From an uncultured Gemmataceae bacterium (GTDB taxonomy: Bacteria > Planctomycetota > Planctomycetia > Gemmatales > Gemmataceae): a DNA stretch of 64,000 bases. The notes under the pieces are model-generated. The model saw only the letters and a program-made list of their open reading frames with translations. It was not told the origin of the DNA and did not search any database. The stretch spans positions 384,001-448,000 of the forward strand of contig CAVVPN010000001.1 in assembly GCA_963750165.1 (NCBI GenBank). Direction: 5' to 3'. Shown here piece after piece: positions 1 through 64,000 of the stretch (its first letter is position 1; the number at the start of each line of letters is the position of its first letter). A program made the position numbers and the translations under genes.

Positions 1-255
1 CAATAGCATCTCGAAGTCGAGAAACTTGATGTCGGCGATCTGCATATCACGAGACGCGATGCCCTTCATAGTGATCGGTTGCGGCAGGTGTGGCGCAGCG
101 TCAGGGAACTCCTTCTTGATGTTGTCCACGATAGAGTTGAACTGTTCGGCGATCTGGATGGAGATATGCTTCTCCTTCTCCTTCGCCGATTTGCCGTCCA
201 AGGTGTTCTTGAAGGCCGTGATCGTACCCTTGTGGAAGTCGAGCGAGGTCGGCAT
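1..255 (-). CDS. Hypothetical protein, runs off window edge; tandem paralog of 284..583
   Basis: Manual translation from ATG at 255: MPTSLDFHKGTITAFKNTLDGKSAKEKEKHISIQIAEQFN...DAAPHLPQPI..., colinear with the neighbouring ORF. Confidence 0.8.
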   Translation of the reverse strand, partial: MPTSLDFHKGTITAFKNTLDGKSAKEKEKHISIQIAEQFNSIVDNIKKEFPDAAPHLPQPITMKGIASRDMQIADIKFLDFEMLL

Positions 256-283
256 GGCTTCCCCCTCCTATTGCGCCGGGATT

Positions 284-583
284 CTACTTTCGCTCTTGGA
301 GAACGTCCAAGACGGCTAACACTTGGTTTACCATGATCTCCAGATCGAGGAATGACACTTCGGCCTGCGAAGCCAAGCGAGCAACATGACCGCCCCAATG
401 GATCGGTTGCGGTAGATGGGGTGCTGCTTCGGGTGACGCCTTCTTGATCTCTTCGATGACGGTGTTGAACTGCTGGGCGGTTTGGATCGAGATGCGCCCG
501 TCCTTCTCCTTGCCGGACTCGCCGTCCAGCGTGTGCTTCACAGCCAGCATCTTCGCCTTGATGAAATCAAATGCCGTTGGCAT
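284..583 (-). CDS. Hypothetical protein (99 aa)
   Basis: ORF with upstream GGGGAG RBS-like motif; shares TLDG, ISIQ and AAPHLPQPI with the adjacent paralog. Confidence 0.8.
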   Translation of the reverse strand: MPTAFDFIKAKMLAVKHTLDGESGKEKDGRISIQTAQQFNTVIEEIKKASPEAAPHLPQPIHWGGHVARLASQAEVSFLDLEIMVNQVLAVLDVLQERK

Positions 584-600
584 GTGAGTCTCCCCGTTGG

Positions 601-1248
601 TCAGGCCGGGTTCCTGCTGATGAAGTCTCTGATCCCGGCCACCATCAGCTTCACTTGCTCATGGGTGTAGTCGCCATACTTCCCATGCGCCGCAGCATTC
701 CGAAGATCAGCCCACGCCGTTACCTGCTTCTGGTCGTTCTTGTTGTAGGCCCCAGCCTTCGCCAAATCCGAGTTCATCGAGTCGAGCTTGGGCTTCGGCG
801 GGACCGTGACGCCGTGCTTGCCGCAGAGCTTCCGCAAGTGCTCTTCGAGGACGCCGCCCGCGATGACCGCCGCAGGGTCTTTATACCCTTCTTGCAGGAA
901 GTATTCGGCCATCGCAAGGAAGTCGGAGAACAGGTCGGCGTGGATAAGTTCCTCGAAACTCTGAAGACGACCGGCCTCGTAATCGCCCCGGAGGGCGCTC
1001 AAGATCCCGCGAAGGCGGAACTCAACTTCCTCGTCGCGGCTCCTGCTGATGCTCTTCACGGTGTTCTTGAGCACCGACTCCATCTGGTCGAGGTAGGCGC
1101 TGCCCGGTGGGGCGAGCCGCCTGATCGCGGCGCAGGAGAGCGTCGTGATTTCTTGTACGTTTTCAGGAACCCAATTGCCGCTGAGTTCTTTGCGGCGCGT
1201 GAACACGGCATCAATCTGGGTCAGCGCCGTTGATTTGTCGATGGGCAT
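601..1248 (-). CDS. HEPN/DUF4145-like domain protein
   Basis: C-terminal AAVIAGGVLEEHLRKL...DLRNAAAHG contains the Rx4H motif typical of HEPN domains. Confidence 0.7.
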   Translation of the reverse strand: MPIDKSTALTQIDAVFTRRKELSGNWVPENVQEITTLSCAAIRRLAPPGSAYLDQMESVLKNTVKSISRSRDEEVEFRLRGILSALRGDYEAGRLQSFEELIHADLFSDFLAMAEYFLQEGYKDPAAVIAGGVLEEHLRKLCGKHGVTVPPKPKLDSMNSDLAKAGAYNKNDQKQVTAWADLRNAAAHGKYGDYTHEQVKLMVAGIRDFISRNPA

Positions 1249-1311
1249 AGCCTTCCTCTTCGTGGGGATGCCGTATTATAGTGTTCACGCAAAGAAAAAG
1301 GGGACGTAGTG

Positions 1312-1536
1312 TTAGTTACGAGGTGGCTGTGGGTTGATGAGAAATGGCCCCTGATCAGGTGGCACGAGTTCCAGTGTGGCCTCGACGAAATGTTCTTGCT
1401 TCCTATTGCCTTTGAGCCAGTAGGTGCAGATGACTTCTCCGCTTGGCGTGTAGCCGTCCACGGTCATGTCCGGGCCACCGCCGCTTTTTGTGCGGACTGC
1501 ATCGCCTTGTTTGAATTTCTGCATGTTCATCTTCAA
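1312..1536 (-). CDS. DUF2158/YodC-like small protein
   Basis: FKQGDAVRTKSGGGPDMTV...CTYW...F..ATLELV matches the family pattern. Confidence 0.75.
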   Translation of the reverse strand: MKMNMQKFKQGDAVRTKSGGGPDMTVDGYTPSGEVICTYWLKGNRKQEHFVEATLELVPPDQGPFLINPQPPRN

Positions 1537-2063
1537 CCTTTCTCCAGATTATGCCACTTGTCACGCACCTTACGTATAGCGTGGTAGGGGGAATTCACGG
1601 GATGGAGTCGCTTGTGGTATGGGTCGGGAAAATCGAACAACCTCCTGATCTCATCGTGATATTGGCGATAGAATCGCTCATCATCGAGTTTCCCGCCGTC
1701 GAGATACATCCCGCAGGCAAGTTCGTATGAGTTCAAAAGAACCTCGACGGCCTCCTCATAGGCCGTTTGGAAGGAAGCAATTTGACGGGTCTCGTCAGCA
1801 AGAAGTTTGGTGGGAAGTTTGCCACCTTGCAGGTCGGCTATTCGCACAAAAAGCTCGCCCACCCTCATCCTCGCCTCGTTGATAAGACGCAGGACGGAAA
1901 GTTCTGACTCGGCAGTCAGTCGTCTTCCGGTCTGTTCAGCGATGGAGTTCGCCTTCTCGGCAAGCGTGTTGGCAGCAGCAGCGCGGTCCCCGGCATTCTT
2001 GGCGCTTGATCTGTTCAAGAAATAGCTGACGATGGCCCACAGGAGCGCTGCACCGAGAGGCAC
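1533..2063 (-). CDS. Hypothetical protein with N-terminal hydrophobic anchor
   Basis: 176 aa ORF co-oriented with neighbours; start uncertain. Confidence 0.6.
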   Translation of the reverse strand: MPLGAALLWAIVSYFLNRSSAKNAGDRAAAANTLAEKANSIAEQTGRRLTAESELSVLRLINEARMRVGELFVRIADLQGGKLPTKLLADETRQIASFQTAYEEAVEVLLNSYELACGMYLDGGKLDDERFYRQYHDEIRRLFDFPDPYHKRLHPVNSPYHAIRKVRDKWHNLEKG

Positions 2064-2091
2064 GCCAAGATCACATCCTTCGTGTCCATTT

Positions 2092-2280
2092 TCACTTCTT
2101 CTTTGAATCAGATTTGCTCGCTGCTCTTTCAGCCGCCGCTTTTTGCTCAGCCGCCCGTCTCCCGGCCTGCGCCAGCTTTTCCGCCATCTCGGTCGCCATC
2201 TTCAGCAGCGCATCGGCGCTCTCTTGTAAATTTCGTTCGGTTCTGCCCACCACCTTTGGCTTGTCGTTGTTCTGGCCCAT
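2092..2280 (-). CDS. Small hypothetical protein
   Basis: 62 aa helical, Ala/Lys-rich ORF in the same minus-strand run. Confidence 0.45.
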   Translation of the reverse strand: MGQNNDKPKVVGRTERNLQESADALLKMATEMAEKLAQAGRRAAEQKAAAERAASKSDSKKK

Positions 2281-2338
2281 GTTTGTGCTCTCAGCCCTTG
2301 ATCGCTTGAAACAGATCGCCCCGATTCTGCACGCTGGA

Positions 2339-2689
2339 TTACTTCTTGATCGCAGTGAAAAGCGCCTGTAGTTGTTGCGTCATCGCCAGCAGGGCCTCGA
2401 CGCTCCCGCTCTTCGTGAACCGCCGCAGCGTTCTCGGTTGGGGCCAACCGAGTGCTTTGGCGATCTCCTCGACGATGGCTTCCTTGGCTTCTTCGGTGAG
2501 GGGCGTATCATCCTCGTAGGTGAGTGCGTCGAGCGCCCGCCCGATGGCGATGATCTCGGTCCCCAAGTTTGAAGATGCAAGGTCGCTTGCCTTTTTGATG
2601 AGACCCTTCGTCACATAGATCTGGTCACGCGCCACCGCTCGCTCGATGCGCTCCGCGTATTCTTTGCCCACTTCCTTAAACGTCGGCAT
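2339..2689 (-). CDS. Hypothetical protein
   Basis: ORF from MPTFKEVGKEY; plausible globular composition. Confidence 0.6.
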   Translation of the reverse strand: MPTFKEVGKEYAERIERAVARDQIYVTKGLIKKASDLASSNLGTEIIAIGRALDALTYEDDTPLTEEAKEAIVEEIAKALGWPQPRTLRRFTKSGSVEALLAMTQQLQALFTAIKK

Positions 2690-3074
2690 CGTTGCCCCCG
2701 TGCATTCCCGCAGTGATAACTTCCGTCCGCCTCGACCATCCACCAACACGACATTTTACCAGACGAACCCGCTCGTCCCAAGGTCAGCAGCAGGAACGAA
2801 AAAGGCCCGACGGACCTTCTCGCGTTCGGTCGGGCCTCGTGTTTGGGGAAGTGCGGGCCGTGGCGGGGCTCAAGCCGGGTTGCCCGTCTTCCCCCTGAAC
2901 GTCTCGTTCGCAGAGGGCCGTCTCGGGCAGGGAATCGGCTTCGGGCCTTCTTCCTCGGGATCTTCGCCTCGGCCAGAACGCGGGCCGCTACTCTGAAAAA
3001 GCGACCGCTTCCGAACACACGTTCACACAAATCGCGTTTTCATGCTCTCTGGGTGAACGGTAGTTCATGACGAC

Positions 3075-3185
3075 TTACTTGCGGGTGATACCGAGGACGA
3101 GCGCGATCTCGACCACTCCATTGCCCTTAGCCTTGAGTTCGTTATCCTGCGGACAACCTTGGGGGTCGAATGCGATGTCTTGCTG
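3075..3185 (-). pseudogene. Possible resolvase-type HTH remnant
   Basis: Manual translation ends ELKAKGNGVVEIALVLGITRK*, resembling the C-terminal HTH of serine resolvases. Confidence 0.3.
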
Positions 3186-3556
3186 CGGCCTGTTGACTGG
3201 ACTTTGTAGCGGCGGGAATGGCCGGACTAAGCAAGGAAAGGACGCGGACAACGGACAACTGCCTCCACCGTGCTATTCACAATGAATCGCCTCCACCGAG
3301 GCTCTGCCACCCTTTTTCGGGCACGTCGCCACGGGGAAGCAGGCCCGGTCCCTGTTCGACGCTCTGATCCAGTCGGCGGATCGGGAGATGCGGCTCGGGC
3401 AGTCATCGGCGTGGAACCGCTGTTTTGGAGATGTGTGCGACAGGAATTTAACCGATCACCGGACAATTCGTTTAAGGAATCGTTTAAGAGGAGTAATTGG
3501 CGGAAGCGTTTAATCGAGCAGTCGCCATAAACCCTTTGGGCAACTGAAGTTTCAAG

Positions 3557-3628
3557 AGCGGGCGATGGGATTCGAACCCACGACGTCCAGCTTGGGAAGC
3601 TAGCATTCTACCACTGAATTACGCCCGC
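3557..3628 (-). tRNA. tRNA-Gly(CCC)
   Basis: Reverse complement GCGGGCGTAATTCAGTGGTAGAATGCTAGCTTCCCAAGCTGGACGTCGTGGGTTCGAATCCCATCGCCCGCT folds as a cloverleaf; anticodon CCC; no encoded CCA. Confidence 0.97.
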
Positions 3629-3737
3629 AAGTAGTTATCATTTCAGGGCTTACGTCGATTGCCTGTTATGTTTCCTATCTGGTTGGAACATTGATTGGAA
3701 CAACTTTAAGCCTGGTCGCGACAAATCACAAAAAATA

Positions 3738-3948
3738 TGACACTCTAGCACCAGGGGTGGGCAGAATGCGGTAGGCGGCGCCGTAAGGCCTTTCGTTGCT
3801 GCTGCTTGCGTTACCGGCCTCGTACGCTCCGTTCGGCCGAACCGACCAGGTGGCTCACTATCGGGGCATTTGCGGTCAAAAGCGCTTGTCGGTACATGAC
3901 TTACGCTGCTTGGACGCCAATTCGGTCACTCCTGGTGCTAGAGTGTAA
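3738..3948. mobile_element. MITE (about 211 bp)
   Basis: Terminal inverted repeats TGACACTCTAGCACCAGGGGTG / CACTCCTGGTGCTAGAGTGTAA flanked by a 6-bp direct repeat AAAATA. Confidence 0.75.
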
Positions 3949-4006
3949 AAAATATTCTACCCGGCCCATTGGATACTTCAAGAGAATTCTGGAATCCAAG
4001 AGCCGG

Positions 4007-4257
4007 GGGTGTGGCAAATCTTTCGGGAGTCAGACAGCGAGGCAGAGTTGGGCCTCCCAGTAGTCCTGCCAGGCGCCGCTTTGCTCCAGGGCCTCCAGCG
4101 CCATGACGCTCTCGGCGTTGTCCCCGTCCCAGCGCCTGCCGCGCCCCTTGATCCGTTGCGTCGTTGCCTTGCACATCGACTCCGTCGGACCGCTGCCGAT
4201 CTGCCGGCCCATCTCCTGGAACTTCGGATATTGGATCATTTCCCGGCTGTCCGTCAC
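4007..4257 (-). pseudogene. ISKra4-like transposase 3' remnant with IS end
   Basis: IGSGPTESMCK..QRIKGRGRRW motif, also seen in the element at 44698; GGGTGT end at 4007. Confidence 0.8.
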
Positions 4258-4843
4258 CTAAATAGAAGCAACCAACAGGGAAAGTAGTAACTACGCTGAC
4301 CGGCCTTTGCCCTTCGGCTTCGGCTGCAAGTACACGGCATCCTGGACCTTAAAGGATTTTCGCTCGGTCAACCAGGCCAGCACCAGGTCCACCAACTCTT
4401 CGAGACTTTGGCATTGATGGTTCCGCGTGATCTGCTCGTGCAGCCGCCACCACACCCGCTCGATCGGGTTCAACTCCGGCGCGTACTTCGGCAGGAAGTG
4501 CAGTTTCACCCGATCGCCGGACTTCAGACAGAACTCCCAGACTGCCCAGCAGTCGTGGTGGATCTTGACGTTGTCGCAGATCACGTGGATCACCCGGTAG
4601 CGGCGCAGGCGCCGCCGCAGGTCGTGCAGGTGCGCCACGAACAGCGCCCGTCCTTCTTGGCCCCCCGCGTCGTGATGAGCTTGCCCGTGCGCCAGTGCAG
4701 CGAGCCGGCCAGGTAGCCCTTCTCGTTGTCGCCGGGGGTGACCACTTCGGCCTGGTGCCCCTTGCGCATCCACCTGCGGCCGATCTTGGGGTTGAGGTGG
4801 ATGTCCATCTCGTCCTCGAACACGGCCGTCTCGTCGTCGGGCG
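4258..4843 (-). pseudogene. IS630-family transposase C-terminal fragment, frameshifted and 5' truncated
   Basis: FEDE, ICDN..IH and LPKYAPELNPIERVW DDE motifs across two frames. Confidence 0.88.
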
Positions 4844-5545
4844 GCCATCCCGCTGCTGGAAGGGGTGTTCAACCAAACCCGCCGCACCTACGTGGTCCTG
4901 AGTCTGGCAAACGCCTACCTGGGCCGGTATGACGCGGCGGAGGCGGAGTATCGGACGGCCCCCGAAATGCTGGAGTGGTTGGACAAGGCCATCCGCATCC
5001 TGGAGCCCGTCGTGCAGCGGACGAACGAGCGGCCCCAAGCGCGGCAGATGCTCCTCATGGCTTACGAGCACAAAGCCTGGCAACTACCGCGGCAAAAGCG
5101 CCACCACGAGGCGGTGATCCTGTACGACCGGGCGGCGGAACTCTGCCCGGGGAGCAAACTATCTCTGTTATTGGCGAACCGGCGGAAAATGCAAGTCTAC
5201 CAATGCTAGATCCTGGTGAAGCGTGCCATCGAACAGGCGCACGCGGGGGAACACGTCAAGCCAGCCCAGTTGGCCGAGCAGTGGGGCGCCCTGCCGGGGC
5301 CGGCGAAAGAGCCGTGGGTGAACGCCAGCCGGGTTCTGTCCCAGTGCGCCAAGGTTGCCAGCCAGGAGGACCAGCGCGAGCAGTACGCTGCCAGGGCTGT
5401 GCGGCTGCTGGAGAAGGCCCGGGCGGCGGGCTGGTTCACGACCACGGCCCGGAGGAAGGAATTGGGCGATCCGGTGTTCAAGTCGCTGCGGGGCCGCGCG
5501 GACTTCCGGGCGTTACTGAGCAAGGTGGAGGCCCCGCTGCGCTGA
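4844..5545 (+). pseudogene. C-terminal TPR-like region of a 5'-truncated gene
   Basis: Helical repeats ending AVRLLEKA...GDPVFKSLRGRADFRALL, a tail typical of planctomycete kinase-TPR proteins; abuts the IS630 remnant; frame break near 5200. Confidence 0.6.
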
Positions 5546-5680
5546 AATCGTCCCCCGCCGGAGCGACACCACACGCGGTATGCTGGATTGACAGATCGCC
5601 GCCTTCCCCTTTGCCGCGCCCCGGTTTACAATCCCACAGTCGCTCGCCATCGCGTCCGCCACGCCGCCCCTGGGACCGCC

Positions 5681-6724
5681 ATGTTCGACTTTCTCCGAGC
5701 CAACGTCCGCGCCATGGCCGGCTACACCCCCGGCGAGCAACCGCAGGGCGATACCTTCGTCAAGCTCAACACCAACGAGAACCCCTATCCGCCGTCGCCG
5801 CGCGTCTTCGACGCCCTCCGCACCGCGCTGACCGGCGAACGCCTCCGCAAGTACCCCGACCCGATCGGCACCGCCTTCCGCCAGACTGCCGGCCGTGTCC
5901 TCGGCGTCGATCCCGACGGCATCCTTATCGGCAACGGCTCCGACGACATCCTGACCATCCTCACCCGTGCCTGCGTGCCGGACGGCGGCCTGGTCGTCTC
6001 GCCGACGCCGAGCTATGTGCTCTACCGCACCCTGGCCGAGCTGCAGAACGCTCGCTTTCAGACGGTGCCGTTTCGGCCCGACTGGTCGCTGCCGCAACCG
6101 TGGCCGCTGCCCGAGGCGCACGTCACCTTCGTGGCCAACCCCAACTCGCCCAGCGGCACCGTCGTGGCGCCGGCGGACCTGCACGGCCTCGCCGAACAGC
6201 TGCGCGGCCTGCTGGTCATCGACGAAGCTTACGTGGACTTCGCCGAGGCCAACGCTCTGGGCCTGACGCGGCGCCGCAACGTCGTCGTGACGCGGACGCT
6301 GAGCAAGTCGTATGCGCTGGCGGGGGTCCGCTTCGGCTTCGCGGTCGCGGATCCGGCCCTGGTGCGCGAACTGGTCAAGGTCAAGGATTCGTACAACTGC
6401 GACGTACTCAGCTTGACGGCGGCCACGGCGGCGCTGCACGATCAGGAGTACTTGTGCGCCATGCGCGGCCGCATCCTGGCGACGCGGCAGCGCCTGGAGC
6501 GGCGGCTGGCGGAACTGGGCTTCCTCGTGACGCCGAGCCAGGCGAATTTCGTCTGGTGCAGCCGGGCGGATCGGCCGGTGCAGCCGATCTATGAGGAGTT
6601 GAAGCGCCGCCGTATTCTCGTGCGCTACATGAACTACGCCGGCCACGGCGACGGCCTGCGCGTCTCAGTTGGCACCAATGAGGAGATCGACCGGCTGTGT
6701 TCGGAACTGCAAACGCTGGTTTAG
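5681..6724 (+). CDS. hisC: Histidinol-phosphate aminotransferase
   Basis: KLNTNENPY, GNGSDD, NPNSPSG, DEAY and RTLSKSYALAGVRFG motifs; adjacent to hisB. Confidence 0.96.
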   Translation: MFDFLRANVRAMAGYTPGEQPQGDTFVKLNTNENPYPPSPRVFDALRTALTGERLRKYPDPIGTAFRQTAGRVLGVDPDGILIGNGSDDILTILTRACVPDGGLVVSPTPSYVLYRTLAELQNARFQTVPFRPDWSLPQPWPLPEAHVTFVANPNSPSGTVVAPADLHGLAEQLRGLLVIDEAYVDFAEANALGLTRRRNVVVTRTLSKSYALAGVRFGFAVADPALVRELVKVKDSYNCDVLSLTAATAALHDQEYLCAMRGRILATRQRLERRLAELGFLVTPSQANFVWCSRADRPVQPIYEELKRRRILVRYMNYAGHGDGLRVSVGTNEEIDRLCSELQTLV

Positions 6725-6733
6725 AATCAATGG

Positions 6734-6834
6734 ATTAGCCACAGAGGACACAGAGAACACAGAGAGAAAGACAGAGAAAACAATTCATTGGATTTGTTTT
6801 TCTCTCTGTGTTCTCTGTGTCCTCTGTGGCTAAT
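6734..6834. repeat. Intergenic palindrome built from CACAGAG nonamer repeats
   Basis: ATTAGCCACAGAGGACACAGAGAACACAGAGAGAAA ... TTTCTCTCTGTGTTCTCTGTGTCCTCTGTGGCTAAT. Confidence 0.85.
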
Positions 6835-6848
6835 TCTGGAGCTGTGCG

Positions 6849-7459
6849 ATGAAGACTCCTTCGGCTGAAACGCTGCCGCGTACCGCCCGCGTCGAGCGGC
6901 AGACGGCGGAAACAACCGTCAGCCTGGCCGTCAACCTCGACGGCAGCGGCCGCGCCGAACTGGCCACCGGCGTCGGCTTCTTCGACCACATGCTGACGCT
7001 GCTGGCCCGGCACAGTCTCATCGACCTGACGGTGCAGGCCCAGGGCGACCTGCACGTGGACGCGCACCACACCGTGGAGGACGTGGGCATCTGTTTCGGC
7101 AAGGCGCTGGCGCAGTGCTCGGCGACAAGGCGGGCATCCGCCGTTATGGCGCCGCGACGCTGCCGATGGACGAGACACTGGTCACCGCAGCGCTGGACCT
7201 GAGCGGCCGGCCGTTCCTGGTCTGGTGCGCGGCGGTGCCGCCGGAGACGCTGGGCAACTTCAGTTCGCAGCTGGCCGAGGAGTTCTGGCGGGCGGTGTCG
7301 TCGAGCGGGCTGTTCAACCTGCACGTGCTCTGCCACCACGGTCGCAACACGCACCATATCATCGAGGCCGTCTTCAAGGCGACCGCCCGGGCGCTGGGCC
7401 AGGCTGTCGAACGCGACCCGCGCGTCAGCGGCGTGCCGTCGAGCAAGGGTGTTCTGTAG
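6849..7459 (+). CDS. hisB: Imidazoleglycerol-phosphate dehydratase (one frameshift near 7116, probably a sequencing indel)
   Basis: [10 protein letters not shown] and DAHHTVED in the first frame; [18 protein letters not shown] and PSSKGVL in the second. Confidence 0.95.
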
Positions 7460-7567
7460 CGAGTTGTCCGTCGGCGGCTGTCCGTTGTCCGTGCGTGGTG
7501 GCTTTGCTATACTCCTGGAATGGTCGGATGCCCGACAGGGGACGGCTCTCGAAGCGAGGAGAACACG

Positions 7568-8080
7568 GTGTACAAGGTTTGTGGGTTCTTGATGCTCTGC
7601 GCTCTGCTGGCGGGACTGACGGGTTGTGGCGCCAGCCAACGCGACCAGGAAATCCGTCACGTTATTGAACTTATCAGCAACGTGTCGTCCACCTACCGGA
7701 CCCTCAAGGACGACCTGAACAAGGCCAGCGACAAGCATGAGAAGGACAAGAAGCCGCTGACCGAGGAGGACTGGCGGCCGCTTGTCGTCAAGGCCGAGGA
7801 TCTGAAAAAGATCGCCCAGGAAGTACAGGCTTACAAGGGCCACCTGGACTCCTTTCGCGACAGCACTTCCGACGAGCAGAAGCGCCGCTTCGCCGAAAGC
7901 TATGGCGTTGATTTCCGCGACCGCGTGCTGGAGGTGGACCGCGAGGAGCGCGCCTACCACGTCGCCTTCAACCGAGCCTACGACCTGTCCAACGACCTCG
8001 GCAAGGAGGAGGCCGACAAGTTGCGCAAGACAGTCAAGGACGGCAAGGACGTGTTCGATCTGCTGACCAAGCAGCGCTGA
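7568..8080 (+). CDS. Putative lipoprotein
   Basis: Signal peptide with LTGC lipobox; GAGGA upstream of the GTG start. Confidence 0.75.
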   Translation: MYKVCGFLMLCALLAGLTGCGASQRDQEIRHVIELISNVSSTYRTLKDDLNKASDKHEKDKKPLTEEDWRPLVVKAEDLKKIAQEVQAYKGHLDSFRDSTSDEQKRRFAESYGVDFRDRVLEVDREERAYHVAFNRAYDLSNDLGKEEADKLRKTVKDGKDVFDLLTKQR

Positions 8081-8127
8081 CGTCCGCGGGGTGGGCCGCC
8101 GCCACTCGGTCCGGGGAGACTGGGGTC

Positions 8128-8541
8128 ATGAAGACTCGAACCGTCATGGGGTTGCTGACGCTGGCGGCTGCCGGCCTGCTGGTCCTGGTCGCGCCCGGCC
8201 AGACGCAACCGGCTGGCCATGAAGCTGTCCTCAAGGACATGCTGGCCACGCTCGGCGACATCAACAAGACGCTCAAGACCGTCAAGGACGAGGAGACCGC
8301 CACCGCCGCCCGGCCGCCGTTGCGCGACGCGGCCAAAAAGTTGCTGGCCCTGCGCAAGCTGGCCGACAGCCTCAAGCAGCCCGAAAAACAGGAAAAGGAC
8401 CGCCTGGAAGCCGCCTATAAAGTCAAGATAGAGGACGCCCTGAAGACGCTGCAGAACGAGAGCATCCGCGTCAAGGCGATCCCTGGCGGCTTCGCGGCGG
8501 TGCAGGAAATCGCCGTCGCCACCAGGAAAAAGAAGCAGTGA
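8128..8541 (+). CDS. Secreted helical protein
   Basis: Signal peptide followed by Lys-rich helices. Confidence 0.75.
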   Translation: MKTRTVMGLLTLAAAGLLVLVAPGQTQPAGHEAVLKDMLATLGDINKTLKTVKDEETATAARPPLRDAAKKLLALRKLADSLKQPEKQEKDRLEAAYKVKIEDALKTLQNESIRVKAIPGGFAAVQEIAVATRKKKQ

Positions 8542-8999
8542 GGCCCCGCATGCGCCGCCTGGTGCCCGGACTGCTGCTGACGGCGGCGCTGCTGTGTGGC
8601 TGTGGCGGCCAGCAGGACGGGTCGAAGCCGCACAAGCTCAGCGCCGCCGAGGCGAGCGACGCCCAGGCGTGGATCGATTTCACGCGCCGCCAGATCGCCG
8701 TCAAGCGCGAAATGGTGGGCATCCTGAAAACCGTCAAGGGCGGGCCATCGATGCAGGCGGCGCTGGACGCGCTGCTCAAACTGGAGCCGAAGGCCGAGGC
8801 GGTGATCCAGGAACGGCACCGCCTGCCGGTGCTGTCCGCCGCCGCCAACGATCACTACCGGGAAACCTGCGCCGAAGAGTTGGCGGACGTAAACGCGGCC
8901 GAACAGGAGCAGGTGCGGCGCATCGTTCACGACGTACGCGACGGCCCCGCATTTTTCGATACCTTGAAAGCGAAGCTGAAAACCCTTCGGTCCCCGTGA
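8538..8999 (+). CDS. Putative lipoprotein
   Basis: LLLTAALLCGC lipobox; start overlaps the previous stop. Confidence 0.75.
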   Translation: MRPRMRRLVPGLLLTAALLCGCGGQQDGSKPHKLSAAEASDAQAWIDFTRRQIAVKREMVGILKTVKGGPSMQAALDALLKLEPKAEAVIQERHRLPVLSAAANDHYRETCAEELADVNAAEQEQVRRIVHDVRDGPAFFDTLKAKLKTLRSP

Positions 9000-9030
9000 C
9001 CGCTTGACACACCTGCCTGTGGAGCTACCG

Positions 9031-9637
9031 ATGAACCGACGGTGGTTGGCCTGCTGTCTCCTGCTATGCACCGGCATCGTGGGTTGTGGCGATTCGCCCA
9101 GCCTCATCATGCGCGACACCATGACCACGGAGAACGAGTTGTGCGACCTGCTCTGCAAGGTCCCGGACAGCGACAACGCCGATGAGGTCGCGGAGGAGAT
9201 TTCCAGACTCAGGATCAAGCCGTTCAAGGAGAAAGCGGATAACTTCAGCCACCGGTCAAAAGTCTTCCAGCCGAACGACAAGGAGACCAAGAAGGAGCTG
9301 TTGAAGGCGGCCGACTTCTGGAAACCGGCGTTCGATGCGGTGGGCGCGCGGCATCCCCGGCAGCCGGGTCTACGTGGTGATCGAACGGCTGAAAAACATC
9401 GCGCTGCACCGGGCCCAGGCCCGGGCGGACGAGATCAAGGCCGGAGGGGGGCAAGCCAGGGTGGGAACCGAGGGACAGTTTGCGAACGAGGTGGAGGCGT
9501 TCGCCCAGGTCGGCAAGCGGCTGGAGATCATCGATCCGGAAAAACTGTGCCCCAACATCTACCAGCTCATCAAGGACACCGAGGGGACGGGCCTGGACGG
9601 TTTCAAGGTGGTAGAGGTCAAGAAACAGGGCGAATGA
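9031..9637 (+). CDS. Putative lipoprotein (frameshift near 9350)
   Basis: IVGC lipobox; reading continues in ORF 9335..9637. Confidence 0.65.
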
Positions 9638-9660
9638 TCCCGAGTCGCCTGGCCTGTTCT

Positions 9661-9710
9661 TGAGCCCGCAGCGCCAGCGCGGGATGTCCCGCACTGGCGC
9701 TGCGGGCTCA
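9661..9710. repeat. REP-like palindrome (AGCCCG..AGCGCCAGCG family)
   Basis: TGAGCCCGCAGCGCCAGCGCGGGA TG TCCCGCACTGGCGCTGCGGGCTCA; related copy at 12082. Confidence 0.8.
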
Positions 9711-9817
9711 GAAAACAAGAACCGCGCCGCGGCGGGATTGGCTACAATACGTTTCGACAACTAACTGGACCGTCGCCCGCGGACCTACGCCGCCAGTTCG
9801 CCGAGGGAACCCGACTC

Positions 9818-11011
9818 ATGATGATCCCGATCTCCCGGATGGCCGCTGCCGTGCAGCCCTCCGCCACCCTGGCCGCGGGCGCCAAGGCCCGCCAGCTGAA
9901 GGCCGAGGGCGTCAAGGTTTACGACTTCAGCCTGGGCGAGCCGGACTTCAAGACGCCCGAGCACATCTGCCGCGCCGCCTACCAGGCCATGCAGGACGGC
10001 CACACGCACTACACGCCGGCCACCGGCATCCCCGAGTTGCGCAGCGCCATCGCCCGCCGCTATCAGAAGACGCACGGCCTGGCCGTCACGCCCGAGCAGG
10101 TCATCGTTTCCAACGGCGCCAAGCACTCGCTGCACAACGCCCTGGCGGCCCTGGTCGGCCCCGGCGACGAGGTCATCATCCCGACGCCCTACTGGGTCAG
10201 CTACAGCGACCTGGTGCAGATGACCGGCGCCGCCTACGTGCTGGTGCCGACCACTCACGAGAGCGGTTTCAAGATGACGCCGGCGCAGATCCACGCCGCG
10301 CTGACGCCGCGCAGCCGTCTGGTCATGCTCAACTCGCCGGCCAACCCGACCGGCACTGTCTACACGCGCCAGGAACTGGAAGCCCTGGCCGACGTGATCC
10401 TCGACAGTCCGCTGGCGGTGCTCAGCGACGAGATTTACGAGCGGCTGGTGTTCGGCAGCGCTCGCTCGACGTGCTTTGTGACACTGAGGCCGGGGCTGGC
10501 GGAGCGAACCGTCACCATCAGCGGCGTCAGCAAGAGTTACGCCATGACGGGCTGGCGCATCGGCTGGTCGGTGGGGCCGCTGCACGTCATCAAGGCGATG
10601 GGCAACGTGCAGAGTCAGGAGACGAGCAACCCGTGCAGCGTCAGCCAGTACGCGGCGCTGGCGGCGCTGGAGGGCGATCAGGACTGCGTGGAGCGGATGC
10701 GCCGCGAGTTCGAGGCGCGGCGCGACCTGGTGTGCCGGCGGTTGGCGGCGATGCCGGGCGTGCGCTGCCCGCTGCCGGAAGGCGCCTTCTACGCCTTCTT
10801 CAACGTGGCGGCGCACTTCGGGCAGACGCTCGGCGGCAAGAAGGTGACCGATTCGGCGAGCTTCTGCGCCGCGGCCCTGGAGAGCGCCCACGTCAACCTC
10901 GTGCCCGGAGCCGCGTTCGGCGCCGAGGGCTACGTGCGCCTGTCGTTCGCCGCCAGCCGTGAGACGCTCACCGCGGGGCTGGATCGGCTTGAGCAGTTTT
11001 TGAATACGTGA
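9818..11011 (+). CDS. PLP-dependent class I/II aminotransferase (aspartate aminotransferase-like)
   Basis: GEPDF, NSPANPTG, SDEIY and SKSYAMTGWRIG motifs. Confidence 0.93.
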   Translation: MMIPISRMAAAVQPSATLAAGAKARQLKAEGVKVYDFSLGEPDFKTPEHICRAAYQAMQDGHTHYTPATGIPELRSAIARRYQKTHGLAVTPEQVIVSNGAKHSLHNALAALVGPGDEVIIPTPYWVSYSDLVQMTGAAYVLVPTTHESGFKMTPAQIHAALTPRSRLVMLNSPANPTGTVYTRQELEALADVILDSPLAVLSDEIYERLVFGSARSTCFVTLRPGLAERTVTISGVSKSYAMTGWRIGWSVGPLHVIKAMGNVQSQETSNPCSVSQYAALAALEGDQDCVERMRREFEARRDLVCRRLAAMPGVRCPLPEGAFYAFFNVAAHFGQTLGGKKVTDSASFCAAALESAHVNLVPGAAFGAEGYVRLSFAASRETLTAGLDRLEQFLNT

Positions 11012-11107
11012 GAAGTCAAAGGTCAGAAGTCAGGAAGAGCGCTAAGCCGCAAGCGGCAGAAAAGCCAATCTGACCTCTGGCCTCTGACTTCTGACCTCTG
11101 ACTTCTG
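11012..11107. repeat. Heptamer-based intergenic inverted repeat (AGAAGTC/AGAGGTC vs TGACCTC/TGACTTC)
   Basis: Tandem 7-mers on each arm in opposite orientation. Confidence 0.65.
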
Positions 11108-11120
11108 CGGAGGGGACGAT

Positions 11121-12077
11121 ATGGGCCTGCTGCTCCTGACCGAAGACGACGTCCGCCAGCTGCTGACCATGGACATGGCCCTGGAGGCGGTCGAGGAAGG
11201 GCTGCGCCGGCTGGCGCTGGACGAGGCGGCCAACATCCCGCGGGCCCGGTGCCAGACCGATCACGTCATGCTGCACACCCTGTCCGCGGCGGCCAAGACG
11301 CTCGGCGTCGCCGGCCTCAAGGCATACACCACTGGCCGCAAGGGCGCCTTTTTTTTGGTCACGCTCTTCGACGGCAAGACTGGCGTGCCGCTGGCGCTGC
11401 TCCAGGCGGACTACCTCGGCCAGGTGCGCACCGGGGCGGCCAGTGGCGTCGCCACGCAGTACATGGCCCGGCCCGACGCCTCCGAGGTTGGCCTGTTCGG
11501 CACCGGCAAACAGGCACGCACGCAGCTCCAGGCCGTCTGTCGGGTGCGCAAAATTCGCCGCGTGCAGGTCTACAGCCCCAACGAGGAGCACCGCCGCCAC
11601 TTCGCCCACGAAATGTCGGCTGTCGTCGGTTGCGAGGTGGCGCCGGTGCCGCGGCCCGAGCTGGCCGCCCAGGACAAGGACATCGTCATCACCGCCACCA
11701 ACAGTCGCGAGCCCGTCCTCAACGGCCACTGGCTCGCCGAGGGCACGCACCTGAACGTGGTCGGATCCAACTTCATCACCAAGGCCGAGGTGGACGCCGT
11801 CGCCGTGCGCCGTTGCAACTCGATTGTCGTCGATAGCAAGGACCAGGCCCGGTTGGAGGCCGGCGATTTCGTGCAGGCCCAGGAGGACGGCTCCATCAGC
11901 TGGTCGGACATTCACGAACTGGGGCAAGTCATCGTCGGCCGCTACACCGGCCGGGCCCACCCCGAGGATGTGACATTGTTCAAGTCGCTGGGCATCGCCA
12001 TCGAGGACGTGGCCGTCGCCGCCCGTGTTTACGCCCGGGCGCAGGCCGCGGGCATCGGCCGCGTTATCGAGTGGTAG
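11121..12077 (+). CDS. Ornithine cyclodeaminase / mu-crystallin family protein
   Basis: RTGAASGVAT, GTGKQA and TLFKSLGIAIEDVAVA motifs. Confidence 0.92.
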   Translation: MGLLLLTEDDVRQLLTMDMALEAVEEGLRRLALDEAANIPRARCQTDHVMLHTLSAAAKTLGVAGLKAYTTGRKGAFFLVTLFDGKTGVPLALLQADYLGQVRTGAASGVATQYMARPDASEVGLFGTGKQARTQLQAVCRVRKIRRVQVYSPNEEHRRHFAHEMSAVVGCEVAPVPRPELAAQDKDIVITATNSREPVLNGHWLAEGTHLNVVGSNFITKAEVDAVAVRRCNSIVVDSKDQARLEAGDFVQAQEDGSISWSDIHELGQVIVGRYTGRAHPEDVTLFKSLGIAIEDVAVAARVYARAQAAGIGRVIEW

Positions 12078-12081
12078 GTCG

Positions 12082-12134
12082 GAGCCCGAGCGCCAGCGCG
12101 GGGCAAACTTGGCCCCGCGCTGGCGCTCGGGCTC
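12082..12134. repeat. REP-like palindrome / bidirectional terminator between convergent genes
   Basis: GAGCCCGAGCGCCAGCGCGGGGCAAACTTGGCCCCGCGCTGGCGCTCGGGCTC. Confidence 0.8.
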
Positions 12135-12150
12135 GGACACGGCAGCGCCG

Positions 12151-13602
12151 TCATTTGCCGAGGGTGGCGAACAGTTCCATCAATTTGCGGTTGAGTTGCT
12201 TGAGCGTCACCGGCCGCACCAGGACCGCGATGGCGCCGCGGGCCTCGACCTTTTCCACCCAGCCCGCCTGGCTCTCCGACAAAATCAGAATGCCGGCGCA
12301 GGGGTGCTGCAGCCGCTTGGCCTCGGCCACAATGCGGTCGAACATGAACATGCCGTCCTGGCCCGTCGTGCCCGCGTCGATGATGAGCGCGTCATACGGC
12401 TGCTGGCGGAAGCGGTCGAGGGCCCGCATCGGGTCGGCGGCCAGGAAGACGCGGTAGCCCAACTCCTTGAACTTCTCGCGCAGCGCGTGCTGCAAGCGAT
12501 CATCGCTCTCGGCAATGAACAGCGACCGCACCACCGGGCCGGCGTCGGCCTTGCTCTTGCCCTCCAGGTCGCGGCGCACGTCGCGGATGGCCTCCAGCAA
12601 CTGCGAGGGTGTCTGATAGCGCTCCTGGGGGTTGAGCGCCATCATCGTCTCGACCAGGTGGAACACGCTGGGCGGCCCCTTGACCTCATCCTTGCCAATC
12701 GGCTTGACGTTGCGGAAGCGCTCGCGGTTCATGCGGGAGCGGGCGTCCCTGGTCGCCTCCAGCGGCGGCCGGCCGGTCAGCAGTTCGTACAGCACGCAGC
12801 CGAGGAAGTAAATGTCGCTGCGGATGTCGCCCGGGATGACGCCGGTCGCCTTCTCCAGGCCGGCGTAATCGACGGTGCGATCAACGTGCAGCGGGTCTTC
12901 GGTGTCCCTGGCCGAGAGGGCCGCGGGCTTCGGATTGTGTTCGCCGGCCAGGCCGAAGTCCACCAGCTTGGCGGTGCCCTGGCTGGAGATCAGCACGTTG
13001 GTCAACTTCATGTCGCGGTGCGAGACGCCTTTCGAGTAGGCGTGCGCCAGGCCGGCGATGGCGTCCTCCAGGATGCGCAGCGCCTCGGCGGGTTCCAGCT
13101 TCTTGCGGATGGCCAGGAAGTCGCGGAGGTTGCCGCCCTCGACGAACTCCATCACGATGTAATGCTGCTTGCCGACGGGATCGCGGTGGACGGCGAGGAT
13201 CTCGACGATGTTCGGGTGGCGCAGGGTCATCCCCATTTTGCCCTCGCGCTCGAACAGTTCGATGTTGTGTTTGTCGTCGCTCCACTTGCGGCGCAGCACC
13301 TTGAGTGCCACGACGGTGCCGGTGCGCGGGTCGTCGGCACGGTAGACGCGGCCGAAACTGCCCGAGGCGATCTTGTACAGCAGCCGATAGCCGCCGAGCA
13401 CGTAACCGTCGGTGTCCCCCTTGAGGAGCTTGCCGGTCTGGAACGGGGTCAGGATGTTGCGCCGCTCCATGACGCGCAGCCACGGTTCGGGCTCGCCGCC
13501 GCGCTGCCCGAGTTCCGCCCAGCCCTCCTCGGCCTGGTCCGGCGTGATCAGCCCCAGTTTGACCGCGAACTGGGCCAGTTTAGCTGCGTCAGCCGTCGCC
13601 AT
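12151..13602 (-). CDS. Hanks-type Ser/Thr kinase with C-terminal receiver-like domain
   Basis: GSFGRVY, VALK, HRDMKLTN, DFG and SDIY; C-terminal LFIAESD..GYRV..YDALIID..LVRP. Confidence 0.92.
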   Translation of the reverse strand: MATADAAKLAQFAVKLGLITPDQAEEGWAELGQRGGEPEPWLRVMERRNILTPFQTGKLLKGDTDGYVLGGYRLLYKIASGSFGRVYRADDPRTGTVVALKVLRRKWSDDKHNIELFEREGKMGMTLRHPNIVEILAVHRDPVGKQHYIVMEFVEGGNLRDFLAIRKKLEPAEALRILEDAIAGLAHAYSKGVSHRDMKLTNVLISSQGTAKLVDFGLAGEHNPKPAALSARDTEDPLHVDRTVDYAGLEKATGVIPGDIRSDIYFLGCVLYELLTGRPPLEATRDARSRMNRERFRNVKPIGKDEVKGPPSVFHLVETMMALNPQERYQTPSQLLEAIRDVRRDLEGKSKADAGPVVRSLFIAESDDRLQHALREKFKELGYRVFLAADPMRALDRFRQQPYDALIIDAGTTGQDGMFMFDRIVAEAKRLQHPCAGILILSESQAGWVEKVEARGAIAVLVRPVTLKQLNRKLMELFATLGK

Positions 13603-13789
13603 GGATTCTCACCGTCCGGAAGCAGCCCGCAGAAACCATTCGCCAACACCCTTGTCCCATTTTACCTAACCAGGGCGCCGTGCCAAGCGAAACTCTGCGC
13701 TGCGCCGACAGGTGAGTGACGCCGCTTACCCCCGAGCGGGTCCTGGCCGGGCGCGGCGGCGCGGCATACAACCGCGGTGTTGAGGGAAA

Positions 13790-14037
13790 CGGTGTCAGGG
13801 AGAACTAGCTTGGTGCTCTGCACCGTGGGCGATGTTGCGTCGCCCGAGCGGTTTGTTTGCGATTCGTCTCAGGGAAGGCTGTTTCAGGCTCGCCGTGGCC
13901 GTCGGGTTCGACTCGGGCGACGTCGGCCTGGGACAACCCCGCGGCCCGTGGTTCCGACATCGCCCGAGTCGAACCCGACGGCCGCGAGCCCGTGAGCCTT
14001 CCGTGACCCAAGCGGAGAAGTAGGTCTCCCGACACCG
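13790..14037 (+). ncRNA. Retron-type msr-msd ncRNA, unit 1
   Basis: a1/a2 inverted repeat 13790-13807 / 14021-14037; TAGC with putative branch G13808; hairpins GGTGC-TCT-GCACC and GGGCGATG-TTG-CGTCGCCC; long msd hairpin with a 30-bp stem 13897-13926 / 13954-13983. Confidence 0.8.
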
Positions 14038-14310
14038 CAGCGCGGACGGCCCGCGGCGGAGAACTAGCCCGGTGCCCTGCACCACGGGCGGCGTTGCGCC
14101 GCCCAGGCCGTTTGTCAATCGTTCGTCTCAGGGAAGGCTGTTTCAGGCTCGCTGTTCGGGTTACCCGATGAGGTAATTCTCATCAGCCTGGAACAACCGC
14201 GCGGCTCGCGGTTCTGATGAGAATTACCTCATCGGGTAACCCGGCGAGCCCGTGAGCCTTCCGTGACCCAGGCGGAGAAGTAGTTTGATGCCGTTGGGTC
14301 GTCCGCGCTG
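14038..14310 (+). ncRNA. Retron-type msr-msd ncRNA, unit 2
   Basis: a1/a2 inverted repeat 14038-14066 / 14281-14310; TAGC with putative branch G14067; hairpins GGTGC-CCT-GCACC and GGGCGGCG-TTG-CGCCGCCC; perfect 30-bp stem 14157-14186 / 14214-14243; followed by T6. Confidence 0.8.
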
Positions 14311-14488
14311 TTTTTTCCACAGTCCTTCCTTGACCGCCACCCACCCCGGCCGCCCAGCAACGAGAGCCCCGTTTACATTCCGCGCGGACTCAGCGCGCGC
14401 GAAACGGAGTGCTTGTTGACCGAGGGCGCGCGGCAGGGTCATCGGGTAGAATGGCCGCAGCGGTTTTCGTTGGCACGAGGAGCGAATC

Positions 14489-14782
14489 ATGAATACGTCG
14501 GTAACTGTGCAGGGGACACTGAAGCCCGATGGGACGCTGGAGCTGGATACCCGGCCAGAACTGCCGCCGGGCCGGGTCAGGGTCGTACTGCAACCACTGC
14601 CCGCCTCAGCAACAGCGCAGGAAGACTGGTGGCAGTACCTGCAGCGCGTGCGGGCCGAACGAGAAGCCGCCGGCTACCCTTTCATGAACGAGGCCGAAAT
14701 GGCAGCACATCTTCAGTGGCTGCGGGAGGATGACGACCGCATTGAGCGCATCTACCGGGAAATGGGGCAGGAGCAGTCCTGA
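14489..14782 (+). CDS. Putative antitoxin partner of the PIN toxin
   Basis: 97 aa ORF with GAGGAG RBS; stop overlaps the start of the PIN gene (TGATG). Confidence 0.7.
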   Translation: MNTSVTVQGTLKPDGTLELDTRPELPPGRVRVVLQPLPASATAQEDWWQYLQRVRAEREAAGYPFMNEAEMAAHLQWLREDDDRIERIYREMGQEQS

Positions 14783-15184
14783 TGCGCGTTTACTGCGATA
14801 GCGTCATCTTGATCTACTACCTGGAAGGAACGCCGCCGTTCAAGGCCCGGGCAGCGGCCCGGTTGGCGGCCTTGTGGGCCGCCGGAGACACGGTGGCGGT
14901 CAGCGACCTGGTCCGGTTGGAGTGCCGGATGCAGCCGATCCGATTCGGAAATACTTCTGCCCTCGCCGACTACGACTTGCTATTCGCCCAGCCCAATGTC
15001 GAGTGCGTACCCATCACGACGGCCGTTTTCGACCGCGCCACGTTGATCCGGGCCGCCCTCAATTTCAAGCTTGGCCGACTCCCTCCACCTGGCGGCCGCC
15101 GTCGAGTCCGGCTGCGACCGCTTCCTGACGAACGACACGCGGCTGTCCCGATTCTCCGACATCGCGGTGGAAGTGCTGCCGTAA
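14782..15184 (+). CDS. vapC: PIN-domain (VapC-like) toxin (frameshift near 15075)
   Basis: RVYCDSVILIY and LECR in the first frame; ADSLHLAAAVESGCDRFLTNDTRL in the shifted frame, ending TAA at 15184. Confidence 0.85.
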
Positions 15185-15322
15185 ACAATCGGCGGCCTCT
15201 GGCCTTTCTCCTTGACCCTGCCACCCGCGGCGGTGACAATCCACCCAGCTACCGGGGTGGTTCGCGACGGGGCAATCGCCTCGGCTCCTGGTGGCCCTGT
15301 CCATCTCGAAGGAGCCCTGTCA

Positions 15323-16072
15323 ATGACCAGGACGACAGCAACCGTGCTGGCGGCGATCTTTCTGGCCGTCGTGGCGACGAGCCTGCGGGCGCAGCAGACC
15401 GACAAGGAAAAGGAACTCGCCAAACAAAAAGCGGCGGCGGACAAGGCCCGGGAAGCCGACGCCCGCGCCCAGAACTTCAGCAACCTCAAACAAATCGGCA
15501 TCGCCGTCCACGAATTCTACGACAAGCAACAGACCCTGCCGCGGCACGCCATCTACAGCAAGGACGGCAAGACGCCACTGCTCAGCTGGCGCGTGGCCCT
15601 GCTGCCCTACCTTGACGAGAAGGCGCTGTTCAAGGATTTCAAACTCGATGAGCCGTGGAACAGCCCGCACAACCGCCGGCTCATCGCCAAAATGCCGAAG
15701 GTGTATGCGCCCGTGGTTTCGGGCAAAGCCGGCGCGGGCAAAACCTTTTACCAGGTCATCACCGGCCCCGACACGCTCTTCGACGGCACCAAAAAAATGA
15801 AGCTAACGGACATCCGCGACGGCACCTCGAACACCATCCTGGCGATTGAGGGCAAGAACGCCGTCACCTGGACCGCCCCGGAGGATGTGCCGCTGCCGCG
15901 GGGCAAGGGTCGGCTGCCGGCCATCGGCGGGCAGTTCAAGGATAGCATCGCCGTCCTGTTCGGCGACGGCTCCGTCCACACCATTCGCCCTGATCCGCCG
16001 GTCGAGGTGCTGCGTGCGGTGATCTCGCCCGCGGGCGGTGAGGTGGTGGATCCGCAAAAGCTGGAGCGGTGA
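15323..16072 (+). CDS. Secreted DUF1559-domain protein
   Basis: Signal peptide; SNLKQIGIAVH, LLSWRVALLPY, DEPWNSPHN, DGTSNTI and FGDGSV. Confidence 0.88.
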   Translation: MTRTTATVLAAIFLAVVATSLRAQQTDKEKELAKQKAAADKAREADARAQNFSNLKQIGIAVHEFYDKQQTLPRHAIYSKDGKTPLLSWRVALLPYLDEKALFKDFKLDEPWNSPHNRRLIAKMPKVYAPVVSGKAGAGKTFYQVITGPDTLFDGTKKMKLTDIRDGTSNTILAIEGKNAVTWTAPEDVPLPRGKGRLPAIGGQFKDSIAVLFGDGSVHTIRPDPPVEVLRAVISPAGGEVVDPQKLER

Positions 16073-16110
16073 CCGTGGCGAAACCAAGAACCAGTGGCGG
16101 AAAGAACAGT

Positions 16111-16399
16111 CTTCGTTCGCAGTACCGCCTTTAGAGCGAGCGGTTCACGCACGGTTTGCGCACAAGTGGCGGCGGGCACGGGCTGACCTCCAGCGGCCTG
16201 CGCTGCCACAGCAAGGGGGCCAAGGGAGCCAAGGGGGCCAACTTTTTCACACGTCGAGATTCGAGCCTGGGAGCGGCTCGCGCAGTTTGCAGGACGGCTC
16301 GGGAGCACTGGCCTGCCGTTCGTGGGCCACACAACTGCGAACCGCGCTAGGCGGAATCGGACACGCAGATTCCGCCTAAAGGCGGTACTACGAACGAAG
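16111..16399. repeat. REP doublet interrupted by a roughly 216-bp MITE-like insert (16135..16350, TAG duplicated)
   Basis: CTTCGTTCGCAGTACCGCCTTTAG | insert | GCGGAATC..GATTCCGCCTAAAGGCGGTACTACGAACGAAG; removing the insert restores the palindrome. Confidence 0.7.
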
Positions 16400-16464
16400 C
16401 ACTCAGAGGACGCTCGCTTTCCGCCACAACTTGTAACGACCTGTCGAAATCAAAGGAGCCATTC

Positions 16465-17580
16465 ATGACCCGACGAAAGACCGAGGCGGTGGGGGTTCTC
16501 CTGGCCGCCCTGGGGCTGGCCCTGGTGGGCCAACACGCCCTGCAGGCGCAGCAGAAGACCGACAAGGATTCCCTCGTCGGCACCTGGAAGATCGTCAAAG
16601 CCAAGGCGGCGGGCAAGGACTTGCCCGAAGAATTCACCGTGCTGTCCCGGCTGACCTTCTCCAGGGACGGCAAGCTGATTTTCACGATGCTCGACAAGAA
16701 CATGGAGAGCAAGTATGCGTGGCTCAAGGCGGGGCAGCTCGACCTGGCCCTGGGCACCGTGGACCCCAGCCCGGCCATCTACAAGTTCGATGGTGACAAT
16801 CGCCTGACCATCTGCGCCGGCCCGCCCAGGGGCACCCGACCCACGGAATACACCGCAGAGAAGGGCAGCGAACAGCTCCTGCTCGTGCTGGAACGTGCCA
16901 AGCCCGGCCAGGAAAAGCCGTCGCCCCAGGACATCGCCAAGTACAAGGACAAAATCCAGAACGCGGCGGCACGTGCGATGCACACCAACAACTTCAAGCA
17001 GATCGGCATCGCCATGCACAACTACTACGGCGTGTACAAGCACCTGCCGCTGCACGCGATCTACAGCAAGGACGGCAAGACGCCGCTGCTCAGCTGGCGC
17101 GTCGCCATCCTGCCGTTCATCGAGCAGGAAGACCTGTACAGGGAGTTCAAACTCGACGAACCGTGGGACAGCGCGCACAACAAAAAGCTCATCGCCAAGA
17201 TGCCGAAGATTTACGCGGTGCCGGGCAAGGGTAAGCCCGAGGATGGTAAGACCCATTACCAGGTCTTCACCGGCCCCGGCACCGTCTTCGATGGCAACAA
17301 GAAAAGGCAGTTCCAGGACATCACCGACGGCACCTCGAACACCATCCTGGCCATTGAGGGCAAGAACGCCGTCGTCTGGACCAAACCCGAGGACCTGACG
17401 CTGCCCAAGGACAAGAACCAGTTGCCGGCCGTGGGCGGGCTCTTCAAGGGCGGCATCGTCGTGCTGTTCTGCGACGCCTCGGTACACACGTTCCGCCCCA
17501 ACCCGCCGGCGGACCTGCTGCGCACGTTGATCACGCGCGCTGGCAATGAGGTGGTCGATCTGGAAAAGCTGGAGCAGTGA
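16465..17580 (+). CDS. Secreted TIGR03067-like + DUF1559 domain protein; paralog of 15323..16072
   Basis: LVGTWKIV..AIYKFDGD..LTIC..RPTEY N-terminal domain followed by DUF1559 motifs. Confidence 0.85.
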   Translation: MTRRKTEAVGVLLAALGLALVGQHALQAQQKTDKDSLVGTWKIVKAKAAGKDLPEEFTVLSRLTFSRDGKLIFTMLDKNMESKYAWLKAGQLDLALGTVDPSPAIYKFDGDNRLTICAGPPRGTRPTEYTAEKGSEQLLLVLERAKPGQEKPSPQDIAKYKDKIQNAAARAMHTNNFKQIGIAMHNYYGVYKHLPLHAIYSKDGKTPLLSWRVAILPFIEQEDLYREFKLDEPWDSAHNKKLIAKMPKIYAVPGKGKPEDGKTHYQVFTGPGTVFDGNKKRQFQDITDGTSNTILAIEGKNAVVWTKPEDLTLPKDKNQLPAVGGLFKGGIVVLFCDASVHTFRPNPPADLLRTLITRAGNEVVDLEKLEQ

Positions 17581-17586
17581 GGTGGC

Positions 17587-20087
17587 TCAAGGCCCATCCC
17601 GCCGCGGCCGGCGCCGCAGGACGCCGGCCGCGGTGTCGGTCAGGTCGGCGCCCGGCGCCCCCGCCGCCCAGGCGCGCAGCACTTCCCGCGCGGCGTCCGT
17701 GTCCGCCAGCTCCAGCGCCAGCACCGCCCGAGTGACGCGCAGTTCGGTGGCGGTCGGCTTGTGCGCCAGGGCGTCGAGCAACTGCCGCGCCCGCCGTTGC
17801 GCTTCCACGGACGGCGGTTTCTTCCACAATTTTTCCAGTGCCGGCCGTGCCAGTTCGCCGGCCGCGGCCAACTCCTTCGCGGCGGCCGTGCGCACCTTCA
17901 CCGCCGGATCATGCAGGCCGGCGACCCACTGCTTCAGTTTGCCCGCCGGCAGTGGCGCGACCGGCGGCAGCTGCTTCCGCAAGAACTCCGCCGCACCCGG
18001 GGCCTCGCTCAGCGCCAGACAGCGCGGAACGCCTTGCCGGCATCGCTCCCGGCCAGATCCGCCCACAGAACGGCGAGGTCTCCCCTGGGAACGGTTGGCG
18101 GCCGCAGCGACCACAAAAACGCCTGGCCGTCCGCGCCGCCGGTGAGCAGCGTGCGACCGTCCGGACTGAACGCCAGGCTGGTCGCCGACACCGCGTGCCC
18201 CGACAGCCGTAACAATTCCTTGCCGGCGCTGGGATCCCAAAGCTTCACGTCACCGTCGCTGGTGGCGACTGCCAACCACTGCCCGCCGGGCGAAAATTCC
18301 AGCAACTGCACGCCGTTGACAAAGAACACCTGCCCCGCGCCGTTTTCGGGATCGTATCCCCGAGCGGCCCGAAACCATTCCCAGCGCCGGCCAGTGTCGG
18401 CGTCAAACAGCGCCACCATGTTCTGGATCTCCGCGGCCAGGAGCCGCCGATCCGGGGACCACGCCAGGGCCGCGACGCTTATCAGTCGATCGGGGTAATT
18501 CAGGCCGAACCGCAGCTTGTGGACGGTCTTGCCGGTGAGGGGGTCGAGCACCTCCACGGACGGCCCCAGGCGCGCGACCGCCAGGCCGTCCGCGCCGAAC
18601 GCGCCCTGGACGAGGAAGGGTGGGCTCTGCGGAAAACTCCGCTGCCAGCGCACCTTGCCGGTGTCGGGGTGCAGAGCGTGGATACCGTGCATGTGGTTGA
18701 CCAGGAGAGACCGTCCGTCCGGGCTGAACCCCGAGCCGTGGCCGGTTGTGAAGTTCCGCCAGTGCAGCTCCGAGGAAGCCGCGGGCATCGGGTCGCCAGC
18801 GTCCAGGAGCCGTTCCTTGCTGGTGGCCACGTCCCACACCTGCACGCGGCGGTGGTGGACGCCAGCCAGGGTTTTGCCGTCCGGGGAGAACGACAACCGA
18901 CCCGCGAACGGCCCGGCGCGGCGCAGCGTCCGCAGCAGCCTGCCGTCGGCGCTCCACAGGTCGAGTCGGCCGCGCTCATCGCCGATGGCGACTCGCCGGC
19001 CGTCCGGGGACAGCGCCGCGGCGAGCACGCCATGGTAACCCGGCGGCTCCGCCAGTTGCTTGCCAGTCTGCGCGTCCCAGCGGCGGAGCAGGCCGTCGCG
19101 GGCCGTCGAGAGCAGCGTCTTGCCGTCCGCCAGCCGGTGCAGGTTGACGGGCCGGCCGGTGTGACCGCGCAGGGCCGGCAGTTCCTTGCCGGTGGCCGCG
19201 TCCCAGCGCAGGATGAAATCCCTGTCGCTGGCCAGGAACAGCGTGCGGCCGTCCTCCGTGAAGCCGACGCGATGGTCTCCGATGCTCGGCCCCTTGCGGG
19301 CTTCCTCCGGGATCGGCAGCGTTCGCCGGAGCTTACCGCCAGCGACTTCGCGCAGCTGGATTTCCTTGCCGTCGTGGACCAGGGCCAGCGTCTTGCCGTC
19401 CGGCGCGAACGCCGCCAGCACAGCACCGGCATTGAGCAGGTACGGGGGGATGGTCGTGGCCGTCCGGAACAACTCCTTGCCGGCGGCGTCGCGCAGGCTC
19501 ACCACCTGCCCGGCGTCGAGGGTGACGGCAGTGCGGGCGTCCGGCGACAGCAGCAGCACGCGGCCGCCGGCGTTGCCGAAGCGCGTGGTGTTGCCGAGCC
19601 GCACGTCCCAGAACGTCAGCCGCTTGGCGCCGCCCCAGAAGAACTCCTTGCCGTCGGGAGTGAACCGGGCGCAGCCGATGCTCCGGTCGCCGTTGCCCTC
19701 CAGGCGTGCCTGCTCCACACCCGTGTGCATGTCCCAGAGGATGGCCAGTCGGAAACTTCGGGCCAGCCCCAGATAGTGGCTGTCGGGGGACCATGCCAGG
19801 ACCGGCGTCCAGAAGTGCGATGTGAAGGGCAGTGGAAACCGTGCCAGGCGGCGGCCGCTGGCGGCGTCCCAGACGGCGACCGAGCGCTCCGAGACGGTGG
19901 CCAACCGCTTACCGTCCGGCGCCAGCGTCGAGTTGTAGATGGCGGCATCATGGCGGCCGCGTGTGTCGCCGAAGCGCATCAGCGCCCCCGGCGGCAGCGG
20001 GTCGTCGTCGGGCTGGGCCGACAGGCGGCCGGCGGTGGTACTCGTGAGGATGACAGCGAGCAGGCCGGAACAGGTCAGCCGGTGCAT
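17587..20087 (-). CDS. Secreted WD40-repeat protein with helical C-terminus (frameshift near 18030)
   Basis: DPLPPGALMRFG start, repeated FSPDG..WD units, C-terminal RAVLALELA..AREVL. Confidence 0.88.
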
Positions 20088-20225
20088 GGCGCAGACTCCC
20101 GAAGACCGGACGGGACAGCCAAGGCCCCCAGCCTATCCGCGGCCGACGGCGGATGCAAGGCGCCCGGGCGACACTCCAGGGCCAGCACCCCGCAGCGGGT
20201 GTGCCGCTACATTTTGGCATTTTCA

Positions 20226-20293
20226 GGCGAGCGGCGCGGCGTCAGCCCGCCGGTGACACACAGCACCGGCGGGCTGACGCCGCGCCGCTCGCC
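20226..20293. repeat. REP-like palindrome (GGCGAGCGGCGCGGCGT family)
   Basis: GGCGAGCGGCGCGGCGTCAGCCCGCCGGTG ... CACCGGCGGGCTGACGCCGCGCCGCTCGCC; second copy at 23972. Confidence 0.85.
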
Positions 20294-20485
20294 AAAATCC
20301 AGCGGCACACCCCCCCGCAGCTTCTTCTCTTGCGTCCATCCCGAGGGACGGTATAAGCGGCAGACGTCGCACTGCTTCCCGGTGCGGCCCGGGGTGAGGA
20401 CGGCGGCGCGCCAGGGCGGCTGGATTGCCGGCCAGGCGGTGACCGATGAGTAAGACAGGTTTCGTTGCGTTTCGGGAGGACGGAC

Positions 20486-21592
20486 ATGCGTTCTCTGCTA
20501 GTGCTTGCTGCTCTGCTGCTCTGCTTTGTCCTGACCCCGCTGCCGGCCACCCACGCGCAAACGCCGCCCGCGCCGCCGACGCCCGAGGCGCAGGTGCTGA
20601 CCGTCGTGGCGGGCGAAACGATGGTACGCAGTGGCCCGACGGACACTTATTATGCCACCGCGAAGCTCCGTTTTGGCGACACGGTGGCGGTGCTGGGTCC
20701 GGCCAAGGAGGATCCCAACTGGTTGAGGATTCGCCCGCCGCTGGGGTCGTTCAGCTGGATCAACGAGCGCTTCGTGGCGGAGATCGGCAAAAGTGCGACC
20801 TTCCCCAAGTCCGGCGTGGTGCTGTGTGCGGACGACAACGCAGAAGTGCCCGTGTTGGCCGGCAGCACGGAAGTCAACCAGGAGCCCAGTAATATCGCGG
20901 CCAAGGTCAAGCGTGGGACGCAGGTGACCATCATCGGCAGTTCACGGCTGACGGACAAGGGTCCGCTGGTGCCGATCTACCCGACCACCCTGGAGGTGCG
21001 CTACATTCGGGCGAGCGATGCGCGCAAGGTGGAATTCCCGACCGCGGCCCCGGACCCGAAGGCGAAGGAAGCGCAGGACAAGATCACCCAGGCCGAGCAG
21101 CACGTCCGCGACGCCCGCAAGCACCTGGAAGACGCCTTCAACGCCACCACGGACCCGGCACAGCGGCAGGACATCAAACAGAAACTGGCCCTGCTGCCGG
21201 TGGTGCCCCCGGCCGCGAACGCCCCGGTCGCGGCCCCGGCAAGCCCGACTCAGGCCGGCTCGATCTATCACACGACCGCACAGGTTGGCGGCACGAACCC
21301 GGTGCTGAACGCCAACCTGACCGCGGCCGTCAAGCCTGCCGCGGCGGAGTGGAGCAAGTGGGGCTACCTGCGCAAGGCGAGCCTCCAGATGGGCGGCCAG
21401 CAGTTATACGTGTTGACCACGCAACAGGGCGACGCCCTGGAGTACGCCGTGGCGGCGGACCCGAGCAAGACCCTGGAGTATCACGTCGGCAACGGTCAGG
21501 TCACCCTGTACGGGACCGCCACCTACCGCAGCGAGGTGGTCCGCGGCCTGCTGGTCCGCACCGTGACGCACGTCGGCATTCCACCCAAGTAG
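20486..21592 (+). CDS. Secreted protein with SH3b-like N-terminal domains
   Basis: Signal peptide; VRSGP..YYATAKL..GDTV..WLRIRPP..SWI. Confidence 0.75.
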   Translation: MRSLLVLAALLLCFVLTPLPATHAQTPPAPPTPEAQVLTVVAGETMVRSGPTDTYYATAKLRFGDTVAVLGPAKEDPNWLRIRPPLGSFSWINERFVAEIGKSATFPKSGVVLCADDNAEVPVLAGSTEVNQEPSNIAAKVKRGTQVTIIGSSRLTDKGPLVPIYPTTLEVRYIRASDARKVEFPTAAPDPKAKEAQDKITQAEQHVRDARKHLEDAFNATTDPAQRQDIKQKLALLPVVPPAANAPVAAPASPTQAGSIYHTTAQVGGTNPVLNANLTAAVKPAAAEWSKWGYLRKASLQMGGQQLYVLTTQQGDALEYAVAADPSKTLEYHVGNGQVTLYGTATYRSEVVRGLLVRTVTHVGIPPK

Positions 21593-21660
21593 TCAATAGT
21601 TCAAAGAGTTGGAGCGCCGGGCGATTATCGCCCGGCGCTCCAACTCTTTGAACTATTGAC
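21592..21660. terminator. Long near-perfect hairpin between convergent genes
   Basis: GTCAATAGTTCAAAGAGTTGGAGCGCCGGGCGAT-T-ATCGCCCGGCGCTCCAACTCTTTGAACTATTGAC. Confidence 0.75.
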
Positions 21661-21666
21661 CATTGA

Positions 21667-23481
21667 CTAATGGTTCAAGATGAACTCATTGCTGTTGAGC
21701 AGGGCCCAGAAGAGGTCCTGATAGAAGCCGATGTAGAAGTTGCGGTCGAACTGGGTGTACGGCTGGCTCGGTCGCAGGGCCATGCGCCGCGGGTCCAGCA
21801 TGCGCTCGTACTCCTTCTCGGTTGGCGGCCGGTTCAGCGCGGCCAGGAACAGGTCGCGCATCGCCAGCTTCATGCCCGTCATCCCCTTGCCGGAGTGTCT
21901 CTTGATGACCTGGGCGGCGATGCCGTGTTCCTTGTCCATGATCGCCGTGTTGATGTCCTGCCCGTTCATCATTAGCAGCGCCTGCACCACCGTGCCGTTG
22001 AAGGTGCCCTCACTGCCCTCGTCGTCGCCGAAGTTGACGACCAGCTTCGTCAGCCAGGTTTCGCGCAGATTTTGCTTCTTTTCCTTGGTCTGCCCCACCT
22101 TGGCCTCGGTGGCGATCATCAGGGACTCGAACAACTGCTCCGGCGACAGCGCCTTCAGCAGCATCCGGCTGAAGAACTTCTCGTCCTCCTGCTTGTCGTT
22201 GGTCTCGTTGGCGACGCTGCTCAGACCGTAGGCCCGGTTGTTGCAGATCCAGCGCACCAGGCTGCGGATGTCGTACTTGTATTTGGTCGCCCACGTCTGC
22301 GCCAGGTTGTCCAGCAGTTCGGGGTGCGACGGCGGACTGTGTTCGCCGAAGTCGTCCGGGTCCTTGGTGAACGCCCGGCCCATGAAGTGCGCCCACAGAC
22401 GGTTGACGAACGCCTTGGCGAAGTACGGGCTGCCCGTCACGAACTTGGCCAGCTCCTCGCGGCGGTTCCTGACGTTCTTGGGCAGCTTGGTGCCGTCCAG
22501 GAATTTCGCCCGGGTGAACAGCCGCGTGCCGTTGCGCCGCTCGTAGCCGACAATGCCGTCCTTGTTGAAGTTCGGATTGTCCACCAACTCGTGCTGGCCC
22601 AGGCCCATCATGCCCTTCTTCTTCTTCTTGACCATGATCGTCGGCCGGCCGCTGGGCGCGTCCACCTGGCGGAAGAAGGCGTTCATGCTCCAGAAGTGCT
22701 CCTGCTTCCAATCGTCGTTGAACGGGTGGTCGTGGCACTGGGTACACTGCGTCCGCAGACCGAGGAACAGCCGGGTGGTGCGCGACGTGACCGGGACCAT
22801 CTCGAAGCGGCCGTTTTCGTCGCGCTTCTCCTTGATCTCCTCGCCGAGGTGGGCCAGGATGAAGTTGACGGCGCCGTTCTCATTGGTACGGCCGGTGGCG
22901 GCCAGGATTTGGTGCGTGATCTTGTCCCAGCCGGGCGCGTCGTCGCCCTTCTTGTCGAACTGCTCCTCCAGCCACAGATGCATCTGCTCGTGGTAGAGCT
23001 TGCCGCCGGTGCGTGTCAGCAGCAGGTTCGTCCAGAGGTTGGCGAAGTGGCTCGCGAACTCCGACGAATTGAGCAGCCGTTCGATGAGCAATCCGCGCCG
23101 CTTGGCGGGCGGGTCCGCCATGAAGGTTTCAATCTCCTTGACCTTGGCGATGCGGCCGATCAGATCGAGCGAGGCGCGACGGATGAACTCGTAGTCGGAG
23201 CAGCGCGCGGCGGGGCGGATTTTGTTCTCCTTCCAGGCCTTTTCGATCTCGGTGTTGATCGAGTCGAGCACGTCGATGCCGCCGAAGTTATCGACGAGCT
23301 GATCCTTGACGACCTGGGGCGCGGCGACTGCTGTTTTGCCACCGTTGGGGTTCGGTTTGCCCTTGTCCTTTTGGGCCTGGGCCAGGTCGCCTGAGAGGCC
23401 GGACAGCGCCAGGGCCCCCAGCAGCAACCCGGCGAGGGCCACGCCGCGGCGGACGAGGCAACCACAAGACGATGTGGTCAT
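21667..23481 (-). CDS. DUF1549/DUF1553 planctomycete cytochrome c-like protein
   Basis: EFIRRASLDLIGR, CTQCHDHPF (CxxCH), VNRLWAHFMGR, PSHPELL and WALLNSNEFILNH. Confidence 0.92.
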   Translation of the reverse strand: MTTSSCGCLVRRGVALAGLLLGALALSGLSGDLAQAQKDKGKPNPNGGKTAVAAPQVVKDQLVDNFGGIDVLDSINTEIEKAWKENKIRPAARCSDYEFIRRASLDLIGRIAKVKEIETFMADPPAKRRGLLIERLLNSSEFASHFANLWTNLLLTRTGGKLYHEQMHLWLEEQFDKKGDDAPGWDKITHQILAATGRTNENGAVNFILAHLGEEIKEKRDENGRFEMVPVTSRTTRLFLGLRTQCTQCHDHPFNDDWKQEHFWSMNAFFRQVDAPSGRPTIMVKKKKKGMMGLGQHELVDNPNFNKDGIVGYERRNGTRLFTRAKFLDGTKLPKNVRNRREELAKFVTGSPYFAKAFVNRLWAHFMGRAFTKDPDDFGEHSPPSHPELLDNLAQTWATKYKYDIRSLVRWICNNRAYGLSSVANETNDKQEDEKFFSRMLLKALSPEQLFESLMIATEAKVGQTKEKKQNLRETWLTKLVVNFGDDEGSEGTFNGTVVQALLMMNGQDINTAIMDKEHGIAAQVIKRHSGKGMTGMKLAMRDLFLAALNRPPTEKEYERMLDPRRMALRPSQPYTQFDRNFYIGFYQDLFWALLNSNEFILNH

Positions 23482-23632
23482 GGTTTCGCTCTCCCTGTGA
23501 TGGGCCGCCTACTTCGGCCGAGAATTTGCTTTACCGTATCCTAATGGAAGATGTCCAGGCACACAACAGTACGTCGGTTTTGACGAGGCGTCGGCGGATT
23601 TGGTTCCCGAACCGGCGCGGGAGGAGGCAGCG

Positions 23633-23992
23633 ATGTTGGACTTCGACGCGGGGCGGGTGGCGAAGAATGCCCAAGAGGCGCCCACCGAGGACTTGCTGGA
23701 TCGGGTGACGGTGTATCGCGGCAACCTGGAGCCGGAGGCCGTGGGCATCATCGAAGAGGAACTGCGGCAGCGCGGCGTCAGTGCCGCGGACGTGGCAGCG
23801 CACGCGGAGCGCCGCCAGGGCGACGGGCTGACGACGCCGGCGGGGCAGGTGCTCAGTTGCAGTTTCTGTCGTCAGCCGGCGGTGGCGGAGCGCTGGGGCT
23901 GGCACCGGCTCTGGGGCGTGCTACCACTGTTCCCGCGGCGCTACCGGTTGTGCCGGGAGCATTTGGGGAGTCCGGCGAGCGGCGCGGCGTGA
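23633..23992 (+). CDS. Hypothetical protein with Cys motifs
   Basis: GGAGG RBS; CSFC...CREH may bind zinc. Confidence 0.7.
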   Translation: MLDFDAGRVAKNAQEAPTEDLLDRVTVYRGNLEPEAVGIIEEELRQRGVSAADVAAHAERRQGDGLTTPAGQVLSCSFCRQPAVAERWGWHRLWGVLPLFPRRYRLCREHLGSPASGAA

Positions 23993-24047
23993 GCCCGCCG
24001 GTCGTGGCGGTCGCTCACCGGCGGCCTCACGCCGCGCCGCTCGCCGG
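23972..24047. repeat. REP-like palindrome, same family as 20226
   Basis: CCGGCGAGCGGCGCGGCGTGAG ... CTCACGCCGCGCCGCTCGCCGG. Confidence 0.8.
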
Positions 24048-24105
24048 GCTCATCTGGTGCGGCAGCTGCTAGAATACACGCATCGGGCCCCGGAGGAGCG
24101 CGCGC

Positions 24106-25398
24106 ATGAAGCTGCTGGTCGTCGGCAAGGGTGGGCGGGAGCACGCCCTGGTGTGGAAACTGGCGCAGTCGCCGCGCGTCGAGCGCGTCTTCTGCGCGCC
24201 CGGCAACGCCGGCACCGCCGAGGACGGCGTCAACGTGGCCATTGAGGCGACCGACCTGGACGCTTTGGTGCGCTTCGCCAAAAAGGAGGCGATTGGGCTG
24301 ACGGTCATCGGCCCGGAGGATCCACTGGCGCTGGGTGCCGTGGACGCCTTCCAGAAGGCGGGCCTGCGCGTCTTCGGCCCGTCGCGGGCGGCGGCCCAGC
24401 TGGAGGCGAGCAAGGCGTTCGCCAAGAAGCTGATGCGCCACGCCGACGTGCCGACTGCGGACTTCCGCATCTGCGACCACCCCGAGCACGCGCGCCAGTA
24501 CATCGAGGCCCGTGAATATCCCGTCGTTGTCAAGGCGGACGGCCTGGCCGCCGGCAAGGGCGTCATCGTCTGCTCGACCACCGCGGAGGCGCTGGCCGCT
24601 GTGGAGCGCATCATGGTGCGCGAGGAGTTCGGCCGCGCCGCCGGGCGGCAAGTGGTCATCGAAAAGCGCCTGGAGGGTGAGGAACTGAGTCTGATGGCAC
24701 TGGTCGCGGGCCGCACCATCATTCCGCTGCAGCCGACGCAGGACCACAAGGCGGCGTTCGATGGTGACACCGGCCCGAACACCGGCGGCATGGGCGCTGA
24801 CTGTCCCGCGCCGCTTGCGACGCCGGAACTGCTCGACCGCGTGGACGCCGAGGTGTTCGTGCCGATTGTGCATGCCCTGAAGCGCAGCCGGCGGCCGTTC
24901 CGTGGCGTGCTCTACGCGGGGTTGATGGTCACGAGCAAGGGCCCATCGGTGCTGGAGTTCAACTGCCGCTTCGGCGACCCGGAGACGCAGCCGCTGCTCA
25001 TGCGCTTGCGCTCGGACCTGCTGGACTTGCTGGAGGCGGTGGTGGACGACCGCCTCGGCGAACTGGACGAGAATGCCGTGCAGTGGGACCCGCGGCCGGC
25101 GGTGTGCGTGGTGATGGCGAGCCAGGGCTACCCCGGCCCCTACAGCAAGGGCAAGATCATCTCAGGGTTGGCGGAGGCACCCCAGCTGCCGGATGTGAAG
25201 GTCTTCCACTCCGGCACGCGCGCGGACGGCCAACTGGTGCTGACCGATGGCGGCCGTGTGCTGGGAGTGACGGCGCTGGGCGCGACGCTGGCGGAGGCCA
25301 GGCGGAATGCGTACGCGGCGGTGGAACGCATTCATTTTCAGGGGGCGTTTTATCGGCGCGACATCGCGGACAAGGCGCTGCGGCCGCAGGGCGGGTGA
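24106..25398 (+). CDS. purD: Phosphoribosylamine--glycine ligase
   Basis: GGREHAL, APGNAG, KADGLAAGKGV, GPNTGGMG and EFNCRFGDPE. Confidence 0.97.
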   Translation: MKLLVVGKGGREHALVWKLAQSPRVERVFCAPGNAGTAEDGVNVAIEATDLDALVRFAKKEAIGLTVIGPEDPLALGAVDAFQKAGLRVFGPSRAAAQLEASKAFAKKLMRHADVPTADFRICDHPEHARQYIEAREYPVVVKADGLAAGKGVIVCSTTAEALAAVERIMVREEFGRAAGRQVVIEKRLEGEELSLMALVAGRTIIPLQPTQDHKAAFDGDTGPNTGGMGADCPAPLATPELLDRVDAEVFVPIVHALKRSRRPFRGVLYAGLMVTSKGPSVLEFNCRFGDPETQPLLMRLRSDLLDLLEAVVDDRLGELDENAVQWDPRPAVCVVMASQGYPGPYSKGKIISGLAEAPQLPDVKVFHSGTRADGQLVLTDGGRVLGVTALGATLAEARRNAYAAVERIHFQGAFYRRDIADKALRPQGG

Positions 25399-25666
25399 GA
25401 GCGGTTTTTCCGCTCCCTGGAGTTGCTCAGACCTGTGTGTATCTTTTTGATGGACCAACACCGAAGCGAGACAGCCGGAGTTGGTATTCCGTCCGTTGCA
25501 AGGCGGTAAAGTTCTTCTTGTCCGAAAGAACTAACTCAACCCCTCGGAGGGTGCTCACGATCTCATCAAGCACACTCCGGTCCTGATACAGATTTAATGA
25601 GAGTTGGGAACGCCACCAGAGCACGTACAACAAACCGACCCAGAGAAGCAGGAACAAAACAACTTA

Positions 25667-25765
25667 GGAGGCGCCGAACAACAACTTCGTAGGACGGCTC
25701 TCCAGAGCCGTCCCGACGGCTCTGGAGAGCCGTCCTACTCTTGGAAGTTGTTGTTCGGCGCCTCC
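25667..25765. mobile_element. Small MITE with TTA duplication carrying an internal GTAG-type REP doublet
   Basis: TTA|GGAGGCGCCGAACAACAACTTC ... GAAGTTGTTGTTCGGCGCCTCC|TTA; core GTAGGACGGCTCTCCAGAGCCGTC..GACGGCTCTGGAGAGCCGTCCTAC. Confidence 0.75.
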
Positions 25766-25774
25766 TTACCTGAA

Positions 25775-27284
25775 CTGTCGCACGCTTCCATGAACAGACG
25801 AACACCGATAGTGTCACGGGGCTGTCGCAGAAAGAGAGAGGGGTTCCTCCTAAGTTTGTGCATAGGTTCTCAAGCCATGCACTCGCCGGAAGGAGCCCCT
25901 CATGTGGCTGATGATAGCTTCTCTCCAGCCCATCGTCCAAGCCCTCGCCCCGGCCTTCACCCTGCCCTCGTTCCACACCCACTGCCAACTCGTGCTCGGC
26001 TGGGTGATGTGCCTGGGCCAGCACCGCCTCTGTCGCGTCGCCGACACCGCCCAACCCCAAGACTTGCGGGACCATTCCCGGCGCCACGGCCTGGACACCA
26101 CCTACAACTTCTTTGCGCACTCCGCCTGGACCGTGACCGGGTTGGCCTACCACGTCGCCGTCCTCATCCTGACGCGCCTCCACCTGGGCGGCACCATCAC
26201 GCTGTTGGTGGACGACACCCTGGCCCACAAGCGCGGCAAGCACGTCTGGGGCCTCGGCTGGTTCCGCGATGCCGTCGCCTCGACCCGCAAACGCACCGCC
26301 ACGGCCGCGGGGCACAACTGGGTGGTCGTCGCCGTCGCCGTCTGCCTGCCCTTCGCGAACGCCCCGATCCTGGCGTTGCCCTTGCTGGCCCGGTTGCACC
26401 GGCCCGGCCAGGCGCAGCCGTCCTGCCCACTGCTGGCGCGCGCGCTGCTCGCCGAAGTGCTGGCCTGGTTCCCCGGCCGGCGCTTTACCCTGGTGGCCGA
26501 CGGCGCTTACGCGGCCCAAGCGCTGCTGGCGGACCTGGACGAGCGCGTGACCTTCGTCGGCCGGTTGCGCGGCGACGCGGCCGTGTACGACCCGCGTCTG
26601 CCTCAGGCCAAGCCCGGCCGGCGCGGCCGCAAGGCGCAGAAGGGGCCGCGTCTGCCCAACCCCAAAGCAGCCGCCGCCAAGGCCGACCGTAAGCGCGTGG
26701 CCACCGGGGACTGGGTGTGGCAGGCGGTGACGGTGACCGTCTACGGGGAGCAGCGCGTCCTGCGGGCGTTCGCCTACCGGGCGGTGTGGCCGCGGGTGTT
26801 GGGGTTGCGGCCGGTGCAGGTGGTGGTGGTGCGCGACCCGGACGGGAAGTTGGACGATGCCTACCTGTTCACGACCGACGTGCGTGCGGACGTGGGGTGG
26901 GTGATTACGCAGTTCGCCTGGCGCTGGTCCATTGAGGTACTGTTCCGGGCGAGCAAACAGGTGCTGGACCTCGAGGCGCCACAACACTACAGTCGGGAAG
27001 CGGTGGAGAAGGTGGCGCCGTGGGTGTGGTCGTTGCAGAGCGTCGTGATGGTGTGGTATCTTACCGCCGGTCGGCAGTTGCCGGAGGCGGAGGAATTGCG
27101 CCAAGTGATGGGACCCTGGGAGAGTGAATGGTCGTTGCGTCATATGGTTGCCGTGTTGCGGCGGGCGACTTTGAACGCCCTAATTAAACCCAAGTCGGCC
27201 GATGCAACGGAACTCCTGAAACTCATCGAAGCGCTGAAAAACTGCGTAAATCTCGCGGTTTGAGCACTCGGAAAAGTGCGACTG
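25775..27284 (+). mobile_element. IS701/IS4-like insertion sequence; transposase 25902..27263
   Basis: VDDT, VADGAY and RWSIEVLFRASKQ motifs; imperfect TIRs CTGTCGCACGCTTCC / GGAAAAGTGCGACTG. Confidence 0.88.
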
Positions 27285-27389
27285 CCAAGTTACACGACAA
27301 TTTGAGTATTGAGCGATTCAATGAACGCAACCGCGATGCCAATTAGAGTGAAGATAAGCGGCAGACTGAATCCGATGACCTCGACGGCG

Positions 27390-29240
27390 TCAGACGATGT
27401 TCTCCGCCACCGGCAGCGTCAGTCGGAACACCATCCCCGTGCCCGGCTGGCTCTCGCACGTCACGGTGCCGCCGTGCGCCGTGGCGATCTCCTGCACAAT
27501 GGCCAGCCCCAGCCCGGTGCCGGCGCCGCGACTCTGACCCGGCACGCGGAAGAACTTCTCGAACACGTGCGGTAGGTGCTCCGGCGCGATGCCGATGCCC
27601 GTGTCCGCCACCGCCAGCTCCACGGCCCCGTCCGCGGCGCGGGCGCTCAGCGTGATCTTGCCGCCGCGGTCGGTGTACGTCAGCGCGTTGTCCAGCAGAT
27701 TTCGCAGGGCGTGGCCGATGCGCCCGGCGTCCGCCGACACGTCCGGCAGGTCTGGCGGCACGTCCAGCGTCAGTTCGACCCCCTTGTCCACCGCCCGCGG
27801 CCGCACCGCCTCGGCCGCCGCCTGCAACAGTTCCGCCGGCGCCTCCGGCCGCGTGTCCAGCTGCCGCCAGCCCTGCTCGAAGCGCGCCAGGTCCAGCAGG
27901 TGTTCAACGACCGCCAGCAGGCGCTCGCTGTTGTCGCGGGCGTCCAGCAGCAGTTCGGTCTGCTTGGGACTGAGCGGTCCCAGCGTCTCCTCCTCTAGCA
28001 GCAGGTGCAGCGCCAGCCGCAGACTGGTCAGCGGTGTCTTGAGTTCGTGACTGGCGGTAGCTACCAGGTTACTTTTCACCTGATCGAGCAGCCGCAGCCG
28101 CGTCACGTCCTGAAGCAGCACCGCCGTGCCCAGGGCGTGACCGTGCGGGTCGCGGATGAACAGGACGCGCGGCAGCACCGCCCGTTCGCGGCCACCGCCG
28201 TTCAGCAGGATGGCGTGGTCGAGCCCTTCGGGCAGATAGTTGCCCTGATCGCGCAGGGCGCGGGCCAGCGGTTCGCGCAGCGGCTCGGGCGGGTTCCAGA
28301 CACCGCCTGGCTGGCCATCGTGGCGCGGCAGCACACCGAGCAGCCGCCGCGCCGCCGGGTTGGCCATCTCGACACGGCCTTCCGGGTCGAGCACCACCAC
28401 CGGGTCGGGGAAGGAGTCGATGGTCGCCTGGCTGGTTTTCTGGGCGCGGAGCAGGCGGGCCGACTGTGACTGGCGGTACTCGCGCAGGTGACGGGCCATC
28501 GTGTTGAAGGCGCCGGCCAACTGGCCCAGTTCGTCGCCCTGATCCTGCGGCAGCACCTGGTCGAGGTTGCCGGCGCTGATGTTCAGGGCCGCGTCGGTCA
28601 GGGCGCGGATGGGCCGCAGGACGCTGCGCACGGTGTGCAGCGCGGACAGCGCCGCCAGCAGCAGGGCGACGACCAGGCCGACGCCGAACCAGAAGAACGA
28701 GGCGGCCGCGGCCTGCTGGGCCTCCGCGCTGGCGTGCATCATGCTGCGGTGGTTCAGGTCGGCGATGTTCCGGGTCACGGCCTTGAGCTGCTTGAAAGTC
28801 GCCTCCAGACCGCCATCGCCGTAGTAGTCCTGTTTGCGCTCCGGGGCGTGCATCGGGCGACCGAAGAAGACCTCGCCCTGCTGGCGGTAGCGCCGGGTCA
28901 GGCGGTCGAGTTCCTGAACCAGTTGATCCTCGCCCGGCTCGGTGATGTTGTTCCGTTCCTTGGTCAGCCAGTCCTGGTACTGGGCCCAGTGGGACTCGTA
29001 CTGTTGCCGCGCCCGCTCCTCCTTGCCGGTCATGGCGAAGGTGAACGAGGAGTCAATGCGCTCCAGCGATTCGCCGAGCGCTTCCATGTAGCGGACGCTG
29101 CGGTAGTTGTCGTGCAGGATGGCGCCGATGCTGCTGCCCAGCCGCGACAACAGCACGGCGCCGAAGATTCCCAGCACCGCCACCAGCACCAGCAAGGGCA
29201 CCAGCGGCAACACGATGCGGTAGCGCAGGGACAGGGTCAT
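27390..29240 (-). CDS. Membrane sensor histidine kinase (HAMP-PAS-HisKA-HATPase), KinB-like architecture
   Basis: Two TM helices, DELGQLA HAMP, ASHELKTPL H-box, NLLDNA, DTGIGI and GTGLGL. Confidence 0.92.
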   Translation of the reverse strand: MTLSLRYRIVLPLVPLLVLVAVLGIFGAVLLSRLGSSIGAILHDNYRSVRYMEALGESLERIDSSFTFAMTGKEERARQQYESHWAQYQDWLTKERNNITEPGEDQLVQELDRLTRRYRQQGEVFFGRPMHAPERKQDYYGDGGLEATFKQLKAVTRNIADLNHRSMMHASAEAQQAAAASFFWFGVGLVVALLLAALSALHTVRSVLRPIRALTDAALNISAGNLDQVLPQDQGDELGQLAGAFNTMARHLREYRQSQSARLLRAQKTSQATIDSFPDPVVVLDPEGRVEMANPAARRLLGVLPRHDGQPGGVWNPPEPLREPLARALRDQGNYLPEGLDHAILLNGGGRERAVLPRVLFIRDPHGHALGTAVLLQDVTRLRLLDQVKSNLVATASHELKTPLTSLRLALHLLLEEETLGPLSPKQTELLLDARDNSERLLAVVEHLLDLARFEQGWRQLDTRPEAPAELLQAAAEAVRPRAVDKGVELTLDVPPDLPDVSADAGRIGHALRNLLDNALTYTDRGGKITLSARAADGAVELAVADTGIGIAPEHLPHVFEKFFRVPGQSRGAGTGLGLAIVQEIATAHGGTVTCESQPGTGMVFRLTLPVAENIV

Positions 29241-29275
29241 GGAGGCCTCATTTCTCGTGCATGGGCACGAGCGTA

Positions 29276-30630
29276 TTAGAATCCTGGGAGGTTCCGCTGG
29301 CGGTACAACTTCCGTTTGCGGAACAGGGTGCTCGGATCGATACCCAGGACGACGGCGGCCTCCTCCAGCGTGGCGGTGCGGGCCAGCACGCGGCGGATAT
29401 GCTCGACCTCCAGTTCCTCCAGCGTCACGTTGCCGCCGACCTCCGGGCTCTTCTCCGCCGCCGGCGGCGCCCCCACCTGGGCTGGCAGATCCGCCGCCTG
29501 CACCGGCGGCGCCGCACACAGGATGACGCCGCGCTCGATGGCGTTGCGCAGCTCGCGGACATTGCCCGGCCACGGATAGCGCAGCAAGGCCGCCCGCGCG
29601 TCGTCGGTGAAGGCATAGTCCGACTTGCCCGCCTGCGCGCGAAGAACTGCAGCAGGTGCTCGGCCAGCGGCACAATATCCTGGCGGCGCTGGCGCAGCGG
29701 CGGCAGCACCACCTCAATGACATTCAGCCGATACCACAAATCCTCGCGGAACGCTCCCGTGGCCACGGCCGTCTGCAGATCGCGGTTGGTCGCGGCCAGG
29801 ATGCGCACGTCACAGGCGCGCGTCTGGGTCTCGCCGACGCGCTCGTAACGCTTTTCCTGCAACAGCCGCAGCAGCTTGGGCTGCAGGGCCAGCGGCAGGT
29901 CGCCAACCTCGTCGAGCAGCAGCGTGCCGCCGGCGGCCGCCGCCACCTTGCCGACCGTATCCTGCACCGCCCCCGTGAAGGCGCCGCGGACATGGCCGAA
30001 CAACTCGCTTTCGAGCAACTCCGCCGACAGGCTCGGGCAGTTGACGGTGACAAACGGCCCCTGGGCGCGCGGACTGCGGGCGTGGACGGCGCGAGCCAGC
30101 ACGCCCTTGCCGGTGCCGCTTTCGCCGCGGATCAGCAGGGTCGCGTCTGTCGGTGCCACCCGAAAGGCCACGTCGAGCGCCTGCCGCATGGCCGGCTCGG
30201 TCGTTTGCAGGTCCGCCTCGGGCACGGCGGCGCGCACCTGCGCCTCCAGGTCCTCGACGTGTGTCTGCAAACGGCGCAGCCGCTGAACGCGGTCGAAGAT
30301 GATACGGAGTTGACCGGGCGTGAACGGCTTGGGCAGGTAGTCGAAGGCGCCGCGGCGCATGGCCTCCACGGCCGTCTCGATGGTGGCGTAGGCGGTGACC
30401 ACCACGACGGCCAGGCCGGGCGCCAGCCGCAGCAGCGCCGGCAGCGTGTCCAGCCCGCGTTCGCGGCCCAGCCGCAGATCCAGGAACGCCACGTCGAACG
30501 AGCGGTGCCCCAGCAGGTCCAGAGCCTGGGCGCTGTCCGCGGCCTCGGTGACCTGATGGCCCATCGTCTCCAGGGCCAGGCGCAGCGACTTCCGCAGACT
30601 GCCGTCGTCGTCGATCACCAACGTGTTCAT
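29276..30630 (-). CDS. Sigma54-dependent (NtrC/AlgB-like) response regulator (frameshift near 29630)
   Basis: Receiver domain, [28 protein letters not shown] and C-terminal [14 protein letters not shown]. Confidence 0.92.
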
Positions 30631-30769
30631 GCTACCTCCGCATTTCCAGGAGGTATCAGGCATTTTGCATACCGGCGGCCGCACCCGATATTGCGAAGCG
30701 CATGCGCTTGTTCAAGCGGACATTATCGCACGGCCCAGTTGCGCGGCGGTTACAGGCTCCATCCAGGAG

Positions 30770-30804
30770 GTTGCATTTTGCACGACATGGATTGCAAAAT
30801 GCAA
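30770..30804. promoter_or_regulatory. Paired TGCA-N3-TGCA boxes, likely enhancer sites for the adjacent sigma54 activator
   Basis: TTGCATTTTGCA and TGCAAAATGCAA in inverted arrangement; partial third box GCATTTTGCA at 30660. Confidence 0.5.
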
Positions 30805-31298
30805 GGCAAGAAATGGCTTCAAGTTGGCTGTGCGCTTGTCGGCGGCACCGAGGGGCAGCGACACGCGGTCCGACGCGCGCGACGGACATCAGCTTGCTTC
30901 AGGGTATAGATGCATCTGCGGGGGGTTAGGACCAGGGCGCGCAAGACATGGTCCCGGCGCACAAGCCCAGAGCCCAGCCAGGATCTGGGCCTTCCTCGTT
31001 GGGTAGACGGAATTGGTCAGCAGGTCGGACACCGCAGTCTGGTTTTCCGTTGACAGTGGGAAGCTGCATCCGGAAGATCGGCAAGGCCGTACTGCTGGGA
31101 CGGCAGCACTCCCACTCCCGAAAGGATCCCAGGCTACCCATGGAGACGACTGCCACCCTGTACCCGCTCGCACCCTCCGGTCTGCCCTTCGAGCGGTCAC
31201 CCGCGTTCCTCGCTGCCCTGCACTTCGTGCAACAGGGCGGGCTAGAAAGAACCTCAACCTTTGGCGCCCGCAGGCGCCCTTTCGAGCACGGTTCTGTG

Positions 31299-32270
31299 TC
31301 AGCGCCCGGCGAAGTCCACAAGGCGTTGCCTTTCCGGGTCCCAGAGTTTGAGCCGCAGGCAGCGGTAGACGGCCCGTAGGCTGAGGGAGGTCGTCCCCGG
31401 CGACTGCAAGTCCGCCAGGCGGGCCATGGCCTCAGGCAGCCGGTAGAAAGGGATGCGCGCGTTGAGGTGGTGGACGTGATGGTACCCAATGTTGCCGGTG
31501 AGCCAGCGCAGCACCGGCCCCATGGCGATGTAACTCGACCCGGCCAGGGCGGCGTCGGCGTAATCCCACAAGCCTTTCTCCTGGAACCGCGCTCCCGGGA
31601 AATTGTGCTGCGCGTAGAACAGGTACGCCCCCAGCGCCGTCGCCACCCACAGGGGCACGAGCAGCGCCCACAGTAGCACGGCCGGGTTGAGGGCCGCGAG
31701 GGCTGCGACCAGTGCGGCGTGGATGACCAGTGCCGCGGCGCAGTCCGCGTGCCGGCGCGGCCGGAGCAGGAACGGGGCCAGGCACATGCCGTACAGGAAC
31801 ACCGTCGCGTAGCCGGCCAGGATGGTCAGGGGGTGCCGGCCCAGAGCGTAGGCCAGGCGCCGCCTCCGGGAGGCTCGGGTATAGGCCCGCGTCGTCATCA
31901 CGCGGAAGCTGCCCACGCCCGACGCCTGGAGTCGGCCGTTGTGGCTGTGGTGGTAGTGATGCGTACGCCGCCAGACGCTCTGAGGGGTCAGCAGCAATAG
32001 CCCACACGCCCCCAGCACGACACGGGCCAGGGCCGAGCCGCGCAGGATCGTGCCGTGCTGGTAGTCGTGGTAAATCGTGAACAGGCGGACCAGCACCAGG
32101 CCCGTCAGGGCGCTCACGGGTAGGCGGCACCACCAGGGTGTTTCCTGGCAACACAGGCCCAGCAGGCCGATCAGGACTGCCAGGGTAGACCCGAGGTGCC
32201 ACCAGCTGCGCCAGCGCACCTCCCGGGCGAACGGCTGGGTCGCCCGGACCAGTTCACTCGCGGTGCGCAT
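31299..32270 (-). CDS. Membrane fatty acid desaturase
   Basis: Three His boxes HDYQH, HHYHH and HHVHH; TM segments. Confidence 0.9.
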   Translation of the reverse strand: MRTASELVRATQPFAREVRWRSWWHLGSTLAVLIGLLGLCCQETPWWCRLPVSALTGLVLVRLFTIYHDYQHGTILRGSALARVVLGACGLLLLTPQSVWRRTHHYHHSHNGRLQASGVGSFRVMTTRAYTRASRRRRLAYALGRHPLTILAGYATVFLYGMCLAPFLLRPRRHADCAAALVIHAALVAALAALNPAVLLWALLVPLWVATALGAYLFYAQHNFPGARFQEKGLWDYADAALAGSSYIAMGPVLRWLTGNIGYHHVHHLNARIPFYRLPEAMARLADLQSPGTTSLSLRAVYRCLRLKLWDPERQRLVDFAGR

Positions 32271-32802
32271 GGGCGGACTCCGGGGCGGTAGCGGGTTGCG
32301 GGGGCGGCAATGCGGCATTGGTTTCCAGGCTCTCGCACCAACAGCGCAAGGCCTCCAACGCTTCGGCCGCCGCCCGGACGGTGGCCGGCGGCGTCGGCCG
32401 GGGGAGGTGGTCCCGGTCCAAGCGGGCGCCCACCCGTACCGCCAACCGATAGGCTTTCTCCAGCAACTGGACTGGAGCCTGGGCCCGGGGGGCGTGTTCG
32501 ACGCGGAGGCAGAGCGCGTGCATCGACTGGCACCATGCCGACAACCGCGGCGGGGTGTTCAGCAGCAGTTCCGGCACGTGGGCCGGGCGAAACCGCTTGT
32601 TGTACGCCACCAGTTGGCTGCGGAAGGCGTCGTAGGCCTTCTGAATCACCAGCAGGTTCTGCGTGGCGGCCGCGCTTTCCCGCGCCCCGGGCAGGGACAT
32701 CCGCAGGTTCTCCCAACGGGCCTCCAGTTCGACCAGCAAGGCCAGCTCCGCGGCCTGAGCGGGCTCCAGGTCGTTGACGGCGGCTTCTCGCATCTCTGGC
32801 AT
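32254..32802 (-). CDS. Hypothetical protein
   Basis: 182 aa ORF overlapping the desaturase start. Confidence 0.6.
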   Translation of the reverse strand: MPEMREAAVNDLEPAQAAELALLVELEARWENLRMSLPGARESAAATQNLLVIQKAYDAFRSQLVAYNKRFRPAHVPELLLNTPPRLSAWCQSMHALCLRVEHAPRAQAPVQLLEKAYRLAVRVGARLDRDHLPRPTPPATVRAAAEALEALRCWCESLETNAALPPPQPATAPESAHAHRE

Positions 32803-33087
32803 GAAATCCCTACTTTCTCACGAGGACATCCGGCGTCGCCACTCCCCCGGGTGATCATCGACGGCGAGCGCTTCCCGGCATGACGGCAAAGTGAGAAGCC
32901 GGGGAAAAATAACGAGGCTGTGGCAACCCGCCGGCTCACGCACGGCCTTCTGGACGCCGAAGATACCAGCAGTGCGGAAAAAAAACTCGCTCAGGTTGAG
33001 GACACAGCGCCCGTCATTTTGGCGCCCCAGGGTTTTGTGGTAGAATACCCTTTGCCCTCAGAGCCACTCACAACCGGAGGTCCGCCG

Positions 33088-33309
33088 ATGAGCCAACCCC
33101 AACGTATCGTGTCGTGGGTCGTGTACCTGATGACGCTGCACAAACAGCCAGGGGGCATGAACGCCATCTGCGAACAGAGCGAGTGGGACGAGATGGAGCG
33201 GGCCCGGCCCGGCTACCACACCCTCATCCGGGCCGGCATCCTGAACGAGGGCGAGGCAGAGCGGCTGGCGCGGGGCACCTCGGGCGACCCGAAAAGTCGG
33301 CGGCCGTGA
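33088..33309 (+). CDS. Small hypothetical protein
   Basis: GGAGG RBS; WVVY..NAICEQSEWDEME..EGEAERLAR. Confidence 0.65.
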   Translation: MSQPQRIVSWVVYLMTLHKQPGGMNAICEQSEWDEMERARPGYHTLIRAGILNEGEAERLARGTSGDPKSRRP

Positions 33310-33652
33310 GGCGGAGCCACCCCAGCGTTTCGCCAGGCCCGATCTGCAACCGACGCCGCTTCGGTCTCCTCTACTTTTTCGACACGCTTCCCGGATGGTA
33401 AGTGGTATTGGGCATCGAGAACCGGACCCTGGACTTGATGCACTTCGCCATCTCGCCACTCCCTTTCCCCCGTCCCACGTAAACGCCGCAACTATTTCGC
33501 CGGGGGCCCCCTTTGGCAAGAAGTTGTACGCTGCGGCGAAACGCCCACTGCACGGCAAGGACAATGGGAGGGCAATGGTGCAGTGGCCCCCTCGTCGATG
33601 GTCTGGCGAGGAAGTAACTGTTGGTCCGGCTTGTTCGGTCAGGGTAGCGCGG

Positions 33653-33917
33653 TCAACAATCCCGAGAAGCCAGTGTATAACTCCGCAGCCCCCGCAACTG
33701 CGTCTGTCTCGAAGGCACTTTGACGTTCCAGGCCAGGCCCATCTGGACCAACACCCGGATGACCAGGTAGCTCACGTCCAGCTGCCACCAGCGCAGGCCG
33801 TGGCGGCCCGAGGTCGGGAAGGCGTGGTGCATGTTGTGCCAGCCCTCGCCCAGCGCCAGGAGGCCGAACAAGTAATTGTCACGGCTCTGGTCGTCGCTCT
33901 GGTAAGGCCGAAAGCCC
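33653..33917 (-). pseudogene. Acyl-CoA (delta-9-like) desaturase C-terminal fragment
   Basis: GFRPYQSDDQSRDN..ALGEGWHNMHHAFPTSGRHGLRWWQLD; the 5' part of the gene is absent. Confidence 0.85.
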
Positions 33918-33977
33918 CTAGCCCGATTTCTACTTTCCCGTCTTTTTCACCGCCGATTGGCGTCCTTACCGCAGAGT

Positions 33978-34166
33978 TTACAGACGGATGCCCCTTTTTT
34001 CTAGTTCCGTCGCGATGCGCTGCCGCGCCTTGTCGGCCCGGGTCCGTTCCAGCTGCAACAGAGAGTCGCGGAGGACCTCTGAAGCCAGGTCGTAGAGGCG
34101 GAGCAGTGAATTGCTGTCGGTGCCGCGGATGGTCCGCAGGTCCAGGGTCAGGGGGTTCAGGCTCAT
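33978..34166 (-). CDS. Small hypothetical protein
   Basis: MSLNPLTLDL..., in an operon-like run. Confidence 0.55.
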   Translation of the reverse strand: MSLNPLTLDLRTIRGTDSNSLLRLYDLASEVLRDSLLQLERTRADKARQRIATELEKRGIRL

Positions 34167-34474
34167 GGGGGTGTCGTCTTTCGCCAGGGAATGGATGTGG
34201 TGTCGGGTGAACACCACGGGCGAGCCGCATCGCAGCCACGACAGTGGGTTGAGGCCGGCGGGTCGGCCAACTTGCCACGGTAATCATCCCCGCGGATGCG
34301 GGTGATCCGGACCCGCAGCGTCTCACCGGCCGATTGGGGCACCCCGGTCAAGAGGGTCAGGCGGACGAGGTTCCCGACGCGCAGGCCGCGGATGGCCTCC
34401 CGCAACTCGGCATCCTCGATGCCCTCGCACCGCCGCATCCCCTCAATGTCCTCAATCGCAACCGGGTGGCGCAT
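34163..34474 (-). CDS. Small hypothetical protein (3' end possibly frameshifted)
   Basis: IEDAELREAIRGLRVGNLVRLT..ETLRVRIT. Confidence 0.55.
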   Translation of the reverse strand: MRHPVAIEDIEGMRRCEGIEDAELREAIRGLRVGNLVRLTLLTGVPQSAGETLRVRITRIRGDDYRGKLADPPASTHCRGCDAARPWCSPDTTSIPWRKTTPP

Positions 34475-34546
34475 GCGAGCCCCTTGTCTTTTCCAGGGCG
34501 CTGGGGTTTCCGAGCGGAGTAGGCGTTCGCCCCCTCCGCCACAGCG

Positions 34547-34822
34547 TCAATACTGCTTCGTGATCTCCGGCACGGACCAGAGGAGGGTCCCGTTGTCATC
34601 GACCGCCAGGAAAAAGCTGTGGACGAGCCGGACGGAGGCGGCGTCCGGCCCCACAAAAATGTTCACCCGGAAGCGGCCATGCCACAACGGCCGGACCTGC
34701 ACGCGCTGCAGGCCGTCCGGCAGGCCGAGGGCGTGCATGACCTTGGCACCGATGGCAGCGACCTGCTCGCGGCGCCGAGCCGCATCCTGCTCCGTGTGTT
34801 CATCAGGTAGTTTAACCGGCAT
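34547..34822 (-). CDS. Small hypothetical protein
   Basis: VQVRPLW..FRVNIF..HSFFL..PEITKQY; start uncertain. Confidence 0.6.
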   Translation of the reverse strand: MPVKLPDEHTEQDAARRREQVAAIGAKVMHALGLPDGLQRVQVRPLWHGRFRVNIFVGPDAASVRLVHSFFLAVDDNGTLLWSVPEITKQY

Positions 34823-34863
34823 TGGGTTCTCTTCGTGGGTGAAAGGGGGAGGGCTGGGATTCG

Positions 34864-35625
34864 TCATGTGAGGTAGTCTTCGAGGTCGTAGCGCGGCAGG
34901 ACGGCCACGAAGGACGTGCCCTGCCCCGTGCCGGAGTCCGCGGCCAACGTCCCCCCGCTCTGCTCGACCAGGAGCTTGACGACGGCGAGGCCGACGCCCA
35001 GGCCGGCCTCTCGGGTCGGGGCCGCCCGGTAGAACAGCTCCAGGGCATCGCCCTGGTCCTCCGCGGGCATGCCGACGCCGTTGTCCGACACCCGAAGCTC
35101 GTACCCCTCGGGCGAGGCCCGCAGCCCCAACCGCACCCACGACCCTTCCTTGGCGGGATCTCGGTATTTCAGGGCGTTGGAGAGCAGGTTGTCCAGGATG
35201 TGCCGCAGCCGGGCCGGGAACCACTCCATATGCTCGGTTTCGAGTTCCAGGACCAGGGCGACCTGCGGCGCCCCCAGAAGGCGCTGCTGCCAGCGGAACA
35301 CCTTCTCCACCAGGGGCCGGATCGCGATGGCGATCACCTGGTCGTGCGCGGGGTGGTAGCCGGGCAACTCCTGCGCGTCGCGCAGCACCCCCGCCAGCTG
35401 GGCCACGGCCACCCCGATCTCTGTCAGTGGCCCGGGGTCGTCGCCGGCCCGCAGCCCGGTGGCGCACAGGGGCAGGATATGCTTCAGGGTTTCCCGCACC
35501 TGCTGCCCGACGAACTGGCTCTGCTTGCGCAACCGGTCCACCTCCAATTCCAGGTCGGCCACGTAGGCCAACAGCCGGCGGCGCTCGACGGCACTGACGT
35601 TCGGTTCTTTGGCGGAGGGTCGCAT
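34864..35625 (-). CDS. Cytoplasmic histidine-kinase-like ATPase without a sensor domain
   Basis: NLLSNALKY, DNGVGM and GLGVGL boxes; no canonical H-box seen. Confidence 0.8.
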   Translation of the reverse strand: MRPSAKEPNVSAVERRRLLAYVADLELEVDRLRKQSQFVGQQVRETLKHILPLCATGLRAGDDPGPLTEIGVAVAQLAGVLRDAQELPGYHPAHDQVIAIAIRPLVEKVFRWQQRLLGAPQVALVLELETEHMEWFPARLRHILDNLLSNALKYRDPAKEGSWVRLGLRASPEGYELRVSDNGVGMPAEDQGDALELFYRAAPTREAGLGVGLAVVKLLVEQSGGTLAADSGTGQGTSFVAVLPRYDLEDYLT

Positions 35626-35676
35626 GGGTGCCTTTCCTCAAAAGCCGGCCGGCGGCGCAGGGCGGTGGCGCCGGGG

Positions 35677-36722
35677 TCACGCCTCGCCGCCAGCGTCCCG
35701 CCACGGATCCTCCCGCTGGGGCCGGTCGAGGTCCAGGGTGTGCCGCCCCGGCCGATTGCCCGCCAGCGCGCGGGCCACGCTGCTCACCAGTTCCTTGGGA
35801 TGGACCGGCAGGACGAGGCAGCTGTGGACGCCCGCGCCCAGCGCCGCCCGCACCAGCGCTTCCCGCGCGGGCGGCACCAGGACGAGCAACGGGGTCTCGG
35901 CCCGGCCCGACTGGCCCCGCAGCCCCCGGCACAGCCCCAGCGTCCGGGACGCGTCCTTGTGGTCGCCGACGACGAGCAGGTTCGCGGACGCGGGCCGCCA
36001 ATCCCAGGCGAGAGAGCCGACGGTGGTCCGGTCGGTCGCCTCAATGTCCCAGCCCGGGAAGGCCTCCTGCAGGGTGACCAGACTTTCCGGGTCGATGTCA
36101 AACGCTACTGCTCTTGGTCGCTCCATCATCTTCGTGTCCTCCTGAATATCTGCGGCACGTGAGGGCGGCACCAGGTCGGGCGCCACGCCGTCACCCGGAG
36201 AACCGCGGTCCCGGGCTGCCGCCAGCAACCGCTCCAGCGACTTCAGTTCAACCGGCTTGATCAGGTAAAGGTCGAACCCCGCCTCGGCGGCCAGGCGACG
36301 GTGCCGCGCGTCGGCATAACCGGTGACCGCCACCAGCAGCGCCGGCGGAGCCGTTGCCTCGCGCGCAGGCGCCGAGCGACCGCGCAGCCGTCCATGCCCG
36401 GGAGCCCGAGGTCGAGCAGCACGACGGCCGGGCACTCTGCCTGCGCAATGCGCAGGGCTGTCGGGCCGTCGTACGCCACGACCGGGTGGTGGCCCCAGAG
36501 GCACACGAGCATCGCCATCGACGCCACCGTATCGGGTTCGTCGTCCACGATGAGGACGCACAGGGTTGAATTTGCCTGGGCGGGAGGTGGGGTCGTTCCC
36601 GTCCGATGGCTGTCCGGCGGGTTGAACGGACGTGTCAACGTACGGGTGGTCTTTGGGAGACGGGGGCGGAATTTCGCTGTGAAAACGCGCAGAGTGGAAT
36701 CCGGGAACCATGCACTTGGCAC
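35677..36722 (-). CDS. Receiver-domain protein(s): a CheY-like receiver (frameshift near 36358) followed by a degenerate receiver; one or two genes
   Basis: VLIVDDEPD..LLDLGLPGMDG..VAVTGY..IKPV, then AVAFDID..LLVLV..ALGAG. Confidence 0.65.
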
Positions 36723-37226
36723 AGGCAGAGCCTCCCAAGTGGATGGTCAGATCAATTAGGTGGCGACCCCCAAGAGAGGAAGTCAAATAAGAAAAGTGGC
36801 CATCCGATTTCTTATACCTCCATCTTACCGAAGTGACTGGTAAAAGCAAGGAGAAAGCCGCCGCGGCCGCTCGGCGGGGAACGAACCGGCTGGTGGATGC
36901 CCGGTGCGGAAATGTAAAAATGCTTGTTTTTCTTGATGCGTTCGATAAACTATATTCGATAGATTAAATTGGCTGCTTTTCATTTTGATGCCTTCCTCTT
37001 CCTCAGACACCAACTCCGGACCTGGCGGACATCAACGTGCAGAGCGGGGTTCCCCCCCTTCTCACATGGAGATGTCAGTCTTTGCTTCCCTTCAATCGTT
37101 CCGGCGTGCGCTTCCCTCCATAGGGATTCCACTTCCGGTGAGCCATTAGCTAAGCCCGTTTCCTTCGCCCGGCCCCAGGGCCGTCCACCGTTCCCACTGA
37201 CTTTTCTCTCACTTCAGGAGCCGAAC

Positions 37227-37712
37227 ATGCGCACCGTCCAGCAAGGCGACCAGGTCCAGGTCCATTTCGTGAAACGCTCGCAACGCGGCGAGGTTGTTTC
37301 CTCCCGCGGGCGTGCCCCGCTGGAACTGGAGGTCGGCAAGGAGAACCGCCGCCTGCCCGGCCTCGGCCTTGCCCTCGTGGGGATGAGCGCGGGGCAACAG
37401 GTGGTGGTGAGCGTGCCCGCCCAGCTGGCCTACGGCCCCCCCGGCCCCGCACGGCTCCGCCGGGTGGCACGCTCCCGGTTCACCCAGGACCGCGTCCTGA
37501 CTGTCGGCCGCTGGGTGCGAGTCACCAACCGCAACGGATCCCGCCGCCTGGTCCGCGTCGTGGAGGTCAACGACAACTCCGTCGTCATCGACACCAACCA
37601 CCGCTGGGCCGGGCAAGACGTGATCCTGGAAGTGGAAGTCCTGGCCATCCACACGCCGGCCCCGAGCGGCGCGGCGACCCCGCAAGCCGCCACCGAAGAA
37701 CTGCGGTCGTAA
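37227..37712 (+). CDS. FKBP-type peptidyl-prolyl isomerase (SlyD-like)
   Basis: GDQVQVHF, LPGL..LVGM, AYG and IDTNHRWAG. Confidence 0.82.
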   Translation: MRTVQQGDQVQVHFVKRSQRGEVVSSRGRAPLELEVGKENRRLPGLGLALVGMSAGQQVVVSVPAQLAYGPPGPARLRRVARSRFTQDRVLTVGRWVRVTNRNGSRRLVRVVEVNDNSVVIDTNHRWAGQDVILEVEVLAIHTPAPSGAATPQAATEELRS

Positions 37713-37784
37713 GCCCGAGGGGCGATTACCACCCCAGCCCGACGCCCGAGAAGCCCTTCAACCCCAACGAGAAAGCAGGCCGTC

Positions 37785-38159
37785 ATGGCAGGCCGAGTCC
37801 TGAACCGCCGCGAGTTACGCAAGCAGTCGGACCAAGCCGAGCAGCAGCCCGAGTCCGCCGCCCCGGCAGCCGACGGGCCGGCCGAGGCGCCGCCCGAGAA
37901 GAAGGCCAGGGCGAAGCGGCCCGCGGCCGCGAAAGTGAGAAAGCCGCGCGCCAAGAAGGCGCCGCCCCGGATGCGCGCACGCTGGGGCGTGTTCGACGGG
38001 GCTATGAAGCAGGTCGCAGTCTTCGACTACAACCAACGTCCGGCCGCGGAGGCGAAGGTCGCGGAACTGCTCGGCGCAACAAGGGCACCCACTTTTTGCA
38101 GATCGTCAAGGACGAGATGCCCGAACCCGAACTGGCGGCGGCTCTCGCAGATTGAGTAA
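37785..38159 (+). CDS. Basic hypothetical protein (possible 3' frameshift)
   Basis: NRRELR..Lys/Ala linker..WGVFD..VAVFDY. Confidence 0.6.
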   Translation: MAGRVLNRRELRKQSDQAEQQPESAAPAADGPAEAPPEKKARAKRPAAAKVRKPRAKKAPPRMRARWGVFDGAMKQVAVFDYNQRPAAEAKVAELLGATRAPTFCRSSRTRCPNPNWRRLSQIE

Positions 38160-38290
38160 CCGATTGTGCGCGCGTGGCGCACTGAACTTCCGAACGTCCC
38201 CGCCGCGTGTGGCGGAGCTTTTCTGTCCGTCCCGTTGATCGGCCTTGCTCCTCCGGGGGAGTGAGCGGCCTCTTTTTCTGGAGCCAGCAG

Positions 38291-38632
38291 ATGGGTAAGA
38301 AACTGTACGTCGGCAACCTGACCTACGGTGTCACCGACAGCGCCCTGGAGGCGATGTTCGCGGCGCACGGCACGGTGCAATCGGCGCAGGTCATCATGGA
38401 CCGTGAGACCGGCCGCTCCAAGGGATTCGGCTTCGTCGAGATGGGCTCCGACCAGGAAGCCCAGGCGGCCATCCAGGTCCTGAACGGCAAGGAGGTGGAC
38501 GGCCGCGCCCTGACCGTCAACGAGGCCAAGCCGCGCGAGGACCGTGGCGGGGGCGGAGGCCGTGGCGGCTACGGCGGCGGCGGCGGCCGCAGTGGTGGCG
38601 GCTACGGCGGCGGGGGCGGGCGCCGTTACTAA
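38291..38632 (+). CDS. RRM-domain glycine-rich RNA-binding protein
   Basis: RNP2 LYVGNL, RNP1 KGFGFVEM, Gly/Arg/Tyr tail. Confidence 0.95.
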   Translation: MGKKLYVGNLTYGVTDSALEAMFAAHGTVQSAQVIMDRETGRSKGFGFVEMGSDQEAQAAIQVLNGKEVDGRALTVNEAKPREDRGGGGGRGGYGGGGGRSGGGYGGGGGRRY

Positions 38633-38927
38633 CCGCCCCTCGTCGGCCGCGGCCGCACTGCCAACGGCTACCGGGACGGCAGGATGCCGCCCCTCCCCCG
38701 TTTGGTGGGTGTCAGGCCGGCAGTTTGTGTAAACGGTTGCGTGAGTCACCCGGCGGCGTTTCTACCGGCACGGAAGTAAAGGATCGACGGTGAAGATGCA
38801 GGAACTGGTGACCTGCGGGGCCCTGTCGCTGCCGTGGACGCCTACGGTTGCTCGGCCCCTGTTGACGTGGATGCAATGTCCGCACAGAGTTCCGCTTCCT
38901 TGACCGGCTTGGCCAGGAACCGGACCG

Positions 38928-39494
38928 CTAGCGGATGGCCTTCTCAATCAGCCCGTTGTCGAGTCCGTATTTGAACACAGATTTAACGCGCGTGATGGCG
39001 TTGCCGAGCCGAACCGGTCCCCAGCGCTCTGCCATCGTGGCGCGGAGTCGCTCGAAGTCGTCGGCCACCAGGTCGTCCACCGACCGGCACTTGCCGAAGG
39101 CGGCGACAAGCAGATTGGTCGTGTCCTTGTATTCCTGGTACATGCGAGCGCCCAACTCGCCCGAAGTCCGCTTGTGATGCTTGACGGTCAGGAAGCGGTT
39201 GCACAAGTCGGCGATGGTCAGTCCGTCATCCTTGACGCGCGGGGTCCGGCCCGCTTGAAGGTCATCGACTTCGGACTTGTACTTCTCCAGGGCGTCCTTC
39301 CAGGTTTCGCCTTCGAGTTGCACGACCTGGCCGTTTTCCGACCGGCCCCAGCGCCCGAAGTGGTGAATCGTGCCTCGAATCTTCTTCGACCAGCAGCCGA
39401 GCGGGTGGGGGTAGAGGAGAAATTCGAGGTACGGCTTCTTGGGCCGCTCGGCGGGTTTACGGTGGCGGGGCTTTCGAGTAGAATTGTTGGACAT
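38928..39494 (-). pseudogene. Truncated tyrosine integrase (N-terminal half)
   Basis: Homologous to the integrase at 43356 (W.KKIRG..H.FG.W, WGPV.LGN.I.R); catalytic domain missing. Confidence 0.85.
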
Positions 39495-39649
39495 GGCGCT
39501 ACCTCCATCTTCAAGGGTTCAGGTGGCGTCGCCCCGCTGGCTGCTATCCAGCGGGGGCAACTTTACTACCCTTGTATTGTGGCGGTAGTAAAGGACGGAA
39601 GTGCAACCGTGTATGAATTTGTCAGAAGTTGTTGTAGCAGTTCGCTTTA

Positions 39650-39736
39650 GGAGAGGTGCCGGAGCGGCCGATCGGGCCGGTCTCGAAAACCGGTGTGGTG
39701 GCAACATCACCGAGGGTTCGAATCCCTCCCTCTCCG
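39650..39736 (+). tRNA. tRNA-Ser(CGA)
   Basis: GGAGAGG acceptor, anticodon arm CCGGT-CTCGAAA-ACCGG, long variable arm, GGTTCGAATCC. Confidence 0.96.
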
Positions 39737-40001
39737 CTTTATCGGCAGATAGGTTTTGACCTATCTGCCTATTTTCTTGCGCTTGTGTCGTTTATCCATT
39801 TCATGCCGAAAGCCGAAGCCGCTGATTTCTCGGATTTTCTTGTCGGATTTTATCGGATTTCTTGTCGGATTTCGTGCCATACAGGGCTTTTCCGATAAGG
39901 AGTCCAACCCCCATAATGATTGCGTGAATGTGGCCTTCGAGATCAACTCGCTGGTGGGTCTTTTGAGGTTCGCGGGCCGGTGCTGGGTTGGAGTGAGTTC
40001 A

Positions 40002-40806
40002 ATGGCGAAGAGCATCCTTGCCTGGAGCGAAAGTGCGCAGCAGTTCTACCGGGAGATCGGCAAGAGGCTACATGGGAAGCCACCCAGGTTCTACCTCGGA
40101 GACGACGAGAAGAAAGCGCTCGCAAACGCCGCCCGGTTGGAGGCGCTGTGGGATGCAGTCGAGGTTCGTCAAGAGCCGTTTCAAGCGGCTGCGCCAGGAG
40201 GACGGCACCTGGGAGGCCGACTTCCGGGCGCTGCCCAAGCCGATCACGCAATCCGAGACGCACTACCTGGGCCTGCTCGTCGCCCAGCCGGACGGCTCCC
40301 TCCTGGCTGAGAGCCACGTCGAGGGCAGGCCCAGCGTCAACGATCTCGCCTCCCTGCTGGCCCATGCCATGCGCCGCCCGCTGACCGGAGGTGCCCACCG
40401 GCCCCGGCGCATCCACGTCCGGGGCCACCACCAGTGGCGAGAGCTTTTCCCGCACCTGGCCGAACTCGGCATCGAGGTCGCCGTGCAGAAGGAACTGTCC
40501 CAGGTACAGGAACCCTACGAGGCCCACTTGCGGCGGTTGCGAGAGTCCCACCATGTCGGCATGGTCAAGCCGACCGAGGCCCAGGCCGGCGTCGAGAAAA
40601 TGTTCCCGGCCATCGCCCGCTGGGTGGGGGGCTACGGCCAAATCGAGATCGGCGACCAGGAAATGTTCGGCTTCGTGGTGCGGGCGCTCGACTACGGTGG
40701 GCTGGTCTTCGAGGACGACAAGCCCGACACGCTGGCCGAGGCGATGGTGGCGCTGGAGAAGGGGCTAACCGAGTATTTCGAGCGTGAAGGGATCGAGATT
40801 GAGTAG
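40002..40806 (+). pseudogene. Apparent chimera: short N-terminal fragment joined out of frame to a hypothetical protein
   Basis: MAKSILAWS..PRFYLG..LEALW, then frame switch near 40160 to VKSRFKRL..WEADF..GLVFEDDKP. Confidence 0.45.
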
Positions 40807-40824
40807 TCGCTGGGAGTGGCATTA

Positions 40825-41655
40825 TCACGACGACCGGCCCGAAGCATCCTTCCGCCTCCTCAGCGTGGCGTGTACGGCATCCCACAAATCCCGGCGTGCC
40901 TCCAGAGCCGTCACCGCCGCCTCTTCCGCTCCTTGCCAGCGAGCATCATCGCCGCCGCACAGCGACACCACAAGCCTGACTGCCATCGGGCCATGCTCGC
41001 CCTCGTCCAGCCCGATGTGGCGGCGCAGGTAGTAACGGAAGTCCTCCAACCCGCCGTCCGCCTCTACGTTCAACTCGTCCACGATCCGCTGGAACAGGGC
41101 TGGCAGCAGGTCTTCCCTGCCGAACGTGAACGCCGAGGCCAGGGACCAGATGCTTCCCCGCTCGATCAAGTCGAACGTCTGGCGCACGAAGCGCTCGACG
41201 CAGCCGGGCACGCCGACCGCTGCGAGAGCGGCAGGGACGGAACTTCCTTTGCGGATTTCACCAAGAAAATTCTCGATTGTGCCGGTGTCGGCTCCGCAGC
41301 GGGTCATCGCCCGCAAGTAGAGTCCAAAATGGCTGAGGTAGCCGCCCTGACCGTCCTCGTCGCTCTCCTCGGCCAGCACGATCTCGTTGATGAAGCGGGT
41401 GGCCTGGGGATCGGGGGCGGGCAACCACGGCACACCGACGCAGCACAGGCGGGCCTGCAACGCCTTCAGCAGCGACATGAAGTCCCACACGGCGAAGACG
41501 TGGTGTTTCATGAAGAGGCGCAGCGCCACCAAGCTGTTGATCTCCCGGTAGACGGGGTGGCCCAGGAGGGCTTCCTTCAAGGGCGTGAGCCGTCGCCGCA
41601 GTCGCTGCAGCCGGGCCGTTTCGTGCGTGTCCATCTCGATCCCTTCGTTTTCCAT
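40825..41655 (-). CDS. DUF3050 family (heme-oxygenase-like) protein
   Basis: [41 protein letters not shown] and RHIGLD..EHG. Confidence 0.85.
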
Positions 41656-41843
41656 GCAGTATTCCTATCCTCGGCGCACGATCTCGCCCACCAGGATGCC
41701 CCGAACGGCTAGACTACCGCCTGCGGCAAGGAGCGAGAGCAACGGTGCGCTCTAGCGAAGGAGCAGGCCGGACAGTTCAATGAATAGAAGAGCGCCGACT
41801 GGTCTTCTCGATCTCGTCCCCTTCGCCAGCGAGGAGCGACATC

Positions 41844-42281
41844 ATGAAACCTGGGTCCAGGGACCACCGCCACCGCCTGCTCATTAGTGGCGACGAACTG
41901 CGGGAACTGAAGCAGCACACCGGAGCAATGGCCGAAGCCTTCGGGCTGGACCGCAAGATCGAGAACTACAAGGGCACCCGGCCCCTCACGCTCTACCGCT
42001 GGGATTTGGACTGCCTGATGGACGTGATCGACCTCGCCCTCCGGGACGAGCGGGACTACCCGGATCGTTCTGCCCCCGGCTACCTGGCCCTCAAGCGCCT
42101 GGGCGAGCGGCTGCGCCAGGAGTACGACGCCGTGTACGGCCACGAGAAGGCGTCGTCGGTCAGCAAAGCGACAGCCTTCGGCGAGCCTCTTGTTGGCAAC
42201 GGCAAGCGTGGCAGACATCTTGGCGTCGCGTTTGCGCGTGCTGGTCCGGCAAGGCTGGGTCCGACTCCCGGGTATTTGTGA
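41844..42281 (+). CDS. Hypothetical protein
   Basis: GAGGAG RBS; 145 aa ORF. Confidence 0.6.
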   Translation: MKPGSRDHRHRLLISGDELRELKQHTGAMAEAFGLDRKIENYKGTRPLTLYRWDLDCLMDVIDLALRDERDYPDRSAPGYLALKRLGERLRQEYDAVYGHEKASSVSKATAFGEPLVGNGKRGRHLGVAFARAGPARLGPTPGYL

Positions 42282-42354
42282 AGATCAACAGGAGCAAGAA
42301 GAACAGTAGCGCAAACGACCGTCCGAACAATCCGAAGTGTCCATTACCAGCAAA

Positions 42355-42683
42355 TCAACTGGAAAAACTTCGGACGGTAGCGCCTGGCCACCGTCCGAAG
42401 CCCACATGGTCAACCGTCCGTGAGTGCGTCGCACCAGGATCGATCAAAAGCTTACCCTCTGCAACCTCGGGCAGCTGGATCGCCACGTAGGCGTGCCAGC
42501 CGTTGCCGGAATCGACCTGGACCCCGGCCGCGACGCCGGCTTCCTGGAGGTGCCCCAGGACGGCCTGGAGCACGGCCTGAGCCTCTTGACGTTCGGCATC
42601 CGTGGCGGGCGCGTTCGCCGGCCGAACCGGGTCCACTCAGTTGGTCGCGCCGCCGCCGGGCCGCGAGTGTGGTCGGTCTTCAT
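42355..42683 (-). pseudogene. Primase/replication protein fragment
   Basis: VDSGNGWHAY (SGxGxH) motif typical of RepB/primase-polymerase-like proteins; broken frames. Confidence 0.5.
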
Positions 42684-42693
42684 CCTGGCGGGC

Positions 42694-43033
42694 TCAATCC
42701 GGGTAGTAGTCTTTTCCCGCCTTCGGCCGGCGGCGGACGATGCGTCTGACAGTAGCGACAGAACTCCGCTTCGCCACGAACACAGCCAGCGCTTCGGGCA
42801 GGATGACCCAGCGGGGTTTGCTGCACTTAGTTGTGGCGGTTATTGATGGCTTCCAGTTGGTTGGCCATGATCCATCCTCTCGCCTTGACAGGGCTGATGC
42901 GGAGCGCCTTCGCGACCTCGGGCACGGTAAAAGCTGGGCGTCGTTTACGTCTACGCCGACGTGAAGGCGGCGTAGGGGGAACTTCATTCGACCTGGCCTT
43001 TACGGTCAGCGCGGTGGTGTTCTGGTTGTTCAT
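42694..43033 (-). CDS. Excisionase-like HTH protein (frameshift near 42835)
   Basis: FTVPEVAKALRISP..GWI..LEAIN, then KPRWVILPEAL..F in the next frame. Confidence 0.65.
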
Positions 43034-43180
43034 GCGACTTTCCGGTGCTGAACGAATTGAGTTGGTGGCGTTCGTCAAACTCTACCCGGCTTGCCGCGTC
43101 TACCTGAAGTCTTCCCGCGGAAAAATCCCCAGCTTTTTCCGCGGCGTTCGATCAATTACGGCATTCTGGAGCAGTTGAAG

Positions 43181-43229
43181 AACTTTCAGATTGTGGGTAA
43201 CTTTCAGATTATGGGAAACCTTCAGATTA
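43181..43229. repeat. Three 18-bp-period direct repeats
   Basis: AACTTTCAGATTGTGGGT, AACTTTCAGATTATGGGA, AACCTTCAGATTA. Confidence 0.8.
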
Positions 43230-43355
43230 ACGATGCAGACACCATGGACCATCCACTTCCGGCCTGCGTCGCCGAACGGGTCGAGTTGCAGTCGTCGTGA
43301 TGGAGATGTGGTGGAGGTGCTGCGGCAGGAAAACAACAGGCGCCTCGATGCTACT

Positions 43356-46300
43356 CTACTCCTCCTCGCCCGCGTTCTGCTTAGACTTGGCAGTAGCCAG
43401 CGGCGTCGAGAACAGCCAAGCGTGAACGTGGTCTGCCACGGCCTTCAGCCGGACGTCGCTGATCGTCTCGCGGTAGGCGGTGGCCATGTGGGGCGACTCG
43501 TGCCCCATGATGAAATCGATGGCCGGCTGATCTTTCGACTCATCGGCCACGGTACGGAAGACGTGTCGCAGGGTGTAGAACCCGAGCCCGGCCCTGCCGT
43601 GGATGCCCAGTTGGCGGAGCAGCTTGCCGAACTCCTTCGCCAGCGTGTGGTCGGTGCTGTCCTTCGCCCACGGCAACCCGTACCTGGTGATGAACACCAG
43701 GCCCGCGTTGGCCTCGTCTTTGGGCCGGGGGCGTTTGGCCAGGGACTCTCTCAGGGCGGCGACCGTCTCGGGCCAGAGGTGGCAACGGCGGGGGATGCCC
43801 GTTTTCGGCCTCGGGTAGTCGATCCACCCGGATTCCACGTTGACCACCCGCAGCGGCAGCGTGCCCACGTCGGCGTTACCGTAGCCAGCGTTGACGCCGA
43901 GCAGGATCATAGCGCGGAGGTGGACCGTCGCGGCGCCCAGCAGTTTGTTGATTTCTTCAGTCGTGAACAGCTTCGGCCCCTTCCGGGCCCGGTCGATCCG
44001 CACCACTTTCCGCGACGGCCGCTTGAACGCCTGCCCGTAGCGCACCGGGCGGTCAACGAGCCCGTTGTCCGAGGCGTACTTCAGGACGACCCGGATACGC
44101 TGGATGACGTTGCCCAGAGTCACCGGCCCCCACTTCTTGGCCAGCTTCGCGCGGAGCTTCTCGAAGTCCTCGGGGTCCAGGTCTTCCACCAGGCGTGTCT
44201 TGGTGAAGTGGCTCACCAGCAGATCTGTGGCCGCTTTGTAGTCGTCCCAGGTGCGATGGGTGAGTTCGCCCGCGTCCCGGGCGTTCTCCTTGGCCTCCAA
44301 AAACTGGTTGACCAACTCCTTGATGGTGATGCCCTCCGTCGCCTCCCGCGGCTTCCGGCCGGTGTGCAAGGCGTCCTTTTGCTTCAGGTACTTCTCCAGG
44401 GCGCCGTCAGGGTCGGCCCACTTGCCGAAGTAGTGCAACTTGCCCCGAATCTTCTTGGCCCAATAGCCGGCGGCGTGCGCGAACAGGGGGAAGTCGGGGG
44501 AGGGCTTGGCGGGCTTGTCCCCGGCGGCCTGGGCGGCGGGACGAGGCTTGTCCACGGCGGCGCCTTTCAGAAACTGCTCGAACTCCAGGAGGGCGCCTTC
44601 GTGGTCGTCCCAACGGCCGAAGTAATACATCTTCCCCTTGATCTTCTTGGCCCAGCGCCCCGTGTCGTGGGCGAACAATGGGAAGTCGGGGTAAGGCGGG
44701 TGTACGACATGGTTTGAGTCAGACAGCCGCTGAGTAGCGTCGCTGCCCAGTTGCTGTTCTTTGCCGACGTTCCCAGAACTCGGTGAGGGGGTCGGTCGCG
44801 CTCAGGGTATCCGCCCGCAGTTGCAGGATCGCTTCCGCACCGCGCCCCGACCAGAACTTCTCCGTGCCTTTGACGCGCTGGTTGATCCGCTTGATGGTCG
44901 ATTCGATGTGGCTCGAGGTGATCGGTAGCCCCTGTTGGCGATACACCGCGTAGCGCATGCGCCCCTGCTGATTCCGCAAGAAGCTCAGAGCGTCGGCCAC
45001 CCGCTGCCGGGGGCTCGTCTCCGCTTCCCCCGGCTCGGGAAGCCCCACCGCGGCTTGCCGCTCGGCCAGGGCGCCAAGGACCGGCTCGATCTGCCCCGCC
45101 CACACCTGGCCGATCCACGCCGTGTACGCCGCCCAGCCCACCGCGAACGACCGGCCCGCCAGGGCGGCCGTGAAGACGTACGTCAAGGCGTGGATGAAAT
45201 CGACGACGGGCGTGAAGCTCGCGAAGTGCCGCTCCCAGATGCCCCAGTTGGTGTGCGAGCCGTCCGCCACGAAGGCCCGCCGCTCGGCCCCGTAGAAGCC
45301 CCGCGCCCAGGCGGCCTGCGCCAGCAGTTCGCCGAAGGGCTGCGCCTCCCGGGCGGTCGCCACCACGCTGCGCTGTTCCAGGGCCGGCGCCGTACCGGCC
45401 GCGGCCGCGGCGGCCGGGGTCGGCGGCGCCGTCACGTCCGCCTCCGTCACGCCGGCCGAGCCTTTGATCTCCCGCACCAGCTTGAGGATGCGCAGCGGAT
45501 CCACGAAGTGCGCGGGCAGTTCGGGGCACGGGTCCACGGCACCGGCCGTGCTGGTCATGGTCGCCAGCAAGCCCACCTTGTCCGCGCGCCAATGGCTCAC
45601 GGGCGTGGCGGGTGCCGCGGGAGCCGCCGCCGGGGTGGCCTGGCGGTCGAGGATCTGCAAGCGGCCGCCGTCGCACTGCACCACGGCCAGGGCTGGCGCG
45701 GCCACCCCGGGCGGCACGCCCTTGCGCTGGGGGAGCGGCAAACCCAGGTAGTCCGCGACGGCGGCGTCGCGCTCGGCGCAGCGCTCCTGGCCGATGCCTT
45801 GCGTGAGGCGCTCCACTTGCTTGGTGGGCACGTCGAGGTCGGCCAGGTGCCGCAAGGCCTGGCTGCCCTGGGCGAAGGAGGGGTGGTGCGTGCCCGCGTA
45901 GATCACGCGCCGCAGGACCGCCGGGGAGTACTGGCTCAGGTCAAGGCCCAGCCGCCGGGACTGAGGGAAAAAAAGACCGCCGGCAGCGCGGGCAGTAGCG
46001 GTGGGGTTCGAGCCATTGGGTGTGGCCGGCACGGGTCTGAACGACCCGCGGTTCGGGGTCGGCGGCCGCGGTCGGCTGTTGGCAGGACGGGCACACCTGG
46101 TCCGGGTCCGGCACCGATTGGGCCGCTTGCTGTTGTAGGGCCTGATCGAGGAGCTGGCGCGACACGGCCTGGCCGATCTGCACCGCCAGTTCTTCCAGGT
46201 CGCTGAACTGGGTTCCCCATTCCGGTCCCTGGGGGCCGTACACCCGATCCACGAAATGCTTGGCCACGCCCTGAATCAAATGGCGTAATTCAGCTACTTG

Positions 46301-46493
46301 TTTGGTAGCAATGGACTCGGCGGCCATCCCTGGCTCCTTTCAGGAGTTGCGGCCTTTGGTGAGTCGAACTTCCACTGCCAGTGTACACCAGGCGGCTGGC
46401 GGCTTGCAAACCATGTCGTACACCCGGGTAAGGCTTGCTCGGCTTGGTGGACTTGCCGCCCTGTGCTGTCGTGGTAGAATGATCGCTGGACAT
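43356..46493 (-). pseudogene. Tyrosine integrase interrupted near its start by an IS
   Basis: FYTLRH, MGH and AYRE catalytic region; removing the IS and one TSD gives in-frame MSSDHST..SKPY-PDFPLFAH. Confidence 0.9.
44698..46425 (-). mobile_element. ISKra4-like insertion sequence (ORFs 45941..46327 and 44719..~45975)
   Basis: 19-bp perfect TIRs GGGTGTACGACATGGTTTG; 9-bp TSD GGGTAAGGC; DGG, ADG, DFIHA and ITSSHIES motifs. Confidence 0.92.
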
Positions 46494-46670
46494 GGTGACC
46501 TGCTCCTTAACCTGACGGGACGCGGTGTTTGGGCCGATGTGCTAGCATCAGATCGGCCAACTTTTCCGAGTTAAGGTGTAGGAAAATGGGTGTCAAGTGT
46601 AGTAGGGGTGTAACACCCGAGAGAGGATGAGGCAAAGAAATCGACGCAAACCAAACTAACTAAACTACTT

Positions 46671-46744
<74 letters not shown>

Positions 46745-46754
46745 CTACAATGCA

Positions 46755-46791
46755 AAGAGCCGCAGGTCTTGGACTTGCGGCTCTTCTCTTT
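46755..46791 (+). terminator. Intrinsic terminator after tRNA-Asp
   Basis: AAGAGCCGCAGGTC-TTG-GACTTGCGGCTCTT followed by a T-rich tail. Confidence 0.7.
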
Positions 46792-47451
46792 GTTGGGACA
46801 ATCGCCGTTTCCCCACGATTTGGGGATAATTTGGGGATAATCGCCGGGTGGCGTTGAGGCCGCGTTGGGGGCGGTGGCCGGCTTCCTGGATTTCATTGTC
46901 TGGACATTATGGTCGTTCGGACAGTCCGGCGGTGGCAGCTTGGGGATTTTTGGGGATAAACGACTGGTCATCGGTCATGGGACTTCCTGCCCTTCTGCTT
47001 CGGCGCCTGCTCGTCCAGTTGTTTGGTGAAAGACTGATCTCTCTTCGGGCGTTCCCTCGGCGTGCCGTCCGGATGACGGTGGAAGGCGTCCTCCTGCTCA
47101 GGGGCTGGGCCGAGCAGTTGCCCTAGGCGTGGCCGCACCTCGGGGCGGAACTGGACCTGGGCGTTCGGGGGCGGGTTGCACGACATCTAACCGTTGGTGG
47201 TGGATTATGCCCATGAAGCCCAAACCGACGATTCCAATCCGCACCATTGGCGTATCCTCTTGTTATTTATAGTATTGTGATTTTCTACAGATTCCACAGA
47301 CAGCATGAATTCGTGCCGTTTTCGGTGGTTTTCAAGCCATTCTTGTCGCTATTCTTGTCGCTATTCGGGGCCGTTTTTCAGGGCTATGGCGTCAAAAAAC
47401 GCGCCGTTCAATGGCTATTATGCGAGGTCGGGCTGGGGATGGCCGCACGAG

Positions 47452-47566
47452 TCAGACTTCGTTCAGCCGGGCGAACTCGCCGGCGGTCTCCATCGCCACG
47501 CAGTTGTTCGTCCAGGCCGCTGCCACCTCGTCGGTGAAGTAGCCGAGGAAGCGACGCCTCCCCTCT
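47452..47566 (-). pseudogene. AP2-domain C-terminal remnant
   Basis: Manual translation RRFLGYFTDEVAAA..GEFARLNEV*. Confidence 0.6.
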
Positions 47567-47620
47567 CAAGGAATCGACGCTCGCCAGCAACTCTTCTCTG
47601 GCAATCTATACCAATTCTCC

Positions 47621-47705
47621 CGTTGTACCGCGTTGTACCGAAAATCCGGTTGACAACGGTTTGAGCGTCGCGTACTATTGGGTCGTGGTACAACACGGTA
47701 CAACA
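47621..47705 (+). promoter_or_regulatory. Sigma70-type promoter bracketed by four 10-bp operator-like repeats
   Basis: TTGACA(47650)-17 bp-TACTAT(47673); CGTTGTACCG x2 upstream and (T/C)GGTACAACA x2 downstream. Confidence 0.8.
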
Positions 47706-47748
47706 TCTGGACCGGCCACACCCCTTTTCCCAGCCAGAGGAATGCAAC

Positions 47749-50031
47749 ATGGCAAACACGAATCGCGCAACCCTGAGTCGGGACCAGGCTCGTAAGAGCT
47801 ACTGCATCAAGTTTCGTCACCCGCGCCGCTTCACGGGCGATGGCAAGCCGGGCCTTGCAGTCCGGCGTGGCCTCGGCACCGACAACGAGGCCGAGGCCCA
47901 GCACCTCGTGGGCCAGATGAATCAGATCTTGGCGGACGAGTCCCTGTGGACGCCAACCGCCCGCGACGCGGCAAGCAAGCGTTTCCATCCGCGGATCGTC
48001 GAGGCATTCTATGACGGCCTCGGAGCTACTGCGCTCGACCCCCTCCAGGCTCGCGATCACGCTCTCCGGCTCCCTGGACTTGACGAAGGTTACAAGCGGA
48101 TGCTTCTCCTCGGTCCGAACGGGGCGGGCAAGACTACGCTCCTCCGCCAAATCCTCGGCACCAACCCTGAGACCGAACGCTTCCCCGCGACCTCGGCCAA
48201 CCGCACGACGACAGCGAAGGTCGAAGTGATCCTCGCTCCGGGCAAATACCAGGCCGTCGCCACGTTCCTCCAGCGAGACGAGGTTCGGCAGTACGTCGAG
48301 GAATGCGTCATTGAGGCCGCCCTTTCCCATCTCAGTGACGGCAGCCCCGACGAGGTGGCCCGTCGCTTGCTCGAACACCGCGACCAGAGGTTCCGCCTCA
48401 GCCACATCCTGGGGACGCTCCCGACCAAAACCTCGAAGTTCGTGAAGAGCTTCGATACTCCTGATGGGGACCGCACCCGACGCAAGGAAGCAGCTGCGGA
48501 GGAAGCCGACCCGCTCACCGAGGACGAACGCGAGGCGATGCGGAAAACTCTCCGGCGGTACATCGAGCGCATTCAGGCGATGACCGACGAGTGGCGAATG
48601 CGCACCAAGGAGACTGACGAAGAAATCGAGTCCGAAGAGATCAAGCAGCGGTTCGAGGAGCAACTTCCCAGCGAGACAGATTTCTCGCCGCTGATCGACG
48701 ACATCTGCGACGAGATCGCCCGGCGGTTTTCGCAGGTTTCGGGCGGCCAGACGGAATTCGACAAGGGCAAGTGGCCGACGCTCTGGCAGTTCTCGACCAG
48801 CGAGCGTGATGAGTTCATGAAGGTCATCAACCTGTTCACAGGGAACCACGAACGGCATTTTGGCCGCCTGCTGACTCCGCTCGTCGAGGGAATTCGTGTC
48901 GCCGGCCCGTTCCGTCCGCACTGGCGAGAAGGAAACGAAGTACCCCGCCTCGTCCTGATCGACGGCGAGGGGCTCGGCCACAAGGTCGAAGCGATCGCCA
49001 GCGTGCCCACGTCGGTTTCCCGGCGGTTTCGGGATGTCGATGTCATCCTGCTGGTCGATTCCGCCCGGCAGCCAATGCAGGCCGCTCCTTCCGTTGCCGT
49101 GAAGACCATCGCCGCTGCTGGCTACGAATCCAAACTGATGCTCTGCTTCACCCACCTCGATCTGGTTGAGGGGGACAACCTGCCTGACGATCAGGCGAAG
49201 ATGAACCACGTCCTCTACGCCCTAACGAACCTTCTCGACAAGGTGGGGCAGGACATCGACCGGGTCACGGAGGATGCGCTCGAACGGGTGCTGGAAGGCC
49301 GGGTCTTCTTTGCGGCTCACCTCAACAAGAAGGAGCTTCCCGACGAGGACGCCGTCACCCGGACCCACCTGAACAACATGCTGGACGCCATCGAAGCGAT
49401 CGAACAGCCCGACCCGACCGACGTTGAGCTTTTCTACGATGAGTTCAAGCTCCCTTTGGGACTTCGCGCGGCCCTGACGAGCTTCCACCAGACGTGGCGG
49501 GCGATTCTGGGTCTTGAGACCCAGCCGAACATTCCGAAGGAGCATTGGGCGCGGATCAAGGCTCTCACGCGGTATGTTGGCTTCCTCGGCAAGGATGAGT
49601 ATCAGCATCTGGAGCCTGCCGCCGATCTCGTGAAACGCCTGATCCAGCATTTAAGTCGTTACCTCGACCGACCTCTGCGCTGGGATCCGCCGAGTGCCGA
49701 CGAGCAGGTCAAACTGGCGGCCATCGCGCGGGTCAAGAACTTGGTACACACTGGGCTCCTCGACCTGGCCCGTGACTTGCTGATCGTCCAGCGGTCCACC
49801 GACTGGCAGGCCGCCTATGGCCTTTCCGGCACAGGCTCCACGGTCAAGCGTGCCCACGCGATTCGGTCCTTCTTCGAGGCATCCGCGCCGGTTCCTGATA
49901 ATCTCGACGGCATCGACGGTAAGGATTTCTCGCACATGATCAAGGACCTAGTCGGCGAGGCGGTCAAGGAAGTTGGTGGCCGTGTCGTCCAGTCACTGGA
50001 GGACGAGGAGAAGATGGCGGGCTCCTTGTAA
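47749..50031 (+). CDS. Large dynamin-like P-loop GTPase (760 aa)
   Basis: G1 GPNGAGKT, G2-like RTT, long insert, G3 DGEG, G4-like THLD, helical C-terminus. Confidence 0.75.
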   Translation: MANTNRATLSRDQARKSYCIKFRHPRRFTGDGKPGLAVRRGLGTDNEAEAQHLVGQMNQILADESLWTPTARDAASKRFHPRIVEAFYDGLGATALDPLQARDHALRLPGLDEGYKRMLLLGPNGAGKTTLLRQILGTNPETERFPATSANRTTTAKVEVILAPGKYQAVATFLQRDEVRQYVEECVIEAALSHLSDGSPDEVARRLLEHRDQRFRLSHILGTLPTKTSKFVKSFDTPDGDRTRRKEAAAEEADPLTEDEREAMRKTLRRYIERIQAMTDEWRMRTKETDEEIESEEIKQRFEEQLPSETDFSPLIDDICDEIARRFSQVSGGQTEFDKGKWPTLWQFSTSERDEFMKVINLFTGNHERHFGRLLTPLVEGIRVAGPFRPHWREGNEVPRLVLIDGEGLGHKVEAIASVPTSVSRRFRDVDVILLVDSARQPMQAAPSVAVKTIAAAGYESKLMLCFTHLDLVEGDNLPDDQAKMNHVLYALTNLLDKVGQDIDRVTEDALERVLEGRVFFAAHLNKKELPDEDAVTRTHLNNMLDAIEAIEQPDPTDVELFYDEFKLPLGLRAALTSFHQTWRAILGLETQPNIPKEHWARIKALTRYVGFLGKDEYQHLEPAADLVKRLIQHLSRYLDRPLRWDPPSADEQVKLAAIARVKNLVHTGLLDLARDLLIVQRSTDWQAAYGLSGTGSTVKRAHAIRSFFEASAPVPDNLDGIDGKDFSHMIKDLVGEAVKEVGGRVVQSLEDEEKMAGSL

Positions 50032-50140
50032 AAAGCAGGGGGGCGTTTGTCTTCGGCCGCTGAGGGCTGACTCGAAGGTAAACAGCAAATCCGCATGCCC
50101 CAGCCAGCAATGGCTGGGGCCTATCCGTTTCGATGGGTTA

Positions 50141-51289
50141 TTACCACGGCACGAAATAAGATCAAATCAATTCTACCGGGGCAGCGTACCGAGTCCACGG
50201 ATGTAGAAAGTAACTTATCACATGATCCGGCACCCGAACCAAGCGTTTCATGAAGTCCAACAACCGGCCCTGCAACGTCGGCCGGTCGGGCGGCAGGCCC
50301 GCCTCGTTCACCGTACCCTTCATGTCGTTGTTCAAATACTCCACTGGGTTCAACTCCGGCGAATACGCCGGCAGATAAAACACCTCGATCTGGTCCCGGT
50401 GCGCCTCCACCCAGGCCTGTACCGCCGGCGTCTTGTGGGCTTGCAGCCGATCCGCGATCAGCAGCATCTTCCGCGTCGCCCCTGCGATCAGCTTGGTCAA
50501 GAACATCAGGAACACCGCCGCGTCGAGCGCGCCCTGGTAAGTCATGAACCGTACCGTCCCCTCGTTGCTGATGGCCGAAATCTGGTTGACCCGGAGGTGG
50601 GGCTTAGGCACCTCCATCGTCGCGCGTGCTCCGAGGCGGGCGTAGCCGTAACCGGGGTGGTGATCGGCCGCCACGCCGACCTCATCGGTCCACAGAATTT
50701 CCGCCTGCTCGCGCTCAGCCTGGGCTTCGATGGCGGGGTAGGTTTCCAGCAACCACTCCTCGACCGCGTCGGGATCCTGCTGCCGCGCGTGCCGGCTCGG
50801 TTTCTTGGAGGTGTAACCCCAGCGGCGCAAGTACGCGCCGACGGTGCGCTCGGCCAGGTCGATGCCGAACTCCTGGCGGATCAGGTCGCGCACGGCGCGG
50901 CGCGTCCACAAGGCGTGCGGGATGCCCACTTCCTCCGGGGAGTGCAGGTCGATGCACGCCCGGATGCGCTCGGCCTGCGGGTCGGACAAGTAGCGCCCGG
51001 AACCGAGCGGCCGGCCGCTGCGACCGCCGGGCAGGGCAGACAGGCCGTCGGCGACGTAGGCCGTCCACCAGCGACTGATGGTTTCGTGGCAGACGCCCAG
51101 GAGTTCGGCGAGATCCAACTCGGAGTAGCCCAACTCGATCCCCCGTAAGGCGCGCAGACGCAGCACCTGGAGGGCTTCATCCGACAACTGGCGGGCGTCA
51201 GGTAACTGGATGGACATGAGCAGTCTCCGTCTCGGAGTGTCGCGGTTATTCTCCCAACGGACTTTTGAGCAACTTTCATGCCGTGGTAA
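50141..51289 (-). mobile_element. IS630-family element; transposase 50162..51217
   Basis: TIRs TTACCACGGCACGAAA / TTTCATGCCGTGGTAA, TA duplication, WTDE, IADR and LPAYSPELNPVE. Confidence 0.95.
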
Positions 51290-51566
51290 TATCTTGAAAC
51301 GATTGGACCGTTTGGAGGCCATGCTCGTCACCCTCGTCGAGCGCCAGACGGTGCGGGAGTGGTATACGACTGAACAGTTCGCTCAACTCGTGGGCAAAGC
51401 CGAGTTCACGGTCAGGGAGTGGTGCCGGCACGGCCGCATCTCCGCGGAGAAGCGGAACTCGGGCCGGGGGGCCCATCCGACCTGGGTGATTTCCCACGGG
51501 GAATACCTCCGCTGGCAGAGGGAGGGTTTACTGCCCGCCACTGGACGAGGAATGGCTTCTGTGTGA
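51290..51566 (+). pseudogene. Excisionase-like HTH gene, 5' end disrupted by IS630
   Basis: WYTTEQFAQLVGKAEFTVREWCRHGRI; removing the IS joins it in frame to ATG 50110. Confidence 0.7.
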
Positions 51567-51604
51567 TCATCGTCGCAACACAACCACCCCTCGTCCAGTG
51601 ACGG

Positions 51605-52921
51605 TCAGGCAAACACCCCCATCATCGCCTGGTGCTTCACGTCCGGGTACAAATGGCGGTAGCGCCGCCGCTGCTCCTCGGTGCAGTGGCCCACCAGTTC
51701 GTCAATGATGCGCTGGTCCACGCCCTTGCTCGCCAGCGCCGAGATGAACGAATGCCGGAAGACGTGCCAGCCCTTGAGCACGCTCCACTGGGAGAGCCTG
51801 AGTCCCCGCTGGAAGTAATTGTGTGCTTCCCGCGGCAAGATCTCCTTGCCGTCATCCTTGCAGAAGAGCGTTTTGCCCCTGGCCCGGACCGACAGCCAGG
51901 CCGCGAGCACTTCCTTGAGAAACGGCGTCACCGGTACCCGGCGAGTCGTTAGCTTGCGCTTGTCACGCTTCTTCTCGCGAATCGTCACCACGTCGGCAGC
52001 CAGGTCCACGTCGGAGGGCAGCGCCCGCACGACCTCCGACCGCCTGGCGCCGGTGTAAGCGGCGAAGACGAACATCGGGTACACCCAGGGACTGACCGGC
52101 CGGGCCTTCACCCACTCCAGCAACCGACTGACCTCCTCGGGCCGCAGGTATACCGAATCCCAGACCGTCTCCGGCTCGTCGCCAGCGGCGATGCGCCGCT
52201 CGGCCTCCTCCCAGGTCATGAAGGGCAGGCTTTCTTCGACCTTGGCGTAGTCAAGCCCGCCGCCGGGAAACTCCTCGGCCAGGTTCAGCTGTCGCCGGGC
52301 CCAGTTCCAGGCCGTGCGCAGCGAGATGATCTCCTTCTTAATCGTGGCCGACGACGGGTGGCGTTTCGGCCGTTCGGGTGCCTCGACCGGCTTGGGCGGC
52401 GCGTTCTTGCGGACGTATTTCCGTTTCGGCTTGGCCAGAGCCGCCTTCTCCCGCCGTTTGCGGCGGTACGCCTCGGGGTCGATCCACTCCCCGGCGCGCT
52501 TGTCCACGTAGCGCTGCAGGTCGGGCCGGCTCACCAACGGGATGACGCTACCGGCGCCGAGGATGCGCTCCAGGTGGTCGAAATGTAGCCGAATGCCATC
52601 GAGCGTCGTCTGCTCCAGCTTCTTCTCCTGCGACTTGAAATACGCCACCCGCAGTTCGGCGAGCGTCAACTCTTTCCGCTCGGCCGCGACGGCTGCCATC
52701 TGCTCCGGCGGCTTGCCGCGGTGGAACATGAAGTCCTCGATCGGGCAGCCGGCAGGGATGTCGAGCAAATTCCGCTTGAGCAGGCGCAGCAATTCCTCAG
52801 TCGAAACTTTGTAGACCGCCGCATCAGCGGCGCTCACCTCGCCGACGGAGAAGGCCCGCTTCTCATTCTTCCAGTAGAAAAGCACCCGCCAGCTGCCGTT
52901 TCGATTTTCGATCGAGGCCAT
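51605..52921 (-). CDS. Tyrosine recombinase/integrase, apparently intact
   Basis: TGARRSE, HVFRHSF, VGH and RYRH residues (R, HxxR, H, Y). Confidence 0.93.
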   Translation of the reverse strand: MASIENRNGSWRVLFYWKNEKRAFSVGEVSAADAAVYKVSTEELLRLLKRNLLDIPAGCPIEDFMFHRGKPPEQMAAVAAERKELTLAELRVAYFKSQEKKLEQTTLDGIRLHFDHLERILGAGSVIPLVSRPDLQRYVDKRAGEWIDPEAYRRKRREKAALAKPKRKYVRKNAPPKPVEAPERPKRHPSSATIKKEIISLRTAWNWARRQLNLAEEFPGGGLDYAKVEESLPFMTWEEAERRIAAGDEPETVWDSVYLRPEEVSRLLEWVKARPVSPWVYPMFVFAAYTGARRSEVVRALPSDVDLAADVVTIREKKRDKRKLTTRRVPVTPFLKEVLAAWLSVRARGKTLFCKDDGKEILPREAHNYFQRGLRLSQWSVLKGWHVFRHSFISALASKGVDQRIIDELVGHCTEEQRRRYRHLYPDVKHQAMMGVFA

Positions 52922-53384
52922 GCCGCACCTGGGTCTTGGGGATAATTTGGGGATAATGTTGGTCAACGCGACCGCTATACGATTCTATCGTATTGAACGC
53001 TGCAAACGGCGCAAAGTTCTGAAAAAATTGGAATTGCGATGCGAATGCAACGCTGCTGAAATGCTGCAAAAGTCGTCGAGCCCTGGACTGTCGATGAGGT
53101 GGGGCTTTCTTAAGACCGTCCCGATAAGACTCTTAAAATAAAAGACTTATGGCCGCGTTATGCCGACTAAAGCAAATGGCGTGCCAGCGATCCAAGCCAA
53201 AGGGCAGAGCACCGGATAATTTGCCTGGTAGCGTCAGTAATTCTCAGCCCATCACAGACCTCGTTGACTCATGCTGCGGCGGCGTGTCGGACCTCCGCGC
53301 GCTGGGCCCTTCGGCTTGCGCGCGCAGGTGGTTGGGACCGAAGCAGGTTAGTGGTTGCAGATACAGATAGGCATAATGTGGCTT

Positions 53385-53519
53385 GGCGGTGCGGCGGCCG
53401 CGCGCGAGGAGTGCCCCGAGGAGCAACCGGGCGAAGCGGGCGGCGCAGCGCGGGTCGAGCAGAGCCGCCAGGCGGAGAAACCAGTGGCCAAGCGGGGGTG
53501 TTGGTTGCGAGGATGTCAT
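53385..53519 (-). pseudogene. IS701-like transposase N-terminal fragment
   Basis: LDPRCAARFARLLLGALLARGRRT resembles the start of planctomycete IS701-type transposases. Confidence 0.55.
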
Positions 53520-53797
53520 GGGCCGGTCCCTTTGCGTCACGACGACAGTGTGGTAACCGTCATCGTGGCCGGGGGGCCGGCCTTTGGCCACTCGCTACCG
53601 GACAACCCTCAACACATAAGGACTTCACGGAAAGTACAGAGATAGATCAAAGGTGTAAAAACACCTGAAAAAACGGCCCACGTTCTCCGCGTCTTCTTTG
53701 TTCGCCCCGGGTGAGCAATCACCCGGGGCGACCCGGTCTGATTTCTGAACCAACACAACGCGGCAGCAGCCACTCCAAAGCCGGGCGGCGTTTACAC

Positions 53798-54517
53798 CTA
53801 GCCCAAGTCGTAGACAATGCCAGCGTTGCGGAATCTTGGCGTGTGCAACAGGGCTTGCACGGCATAAGGCGCCGGTTCCGTCAACAGGGGAATGTTGCCG
53901 TCATCTGCCAGCACCTGCTCGCGCAACGTCCCGGTCAGTCCCGCGACCTCATTGGTGTGGACGGAGACGGCGAAGAACGCATCCTCCGTCGCACTCAAGG
54001 GACCGAACTGATGGTAAATCGTGCCGTTGAAGCGCAACTGAAAGAGCCGGTCGGGCGCGAGCCGCACTACATGGAGTTCGCGGAAGAACGCATAGGGGTC
54101 CTCGCGGGCTTGCTGCGGACTGCACAGGCTGAATTTGAGTTGGCAACCCTTGCCGCCGGTGATGCCCGCAATCACCCGATGACCGGCGTGGCGATGGAAG
54201 ACCAATTCGCGTTTGCCTACGCCGAACGTGTACACTGCGGTGGCATCCTGCCGGGCAAAGTCGGTCGGCCCAATGCGGGCGCTGGGTTCGTGGAACTCCT
54301 CGACAAACTCGGGATGCCGGCGCTGTTGTTCTAGGGCATTCGCTAAGAGATATTGGCCCGACCCGGAGGGCAGCCGGCCAAGCACGTTCACTTCAATCGG
54401 CACCGAGTCTTGGCCGGTTGCAATCCGCAGGGCGTTTTGCTGGAAATGTTCGACGCCCTTGGCGCGAACGGGGAGGGAGTCGGCATTCGCCAACCATTTG
54501 CTGTCCTCATAAATCAT
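53798..54517 (-). CDS. Hypothetical protein, possibly cupin-like and metal-binding
   Basis: FHRHAGHR, YHQF and SVHTNE His motifs. Confidence 0.6.
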   Translation of the reverse strand: MIYEDSKWLANADSLPVRAKGVEHFQQNALRIATGQDSVPIEVNVLGRLPSGSGQYLLANALEQQRRHPEFVEEFHEPSARIGPTDFARQDATAVYTFGVGKRELVFHRHAGHRVIAGITGGKGCQLKFSLCSPQQAREDPYAFFRELHVVRLAPDRLFQLRFNGTIYHQFGPLSATEDAFFAVSVHTNEVAGLTGTLREQVLADDGNIPLLTEPAPYAVQALLHTPRFRNAGIVYDLG

Positions 54518-54831
54518 GATATTCCTCTCTTCAGATTTTCACTTGGGTGAAGGCGTTCGCGCCAAGTGCGACGCTGGAAAGTTAGACGGCAACTATTGCG
54601 GTCCCAGTCACTTTCGGCGACGCTTCGTCTCACCTACTGATGGATGTCATGGCGCCGTTTGTGACAGCAATACAGCGAAAAATGGGCCATGCAGAGGTTT
54701 TTCTGATTTCTCTACATGGCCCAGATTTCCGATTTTGGTGTCAGTTTTGAAATATCCGAGCGGGTGTCAGAAACCCCAAACCGACATCAATGAATCAACA
54801 CGCCCCGAATTTCTGTTTCGTTGAGCTTTCA

Positions 54832-55569
54832 TCAATCCACGGGGACTTTCACTTGCCAAGTCAGGCCGGTGTTCGTATCTCGGATAACGAGTGTTGCCGT
54901 TCCCGTGCCGCGATTGCTTGGACTGGTGTTCGCCAACTCGCTGTTCAGAGCGCCGACGGGGTCATTATTGGTATCTGACGCTGAGAGGGATTGGCCATTA
55001 ATGCTAAGGATCGTGTCGCCTGGTTCCAGGCCTAATGATTCTGCTTGGGAGCCTTGCGGCACCGATTGGACAGCCACACCATCATCACTCGGAGCAAATC
55101 CACCACCCAAGGGCGAAAATGCTGGTTTCACCGTGTTGGGGCGAACTCCCTTCGGCTGAACCACATTTGGACGCACCTTGTTCGGCTGAACCGGTTGCGG
55201 CTTGACCCCGTTCGGGCGGACCCCATTCGGCCTCACCGTGTTTGGGCGAACCCCATTCGGCCGCACCGCCTGCGGCCGCACCGCCTGCGGCCGCACCGCC
55301 TGCGGCCGCACCGCCTGCGGCCGCACCGCCTGCGGCCGCACCGCCTGCGGCCGCACCGCCTGCGGCCGCACCGCCTGCGGCCGCACCGCCTGCGGCCGCA
55401 CCGCCTGCGGCCGCACCGCCTGCGGCCGCACCGTCGCCGGCCGCACCGAAGTCGTCCGAACTCCGTGCTGGGCCGCTTCCGTCTCCAGGGAAGTCAACAA
55501 GCTACCCCCGCCGAGGAGGAAACAAAAAATCGCGTCCTTCCAAAAACCGCTAAATTTGATGGACAACAT
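54832..55569 (-). CDS. Secreted protein with pentapeptide tandem repeats and a C-terminal PDZ-like domain
   Basis: Signal peptide, (QAVRP)11, GVAVQSV..GSQAESLGLEPGDTILSING. Confidence 0.8.
   Translation of the reverse strand: MLSIKFSGFWKDAIFCFLLGGGSLLTSLETEAAQHGVRTTSVRPATVRPQAVRPQAVRPQAVRPQAVRPQAVRPQAVRPQAVRPQAVRPQAVRPQAVRPQAVRPNGVRPNTVRPNGVRPNGVKPQPVQPNKVRPNVVQPKGVRPNTVKPAFSPLGGGFAPSDDGVAVQSVPQGSQAESLGLEPGDTILSINGQSLSASDTNNDPVGALNSELANTSPSNRGTGTATLVIRDTNTGLTWQVKVPVD
55261..55425. repeat. 15-bp perfect tandem repeat x11 (coding VNTR)
   Basis: CCGCACCGCCTGCGG repeated 11 times with degenerate units on both sides. Confidence 0.95.
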
Positions 55570-55858
55570 AATGTTTTTCCTTTTCGACAGTTGAGCAAGT
55601 AAAGGCAATGAGACTGCCGCCTCTCACTACCTCCTGCAAGGCTAATGTTTGTTGTGTTGTTTGTCCCACACCTCGCGGTTGCATCAGCGAAACGCCAGCG
55701 TTCAGGTGCCCGGACGTCAGGGTCGTGGGCACGGCCCACGCCTCCAGTTGCCCCAGCGCCGGTTGACACCCCCGTTAACCGGCCCCCGGTGGGTGGTACA
55801 ATCCTGCGCCTACCAACAGGAGCCGGGAGGTAAATCCCGGCCCCGCGCTGGGGTCGCC

Positions 55859-56383
55859 TTACTGGTCCTCGTCCACCGGCGTGCTACCGGTGTCCACGTC
55901 ACCCTGGGGGAACCAGAAGATCACCCAGACGTTCAGGTTGTCGTTTCGGTACGCGAACCCGAACATGATGCCGCCGAGCTGTGGCTCCGCGGCGACGGGC
56001 TCGGCCATCGCGACCTGGACCGGGTGGTCGTCGAGATCGACTGTCACTGGGTGGCCGGGGCGGTGGAACTCGAAGGAGTCCGCCTTCTTCTTGCCTTTGG
56101 CCCCCTTGCGGAGGACCTTGGTGGACACGGCCTTACCCTTCGGATGGTCCACGTGCAGGCGGCCGCTGATCTTCTTGTTCTTCACATGCACGTGGGCCCG
56201 GTGCCCGGAGCTGTGTGAATGCAGCAGGTGCCGGCCGTTGCCCTTGCTGGCCAGGTTGATCAGGTTGGGACCGTGGTGGCTGTGAGCGCCGCCCTGCACC
56301 GCCTTCGAGCCGTCGGCCGGGCTCAACGCCAGCACCAGGCTCAACGCCACCGTACTACCGATCCCAAAAATCGCCTTCGTCAT
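55859..56383 (-). CDS. Secreted His/Lys-rich hypothetical protein
   Basis: Signal peptide MTKAIFGIG..LALSPA; GGAG upstream. Confidence 0.65.
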   Translation of the reverse strand: MTKAIFGIGSTVALSLVLALSPADGSKAVQGGAHSHHGPNLINLASKGNGRHLLHSHSSGHRAHVHVKNKKISGRLHVDHPKGKAVSTKVLRKGAKGKKKADSFEFHRPGHPVTVDLDDHPVQVAMAEPVAAEPQLGGIMFGFAYRNDNLNVWVIFWFPQGDVDTGSTPVDEDQ

Positions 56384-56529
56384 GAGAAACTCCTCGTCGG
56401 CAGAAAAGTTGAAAGCCCGCGCCGCTCGTCTGCCTGCCGGGCGGGGGCCTTTCTCCCCACACTCAAAAGGACGCACTGGTAAAAATTTGTTACAGGAAAA
56501 AATCGTGACAGTGCCGCCGTTGCCCAAGC

Positions 56530-56850
56530 TCACCCTCCTTTGTCGATCACTTGTTGGTCGGGTTCACTGGCCGTCTTCTTGGGCTGTAGGGGTGCGGGGT
56601 CGCCCTGACAGATGAAGGCGCCGAAGAAAAACGGCGACTCAAACGATCGGTGGTCGTCGGGTTTCGTCGCCAACCCCTGAAGACCACGACGAATGTTCGT
56701 GCGCCAGACGCGAGGTGTTCGATCCTGGAGGGGGTGAGCCACTCCCGTTTCAATGGGTCGATGATGGCGTCGCCGGTGCTGCGCTGGGCATTGCTGAGGG
56801 CGAAATCACGGTCCATCCTGTTGGTCAGAGATTATCGAAGAAGTGGTTCA
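56530..56850 (-). pseudogene. Degenerate copy of the CHAT C-terminus at 59790..60100
   Basis: MDRDFALSNAQR..WLTPSRIE.LASG and DDHRSFESPFFFGAFICQGDP mirror the more intact copy. Confidence 0.8.
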
Positions 56851-57011
56851 TCAGACAATCAAGCGGCAGGCCAATTGCTGTTCTTTGCCCAACAAGTTCG
56901 GCGGTTCGTCGAACGGGCCCAACTGGTTCGCCAATCAGCGGAAAAAACTCGACCGTCTGCCCATTGCGCAGACTTACCTTGGTTCTGAACTGCAAACGCA
57001 ACAGAAAATGC

Positions 57012-59744
57012 TCAGGGCCGAGACAGAATCGGGTAACGGGTCAGGACGCCCTTGGCGATGGCCTGGAGCAAGCGTTCGGTTTCCGCCAGCCCCGGATCGT
57101 TGATGCGGGTGCGAACCTGCTGGCTTGCTGCCAAGTGATTCACCGCCGTCGCAAGCAATTCGCGCACTTCGGTAGGTGGATGATCGTTGCAGAAATTAGC
57201 CCGGCCCAGCTGTTGGGCCGCGCAGAAGGCAAGTTTCGGCGAGCAGGAAGTGGCCGAGGCCGATTCCCCAGGCGTAGTCGCACGCAGGGTCGGCGGCGGC
57301 AATCAACGGTGGCTGTGACTTGGGAACAGTTTTCAGGGCCGTCCGTGCGTCGCGCTCGGCGGCGGCAGCGTCACCTTCCTCCAGCGCCACGGACGCGCGC
57401 AGCAACAGCAAGTCGATGTGGATGATCCCGAAGCCTCCCTCCCGGGCAAGCCGAAGTCCCTCGTCGGCGGCGTGCCGCGCTTCCCGCAGGCAACGGACTG
57501 TCTCGGGGCCGGCCGGCCCGTCAGCCTTTCGACGGGCGTCGGCGAGAGCGATGCTACCGCCCTCCCACGCCACCCAGCACAGTACCTCCCGGGCATCCCG
57601 CGCCACCGCCCACTCCTGGGCCTCGTGTTGCAATATGCGCGCAGTCGAGAACTCGCCGCGGACGCGGGCCAGGCCAGCAAGCAGCAGATTGCAGCGCGGC
57701 AGATAATGGTGCTGTTCGCCGAAAATATGCCGCAGGACCACCTTGTTCGCCTCGGTCAGTTGCGCCGCTTCTTGATCGCGGCCGAGTCGTGCCAGCAGCC
57801 AGGCATGGTGGACGCCGCGCAAACGGTACAGCGGTCGCTCCTGGTGTTCGTCAAGGTGTTGCCAACGCAGGGCCGTCGCAAAGTCGGCCAGCGCCGCGGA
57901 GGTCTCGCCACGCAATGCCCGCGCGTAGCCGCGGTAGGCATAACTGTCCTTGCGCTCGAAGGCGTAAGAAGCACGTTCGGCCAGGCGGACGGCTTCCTCG
58001 GCGGCGGCCAGGCCCTCCGTCAGCCGGCCTGCCGCGAGCAGCAGGTCCGTCAAGTTTTGATTACAAATCGACGCATTTTTCCAACTGCCCTCGGCCAATC
58101 GCATGGCGAGATTGCGCTTGTAGCAGCTTGCGGCGGCTTCGAGGCGGCCAACCTCCGAGAGGTAGAGCGCATAATCGTTGAGGAAGAAGCCGTGTTCGTG
58201 CGGCCGGAGTTGCTCCGGCAGCGGCGCTGCCTCCGCGGAACGGCCATCGACGAAAGCCCTGCAGATCCGTTCGCCCCGTTCGTAGGCTCCCAAACGGCGC
58301 CCCAGGTTCTCGTAGGCGCCGATCTGATACGAATACATCTCCCAGGCCGCGTCAGCGCAACCGGCCGCCAGCGTGTGGTAGACGATCTCTTCCAGCAGGT
58401 CCAGGGTATGAGCGTCCGAAGGATGCGTTCCTCGGCCAGGCAGTCCACCGAGCGATAGGATCAACCCCTCACGGGCGGCGTCGTGGCCAAGGCGGGCCGC
58501 TTCTTCATCCAGGTGTTTGAGAAAGCCATCGCGCACGGCCGGGTGAACCGTGTAGGTGGCGTCAACCACGCCGGAGAAGGCTGCGGGCCGAGCGACGGCG
58601 GAATCATGCGGCTGGTGTCGCGCGCGTGGCCCAAGCGCCGTCGCCTCCAACAACCGCATCCCCACCAGTTTGTCCATCCGCGCGCACACGTCGGGGAACG
58701 ACAGCGCTGCCAGTTCGGGACCGGAGAGTTTGTCCTTGCCCGGCCCGGTGAAGACCAATGTCAGGAGTTCAGCATCGACGCCCAGCCGGAAGAGGCAAAC
58801 CCGCTCCAGCAAAGCGAGGGCGGCGCGGTCCGTCCGCTCCAGCGCTTCGCAGTAGCGCTGGGCCACGCGCTCGAACCGGGCCGTTTGCTCGGCCACAGCG
58901 CGCAGCCGGTCGCCCGGAACAGCTGTCTCTTCGCCGCGCACTTCCGGCACAGCCCAGTCGCTGGTCACTCCAGTGTCGCCGGCCTCGAAGTGGGCAAGGT
59001 AGCCCCCGGCCAGATCCACCGTCAGGGCGTGGCGGCCGCAGTGGTGCGCCAGGCGTGCCAGTTCGGCGTCGGTCCCCTGGACACCGCGCTGCCGCAGCAG
59101 GGCAATGCAGGCCTCCTCGCTGATGTGCTCGACGGCGATCTCGCGGTAATTCAGGCCGGGACGATCGCGCAGGTCGTCGAGGGCGAAACGAGTCGTGAGC
59201 AGGACGGCGGCCTCTCCGAGCCTGCCCTCGGCGGCGCGAAGGATGAAGCTACGCAGTCTGCCGTCCGCAATGAGCCCGAACGGCGCTCCGCGTAACCCGT
59301 CCTCCTGCACTTTCTCCAGACCGTCGAGGACCAGCAGGCACGGACCGGCGTAGTCGAGCAGACGTACCACTTGCTCGTATGACGGTTGCGTCGTCTCGAC
59401 CCGGTTGACGCGGTCCGTTAGCCAAGCGGCCAGTTGGCTGAAGAAGCCGTCCGGCGTCGGCGCGTCGTAGAAGGAAAAGACGAAGAGCCGGCGCGGCCGC
59501 GGCAGGGTCTCCTGTTTGCGCACGCCGAGTTCCACGGGTAGCACCCCCGGCAACACGCGTAGGAAGCGCTCCACGACAGCGGTCTTGCCGGCGCCGCCGA
59601 TGCCGACGAGGGCACAGACCCCCTTGCCAATCTTCTGCCACCAATCGGCCAGGTGCGCAACTCGGGCCGATCCTGCCAGTCGCGGGCACGCAGCAGGGGG
59701 TGGGCGAAATGGAAGAGCTGTTTCTTCGGAGTTCGATCAGTCAT
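57012..59744 (-). CDS. STAND-like P-loop NTPase with TPR repeats (frameshifts near 59620 and 57300)
   Basis: Walker A GIGGAGKT (manual frame), Walker B LLVLDGLE, HALTVDLAG, VHPAVR, C-terminal helical repeats. Confidence 0.78.
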
Positions 59745-59789
59745 GGGACACCTTTTCAGGGAACGCCGCGAAGACCCCCTGACGGCTTG

Positions 59790-60916
59790 TCAGGGAAAGA
59801 GAGGTTTTTCAACGACCGCCTTGACCGCAGGCAATGGCGATGGGTCGCCCTGACAGATGAAGGCACCCCAGTAAAACGGCGCTGCAAACGGTCGGTGGTC
59901 GTCGGCTTTCGCCGCCAGTTCCTGAAGGCCACGACGGCTGTCCAAATTGCCAGAGGCGAGGCGTTCGATCTTGGCGGGGGTGAGCCACTCCTGTTTCAGT
60001 TGACCGATGGTGGCATCGCGGGTACATCGCTGCGCATCGCTGAGGGCGAGGTCGCGATCCATGCGACGGTTGAGCAGGTTGTCGTAGAAGCGGTCCATAA
60101 GGAAGGCGGTTGCCAGGTCGGGCACCTTCCACAGGCTCATCACCAGCGTCTTCGCTCCGGCGACGATGAAGGCTCGCCGCAGGCCGAAAACACCTTCCCC
60201 GGCATGGACCGCGCCCAGACCGGTGTCGCAGGCGGACAGCACGACCAACTCGGTGTCGAGCAAGTCGAGGCCGGAGACGTCCTCGGCGGTCAGCAGGCCG
60301 TCCTCGGCGTCCGGAGGCAGAGGATCACCCCTGAGGAAGGTGTTGGCTCCGGCCAGGGCCAGGCCGGAACGCAGCATCGGGTTTTCCATCCCCGGACCGG
60401 CGAGACGCCCGAAACCGCCGTCCTGTCCGCCGAGGAGTTCCAGGTTGCGGAAGTCGCGATTGGGGTCGCGCGTCTGATCCGGAAGGAAGAAACCGTGGGT
60501 GGCGAGATGCATGACACGCGGTGATCGATACGCCTTGAGCCGACCTTCCAAGGCGGCGCCAGCCAGCAGCGGTTCGACGCCGAGTCGTCGGGCAATCTGC
60601 TCGCCTTCAATGCGTGTTCCGGGGAGACGGTGGAAGTGGAACCGGTTGCTGCCCAGGTCGCGCGAGAGGCGACCGGCAGGGGCGCCGTTGGAACGACGAT
60701 CGGGGTGGGCCTGGCGACTGGTACCGTCTGGCGGCGACCAAACAGCCGGCTCCAGAACCCTCGCCGTGGTGCTGGTTCGGCACCCTGCGGATGTTCGGTT
60801 CGAGCGGACTCGGATTCCAAACGGAGGTCAAAATCCGGATCAGTGACGACCGATGGTTCAGCAGGTTGCCGTCCGGACGGGGATTGAAAGGGCAGCACGT
60901 CGTGGCCGACACTCAC
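59790..60916 (-). pseudogene. CHAT (caspase-like) domain, 5' truncated and frameshifted
   Basis: HLATHGFF, LVVLSACDTG, SLWKVPD and WGAFICQG; catalytic His and Cys present. Confidence 0.85.
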
Positions 60917-60929
60917 ATAGTGGATGTCC

Positions 60930-62533
60930 GCAAATTCAATCGGGCGGCTCGAAGCGCGTCCTCACTCGACTCCCCTCCACTAACCTCCGGTAGAACTCCA
61001 ACAGCAATCCCGCCGTGCCTCGTCCGGCTCCGGCCATAACGCCATCACCACTGCCCGCGCTCCCGCTAGCACGAAAGCCCGCGGCACGCCCACAGCAGTT
61101 ATTACCTCGGCAACTAACATCGTCACGTTACTCCGGCTGCCGCATATTGCGTCATCGGGTGCCTGAAGTAACTCATGATCCGTCCGGGGAGGCCGGTCAA
61201 GTGCTCCATGAATTCCTCCAGCTTGGTGCGCAACTCCTGCCGGTCCCTGGGCAACCCGCGCGCGTAGACGTTCCCCTTCAGGTCGTTGTTCAGGTACTCC
61301 ACCGGGTTCCGCTCCGGCGTCTTGACCGGCAGCGTGAACAACTCGATCTGCTCCTCATGCGCCCAGACCCAGTCCTGCACCGCCGCCGCCAGGTGCGCCG
61401 GCAGCGGGTCCACGATCAGGAACACCTTCCGCGCCGAAGCGGCCACCAACCGCTCCAGGAACCCCAGGAACAGCGCCGCGTTCATCATGGCCGTGTACAC
61501 CTGGAAGTGCAACTCCCCGTCGTTGGTCACGGTGGACAGCAGGTTGACCCGGGCCTTGTCCCCCGACACCGGCAACTCCGGCGTCTGCCCCACGCGCGCG
61601 TAGCCGCGCCCCGGGTGGTCGTTGCCGCTCAGGCCCGTCTCGTCCCCCCAGTGGATCTCCGCGCCCTCCCGGGCGGCCCGGGCCTCGATCTCCGGGTAGG
61701 TGCTGTCCAACCACTCGCGGACCTCGTCGGCGTCCTGGCCGCGGGCGTGCCGCCCGGGCCGCTTGCTGGTGTAGCCCCAGCGCCGCAGGTACTCCCCGAC
61801 CGTGCGCACTGGCACCCAGCGGCCGTACTCCCGCGCGATCAGGTCGCGGACGGCGCGGCGCGTCCAGAGCGGGGCGGCGATGTCGAGTTGCTCGGGGCTG
61901 TGGTGGTCGATCAGGTCTTGCAGGTGGCGGGCCTGGGCGTCGTCGAGCACCCGGCCCGAGCCCGTGGGTCGGCCGGTGCGGTCGCCGGGCAGGGCGTCCC
62001 GGCCGCCGGTGCGGTAGGCGCTCCACCAGCGGCAGACGGTCTCGCGGGCCACGCCGAGGGCGTCGGCGATGGTGGTTTGGGGCAGGCCCATGCTGCAGGC
62101 GCGGACAGCGCGCAGGCGGAACGCCTTCAGGGTCTCGTCGGACAGCTGGCGCGTGTTGGGGATGGAGATGGCCATGATGCTTGCTCCTCCCGCTGGCGCG
62201 GGAATGGCGAAAGTCACCCCCTGATAGTATTGTAGGCGACACCCGAGGTCTGGACCGCGAAGCTGGTGACAATGTTAGACGCCGGGGTAATACATCGACC
62301 CACCTCACCTCCACCTGCAGATCCGCCGACAGCACGACCACTTTCGTCTGTCTCAGGTCGAGCCCGATCACATCCCACGCCGTCAACCGGCCTTCCGCAG
62401 CGTCCCGGTTAGCGCCTGCCAGGGCGACCCTACCCCTCTCGGCGCCGGCTGAGCTGACTCTGACCTCCCGGTTTCCACTGTAATTGATCCGTCCCCGGTG
62501 CGTCTTTCCATCACAGTGGATGAAGAGCGTCAC
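60930..62533 (-). pseudogene. Third CHAT-like fragment split by IS630
   Basis: ALAGAN..LTAWDVIGLDL..VVLSAD before the [18 protein letters not shown] after it. Confidence 0.65.
61102..62290 (-). mobile_element. IS630-family element; transposase 61123..62175
   Basis: TIRs TTACCTCGGC / GCCGGGGTAA, TA duplication, WGDE, IVD and PERNPVE; homolog of the element at 50141. Confidence 0.93.
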
Positions 62534-62652
62534 TGCCCGAAACCTGTTATGCCCCGCGATTCAAGGAGTCCACATGACCACGAACATGCCACTGCTGAAC
62601 AGGTCCGAGTTTCTGGAGTGCCTGGGTCTCGATGGATCACCTCGAAGGGCCA

Positions 62653-63962
62653 TCACGCCGGCCGGGCGCTGACGTGGGGCACGGGGATCACCAGGATGCG
62701 CCGGTCCCTTTCTGGGGCCGGCCCTTTCTTCGCGACCAGAATTTCCATACCCCGCACCGGTGTCCTGCGCCCCGCGTCAGCGTCCTCCGAGACAAGCCCA
62801 ATCAGTTCCATCCAGTGGAGCCACTCCAACGGCGTTCGTCTCACATCCTGTGCGGACCAGTGAATCAGGAGGCGTTCGGTCCCTGCGGGGGGTGTCAGCC
62901 GGAAGACCAGGCCACAGCGCTGCCCTGCCCGGTACAGGTTTTCCGGTTCATTTGGCTTCGGCAAGCCGACCTGCACATTGCCGGAGGAATCAAGGACCAG
63001 CACCGTGAGGTAGCCATCGACGGAGGCCAGAGCTTCGACTTTCACCAAGTCACCCGTCGTCGCCGGCTCCGGCCGGCCTTCTTTCACGAGAGGACGGAAT
63101 GTCGTAGGTTCGTCGGCACGGGCGACCGCGATGGCGGCCTGCAATTTCACCGGCACTAGCATGTCCGAGTTACTGTTCAGCACGTGCTCCGTGAGCGCCT
63201 GCCAGCGCACCTCGCGGAGCTGGGTGAGGAAAGTGGGAAGGTCGGCACGTCGCTGGGGATCGGGCTCCAGGCCACTGGAGATGACCTGGCGCAGTTCTTC
63301 GGGAAGAGACGGCCAGTTGGCGTGCTCGGCCGGCGGGGCGTGTTCTCGGGGGCGTGTACCCGTCACCAGGTGCAGCAAAGTGGCGGCCAGCGAAAAGACA
63401 TCCGATTTGGGCGACGCACCGCCGTGGTAGACCTCCGGGGCGATGTAGCCCCTCGTTCCGGCGCCCGGCCTGCCTGATCCACGGCAATGGCGATGCCAAA
63501 ATCGGCGAGAACCGCCTCGTCGGTGTCCACGTTCAACAAGATGTTGTCGGGCTTGATGTCCCGGTGCAGCATGCCCTGAGCATGGACATCGAACAGGGCA
63601 TCGGCCACGCCGGCCGCATAGCGGGCGGCCTGGGCCCATGGCATGGGCCGCCCAGGAGATGTCAGTTTTGCCAGGCAGCCGCCCGAAAGATAGTCCATGA
63701 CCAGAAAGCAGTTCGTGACGCCATCCTTGAGATAGTGAACCTCCACACGGTTGCGGTGCCTGGGAAGCTGGGCTAACCTCTGCGCTTCCTCGATCAATCG
63801 CCGGACCTCGCGCTCGCTGAAGCTCACCTTGTGAAGAACCTTGATGGCACGGAACACCTTCATCTTCACATCCAGAGCCTTCCAGACCTGGCCAAAGGCG
63901 CCGCCGCCGAGGTTGTCGAGAAACTCGAAGCCGTCGAGTTTCGGTTTGTTCGCGAGAGTCAT
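62653..63962 (-). CDS. Ser/Thr kinase with C-terminal DUF4384-like domain (frameshift near 63480)
   Basis: GGGAFGQV, HRDIKPDN, DFG, GTRGYIAPE and SDVFSL; C-terminal GDLVKVE..DGYLTVLVLDSSG..PPAGTERL. Confidence 0.85.
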
Positions 63963-64000
63963 GTCATGTCTCCGGAATTATGGAAAGTGGCGAGGAGTCG

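Follow-up and report, generated by a model that had tools for sequence, protein, structure and literature searches.

Two retron-type RNA genes in a Gemmataceae genome as candidate templates for a distant type XIII retron reverse transcriptase

In retrons, the ncRNA and its reverse transcriptase (RT) are usually contiguous, whereas the window analysed here, a stretch of 64,000 nucleotides from an uncultured Gemmataceae bacterium, carries two adjacent retron-like ncRNA units and no RT. Which RT, if any, do these units serve, and do the kinase gene and the VapBC-like pair at their sides have a part in it?

The two units and their neighbours

According to our analysis, the two units are genuine and intact retron-type msr-msd genes, orphan at the local level only. 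They lie on the forward strand at a spacing of 259-260 nt and have in common two blocks of 98 nt (82%) and 40 nt (98%), together with inverted arms of 30-33 nt that are unrelated between them, the stem of unit 2 having no relation in sequence to that of unit 1. RNA folding gave z values of -9.4 and -10.0, with 0 of 200 shuffles equally stable, and Rfam at gathering thresholds found no family match for either unit, its matches in the whole window being three tRNAs only. The features of the locus are as follows.

12151-13602, reverse strand: Ser/Thr kinase-receiver gene, divergent from the units, a neighbour outside the system
13743-13772, forward strand: putative promoter of the two-unit transcript (CTGGCC-18 nt-TACAAC)
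13791-14036, forward strand: retron ncRNA unit 1 (222.6 bits with model R1, whose building set contains unit 1)
13791-13807 and 14021-14036, forward strand: 5' and 3' closing arms of unit 1
13808, forward strand: predicted branch G of unit 1 (TAGC)
13812-13824 and 13827-13845, forward strand: msr hairpins of unit 1
13868-13893 and 13984-14010, forward strand: msd base of unit 1
13897-13983, forward strand: variable stem of unit 1 (arms 13897-13926 and 13954-13983, 29 of 30 pairs Watson-Crick)
14038-14316, forward strand: retron ncRNA unit 2 (229.1 bits with model R1)
14038-14066 and 14281-14310, forward strand: 5' and 3' closing arms of unit 2
14067, forward strand: predicted branch G of unit 2
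14071-14083 and 14086-14104, forward strand: msr hairpins of unit 2
14127-14152 and 14244-14270, forward strand: msd base of unit 2
14157-14243, forward strand: variable stem of unit 2 (arms 14157-14186 and 14214-14243, 30 of 30 pairs)
14311-14316, forward strand: T6 of unit 2
14365-14412, no strand assigned: REP-like palindromic repeat, dispersed in the source genome, between the units and vapBC
14489-15184, forward strand: VapB-like ORF (14489-14782) and frameshifted PIN gene (14782-15184), neighbours outside the system

The arms of the unit 1 stem enclose a conserved 27-nt loop, and the predicted msDNAs of units 1 and 2 measure 161 nt (folding z -9.5) and 162 nt (folding z -12.1), respectively. 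The -35 of the putative promoter departs from the TTG[CT] of the family and the site fails the family promoter pattern, while TACAAC is also found 5' of four other copies in the source genome (G000). Unit 2 lacks a promoter of its own and is probably co-transcribed with unit 1.

The first-pass annotation of this stretch had reported no RT in the window, which we were able to confirm, since the only [YF][AVC]DD motif is one FVDD in an unrelated context and neither retron RT of the genome matches the window by tblastn at E<=1. The divergent Ser/Thr kinase-receiver gene is likewise as described. It has a full-length PADLOC match to PD-T4-6, but we set this match aside because the gene is a conserved single-copy gene of the family with an orthologue in 36 of 39 genomes; none of 29 other loci of the kinase orthologue carries a unit, vapBC or an RT. 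As for the antitoxin-PIN pair placed about 180 bp downstream of the units, the PIN domain is found from 14782 onward (PF01850, E 1.9e-6), but its gene is frameshifted near 15072-15076, with the C-terminal part and the stop at 15184 in a different frame, and the antitoxin-like ORF gave no match in a Pfam search. The frame break may be an assembly error, since other genes of the assembly also show frame breaks. The TAGAAT taken for the pair's own -10-like element is present at 14447-14452; however, no TTG-type -35 lies at 16-19 nt from it and the promoter scan made no call there. The REP-like repeat gave 50 blastn rows in G000 at E<=0.01, both strands counted, and a single paralogous vapBC pair is located at C3:2937186-2937784, away from every unit. 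No PIN was found by a scan at E<=1e-8 of 116 neighbour ORFs, out of 142 picked across five genomes; since this threshold could miss a short or broken PIN, vapB and vapC were searched directly by tblastn, which found no homologue beside any other examined unit. In these genomes, the units are flanked mostly by ordinary genes and not by defence islands. Judged from these sequence comparisons, the kinase and VapBC are chance neighbours.

The type XIII operon and its RNA family

The genome scan for more units proposed by the first-pass annotation gave seven copies of the RNA at four loci in G000. Four of them lie on contigs other than C11, and three head a complete type XIII retron operon on C11, type XIII being the class of RT clade 10, with Mx162, Sa163, Mx65 and Ne144 (Mestre et al. 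2020, PMC7736814). The operon encodes HEAT/ARM, HEAT/ARM-WD40 and SWIM-WGR proteins and the RT, for which PADLOC reported RT_XIII (3.5e-164), SWIM_XIII (3.7e-189) and two HEAT-ARM_XIII at E 0; its domains include the DNA-repair types PCNA-like, WGR and BRCT, and domain and structure searches recognised no toxic effector domain in it. RT_XIII is the best model for the C11 RT (545 bits, against 322 for the next), whose frame of 462 codons is intact and contains NAxxH, YADD and ITG, whereas the first HEAT/ARM gene shows a frame break near its end, with a REP-type transposase gene behind it. A partner RT without an adjacent ncRNA had been expected; instead, the C11 RT has three copies, but 12.9 kb upstream, so that the usual contiguity is not found at the operon either. 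A second type XIII RT, on C3 and 45% identical, goes with an RNA family B of its own and was rejected as a partner. G000 also encodes group II-like RTs at C11:1754752 and C11:809061-812864, and a further RT lies at C11:1627495.

The family is laid out as two msr hairpins followed by one long msd hairpin, with covariation. Among the seven G000 copies, pairing holds in 98.5% of cells and both sides change in 28 of the 30 stem pairs, with slid controls at 35-43%; helix 1, the closing helix, covaries and is 92.9% paired. A branch G in TAGC or CAGC right after the closing stem is a criterion for retrons (PMC6868368), and the closing stem ends with TAGC in 134 of 143 units, with CAGC in 6 and with TAGT in 3. 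The promoter pattern TTG[CT]-N17-19-TAnnn[TC] lies upstream of 98 of the 143 units (4.7 expected), and a terminator is kept in 75.

Relatives were compared in a set of 80 chosen genomes, 38 with an RT of the C11 type (clade A, SH-aLRT 100 in a quick tree of 51 rows) and 42 without. The RNA family is present in 37 of the 38, each with one such RT 61-100% identical to that of C11, and in only 2 of the 42 (2 of the 23 that have only other type XIII RTs and none of the 19 lacking RT_XIII). Genome G074 carries 10 units with no clade-A RT found and G133 the reverse; both assemblies consist of about 1500 contigs. In at least 16 genomes of the family and 2 outside it, a unit lies 11-13.5 kb upstream of the clade-A RT on the same strand. 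Copies number 1 to 35 per genome and are lineage-specific, six genomes having 35, 30, 29, 23, 14 and 11 matches. RT_XIII itself occurs in 97 of 251 family genomes, and the search for phage carriage gave one match in viral contigs, adjoining a terminase-like gene. The proposal that the window units are served in trans by an RT elsewhere in the genome is thus supported by the cognate operon on C11, by the three other members of the RNA family with which that operon begins and by the way the family tracks the RT clade across relatives.

In one metatranscriptome, seven contigs stop at the nucleotide adjoining the predicted branch G and run into adapter there, a hint that comes from assembled contigs of other organisms in one run, with DNA contamination possible. 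Other metatranscriptome contig ends fall at 15769, 15770 and 15781 (two contigs each), and X18 gave no contig on the unit. Sequencing runs queried with a relative's operon-head unit, not with the window, held at most 0.12 of its words in any run.

Length, exchange and content of the variable stems

The first-pass annotation did not include the genome-wide repertoire of variable stems. Among well-formed stems, 128 of 136 measure 28-30 bp, 105 are perfect and 109 distinct. Within genome G105, the scaffold is 79% identical as against 31% for the stem, and between flank-matched copies of G104 and G105 the stem is either kept (at least 93%, 9 of 16) or unrelated (at most 55%, 7 of 16), with none between; only one of the seven swapped pairs is matched on both flanks, and stems less than 72% alike may still be kin. 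At the operon head, five genomes have five stems, and some stems are identical across three genomes.

Dyads with arms of at least 5 were detected in 71 of 109 stems, as compared with 30% of shuffles (maximum 39%) and 13% of genomic 24-mers, and in 47% versus 26% for 77 further stems from among the matches listed by a genome pattern scan, chance ones included (e.g., L212, L256 and L258). Those of 10-18 bp look like operators; the dyads could originate by hairpin template-switching. Several restriction-like sites are enriched in the stems, namely, GAATTC (17 versus 2.2), ACCGGT (14 versus 2.3), TGCGCA (11 versus 1.3), GCATGC (11 versus 2.5) and GGTNACC (18 versus 2.6), while the seven palindromes most avoided by G000, the one genome in which avoidance was measured, total 3 versus 10.7; genome-wide site avoidance would, though, shape any sequence, stems included. 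An origin of the stems as host- or phage-derived spacers is unsupported: against the remainder of that genome, the seven G000 stems scored no higher than shuffles did (best 18-20 of 24), and one 20-mer from each window stem had no exact match in viral contigs. Planctomycete phages are probably poorly sampled.

Decayed copies occur, with 3 of 34 in G105 lacking a full stem and a broken unit in G107. The untranscribed promoter spacer is copied along with the unit, since 9.5% of G105 paralogue pairs are at least 67% identical over it (0.3% when shuffled) and 0.7% of the same pairs reach this identity upstream of the -35; the copied unit is therefore not a retroposed transcript. At the one filled and empty site compared, there was no target-site duplication.

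Trans service, a possible bait library and the alternatives

Our analysis suggests that the window units belong to a genome-wide template set for one distant retron RT, a swappable bait panel. On balance, we favour the view that they are satellite ncRNA genes, belonging to a type XIII retron that has a single set of protein genes on C11. As far as sequence can tell, it is very probable that every copy yields a transcript which the one RT binds in trans, and that reverse transcription starting from the branch G turns it into an msDNA of about 160 nt; each msDNA would present a common scaffold and a different 29-bp double-stranded stem. The chances are about even that this stem is held or encircled by a complex of the RT-msDNA, the HEAT/ARM proteins and the SWIM protein, the last of which combines a PCNA-like domain, a SWIM finger and a WGR. 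The model of the SWIM protein (pLDDT 80.7) shows a clamp domain like that of PCNA together with WGR, not a transposase: residues 52-360 match PCNA (Z 14.3, rmsd 3.1, 218 aligned; Foldseek E 3.5e-7), the top 14 rows of the structure search are all clamps, WGR matches have Z 9-12 and the finger (CxCx12CxH) lies at residues 512-529. A DDE transposase moving the cassettes was rejected given these matches, and no RNase H-type fold was found among the best 50 rows, with residues 360-550 barely covered; the transposase-like DEDE motif region described in PMC7736814 falls in the PCNA-like fold of the model. An ESM Atlas search gave unnamed or SWIM clusters only.

The stems may jointly serve as baits for foreign enzymes that act on specific DNA sequences (phage methyltransferases, endonucleases and repressors), and such action on a stem would switch the complex on. 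Copies would spread as DNA cassettes from promoter to terminator, and stems would be swapped between them as whole units, with msDNA a possible donor. We put forward only tentatively an immune system with a renewable genome-wide bait library, in which one RT and a clamp-like reader would handle up to about 35 different 29-bp duplexes, offering sites for foreign methylases, nucleases and repressors, avoiding the host's own sites and exchanging stems as cassettes. As a precedent, msDNA methylation is reported to trigger Ec86 and Sen2; in these, the effector is described as contacting the methylated site, a mechanism difficult to reconcile with a freely variable stem.

It seems unlikely that only the operon-head copy works and that the others are selfish, non-autonomous, MITE- or SINE-like passengers derived from the retron, which either the system itself or recombination in the host has multiplied and whose stems hairpin mutagenesis has altered. 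Lineage-specific numbers from 1 to 35, filled and empty sites among close relatives, one decayed copy seen and heterogeneous neighbours would fit such passengers; however, promoters (98/143) and terminators (75/143) are kept, the untranscribed spacer is copied, the one empty site compared shows no target duplication, stem length and pairing are held while sequence changes, some stems are identical across three genomes and 40 of the 42 genomes without the RT clade carry no leftovers. We also doubt, somewhat more strongly, a domesticated host function, with msDNAs as decoy operators or as substrates of clamp, WGR and BRCT proteins in repair or replication stress and not in phage defence. Type XIII is described as following the phylogeny of its hosts, and some retrons are suggested to be domesticated (PMC7736814), engineered retrons are reported to titrate DNA-binding proteins (10.1101/2023.09.27.556556), the operon has domains of DNA-repair types and the 10-18 bp dyads resemble operators; against this, the G000 stems match the genome no better than shuffles and therefore do not copy host operators, the operon-head stem differs in five of five congeners and no more than 97 of 251 family genomes have an RT_XIII. 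That the units are relics left by loss of an adjacent RT, as a window without RT might suggest, is highly improbable, given that the cognate RT is intact elsewhere, that the window units score like those of the operon (222.6, with unit 1 in the building set of model R1, and 229.1 versus 222.2-226.6 bits), that dispersed copies are common in relatives and that neither RT nor unit occurs at their kinase locus. A role as RNA partner or antitoxin of the PIN RNase, about 180 bp downstream on the same strand, has hardly any probability, since vapBC is missing beside other examined units and kinase loci (0 of 29), no PIN was found at E<=1e-8 among the 116 neighbour ORFs, a T-run and the REP-like repeat intervene and the PIN frame is broken.

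The units and their operon resemble known systems in part. An RT_XIII with a long N-terminus, SWIM and HEAT/ARM proteins in one operon and the msr-msd anatomy are as in type XIII, and "Mx162-like", the term of the first-pass annotation, fits in type, size and geometry, the predicted msDNA of about 160 nt being close to the 162 nt reported for Mx162. In contrast, 11-13.5 kb separate the ncRNA from the RT, so that a search described as "in the vicinity" of the RT (PMC7736814) would not reach it, and the ncRNA comes in 1-35 copies per genome with their own promoters and a hypervariable, swappable stem. The UG27 system, as described, also combines one RT with many structure-conserved, sequence-diverse ncRNA units templating short DNA hairpins, but its RT, of the class-2 unknown group, is carried by phages, and its units of about 150 nt form local arrays (bioRxiv 10.64898/2026.09.22.753630), whereas here a chromosomal retron RT is found with branch-G anatomy and copies over the whole genome. 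Ec86 (Dcm), Sen2 (Dam) and Asa1/Squ1 are reported to share the principle of an msDNA site for a phage DNA-modifying enzyme, each with one ncRNA and one site beside the RT and with known toxic effectors; here, there are many sites and no recognised toxin domain in the operon. RT-less repeats were noted in Nannocystis exedens retron-Nex1 (Ne160) by Lampson and Rice in 1997 and read as duplication or retrotransposition by a distant RT (PMC6868368); the sentence citing them there mentions no cognate operon, variable stems or repertoire, and we set them beside the family by description. Natural dispersed retron repertoires were not found in the literature searched.

Descriptions of retrons have paired each RT with a single adjacent ncRNA, and searches for ncRNAs have kept close to the RT, whereas in this case as many as 35 separate genes appear to be served by one RT. 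Such service in trans would account for the repeats without an RT that were reported from a myxobacterium in 1997, and the dispersed templates make the function of type XIII, which holds Mx162 and Sa163, testable. A natural scaffold tolerating any 29-bp stem in trans is a design for multiplexed RT-DNA production, and the clamp-like fold modelled for the SWIM protein suggests in structural terms how stems with a set length but an unconstrained sequence might be read. If true, a bait library would give retrons adaptable specificity in the manner of an array.

Two tandem units and their neighbours in the window

Two retron-type units, of a size class of about 250 to 280 nt, stand in tandem in the window:

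13791-14036, + strand, retron-type unit 1
14038-14316, + strand, retron-type unit 2

They have a scaffold in common and a 30-bp inverted repeat that is wholly different between them, fold with z-scores of -9.4 and -10.0 relative to shuffles, and match no family in an Rfam search. The seven copies of their family (family A) in the source genome each feature a closing stem ending at TAGC, a pair of msr hairpins and a single long msd hairpin, which is the retron plan as set out in section 6 of PMC6868368. With a structure derived from those seven sequences themselves, 98.5% of 517 cells were paired and both sides had changed in 36 of 74 pairs, compared with 35 to 43% pairing in slid controls. The predicted msDNA of about 160 nt, which begins at the base adjoining the closing stem and, with an assumed stop point, extends slightly past the hairpin base, is close in size to the 162 nt of Mx162.

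As the first-pass annotation had reported, the 64-kb window contains no reverse transcriptase (RT), and a kinase-receiver gene (12151-13602) lies beside the units. This gene is single copy in the family (36 of 39 genomes), and its full-length match to the PADLOC model PD-T4-6 (E 2.6e-178) is, in view of that conservation, likely a false defence call. The TAGAAT -10-like element is located at 14447 but lacks a matching -35 box, and the vapBC-like pair is where it was described but its PIN gene (vapC) is frameshifted near 15072-15076; this break, together with those in the first HEAT/ARM gene (contig C11, near 2306600) and a WGR-ARM gene (contig C3, near 792800), may be an assembly indel. A REP-like palindrome (14365-14412) has dozens of copies in the source genome, one of them adjoining the family-A unit of C3. 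The suggested partnership of the ncRNAs with the PIN RNase is highly improbable: 29 other kinase loci harbor neither units nor vapBC, no vapBC homologues were found near other units, and 116 ORFs neighbouring units are heterogeneous.

Type XIII operons and the RT that accompanies family A

Searching the whole source genome assembly (9.6 Mb, 12 contigs, 93% complete) for RTs and further units, as had been recommended, we identified seven family-A copies, namely two in the window, one on C3, one on C9 and three on C11, the last heading an operon whose proteins match PADLOC type XIII models. Two such operons are present:

C11, headed by three units: HEAT/ARM-BRCT, REP-type tyrosine transposase (inserted), HEAT/ARM-WD40, SWIM-WGR and RT genes
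C3:791233-799450 (3234-11451 of extracted locus L042): second type XIII operon, detected by PADLOC

On C11, HEAT/ARM-BRCT is a 1050-aa frame broken near its end, HEAT/ARM-WD40 has 2134 aa, and the RT lies 12.9 kb from the closest unit. The REP-associated transposase gene (C11:2305463-2306299; 15464-16300 of locus L038) is flanked by tandem repeats. The C3 RT is 45% identical to that of C11, and its operon contains four msr-msd units of a second RNA family, family B (L042 7520-8610), with a stem of about 22 bp, different in each; 13 of 40 genomes carry family B, for the most part in one to six copies adjoining its own RT clade. The genome also encodes an 839-aa RT of another kind with a weak RVT_1 match (C11:1627495-1630014, locus L006) and group II-like RTs at C11:1754752 and C11:809061-812864; the second of these is interrupted by the insertion of a recombinase-like gene.

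Across the order, 99 of 267 genomes encode RT_XIII. We ran a covariance model on 61 chosen RT_XIII genomes and 19 negatives, having derived it from 21 units that belong to six of these same genomes. One RT 61 to 100% identical to the C11 RT was present in 38 of the 61, every other type XIII RT being at most 50% identical. Family A was detected in 37 of these 38 genomes, in 2 of the 23 with other type XIII RTs only (G074, with 10 units in a fragmented assembly, and G137, with one weak match), and in none of the 19 without RT_XIII, kin among the genomes not being independent cases. In at least 16 genomes of the family a unit lies 11 to 13.5 kb upstream of the C11-like RT on the same strand. Among the matches listed by a pattern scan, family A appeared in named records of Gemmata, Fimbriiglobus, Frigoriglobus, Singulisphaera and Paludisphaera, as well as Nannocystis, Byssovorax, Bradymonadales, Desulfobacterales and Verrucomicrobia; five of these genomes have one or two units each, and their RT groups with that of C11 in one clade (quick tree, SH-aLRT 100). 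A family-A unit adjoining a terminase-like gene in a viral contig (locus L318, 3001-3162) probably marks a prophage edge.

The proposal that the window ncRNAs are served in trans by an RT elsewhere is thus very probably right: each copy would be transcribed and then made into msDNA by a single clade-A RT, that is, the C11 RT or a close relative. That they are relics left after RT loss has become scarcely credible.

The SWIM protein of the C11 operon (gene L038 7091-8962) was modelled from 117 sequences (pLDDT 80.7). Its acidic motif has been likened to transposases in a passage of PMC7736814. The motif starts at residue 128, within a region (residues 52-360) that is PCNA-like in the model (Z 14.3, rmsd 3.1, 218 aligned); with a SWIM finger and a PARP1-like WGR domain also predicted, the model speaks against a DDE transposase. 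Clamps grip duplex DNA and are not known to read its sequence. A clamp-like grip would fit stems that are constant in length but free in sequence, a fold alone being no proof of function.

Copies, probable stem exchange and expression

Complete counts of family-A matches in six genomes reach 35 (G105, one contig), 30, 29, 23, 14 and 11 per genome, a few of the matches being partial, and the copies are scattered across chromosomes. Sufficient flank was available for 143 units; 98 of them carry a promoter TTG[CT]-N17-19-TAnnn[TC], where 4.7 would be expected, and 75 a hairpin-T terminator, of which shuffles gave 0. A stem was called in 149 of 154 extracted units, and in 136 of the 154 it is 22 bp or longer with no more than two mismatches; of these, 128 measure 28 to 30 bp, 105 are perfect and 109 distinct.

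Within G105, scaffolds average 79% identity and stems 31%, and 14 pairs combine a scaffold identity of 90% or more with a stem identity no higher than 42%. For flank-matched copies of G104 and G105 the stem is kept in 9 of 16 and unrelated in 7, both flanks being matched in only one of those 7; at the operon head, each of five congeners has a different stem. Identical stems also occur at separate loci, twice inside one genome. The copied cassette begins at the promoter and sits between gene ends, the single empty site that was compared showed no target duplication, and cassette decay was observed. From these observations we infer that stems move as whole units and that copies spread as DNA and not by way of retroposed transcripts.

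A sequencing-run search returned no run matching the queried stretch well. One metatranscriptome yielded 45 contigs on a relative's operon-head unit, mostly on the msr; seven end at 15775, joined to adapter, next to the predicted branch G at 15776, and other ends lie close by. Stopping of the library RT at a 2'-5' branch would give ends of this kind, which come here from one run and from contigs of other organisms. Of three more runs, two gave one or two msr contigs and one gave none.

What the stems carry and what they may do

Dyads with arms of at least 5 are present in 71 of 109 stems, compared with 30% in dinucleotide shuffles and 13% in 24-mers drawn from the genome, and gaps of 0, 2, 4, 6 and 8 are favoured; in 77 further stems the figures are 47% and 26%. 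The 186 stems hold 188 6-mer palindromes against 114.5. GAATTC, ACCGGT, GCATGC, TGCGCA and GGTNACC are the commonest palindromes above expectation, and CCCGGG is frequent at its expected level. The seven palindromes that the source genome avoids most occur 3 times in stems against 10.7 (Spearman 0.49, 35 words). Comparison with the host genome revealed no copying of host sequence, and two 20-mers searched in viral contigs had no match. The stems of L204, L211, L229, L254 and L272, loci from distant taxa with few copies, have a common core of the GTACCCCT type, which reads TACCCCT in L229 and GTACCCT in L211 and may represent an ancestral site. In the unit-1 stem (window 13897-13926), the word GGTTCGACTCGG is reminiscent of a tRNA T-loop; it is also present in G012 and G107 stems, and partly in those of G105.

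The best functional reading, which we would hold to be evenly balanced between right and wrong, is that the msDNA stems would form a bait panel for site-specific DNA enzymes of foreign origin. Single sites in msDNA are reported to act as baits in Ec86 and Sen2, and a single-site bait role is described for Asa1/Squ1 in PMC12548924. Against baits stand the absence of a recognised effector domain and of a defence-island context, and the dyads could be mutational in origin. It is unlikely that the copies are selfish passengers, and marginally less likely still that they fill a domesticated host role.

In the literature searched, mostly outside subscription papers, neither natural, dispersed repertoires of type XIII nor a clamp fold of the SWIM protein had been described, and 7 of the 17 type XIII rows of a census supplement include no planctomycete. 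That the dispersed units are a real variant of a known retron type is well supported, and this variant would have a putative, possibly adaptable sensing role.

Follow-up and report, generated by a model that had tools for sequence, protein, structure and literature searches.

Orphan tandem retron msr-msd units in a Gemmataceae genome, part of a dispersed RNA family very probably served in trans by one type XIII reverse transcriptase

Results

The locus and its two units

The window, i.e. the whole stretch of 64,000 nucleotides that was analysed, comes from an uncultured Gemmataceae bacterium (the host) and carries on its plus strand two abutting units, W1 (13790-14037) and W2 (14038-14310), which are almost certainly retron msr-msd genes, Mx162/Ne160-like and of type XIII. 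Their features are as follows.

13744..13772, +, putative sigma70-type promoter, TGGCCG-N17-TACAAC, like those of other host copies
13790..13807, +, W1 a1, 5' arm of the closing stem, pairing with 14021-14037
13808, +, W1 predicted branching G in TAGC; A-G-C is invariant in 35/35 aligned units
13812..13845, +, W1 msr hairpins 1 and 2; two-sided changes in 4/5 and 4/8 pairs, 98-100% paired
13856..14020, +, W1 msd, from which a msDNA of 160-165 nt beginning at G14020 is predicted to be copied; geometry equal to that of the Myxococcus xanthus unit
13894..13986, +, W1 variable stem with conserved top loop, unique in the host genome
14021..14037, +, W1 a2, pairing with W1 a1
14038..14066, +, W2 a1, abutting W1 and without a promoter of its own (sequence, folding)
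14067, +, W2 predicted branching G (sequence, A-G-C invariance)
14071..14104, +, W2 msr hairpins 1 and 2 (covariation, folding)
14115..14280, +, W2 msd, from which a msDNA of 160-166 nt beginning at G14280 is predicted to be copied (fold, geometry)
14157..14243, +, W2 variable stem, perfect over 30 bp, with an 18-nt dyad at 14167-14184
14281..14316, +, W2 a2 followed by T6, the possible end of a dicistronic RNA

In a preliminary description made from the letters alone, this stretch was read as a tandem array of two units of the same layout, each with terminal repeats that differ between the units and pair within the unit, a priming G in TAGC, two short hairpins and a long hairpin on a shared basal scaffold. 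This is the layout of retron msr-msd ncRNAs, in which a1/a2 inverted repeats end right before a conserved G and one to three short msr hairpins are combined with a long msd stem-loop. Re-reading of the sequence bore this out: the unit borders are as described, G13808 and G14067 both lie inside TAGC, which is the usual context of the branching G (PMC6868368, accessible part), and the short hairpins are found at 13812-13824 and 13827-13845 in W1 and at 14071-14083 and 14086-14104 in W2. W1 and W2 share direct repeats of 98 nt (82% identity) and 40 nt, the latter with the 39/40 identity reported for the scaffold (13873-13880/13995-14002 in W1, 14132-14139/14255-14262 in W2), and the 31/31 figure for the other block comes from counting by eye. 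The specificity of the terminal repeats was seen in the duplex energies, which were -25.4 (W1) and -32.0 kcal/mol (W2) for a1 with its own a2; with the a2 of six other units, W1 and W2 a1 reached at best -14.8 and -17.9 kcal/mol. A partial duplicate of W1 a1 lies just upstream at 13774-13787 and could also pair with W1 a2.

The stem arms are 33 nt long and 94% complementary in W1 (13894-13926/13954-13986) and 30 nt long and 100% complementary in W2 (14157-14186/14214-14243). RNA folding z-scores were -9.6 for W1, -13.4 for W2 and -16.5 for both together, with 0/200, 0/200 and 0/100 shuffled sequences, respectively, folding as well; as DNA, the msd folded with z-scores of -8.1 (W1) and -11.5 (W2). 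For the W1 msDNA, we infer the position of the 3' end. A 12-nt core of the W1 stem is shared with a stem from another genus (G012), and no synteny was found between the W1/W2 locus and the locus of that stem. Rfam gave no match to W1/W2 at the gathering level (7 weak hits).

Covariation was examined on 35 aligned units with the structure taken from one member (L030): two-sided changes were found in 46/65 pairs, and 92.5% of cells were paired, compared with 70.8% after shuffling and 33-46% in slid controls. The a1/a2 pairing scored -23.0 with the unit's own partner versus -12.5 with the partner from another genome. Of 80 parsed units, 78 were usable, and after five degenerate stems of the 78 were set aside, the stem was 29-30 bp long in 61/73 and free of mismatches in 54/73, the sequence of its interior being nearly free. 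Some members deviate from this pattern. In L277 and L310 (G011, G091), the msd interior lacks a long perfect stem, and this interior is alike in two congeneric species, G091 having it in identical form at two loci; in L112, L113, L017 and L167, a host-type repeat element in short tandem copies takes the place of the stem; and in L027 (G016:C1148), two units are joined head-to-head via the top loop, through either an assembly artefact or inter-copy recombination.

The putative promoter has its -10 element (TACAAC) at 13767-13772, and T6 follows W2 at 14311-14316. Four other host copies have the same -10 element and, at a distance of 17 nt, a -35 element TTGCCN, from which the W1 -35 element (TGGCCG) deviates; a consensus scanner listed neither a plus-strand promoter nor the T6 terminator for W1/W2. 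Across the family, the motif TTG[C/A]-N18-20-TAnnn[C/T] was found upstream of 59/78 units versus 1/78 control regions (at most 6 in 200 shuffles), and a terminator-like hairpin was found downstream of 48/77 units versus 6/77 controls. Most copies thus carry promoters and terminators, which suggests that they are whole transcription units and not cDNA debris. W1 and W2 are probably transcribed on one RNA and probably give rise to two msDNAs. Only 2 public sequencing runs matched (share 0.04), and the 18 RNA-library and 5 DNA contigs that cover 13787-14319 alone come from relatives and show neither transcription nor this organism.

A Ser/Thr kinase gene lies divergently upstream of the units, and a PIN-domain pair lies downstream. 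The pair, at 14489-15105, consists of a small gene followed by a PIN-domain gene, seemingly frameshifted, and resembles a toxin-antitoxin pair; the PIN match takes up the N-terminal 94 residues, and the frame runs on beyond it. Just 3' of W2, at 14356-14420, is a REP-like repeat with 37 BLAST matches in the host. No reverse transcriptase (RT) was found near W1/W2 in the window.

A dispersed family and its reverse transcriptase

Searches of the host genome with BLAST and a profile found exactly seven units at four loci, with W1 and W2 on contig C1, one unit each on C3 and C9, and three on C11. The C11 triplet is located directly 5' of a HEAT-HEAT-SWIM-RT_XIII operon, its units lying 12.8-13.7 kb upstream of the RT. 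These five further copies and the RT operon had escaped the preliminary description, whose reading of a tandem retron holds for the retron units but has to be corrected in that W1 and W2, on a different contig from the RT and not contiguous with it in one cassette, are an orphan pair very probably served in trans and belonging to a seven-member family.

The order of the C11 operon is HEAT-ARM (BRCT), IS200-like transposase, HEAT-ARM (WD40), SWIM (WGR) and RT, and PADLOC assigned RT_XIII (E 3.5e-164), SWIM_XIII (E 3.3e-189) and, twice, HEAT-ARM_XIII (E 0). RT_XIII, SWIM_XIII and HEAT-ARM_XIII are the defining genes of type XIII, whose members include Mx162, Mx65, Sa163 and Ne144 (PMC7736814, accessible part), so the type XIII gene set, with SWIM and HEAT/ARM linked to the RT, is present; the same order is found in G072 and G129. 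Type XIII RTs are clade-10 enzymes extended at the N-terminus, and by its RT_XIII profile match and its place in the tree the C11 RT is one of them. The C11 RT has the motifs YADD and NATRH (NAxxH), with ITG in place of a literal VTG; its best PDB matches are retron RTs, and it groups with myxobacterial Mx162-type RTs (SH-aLRT 100) in a tree from a quick search with 44 rows and a midpoint root. The IS200/REP-type transposase gene between both HEAT genes is at L008:13464-14300 (-). The first HEAT gene, like several genes of the second type XIII operon described below, looks frameshifted, perhaps by sequencing error. Further RT genes of the host (L001, L004-L007) include one of 603 aa, a split one and one of 858 aa.

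The resemblance to Mx162/Sa163 named in the preliminary description was confirmed by co-linear alignment with units of Myxococcus xanthus, Corallococcus, Pyxidicoccus and Archangium, which adjoin RTs 47-54% identical to the host RT. The distance from the priming G to the template start is 213 nt in M. xanthus, 213 nt in W1, 214 nt in W2 and 212 nt in Nannocystis exedens; the M. xanthus unit in this comparison was taken from named records and has the same CAGC context as Mx162 (PMC6868368, accessible part). Since Mx162 is 162 nt long and the geometry is equal, msDNAs of about 160-166 nt are expected from W1/W2.

Among 150 genomes of the host family, the RNA and the RT occurred together in 22, the RNA alone and the RT alone in 5 each, and neither in 118. 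The RNA was counted in 27 genomes (28 BLAST matches, one of which was dropped for lack of a profile match) and the RT, at >=60% identity, in 27/150. Because related genomes are not independent, no p-value is given for this co-occurrence, and most of the family genomes are fragmented metagenome-assembled genomes (MAGs). Two of the five RT-less RNA carriers are MAGs that have a SWIM orthologue at a contig end; of the five RT-positive genomes without the RNA, three have short contig-end pieces and two have none. Genomes holding only more distant RTs had the RNA in only 2/25 cases. Eight relatives have a unit that precedes the RT by 11-14 kb or more and shares its strand. It is therefore very likely that the C11 RT serves W1/W2 and the other copies in trans.

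The units could instead be MITE- or REP-type repeats, or RNA-only regulators that resemble retron RNAs. Palindromic repeats do abound in the host, where 1448 perfect inverted repeats >=18 bp were counted, and the Rfam result and the lack of an RT in the window would fit. However, the co-linear homology and equal geometry with the M. xanthus and N. exedens units, the linkage of units to the operon, at 11-14 kb 5' of the RT, in 9 genomes and the co-occurrence of RNA and RT make this explanation highly improbable.

Copy number varies among the relatives, with 24, 14, 11, 9, 8, 7, 7 and 6 copies in single genomes (three-motif pattern). Of the 23 true carriers, 13 have two or more copies and 10 have a single copy; one further genome and one host match proved to be false. 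The closed genome G129 has 11 copies and one RT of this kind. Named carriers and homologues are mostly Gemmataceae. A GTDB pattern scan returned at least 122 stretches, many by chance, with true units in Planctomycetota and Myxococcota, and a phylum-wide pattern scan matched 6/400 other genomes versus 13 for the reversed control, the 2 matches checked having no profile match. On viral contigs, one search gave 1 chance match, and in another 1/20 was genuine; a complete unit is present on an IMG/VR contig (L417:2968-3187), without an RT in the stretch examined.

Exchange of msd interiors

When G129 was compared with its sister species G148, 7/11 units had a flank match. Three of these have an identical msd, two have both flanks matching around a different interior, and two are one-sided and ambiguous. 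The replaced interiors have identities of 0.50 and 0.61, against a background of 0.57, while a2 is 91% identical. Furthermore, among 103 units of 14 genomes, five same-genome pairs at distinct loci have an 84-87 nt interior that is 100% identical, while the same pairs differ in promoters (0.35-0.60), a2 (0.56-0.77) and terminators (0.38-0.55); msr identity in these pairs is 0.74-0.98 versus a background of 0.91, one pair having almost the whole msr in common. As judged from sequence comparison, the msd interior (84 nt) thus appears to be exchanged between loci as a unit, and errors in MAG assembly may contribute to these pairs. The msDNA may be the donor of the exchanged interiors, although we consider this somewhat less probable than its opposite; RecA conversion anchored on the scaffold fits the exchange equally well, and the conversion tracts, which have no sharp stop at the boundary of the RT-copied part, argue against an msDNA donor. 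The analysis turned up no source of new stems.

In N. exedens DSM 71, two TAGC-primed units in tandem lie 5.6 Mb from an RT that is 67% identical, and we infer that this pair is Ne160. Its genome also contains five scattered msd fragments covering query positions 112-245; they fall inside the predicted RT-copied part (about 87-248), which fits msDNA as donor, and a local re-search added one further weak 24-nt match, in the msr region. The fragments are L360, L361, L363, L364 and L367; one is identical over 43 nt, and one appears to sit in Lys/Ala-coding sequence. In Minicystis rosea, one unit lies 1.9 Mb from the RT.

The preliminary description had named dispersed copies flanked by target-site duplications as the sign of a MITE. 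The copies are dispersed, but they lack such duplications: flanking direct repeats >=9 nt were found in 4/59 cases versus 4.5% of mismatched control pairs, and the terminal repeats differ from copy to copy instead of forming the common terminal inverted repeats of a MITE. Nor did any clean empty site emerge. The same result bears on a neutral or selfish explanation, in which the RNA gene is a SINE-type passenger of the RT, additional copies raise only the msDNA dose, stems drift within the limits set by pairing, and palindromes arise from template switching between the arms. This explanation is in keeping with the range of 1 to 24 copies among relatives, the msd fragments at scattered N. exedens sites, the existence of degenerate copies and the published reading of Ne160 as retrotransposition (PMC6868368, accessible part). 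However, full copies hold promoter, a1, msr and terminator, all of which an msDNA copy would lack; a1 and a2 differ per copy and yet pair; stem length is tightly held; and the second array described below is not palindrome-rich, which argues against a generic by-product of RT. We therefore regard it as rather unlikely.

Palindromes in the stems

Six-bp palindromes are in excess in the stems: 65 were counted in 56 non-redundant trimmed arms versus 28.7 +/- 5.4 in 300 shuffles (maximum 41), and 30/56 arms have dyads >=5 bp versus 8.6 expected. Other controls gave 149 palindromes versus 43.9 (column shuffles, 71 arms) and 69 versus 36.2 (dinucleotide shuffles, 55 arms), and the host's own seven arms have 12 versus 4.8. 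In the host genome, 62/64 six-bp palindromes are under-represented, GTCGAC being at 0.01 of expectation. Palindromes are depleted both in 211 other long host hairpins (54 versus 71.5, with a modest excess of dyads, 32 versus 17.1) and in 300 random host stretches (109 versus 154). The host has four N6/N4 methyltransferase genes. The correlation of stem palindromes with host-avoided sites, for pooled stems and one genome, was not significant (rho 0.24, p 0.056). A spacing of two sites by one helical turn in the dyads was considered; it was weakened once redundancy was removed and is not claimed.

No long match to the stems exists in the rest of the host genome, 50,697 phage and 72,556 plasmid records gave no significant match, and the 2/7 host stems searched against IMG/VR had no match; phages of these hosts are poorly sampled. 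Six 11-mers are common to stems across genera, versus 0.5 in shuffles.

The SWIM protein and a second array

The SWIM protein of the C11 operon (L008:5091-6962, -) was modelled with AlphaFold2 (111 sequences, mean pLDDT 80), and the top Foldseek rows for the model were sliding clamps only. Residues 55-354 superimposed on PCNA with Z 14.6 and rmsd 2.8 A over 210 residues at 8% identity, so that SWIM is predicted to have the PCNA two-domain fold; invariant Arg/Lys residues are found on four flanking helices. No match was obtained with the SWIM profile among PDB sequences, and an Atlas search returned SWIM clusters only. A transposase-like motif has been proposed for the SWIM region by Mestre et al. 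(PMC7736814, accessible part). A common fold by itself shows no function. It is possible, but not our expectation, that the modelled clamp fold grips the msDNA stem; such a grip would explain a duplex that is fixed in length and free in sequence.

Clamp folds, BRCT and WGR domains are known from DNA-damage signalling. All three are found or predicted in the C11 operon proteins, and the msDNAs might serve the host itself, either as high-copy palindromic decoys for host DNA-binding proteins or, with the hairpins as internal standards, in a damage or replication checkpoint of PCNA-fold, BRCT, WGR and HEAT proteins, with no phage sensing. The vertical inheritance of type XIII (PMC7736814, accessible part) would agree with such a role, as would the location of the loci among ordinary genes and not in defence islands, the conservation of the stem at 3 loci that are orthologous between two species and the 11-mers shared across genera. 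On the other hand, long matches to the stems are absent from the rest of the host genome, a patchy distribution (about 27/150 family genomes) is unlike that of a core function, and stems turn over between sister species. A role of this kind is rather unlikely, though clearly less so than repeats that merely resemble retron RNAs.

In a second type XIII operon of the host (WGR/HEAT, SWIM, RT), there are four msr-msd-like units in tandem, which differ from W1/W2 in the scaffold and from one another in the stem.

L284:7510-8590 (G000:C3 about 795510-796590), second array, between SWIM and the second RT_XIII

Relatives have from one to at least six units beside the same second RT. Its stems show no excess of palindromes (6 versus 5.1, 15 arms); multi-RNA panels therefore occur in two lineages, and the palindrome excess is specific to the first. 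The second RT_XIII was considered as a partner for W1/W2 and rejected, because it falls outside the clade of the C11 and myxobacterial RTs, is accompanied by an RNA array of its own and is not distributed in step with the W1/W2-type RNA.

Discussion

The best overall reading of these results, which we hold with about even confidence, is that a single RT, acting in trans, supplies a panel of hairpins that serve as baits. W1 and W2 would be transcribed together from one promoter, and the C11 RT would copy both in trans, recognising the conserved msr and basal scaffold and priming at the 2'-OH of G13808 and G14067, to give two branched msDNAs of about 160-166 nt. Accessory proteins, including the PCNA-fold SWIM, would hold the 29-30 bp duplex without reading its sequence, leaving the stem free to serve as bait. 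The seven host RNAs would display seven different palindrome-rich stems, and an invader protein that modifies, cuts or binds DNA would, by acting on any one of them, trigger the complex as in Retron-Sen2. The stem panel is most likely a broad sensor, and a bait function in defence may be as probable as its absence. Gene conversion, for which msDNA may be the donor, would exchange complete stem cassettes among the loci. The Sen2 trigger and the working engineered arrays discussed below lead us to favour the bait panel over the host role, the neutral passenger and the repeat elements.

Several observations speak against the bait panel. Type XIII is largely vertically inherited and non-defence roles have been suggested for it by Mestre et al. 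(PMC7736814, accessible part), and the literature searched holds no report of defence by any type XIII retron. A single copy in 10/23 carriers indicates that a panel is not required. The stems of the second array are diverse without an excess of palindromes, and 5/78 stems are degenerate.

A more far-reaching version of the bait panel, which is speculative and on balance unlikely, is a multiplexed, self-updating retron, in which one RT and a PCNA-like clamp complex present a library of 29-30 bp baits encoded across the genome, with up to 24 baits per cell, each matched to different palindromic sites of invader methyltransferases, nucleases or repressors, and in which msDNA rewrites the library by natural recombineering. 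If true, this would amount to innate sensing with a repertoire that can be renewed, and the Mx162 class of msDNA, for which the literature searched has no function in print, would gain one. M. xanthus msDNA, the first msDNA to be discovered, belongs to this family.

Comparison with known systems

A retron is defined by one RNA, one RT and one effector. The system described here departs from this definition by very probably having one RT for a dispersed gene family, and multi-RNA arrays are found in two separate type XIII lineages. In the largely open-access literature, no dispersed multi-RNA retron panel, stem exchange or type XIII clamp fold was found to be reported, and the accessible parts of PMC10849725, PMC8632793 and PMC8867640 contain nothing on dispersed multi-RNA retrons. 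Published retron pipelines searched near the RT (PMC7736814, accessible part), within a 10-kb window in the SPIRE survey (PMC13712802, accessible part), and surveys that look only there would miss the host RNAs, which are 12.8-13.7 kb upstream or unlinked.

The closest relatives are Mxa1 (Mx162) and Sau1 (Sa163), which like the host have RT_XIII, SWIM_XIII and HEAT-ARM_XIII genes and a co-linear RNA (PMC7736814, accessible part). In Myxococcus, however, a single CAGC-primed RNA immediately precedes the RT, whereas the host RNAs stand at the head of the operon or at unlinked loci; tandem pairs are found in Archangium and Hyalangium. The statement in the preliminary description that characterised retrons usually have one ncRNA needs a qualification, since duplicated copies without an RT have a precedent in Ne160 (Retron-Nex1), whose msr-msd repeats are described as several, duplicated and lacking an RT within 1 kb (PMC6868368, accessible part). 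Orphan, duplicated copies were thus already known in one organism, where they were read as retrotransposition debris; in contrast, there are 7 to 24 intact genes per genome here, with promoters and terminators, stems of fixed length that are rich in palindromes, and exchange of cassettes.

Retron-Sen2 is triggered when one GATC in its msd stem is methylated (10.64898/2026.10.13.758329, accessible part), and it resembles the bait panel in that the trigger is a palindromic site within that stem. Sen2 has a single RNA with a single GATC, and the site is read by an effector, RcaT, whereas the host has many RNAs and no known toxic effector. CRISPR arrays and diversity-generating retroelements (DGRs) work in a similar way only in so far as a constant scaffold carries exchangeable inserts (CRISPR) or diversification is linked to an RT (DGRs); the inserts of the host, in contrast, are self-complementary hairpins without a match in phage collections. 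Finally, in engineered multitrons, RT-DNA is obtained from every one of the msr-msd units that a transcript carries in tandem, and such DNA edits homologous loci (10.1101/2023.07.17.549397, accessible part). Multitrons are artificial, and W1/W2 would be their natural counterpart. If this is true, the C11 RT would be naturally multiplexed, would tolerate any 29-bp insert and would work in trans, which would be useful for retron engineering.
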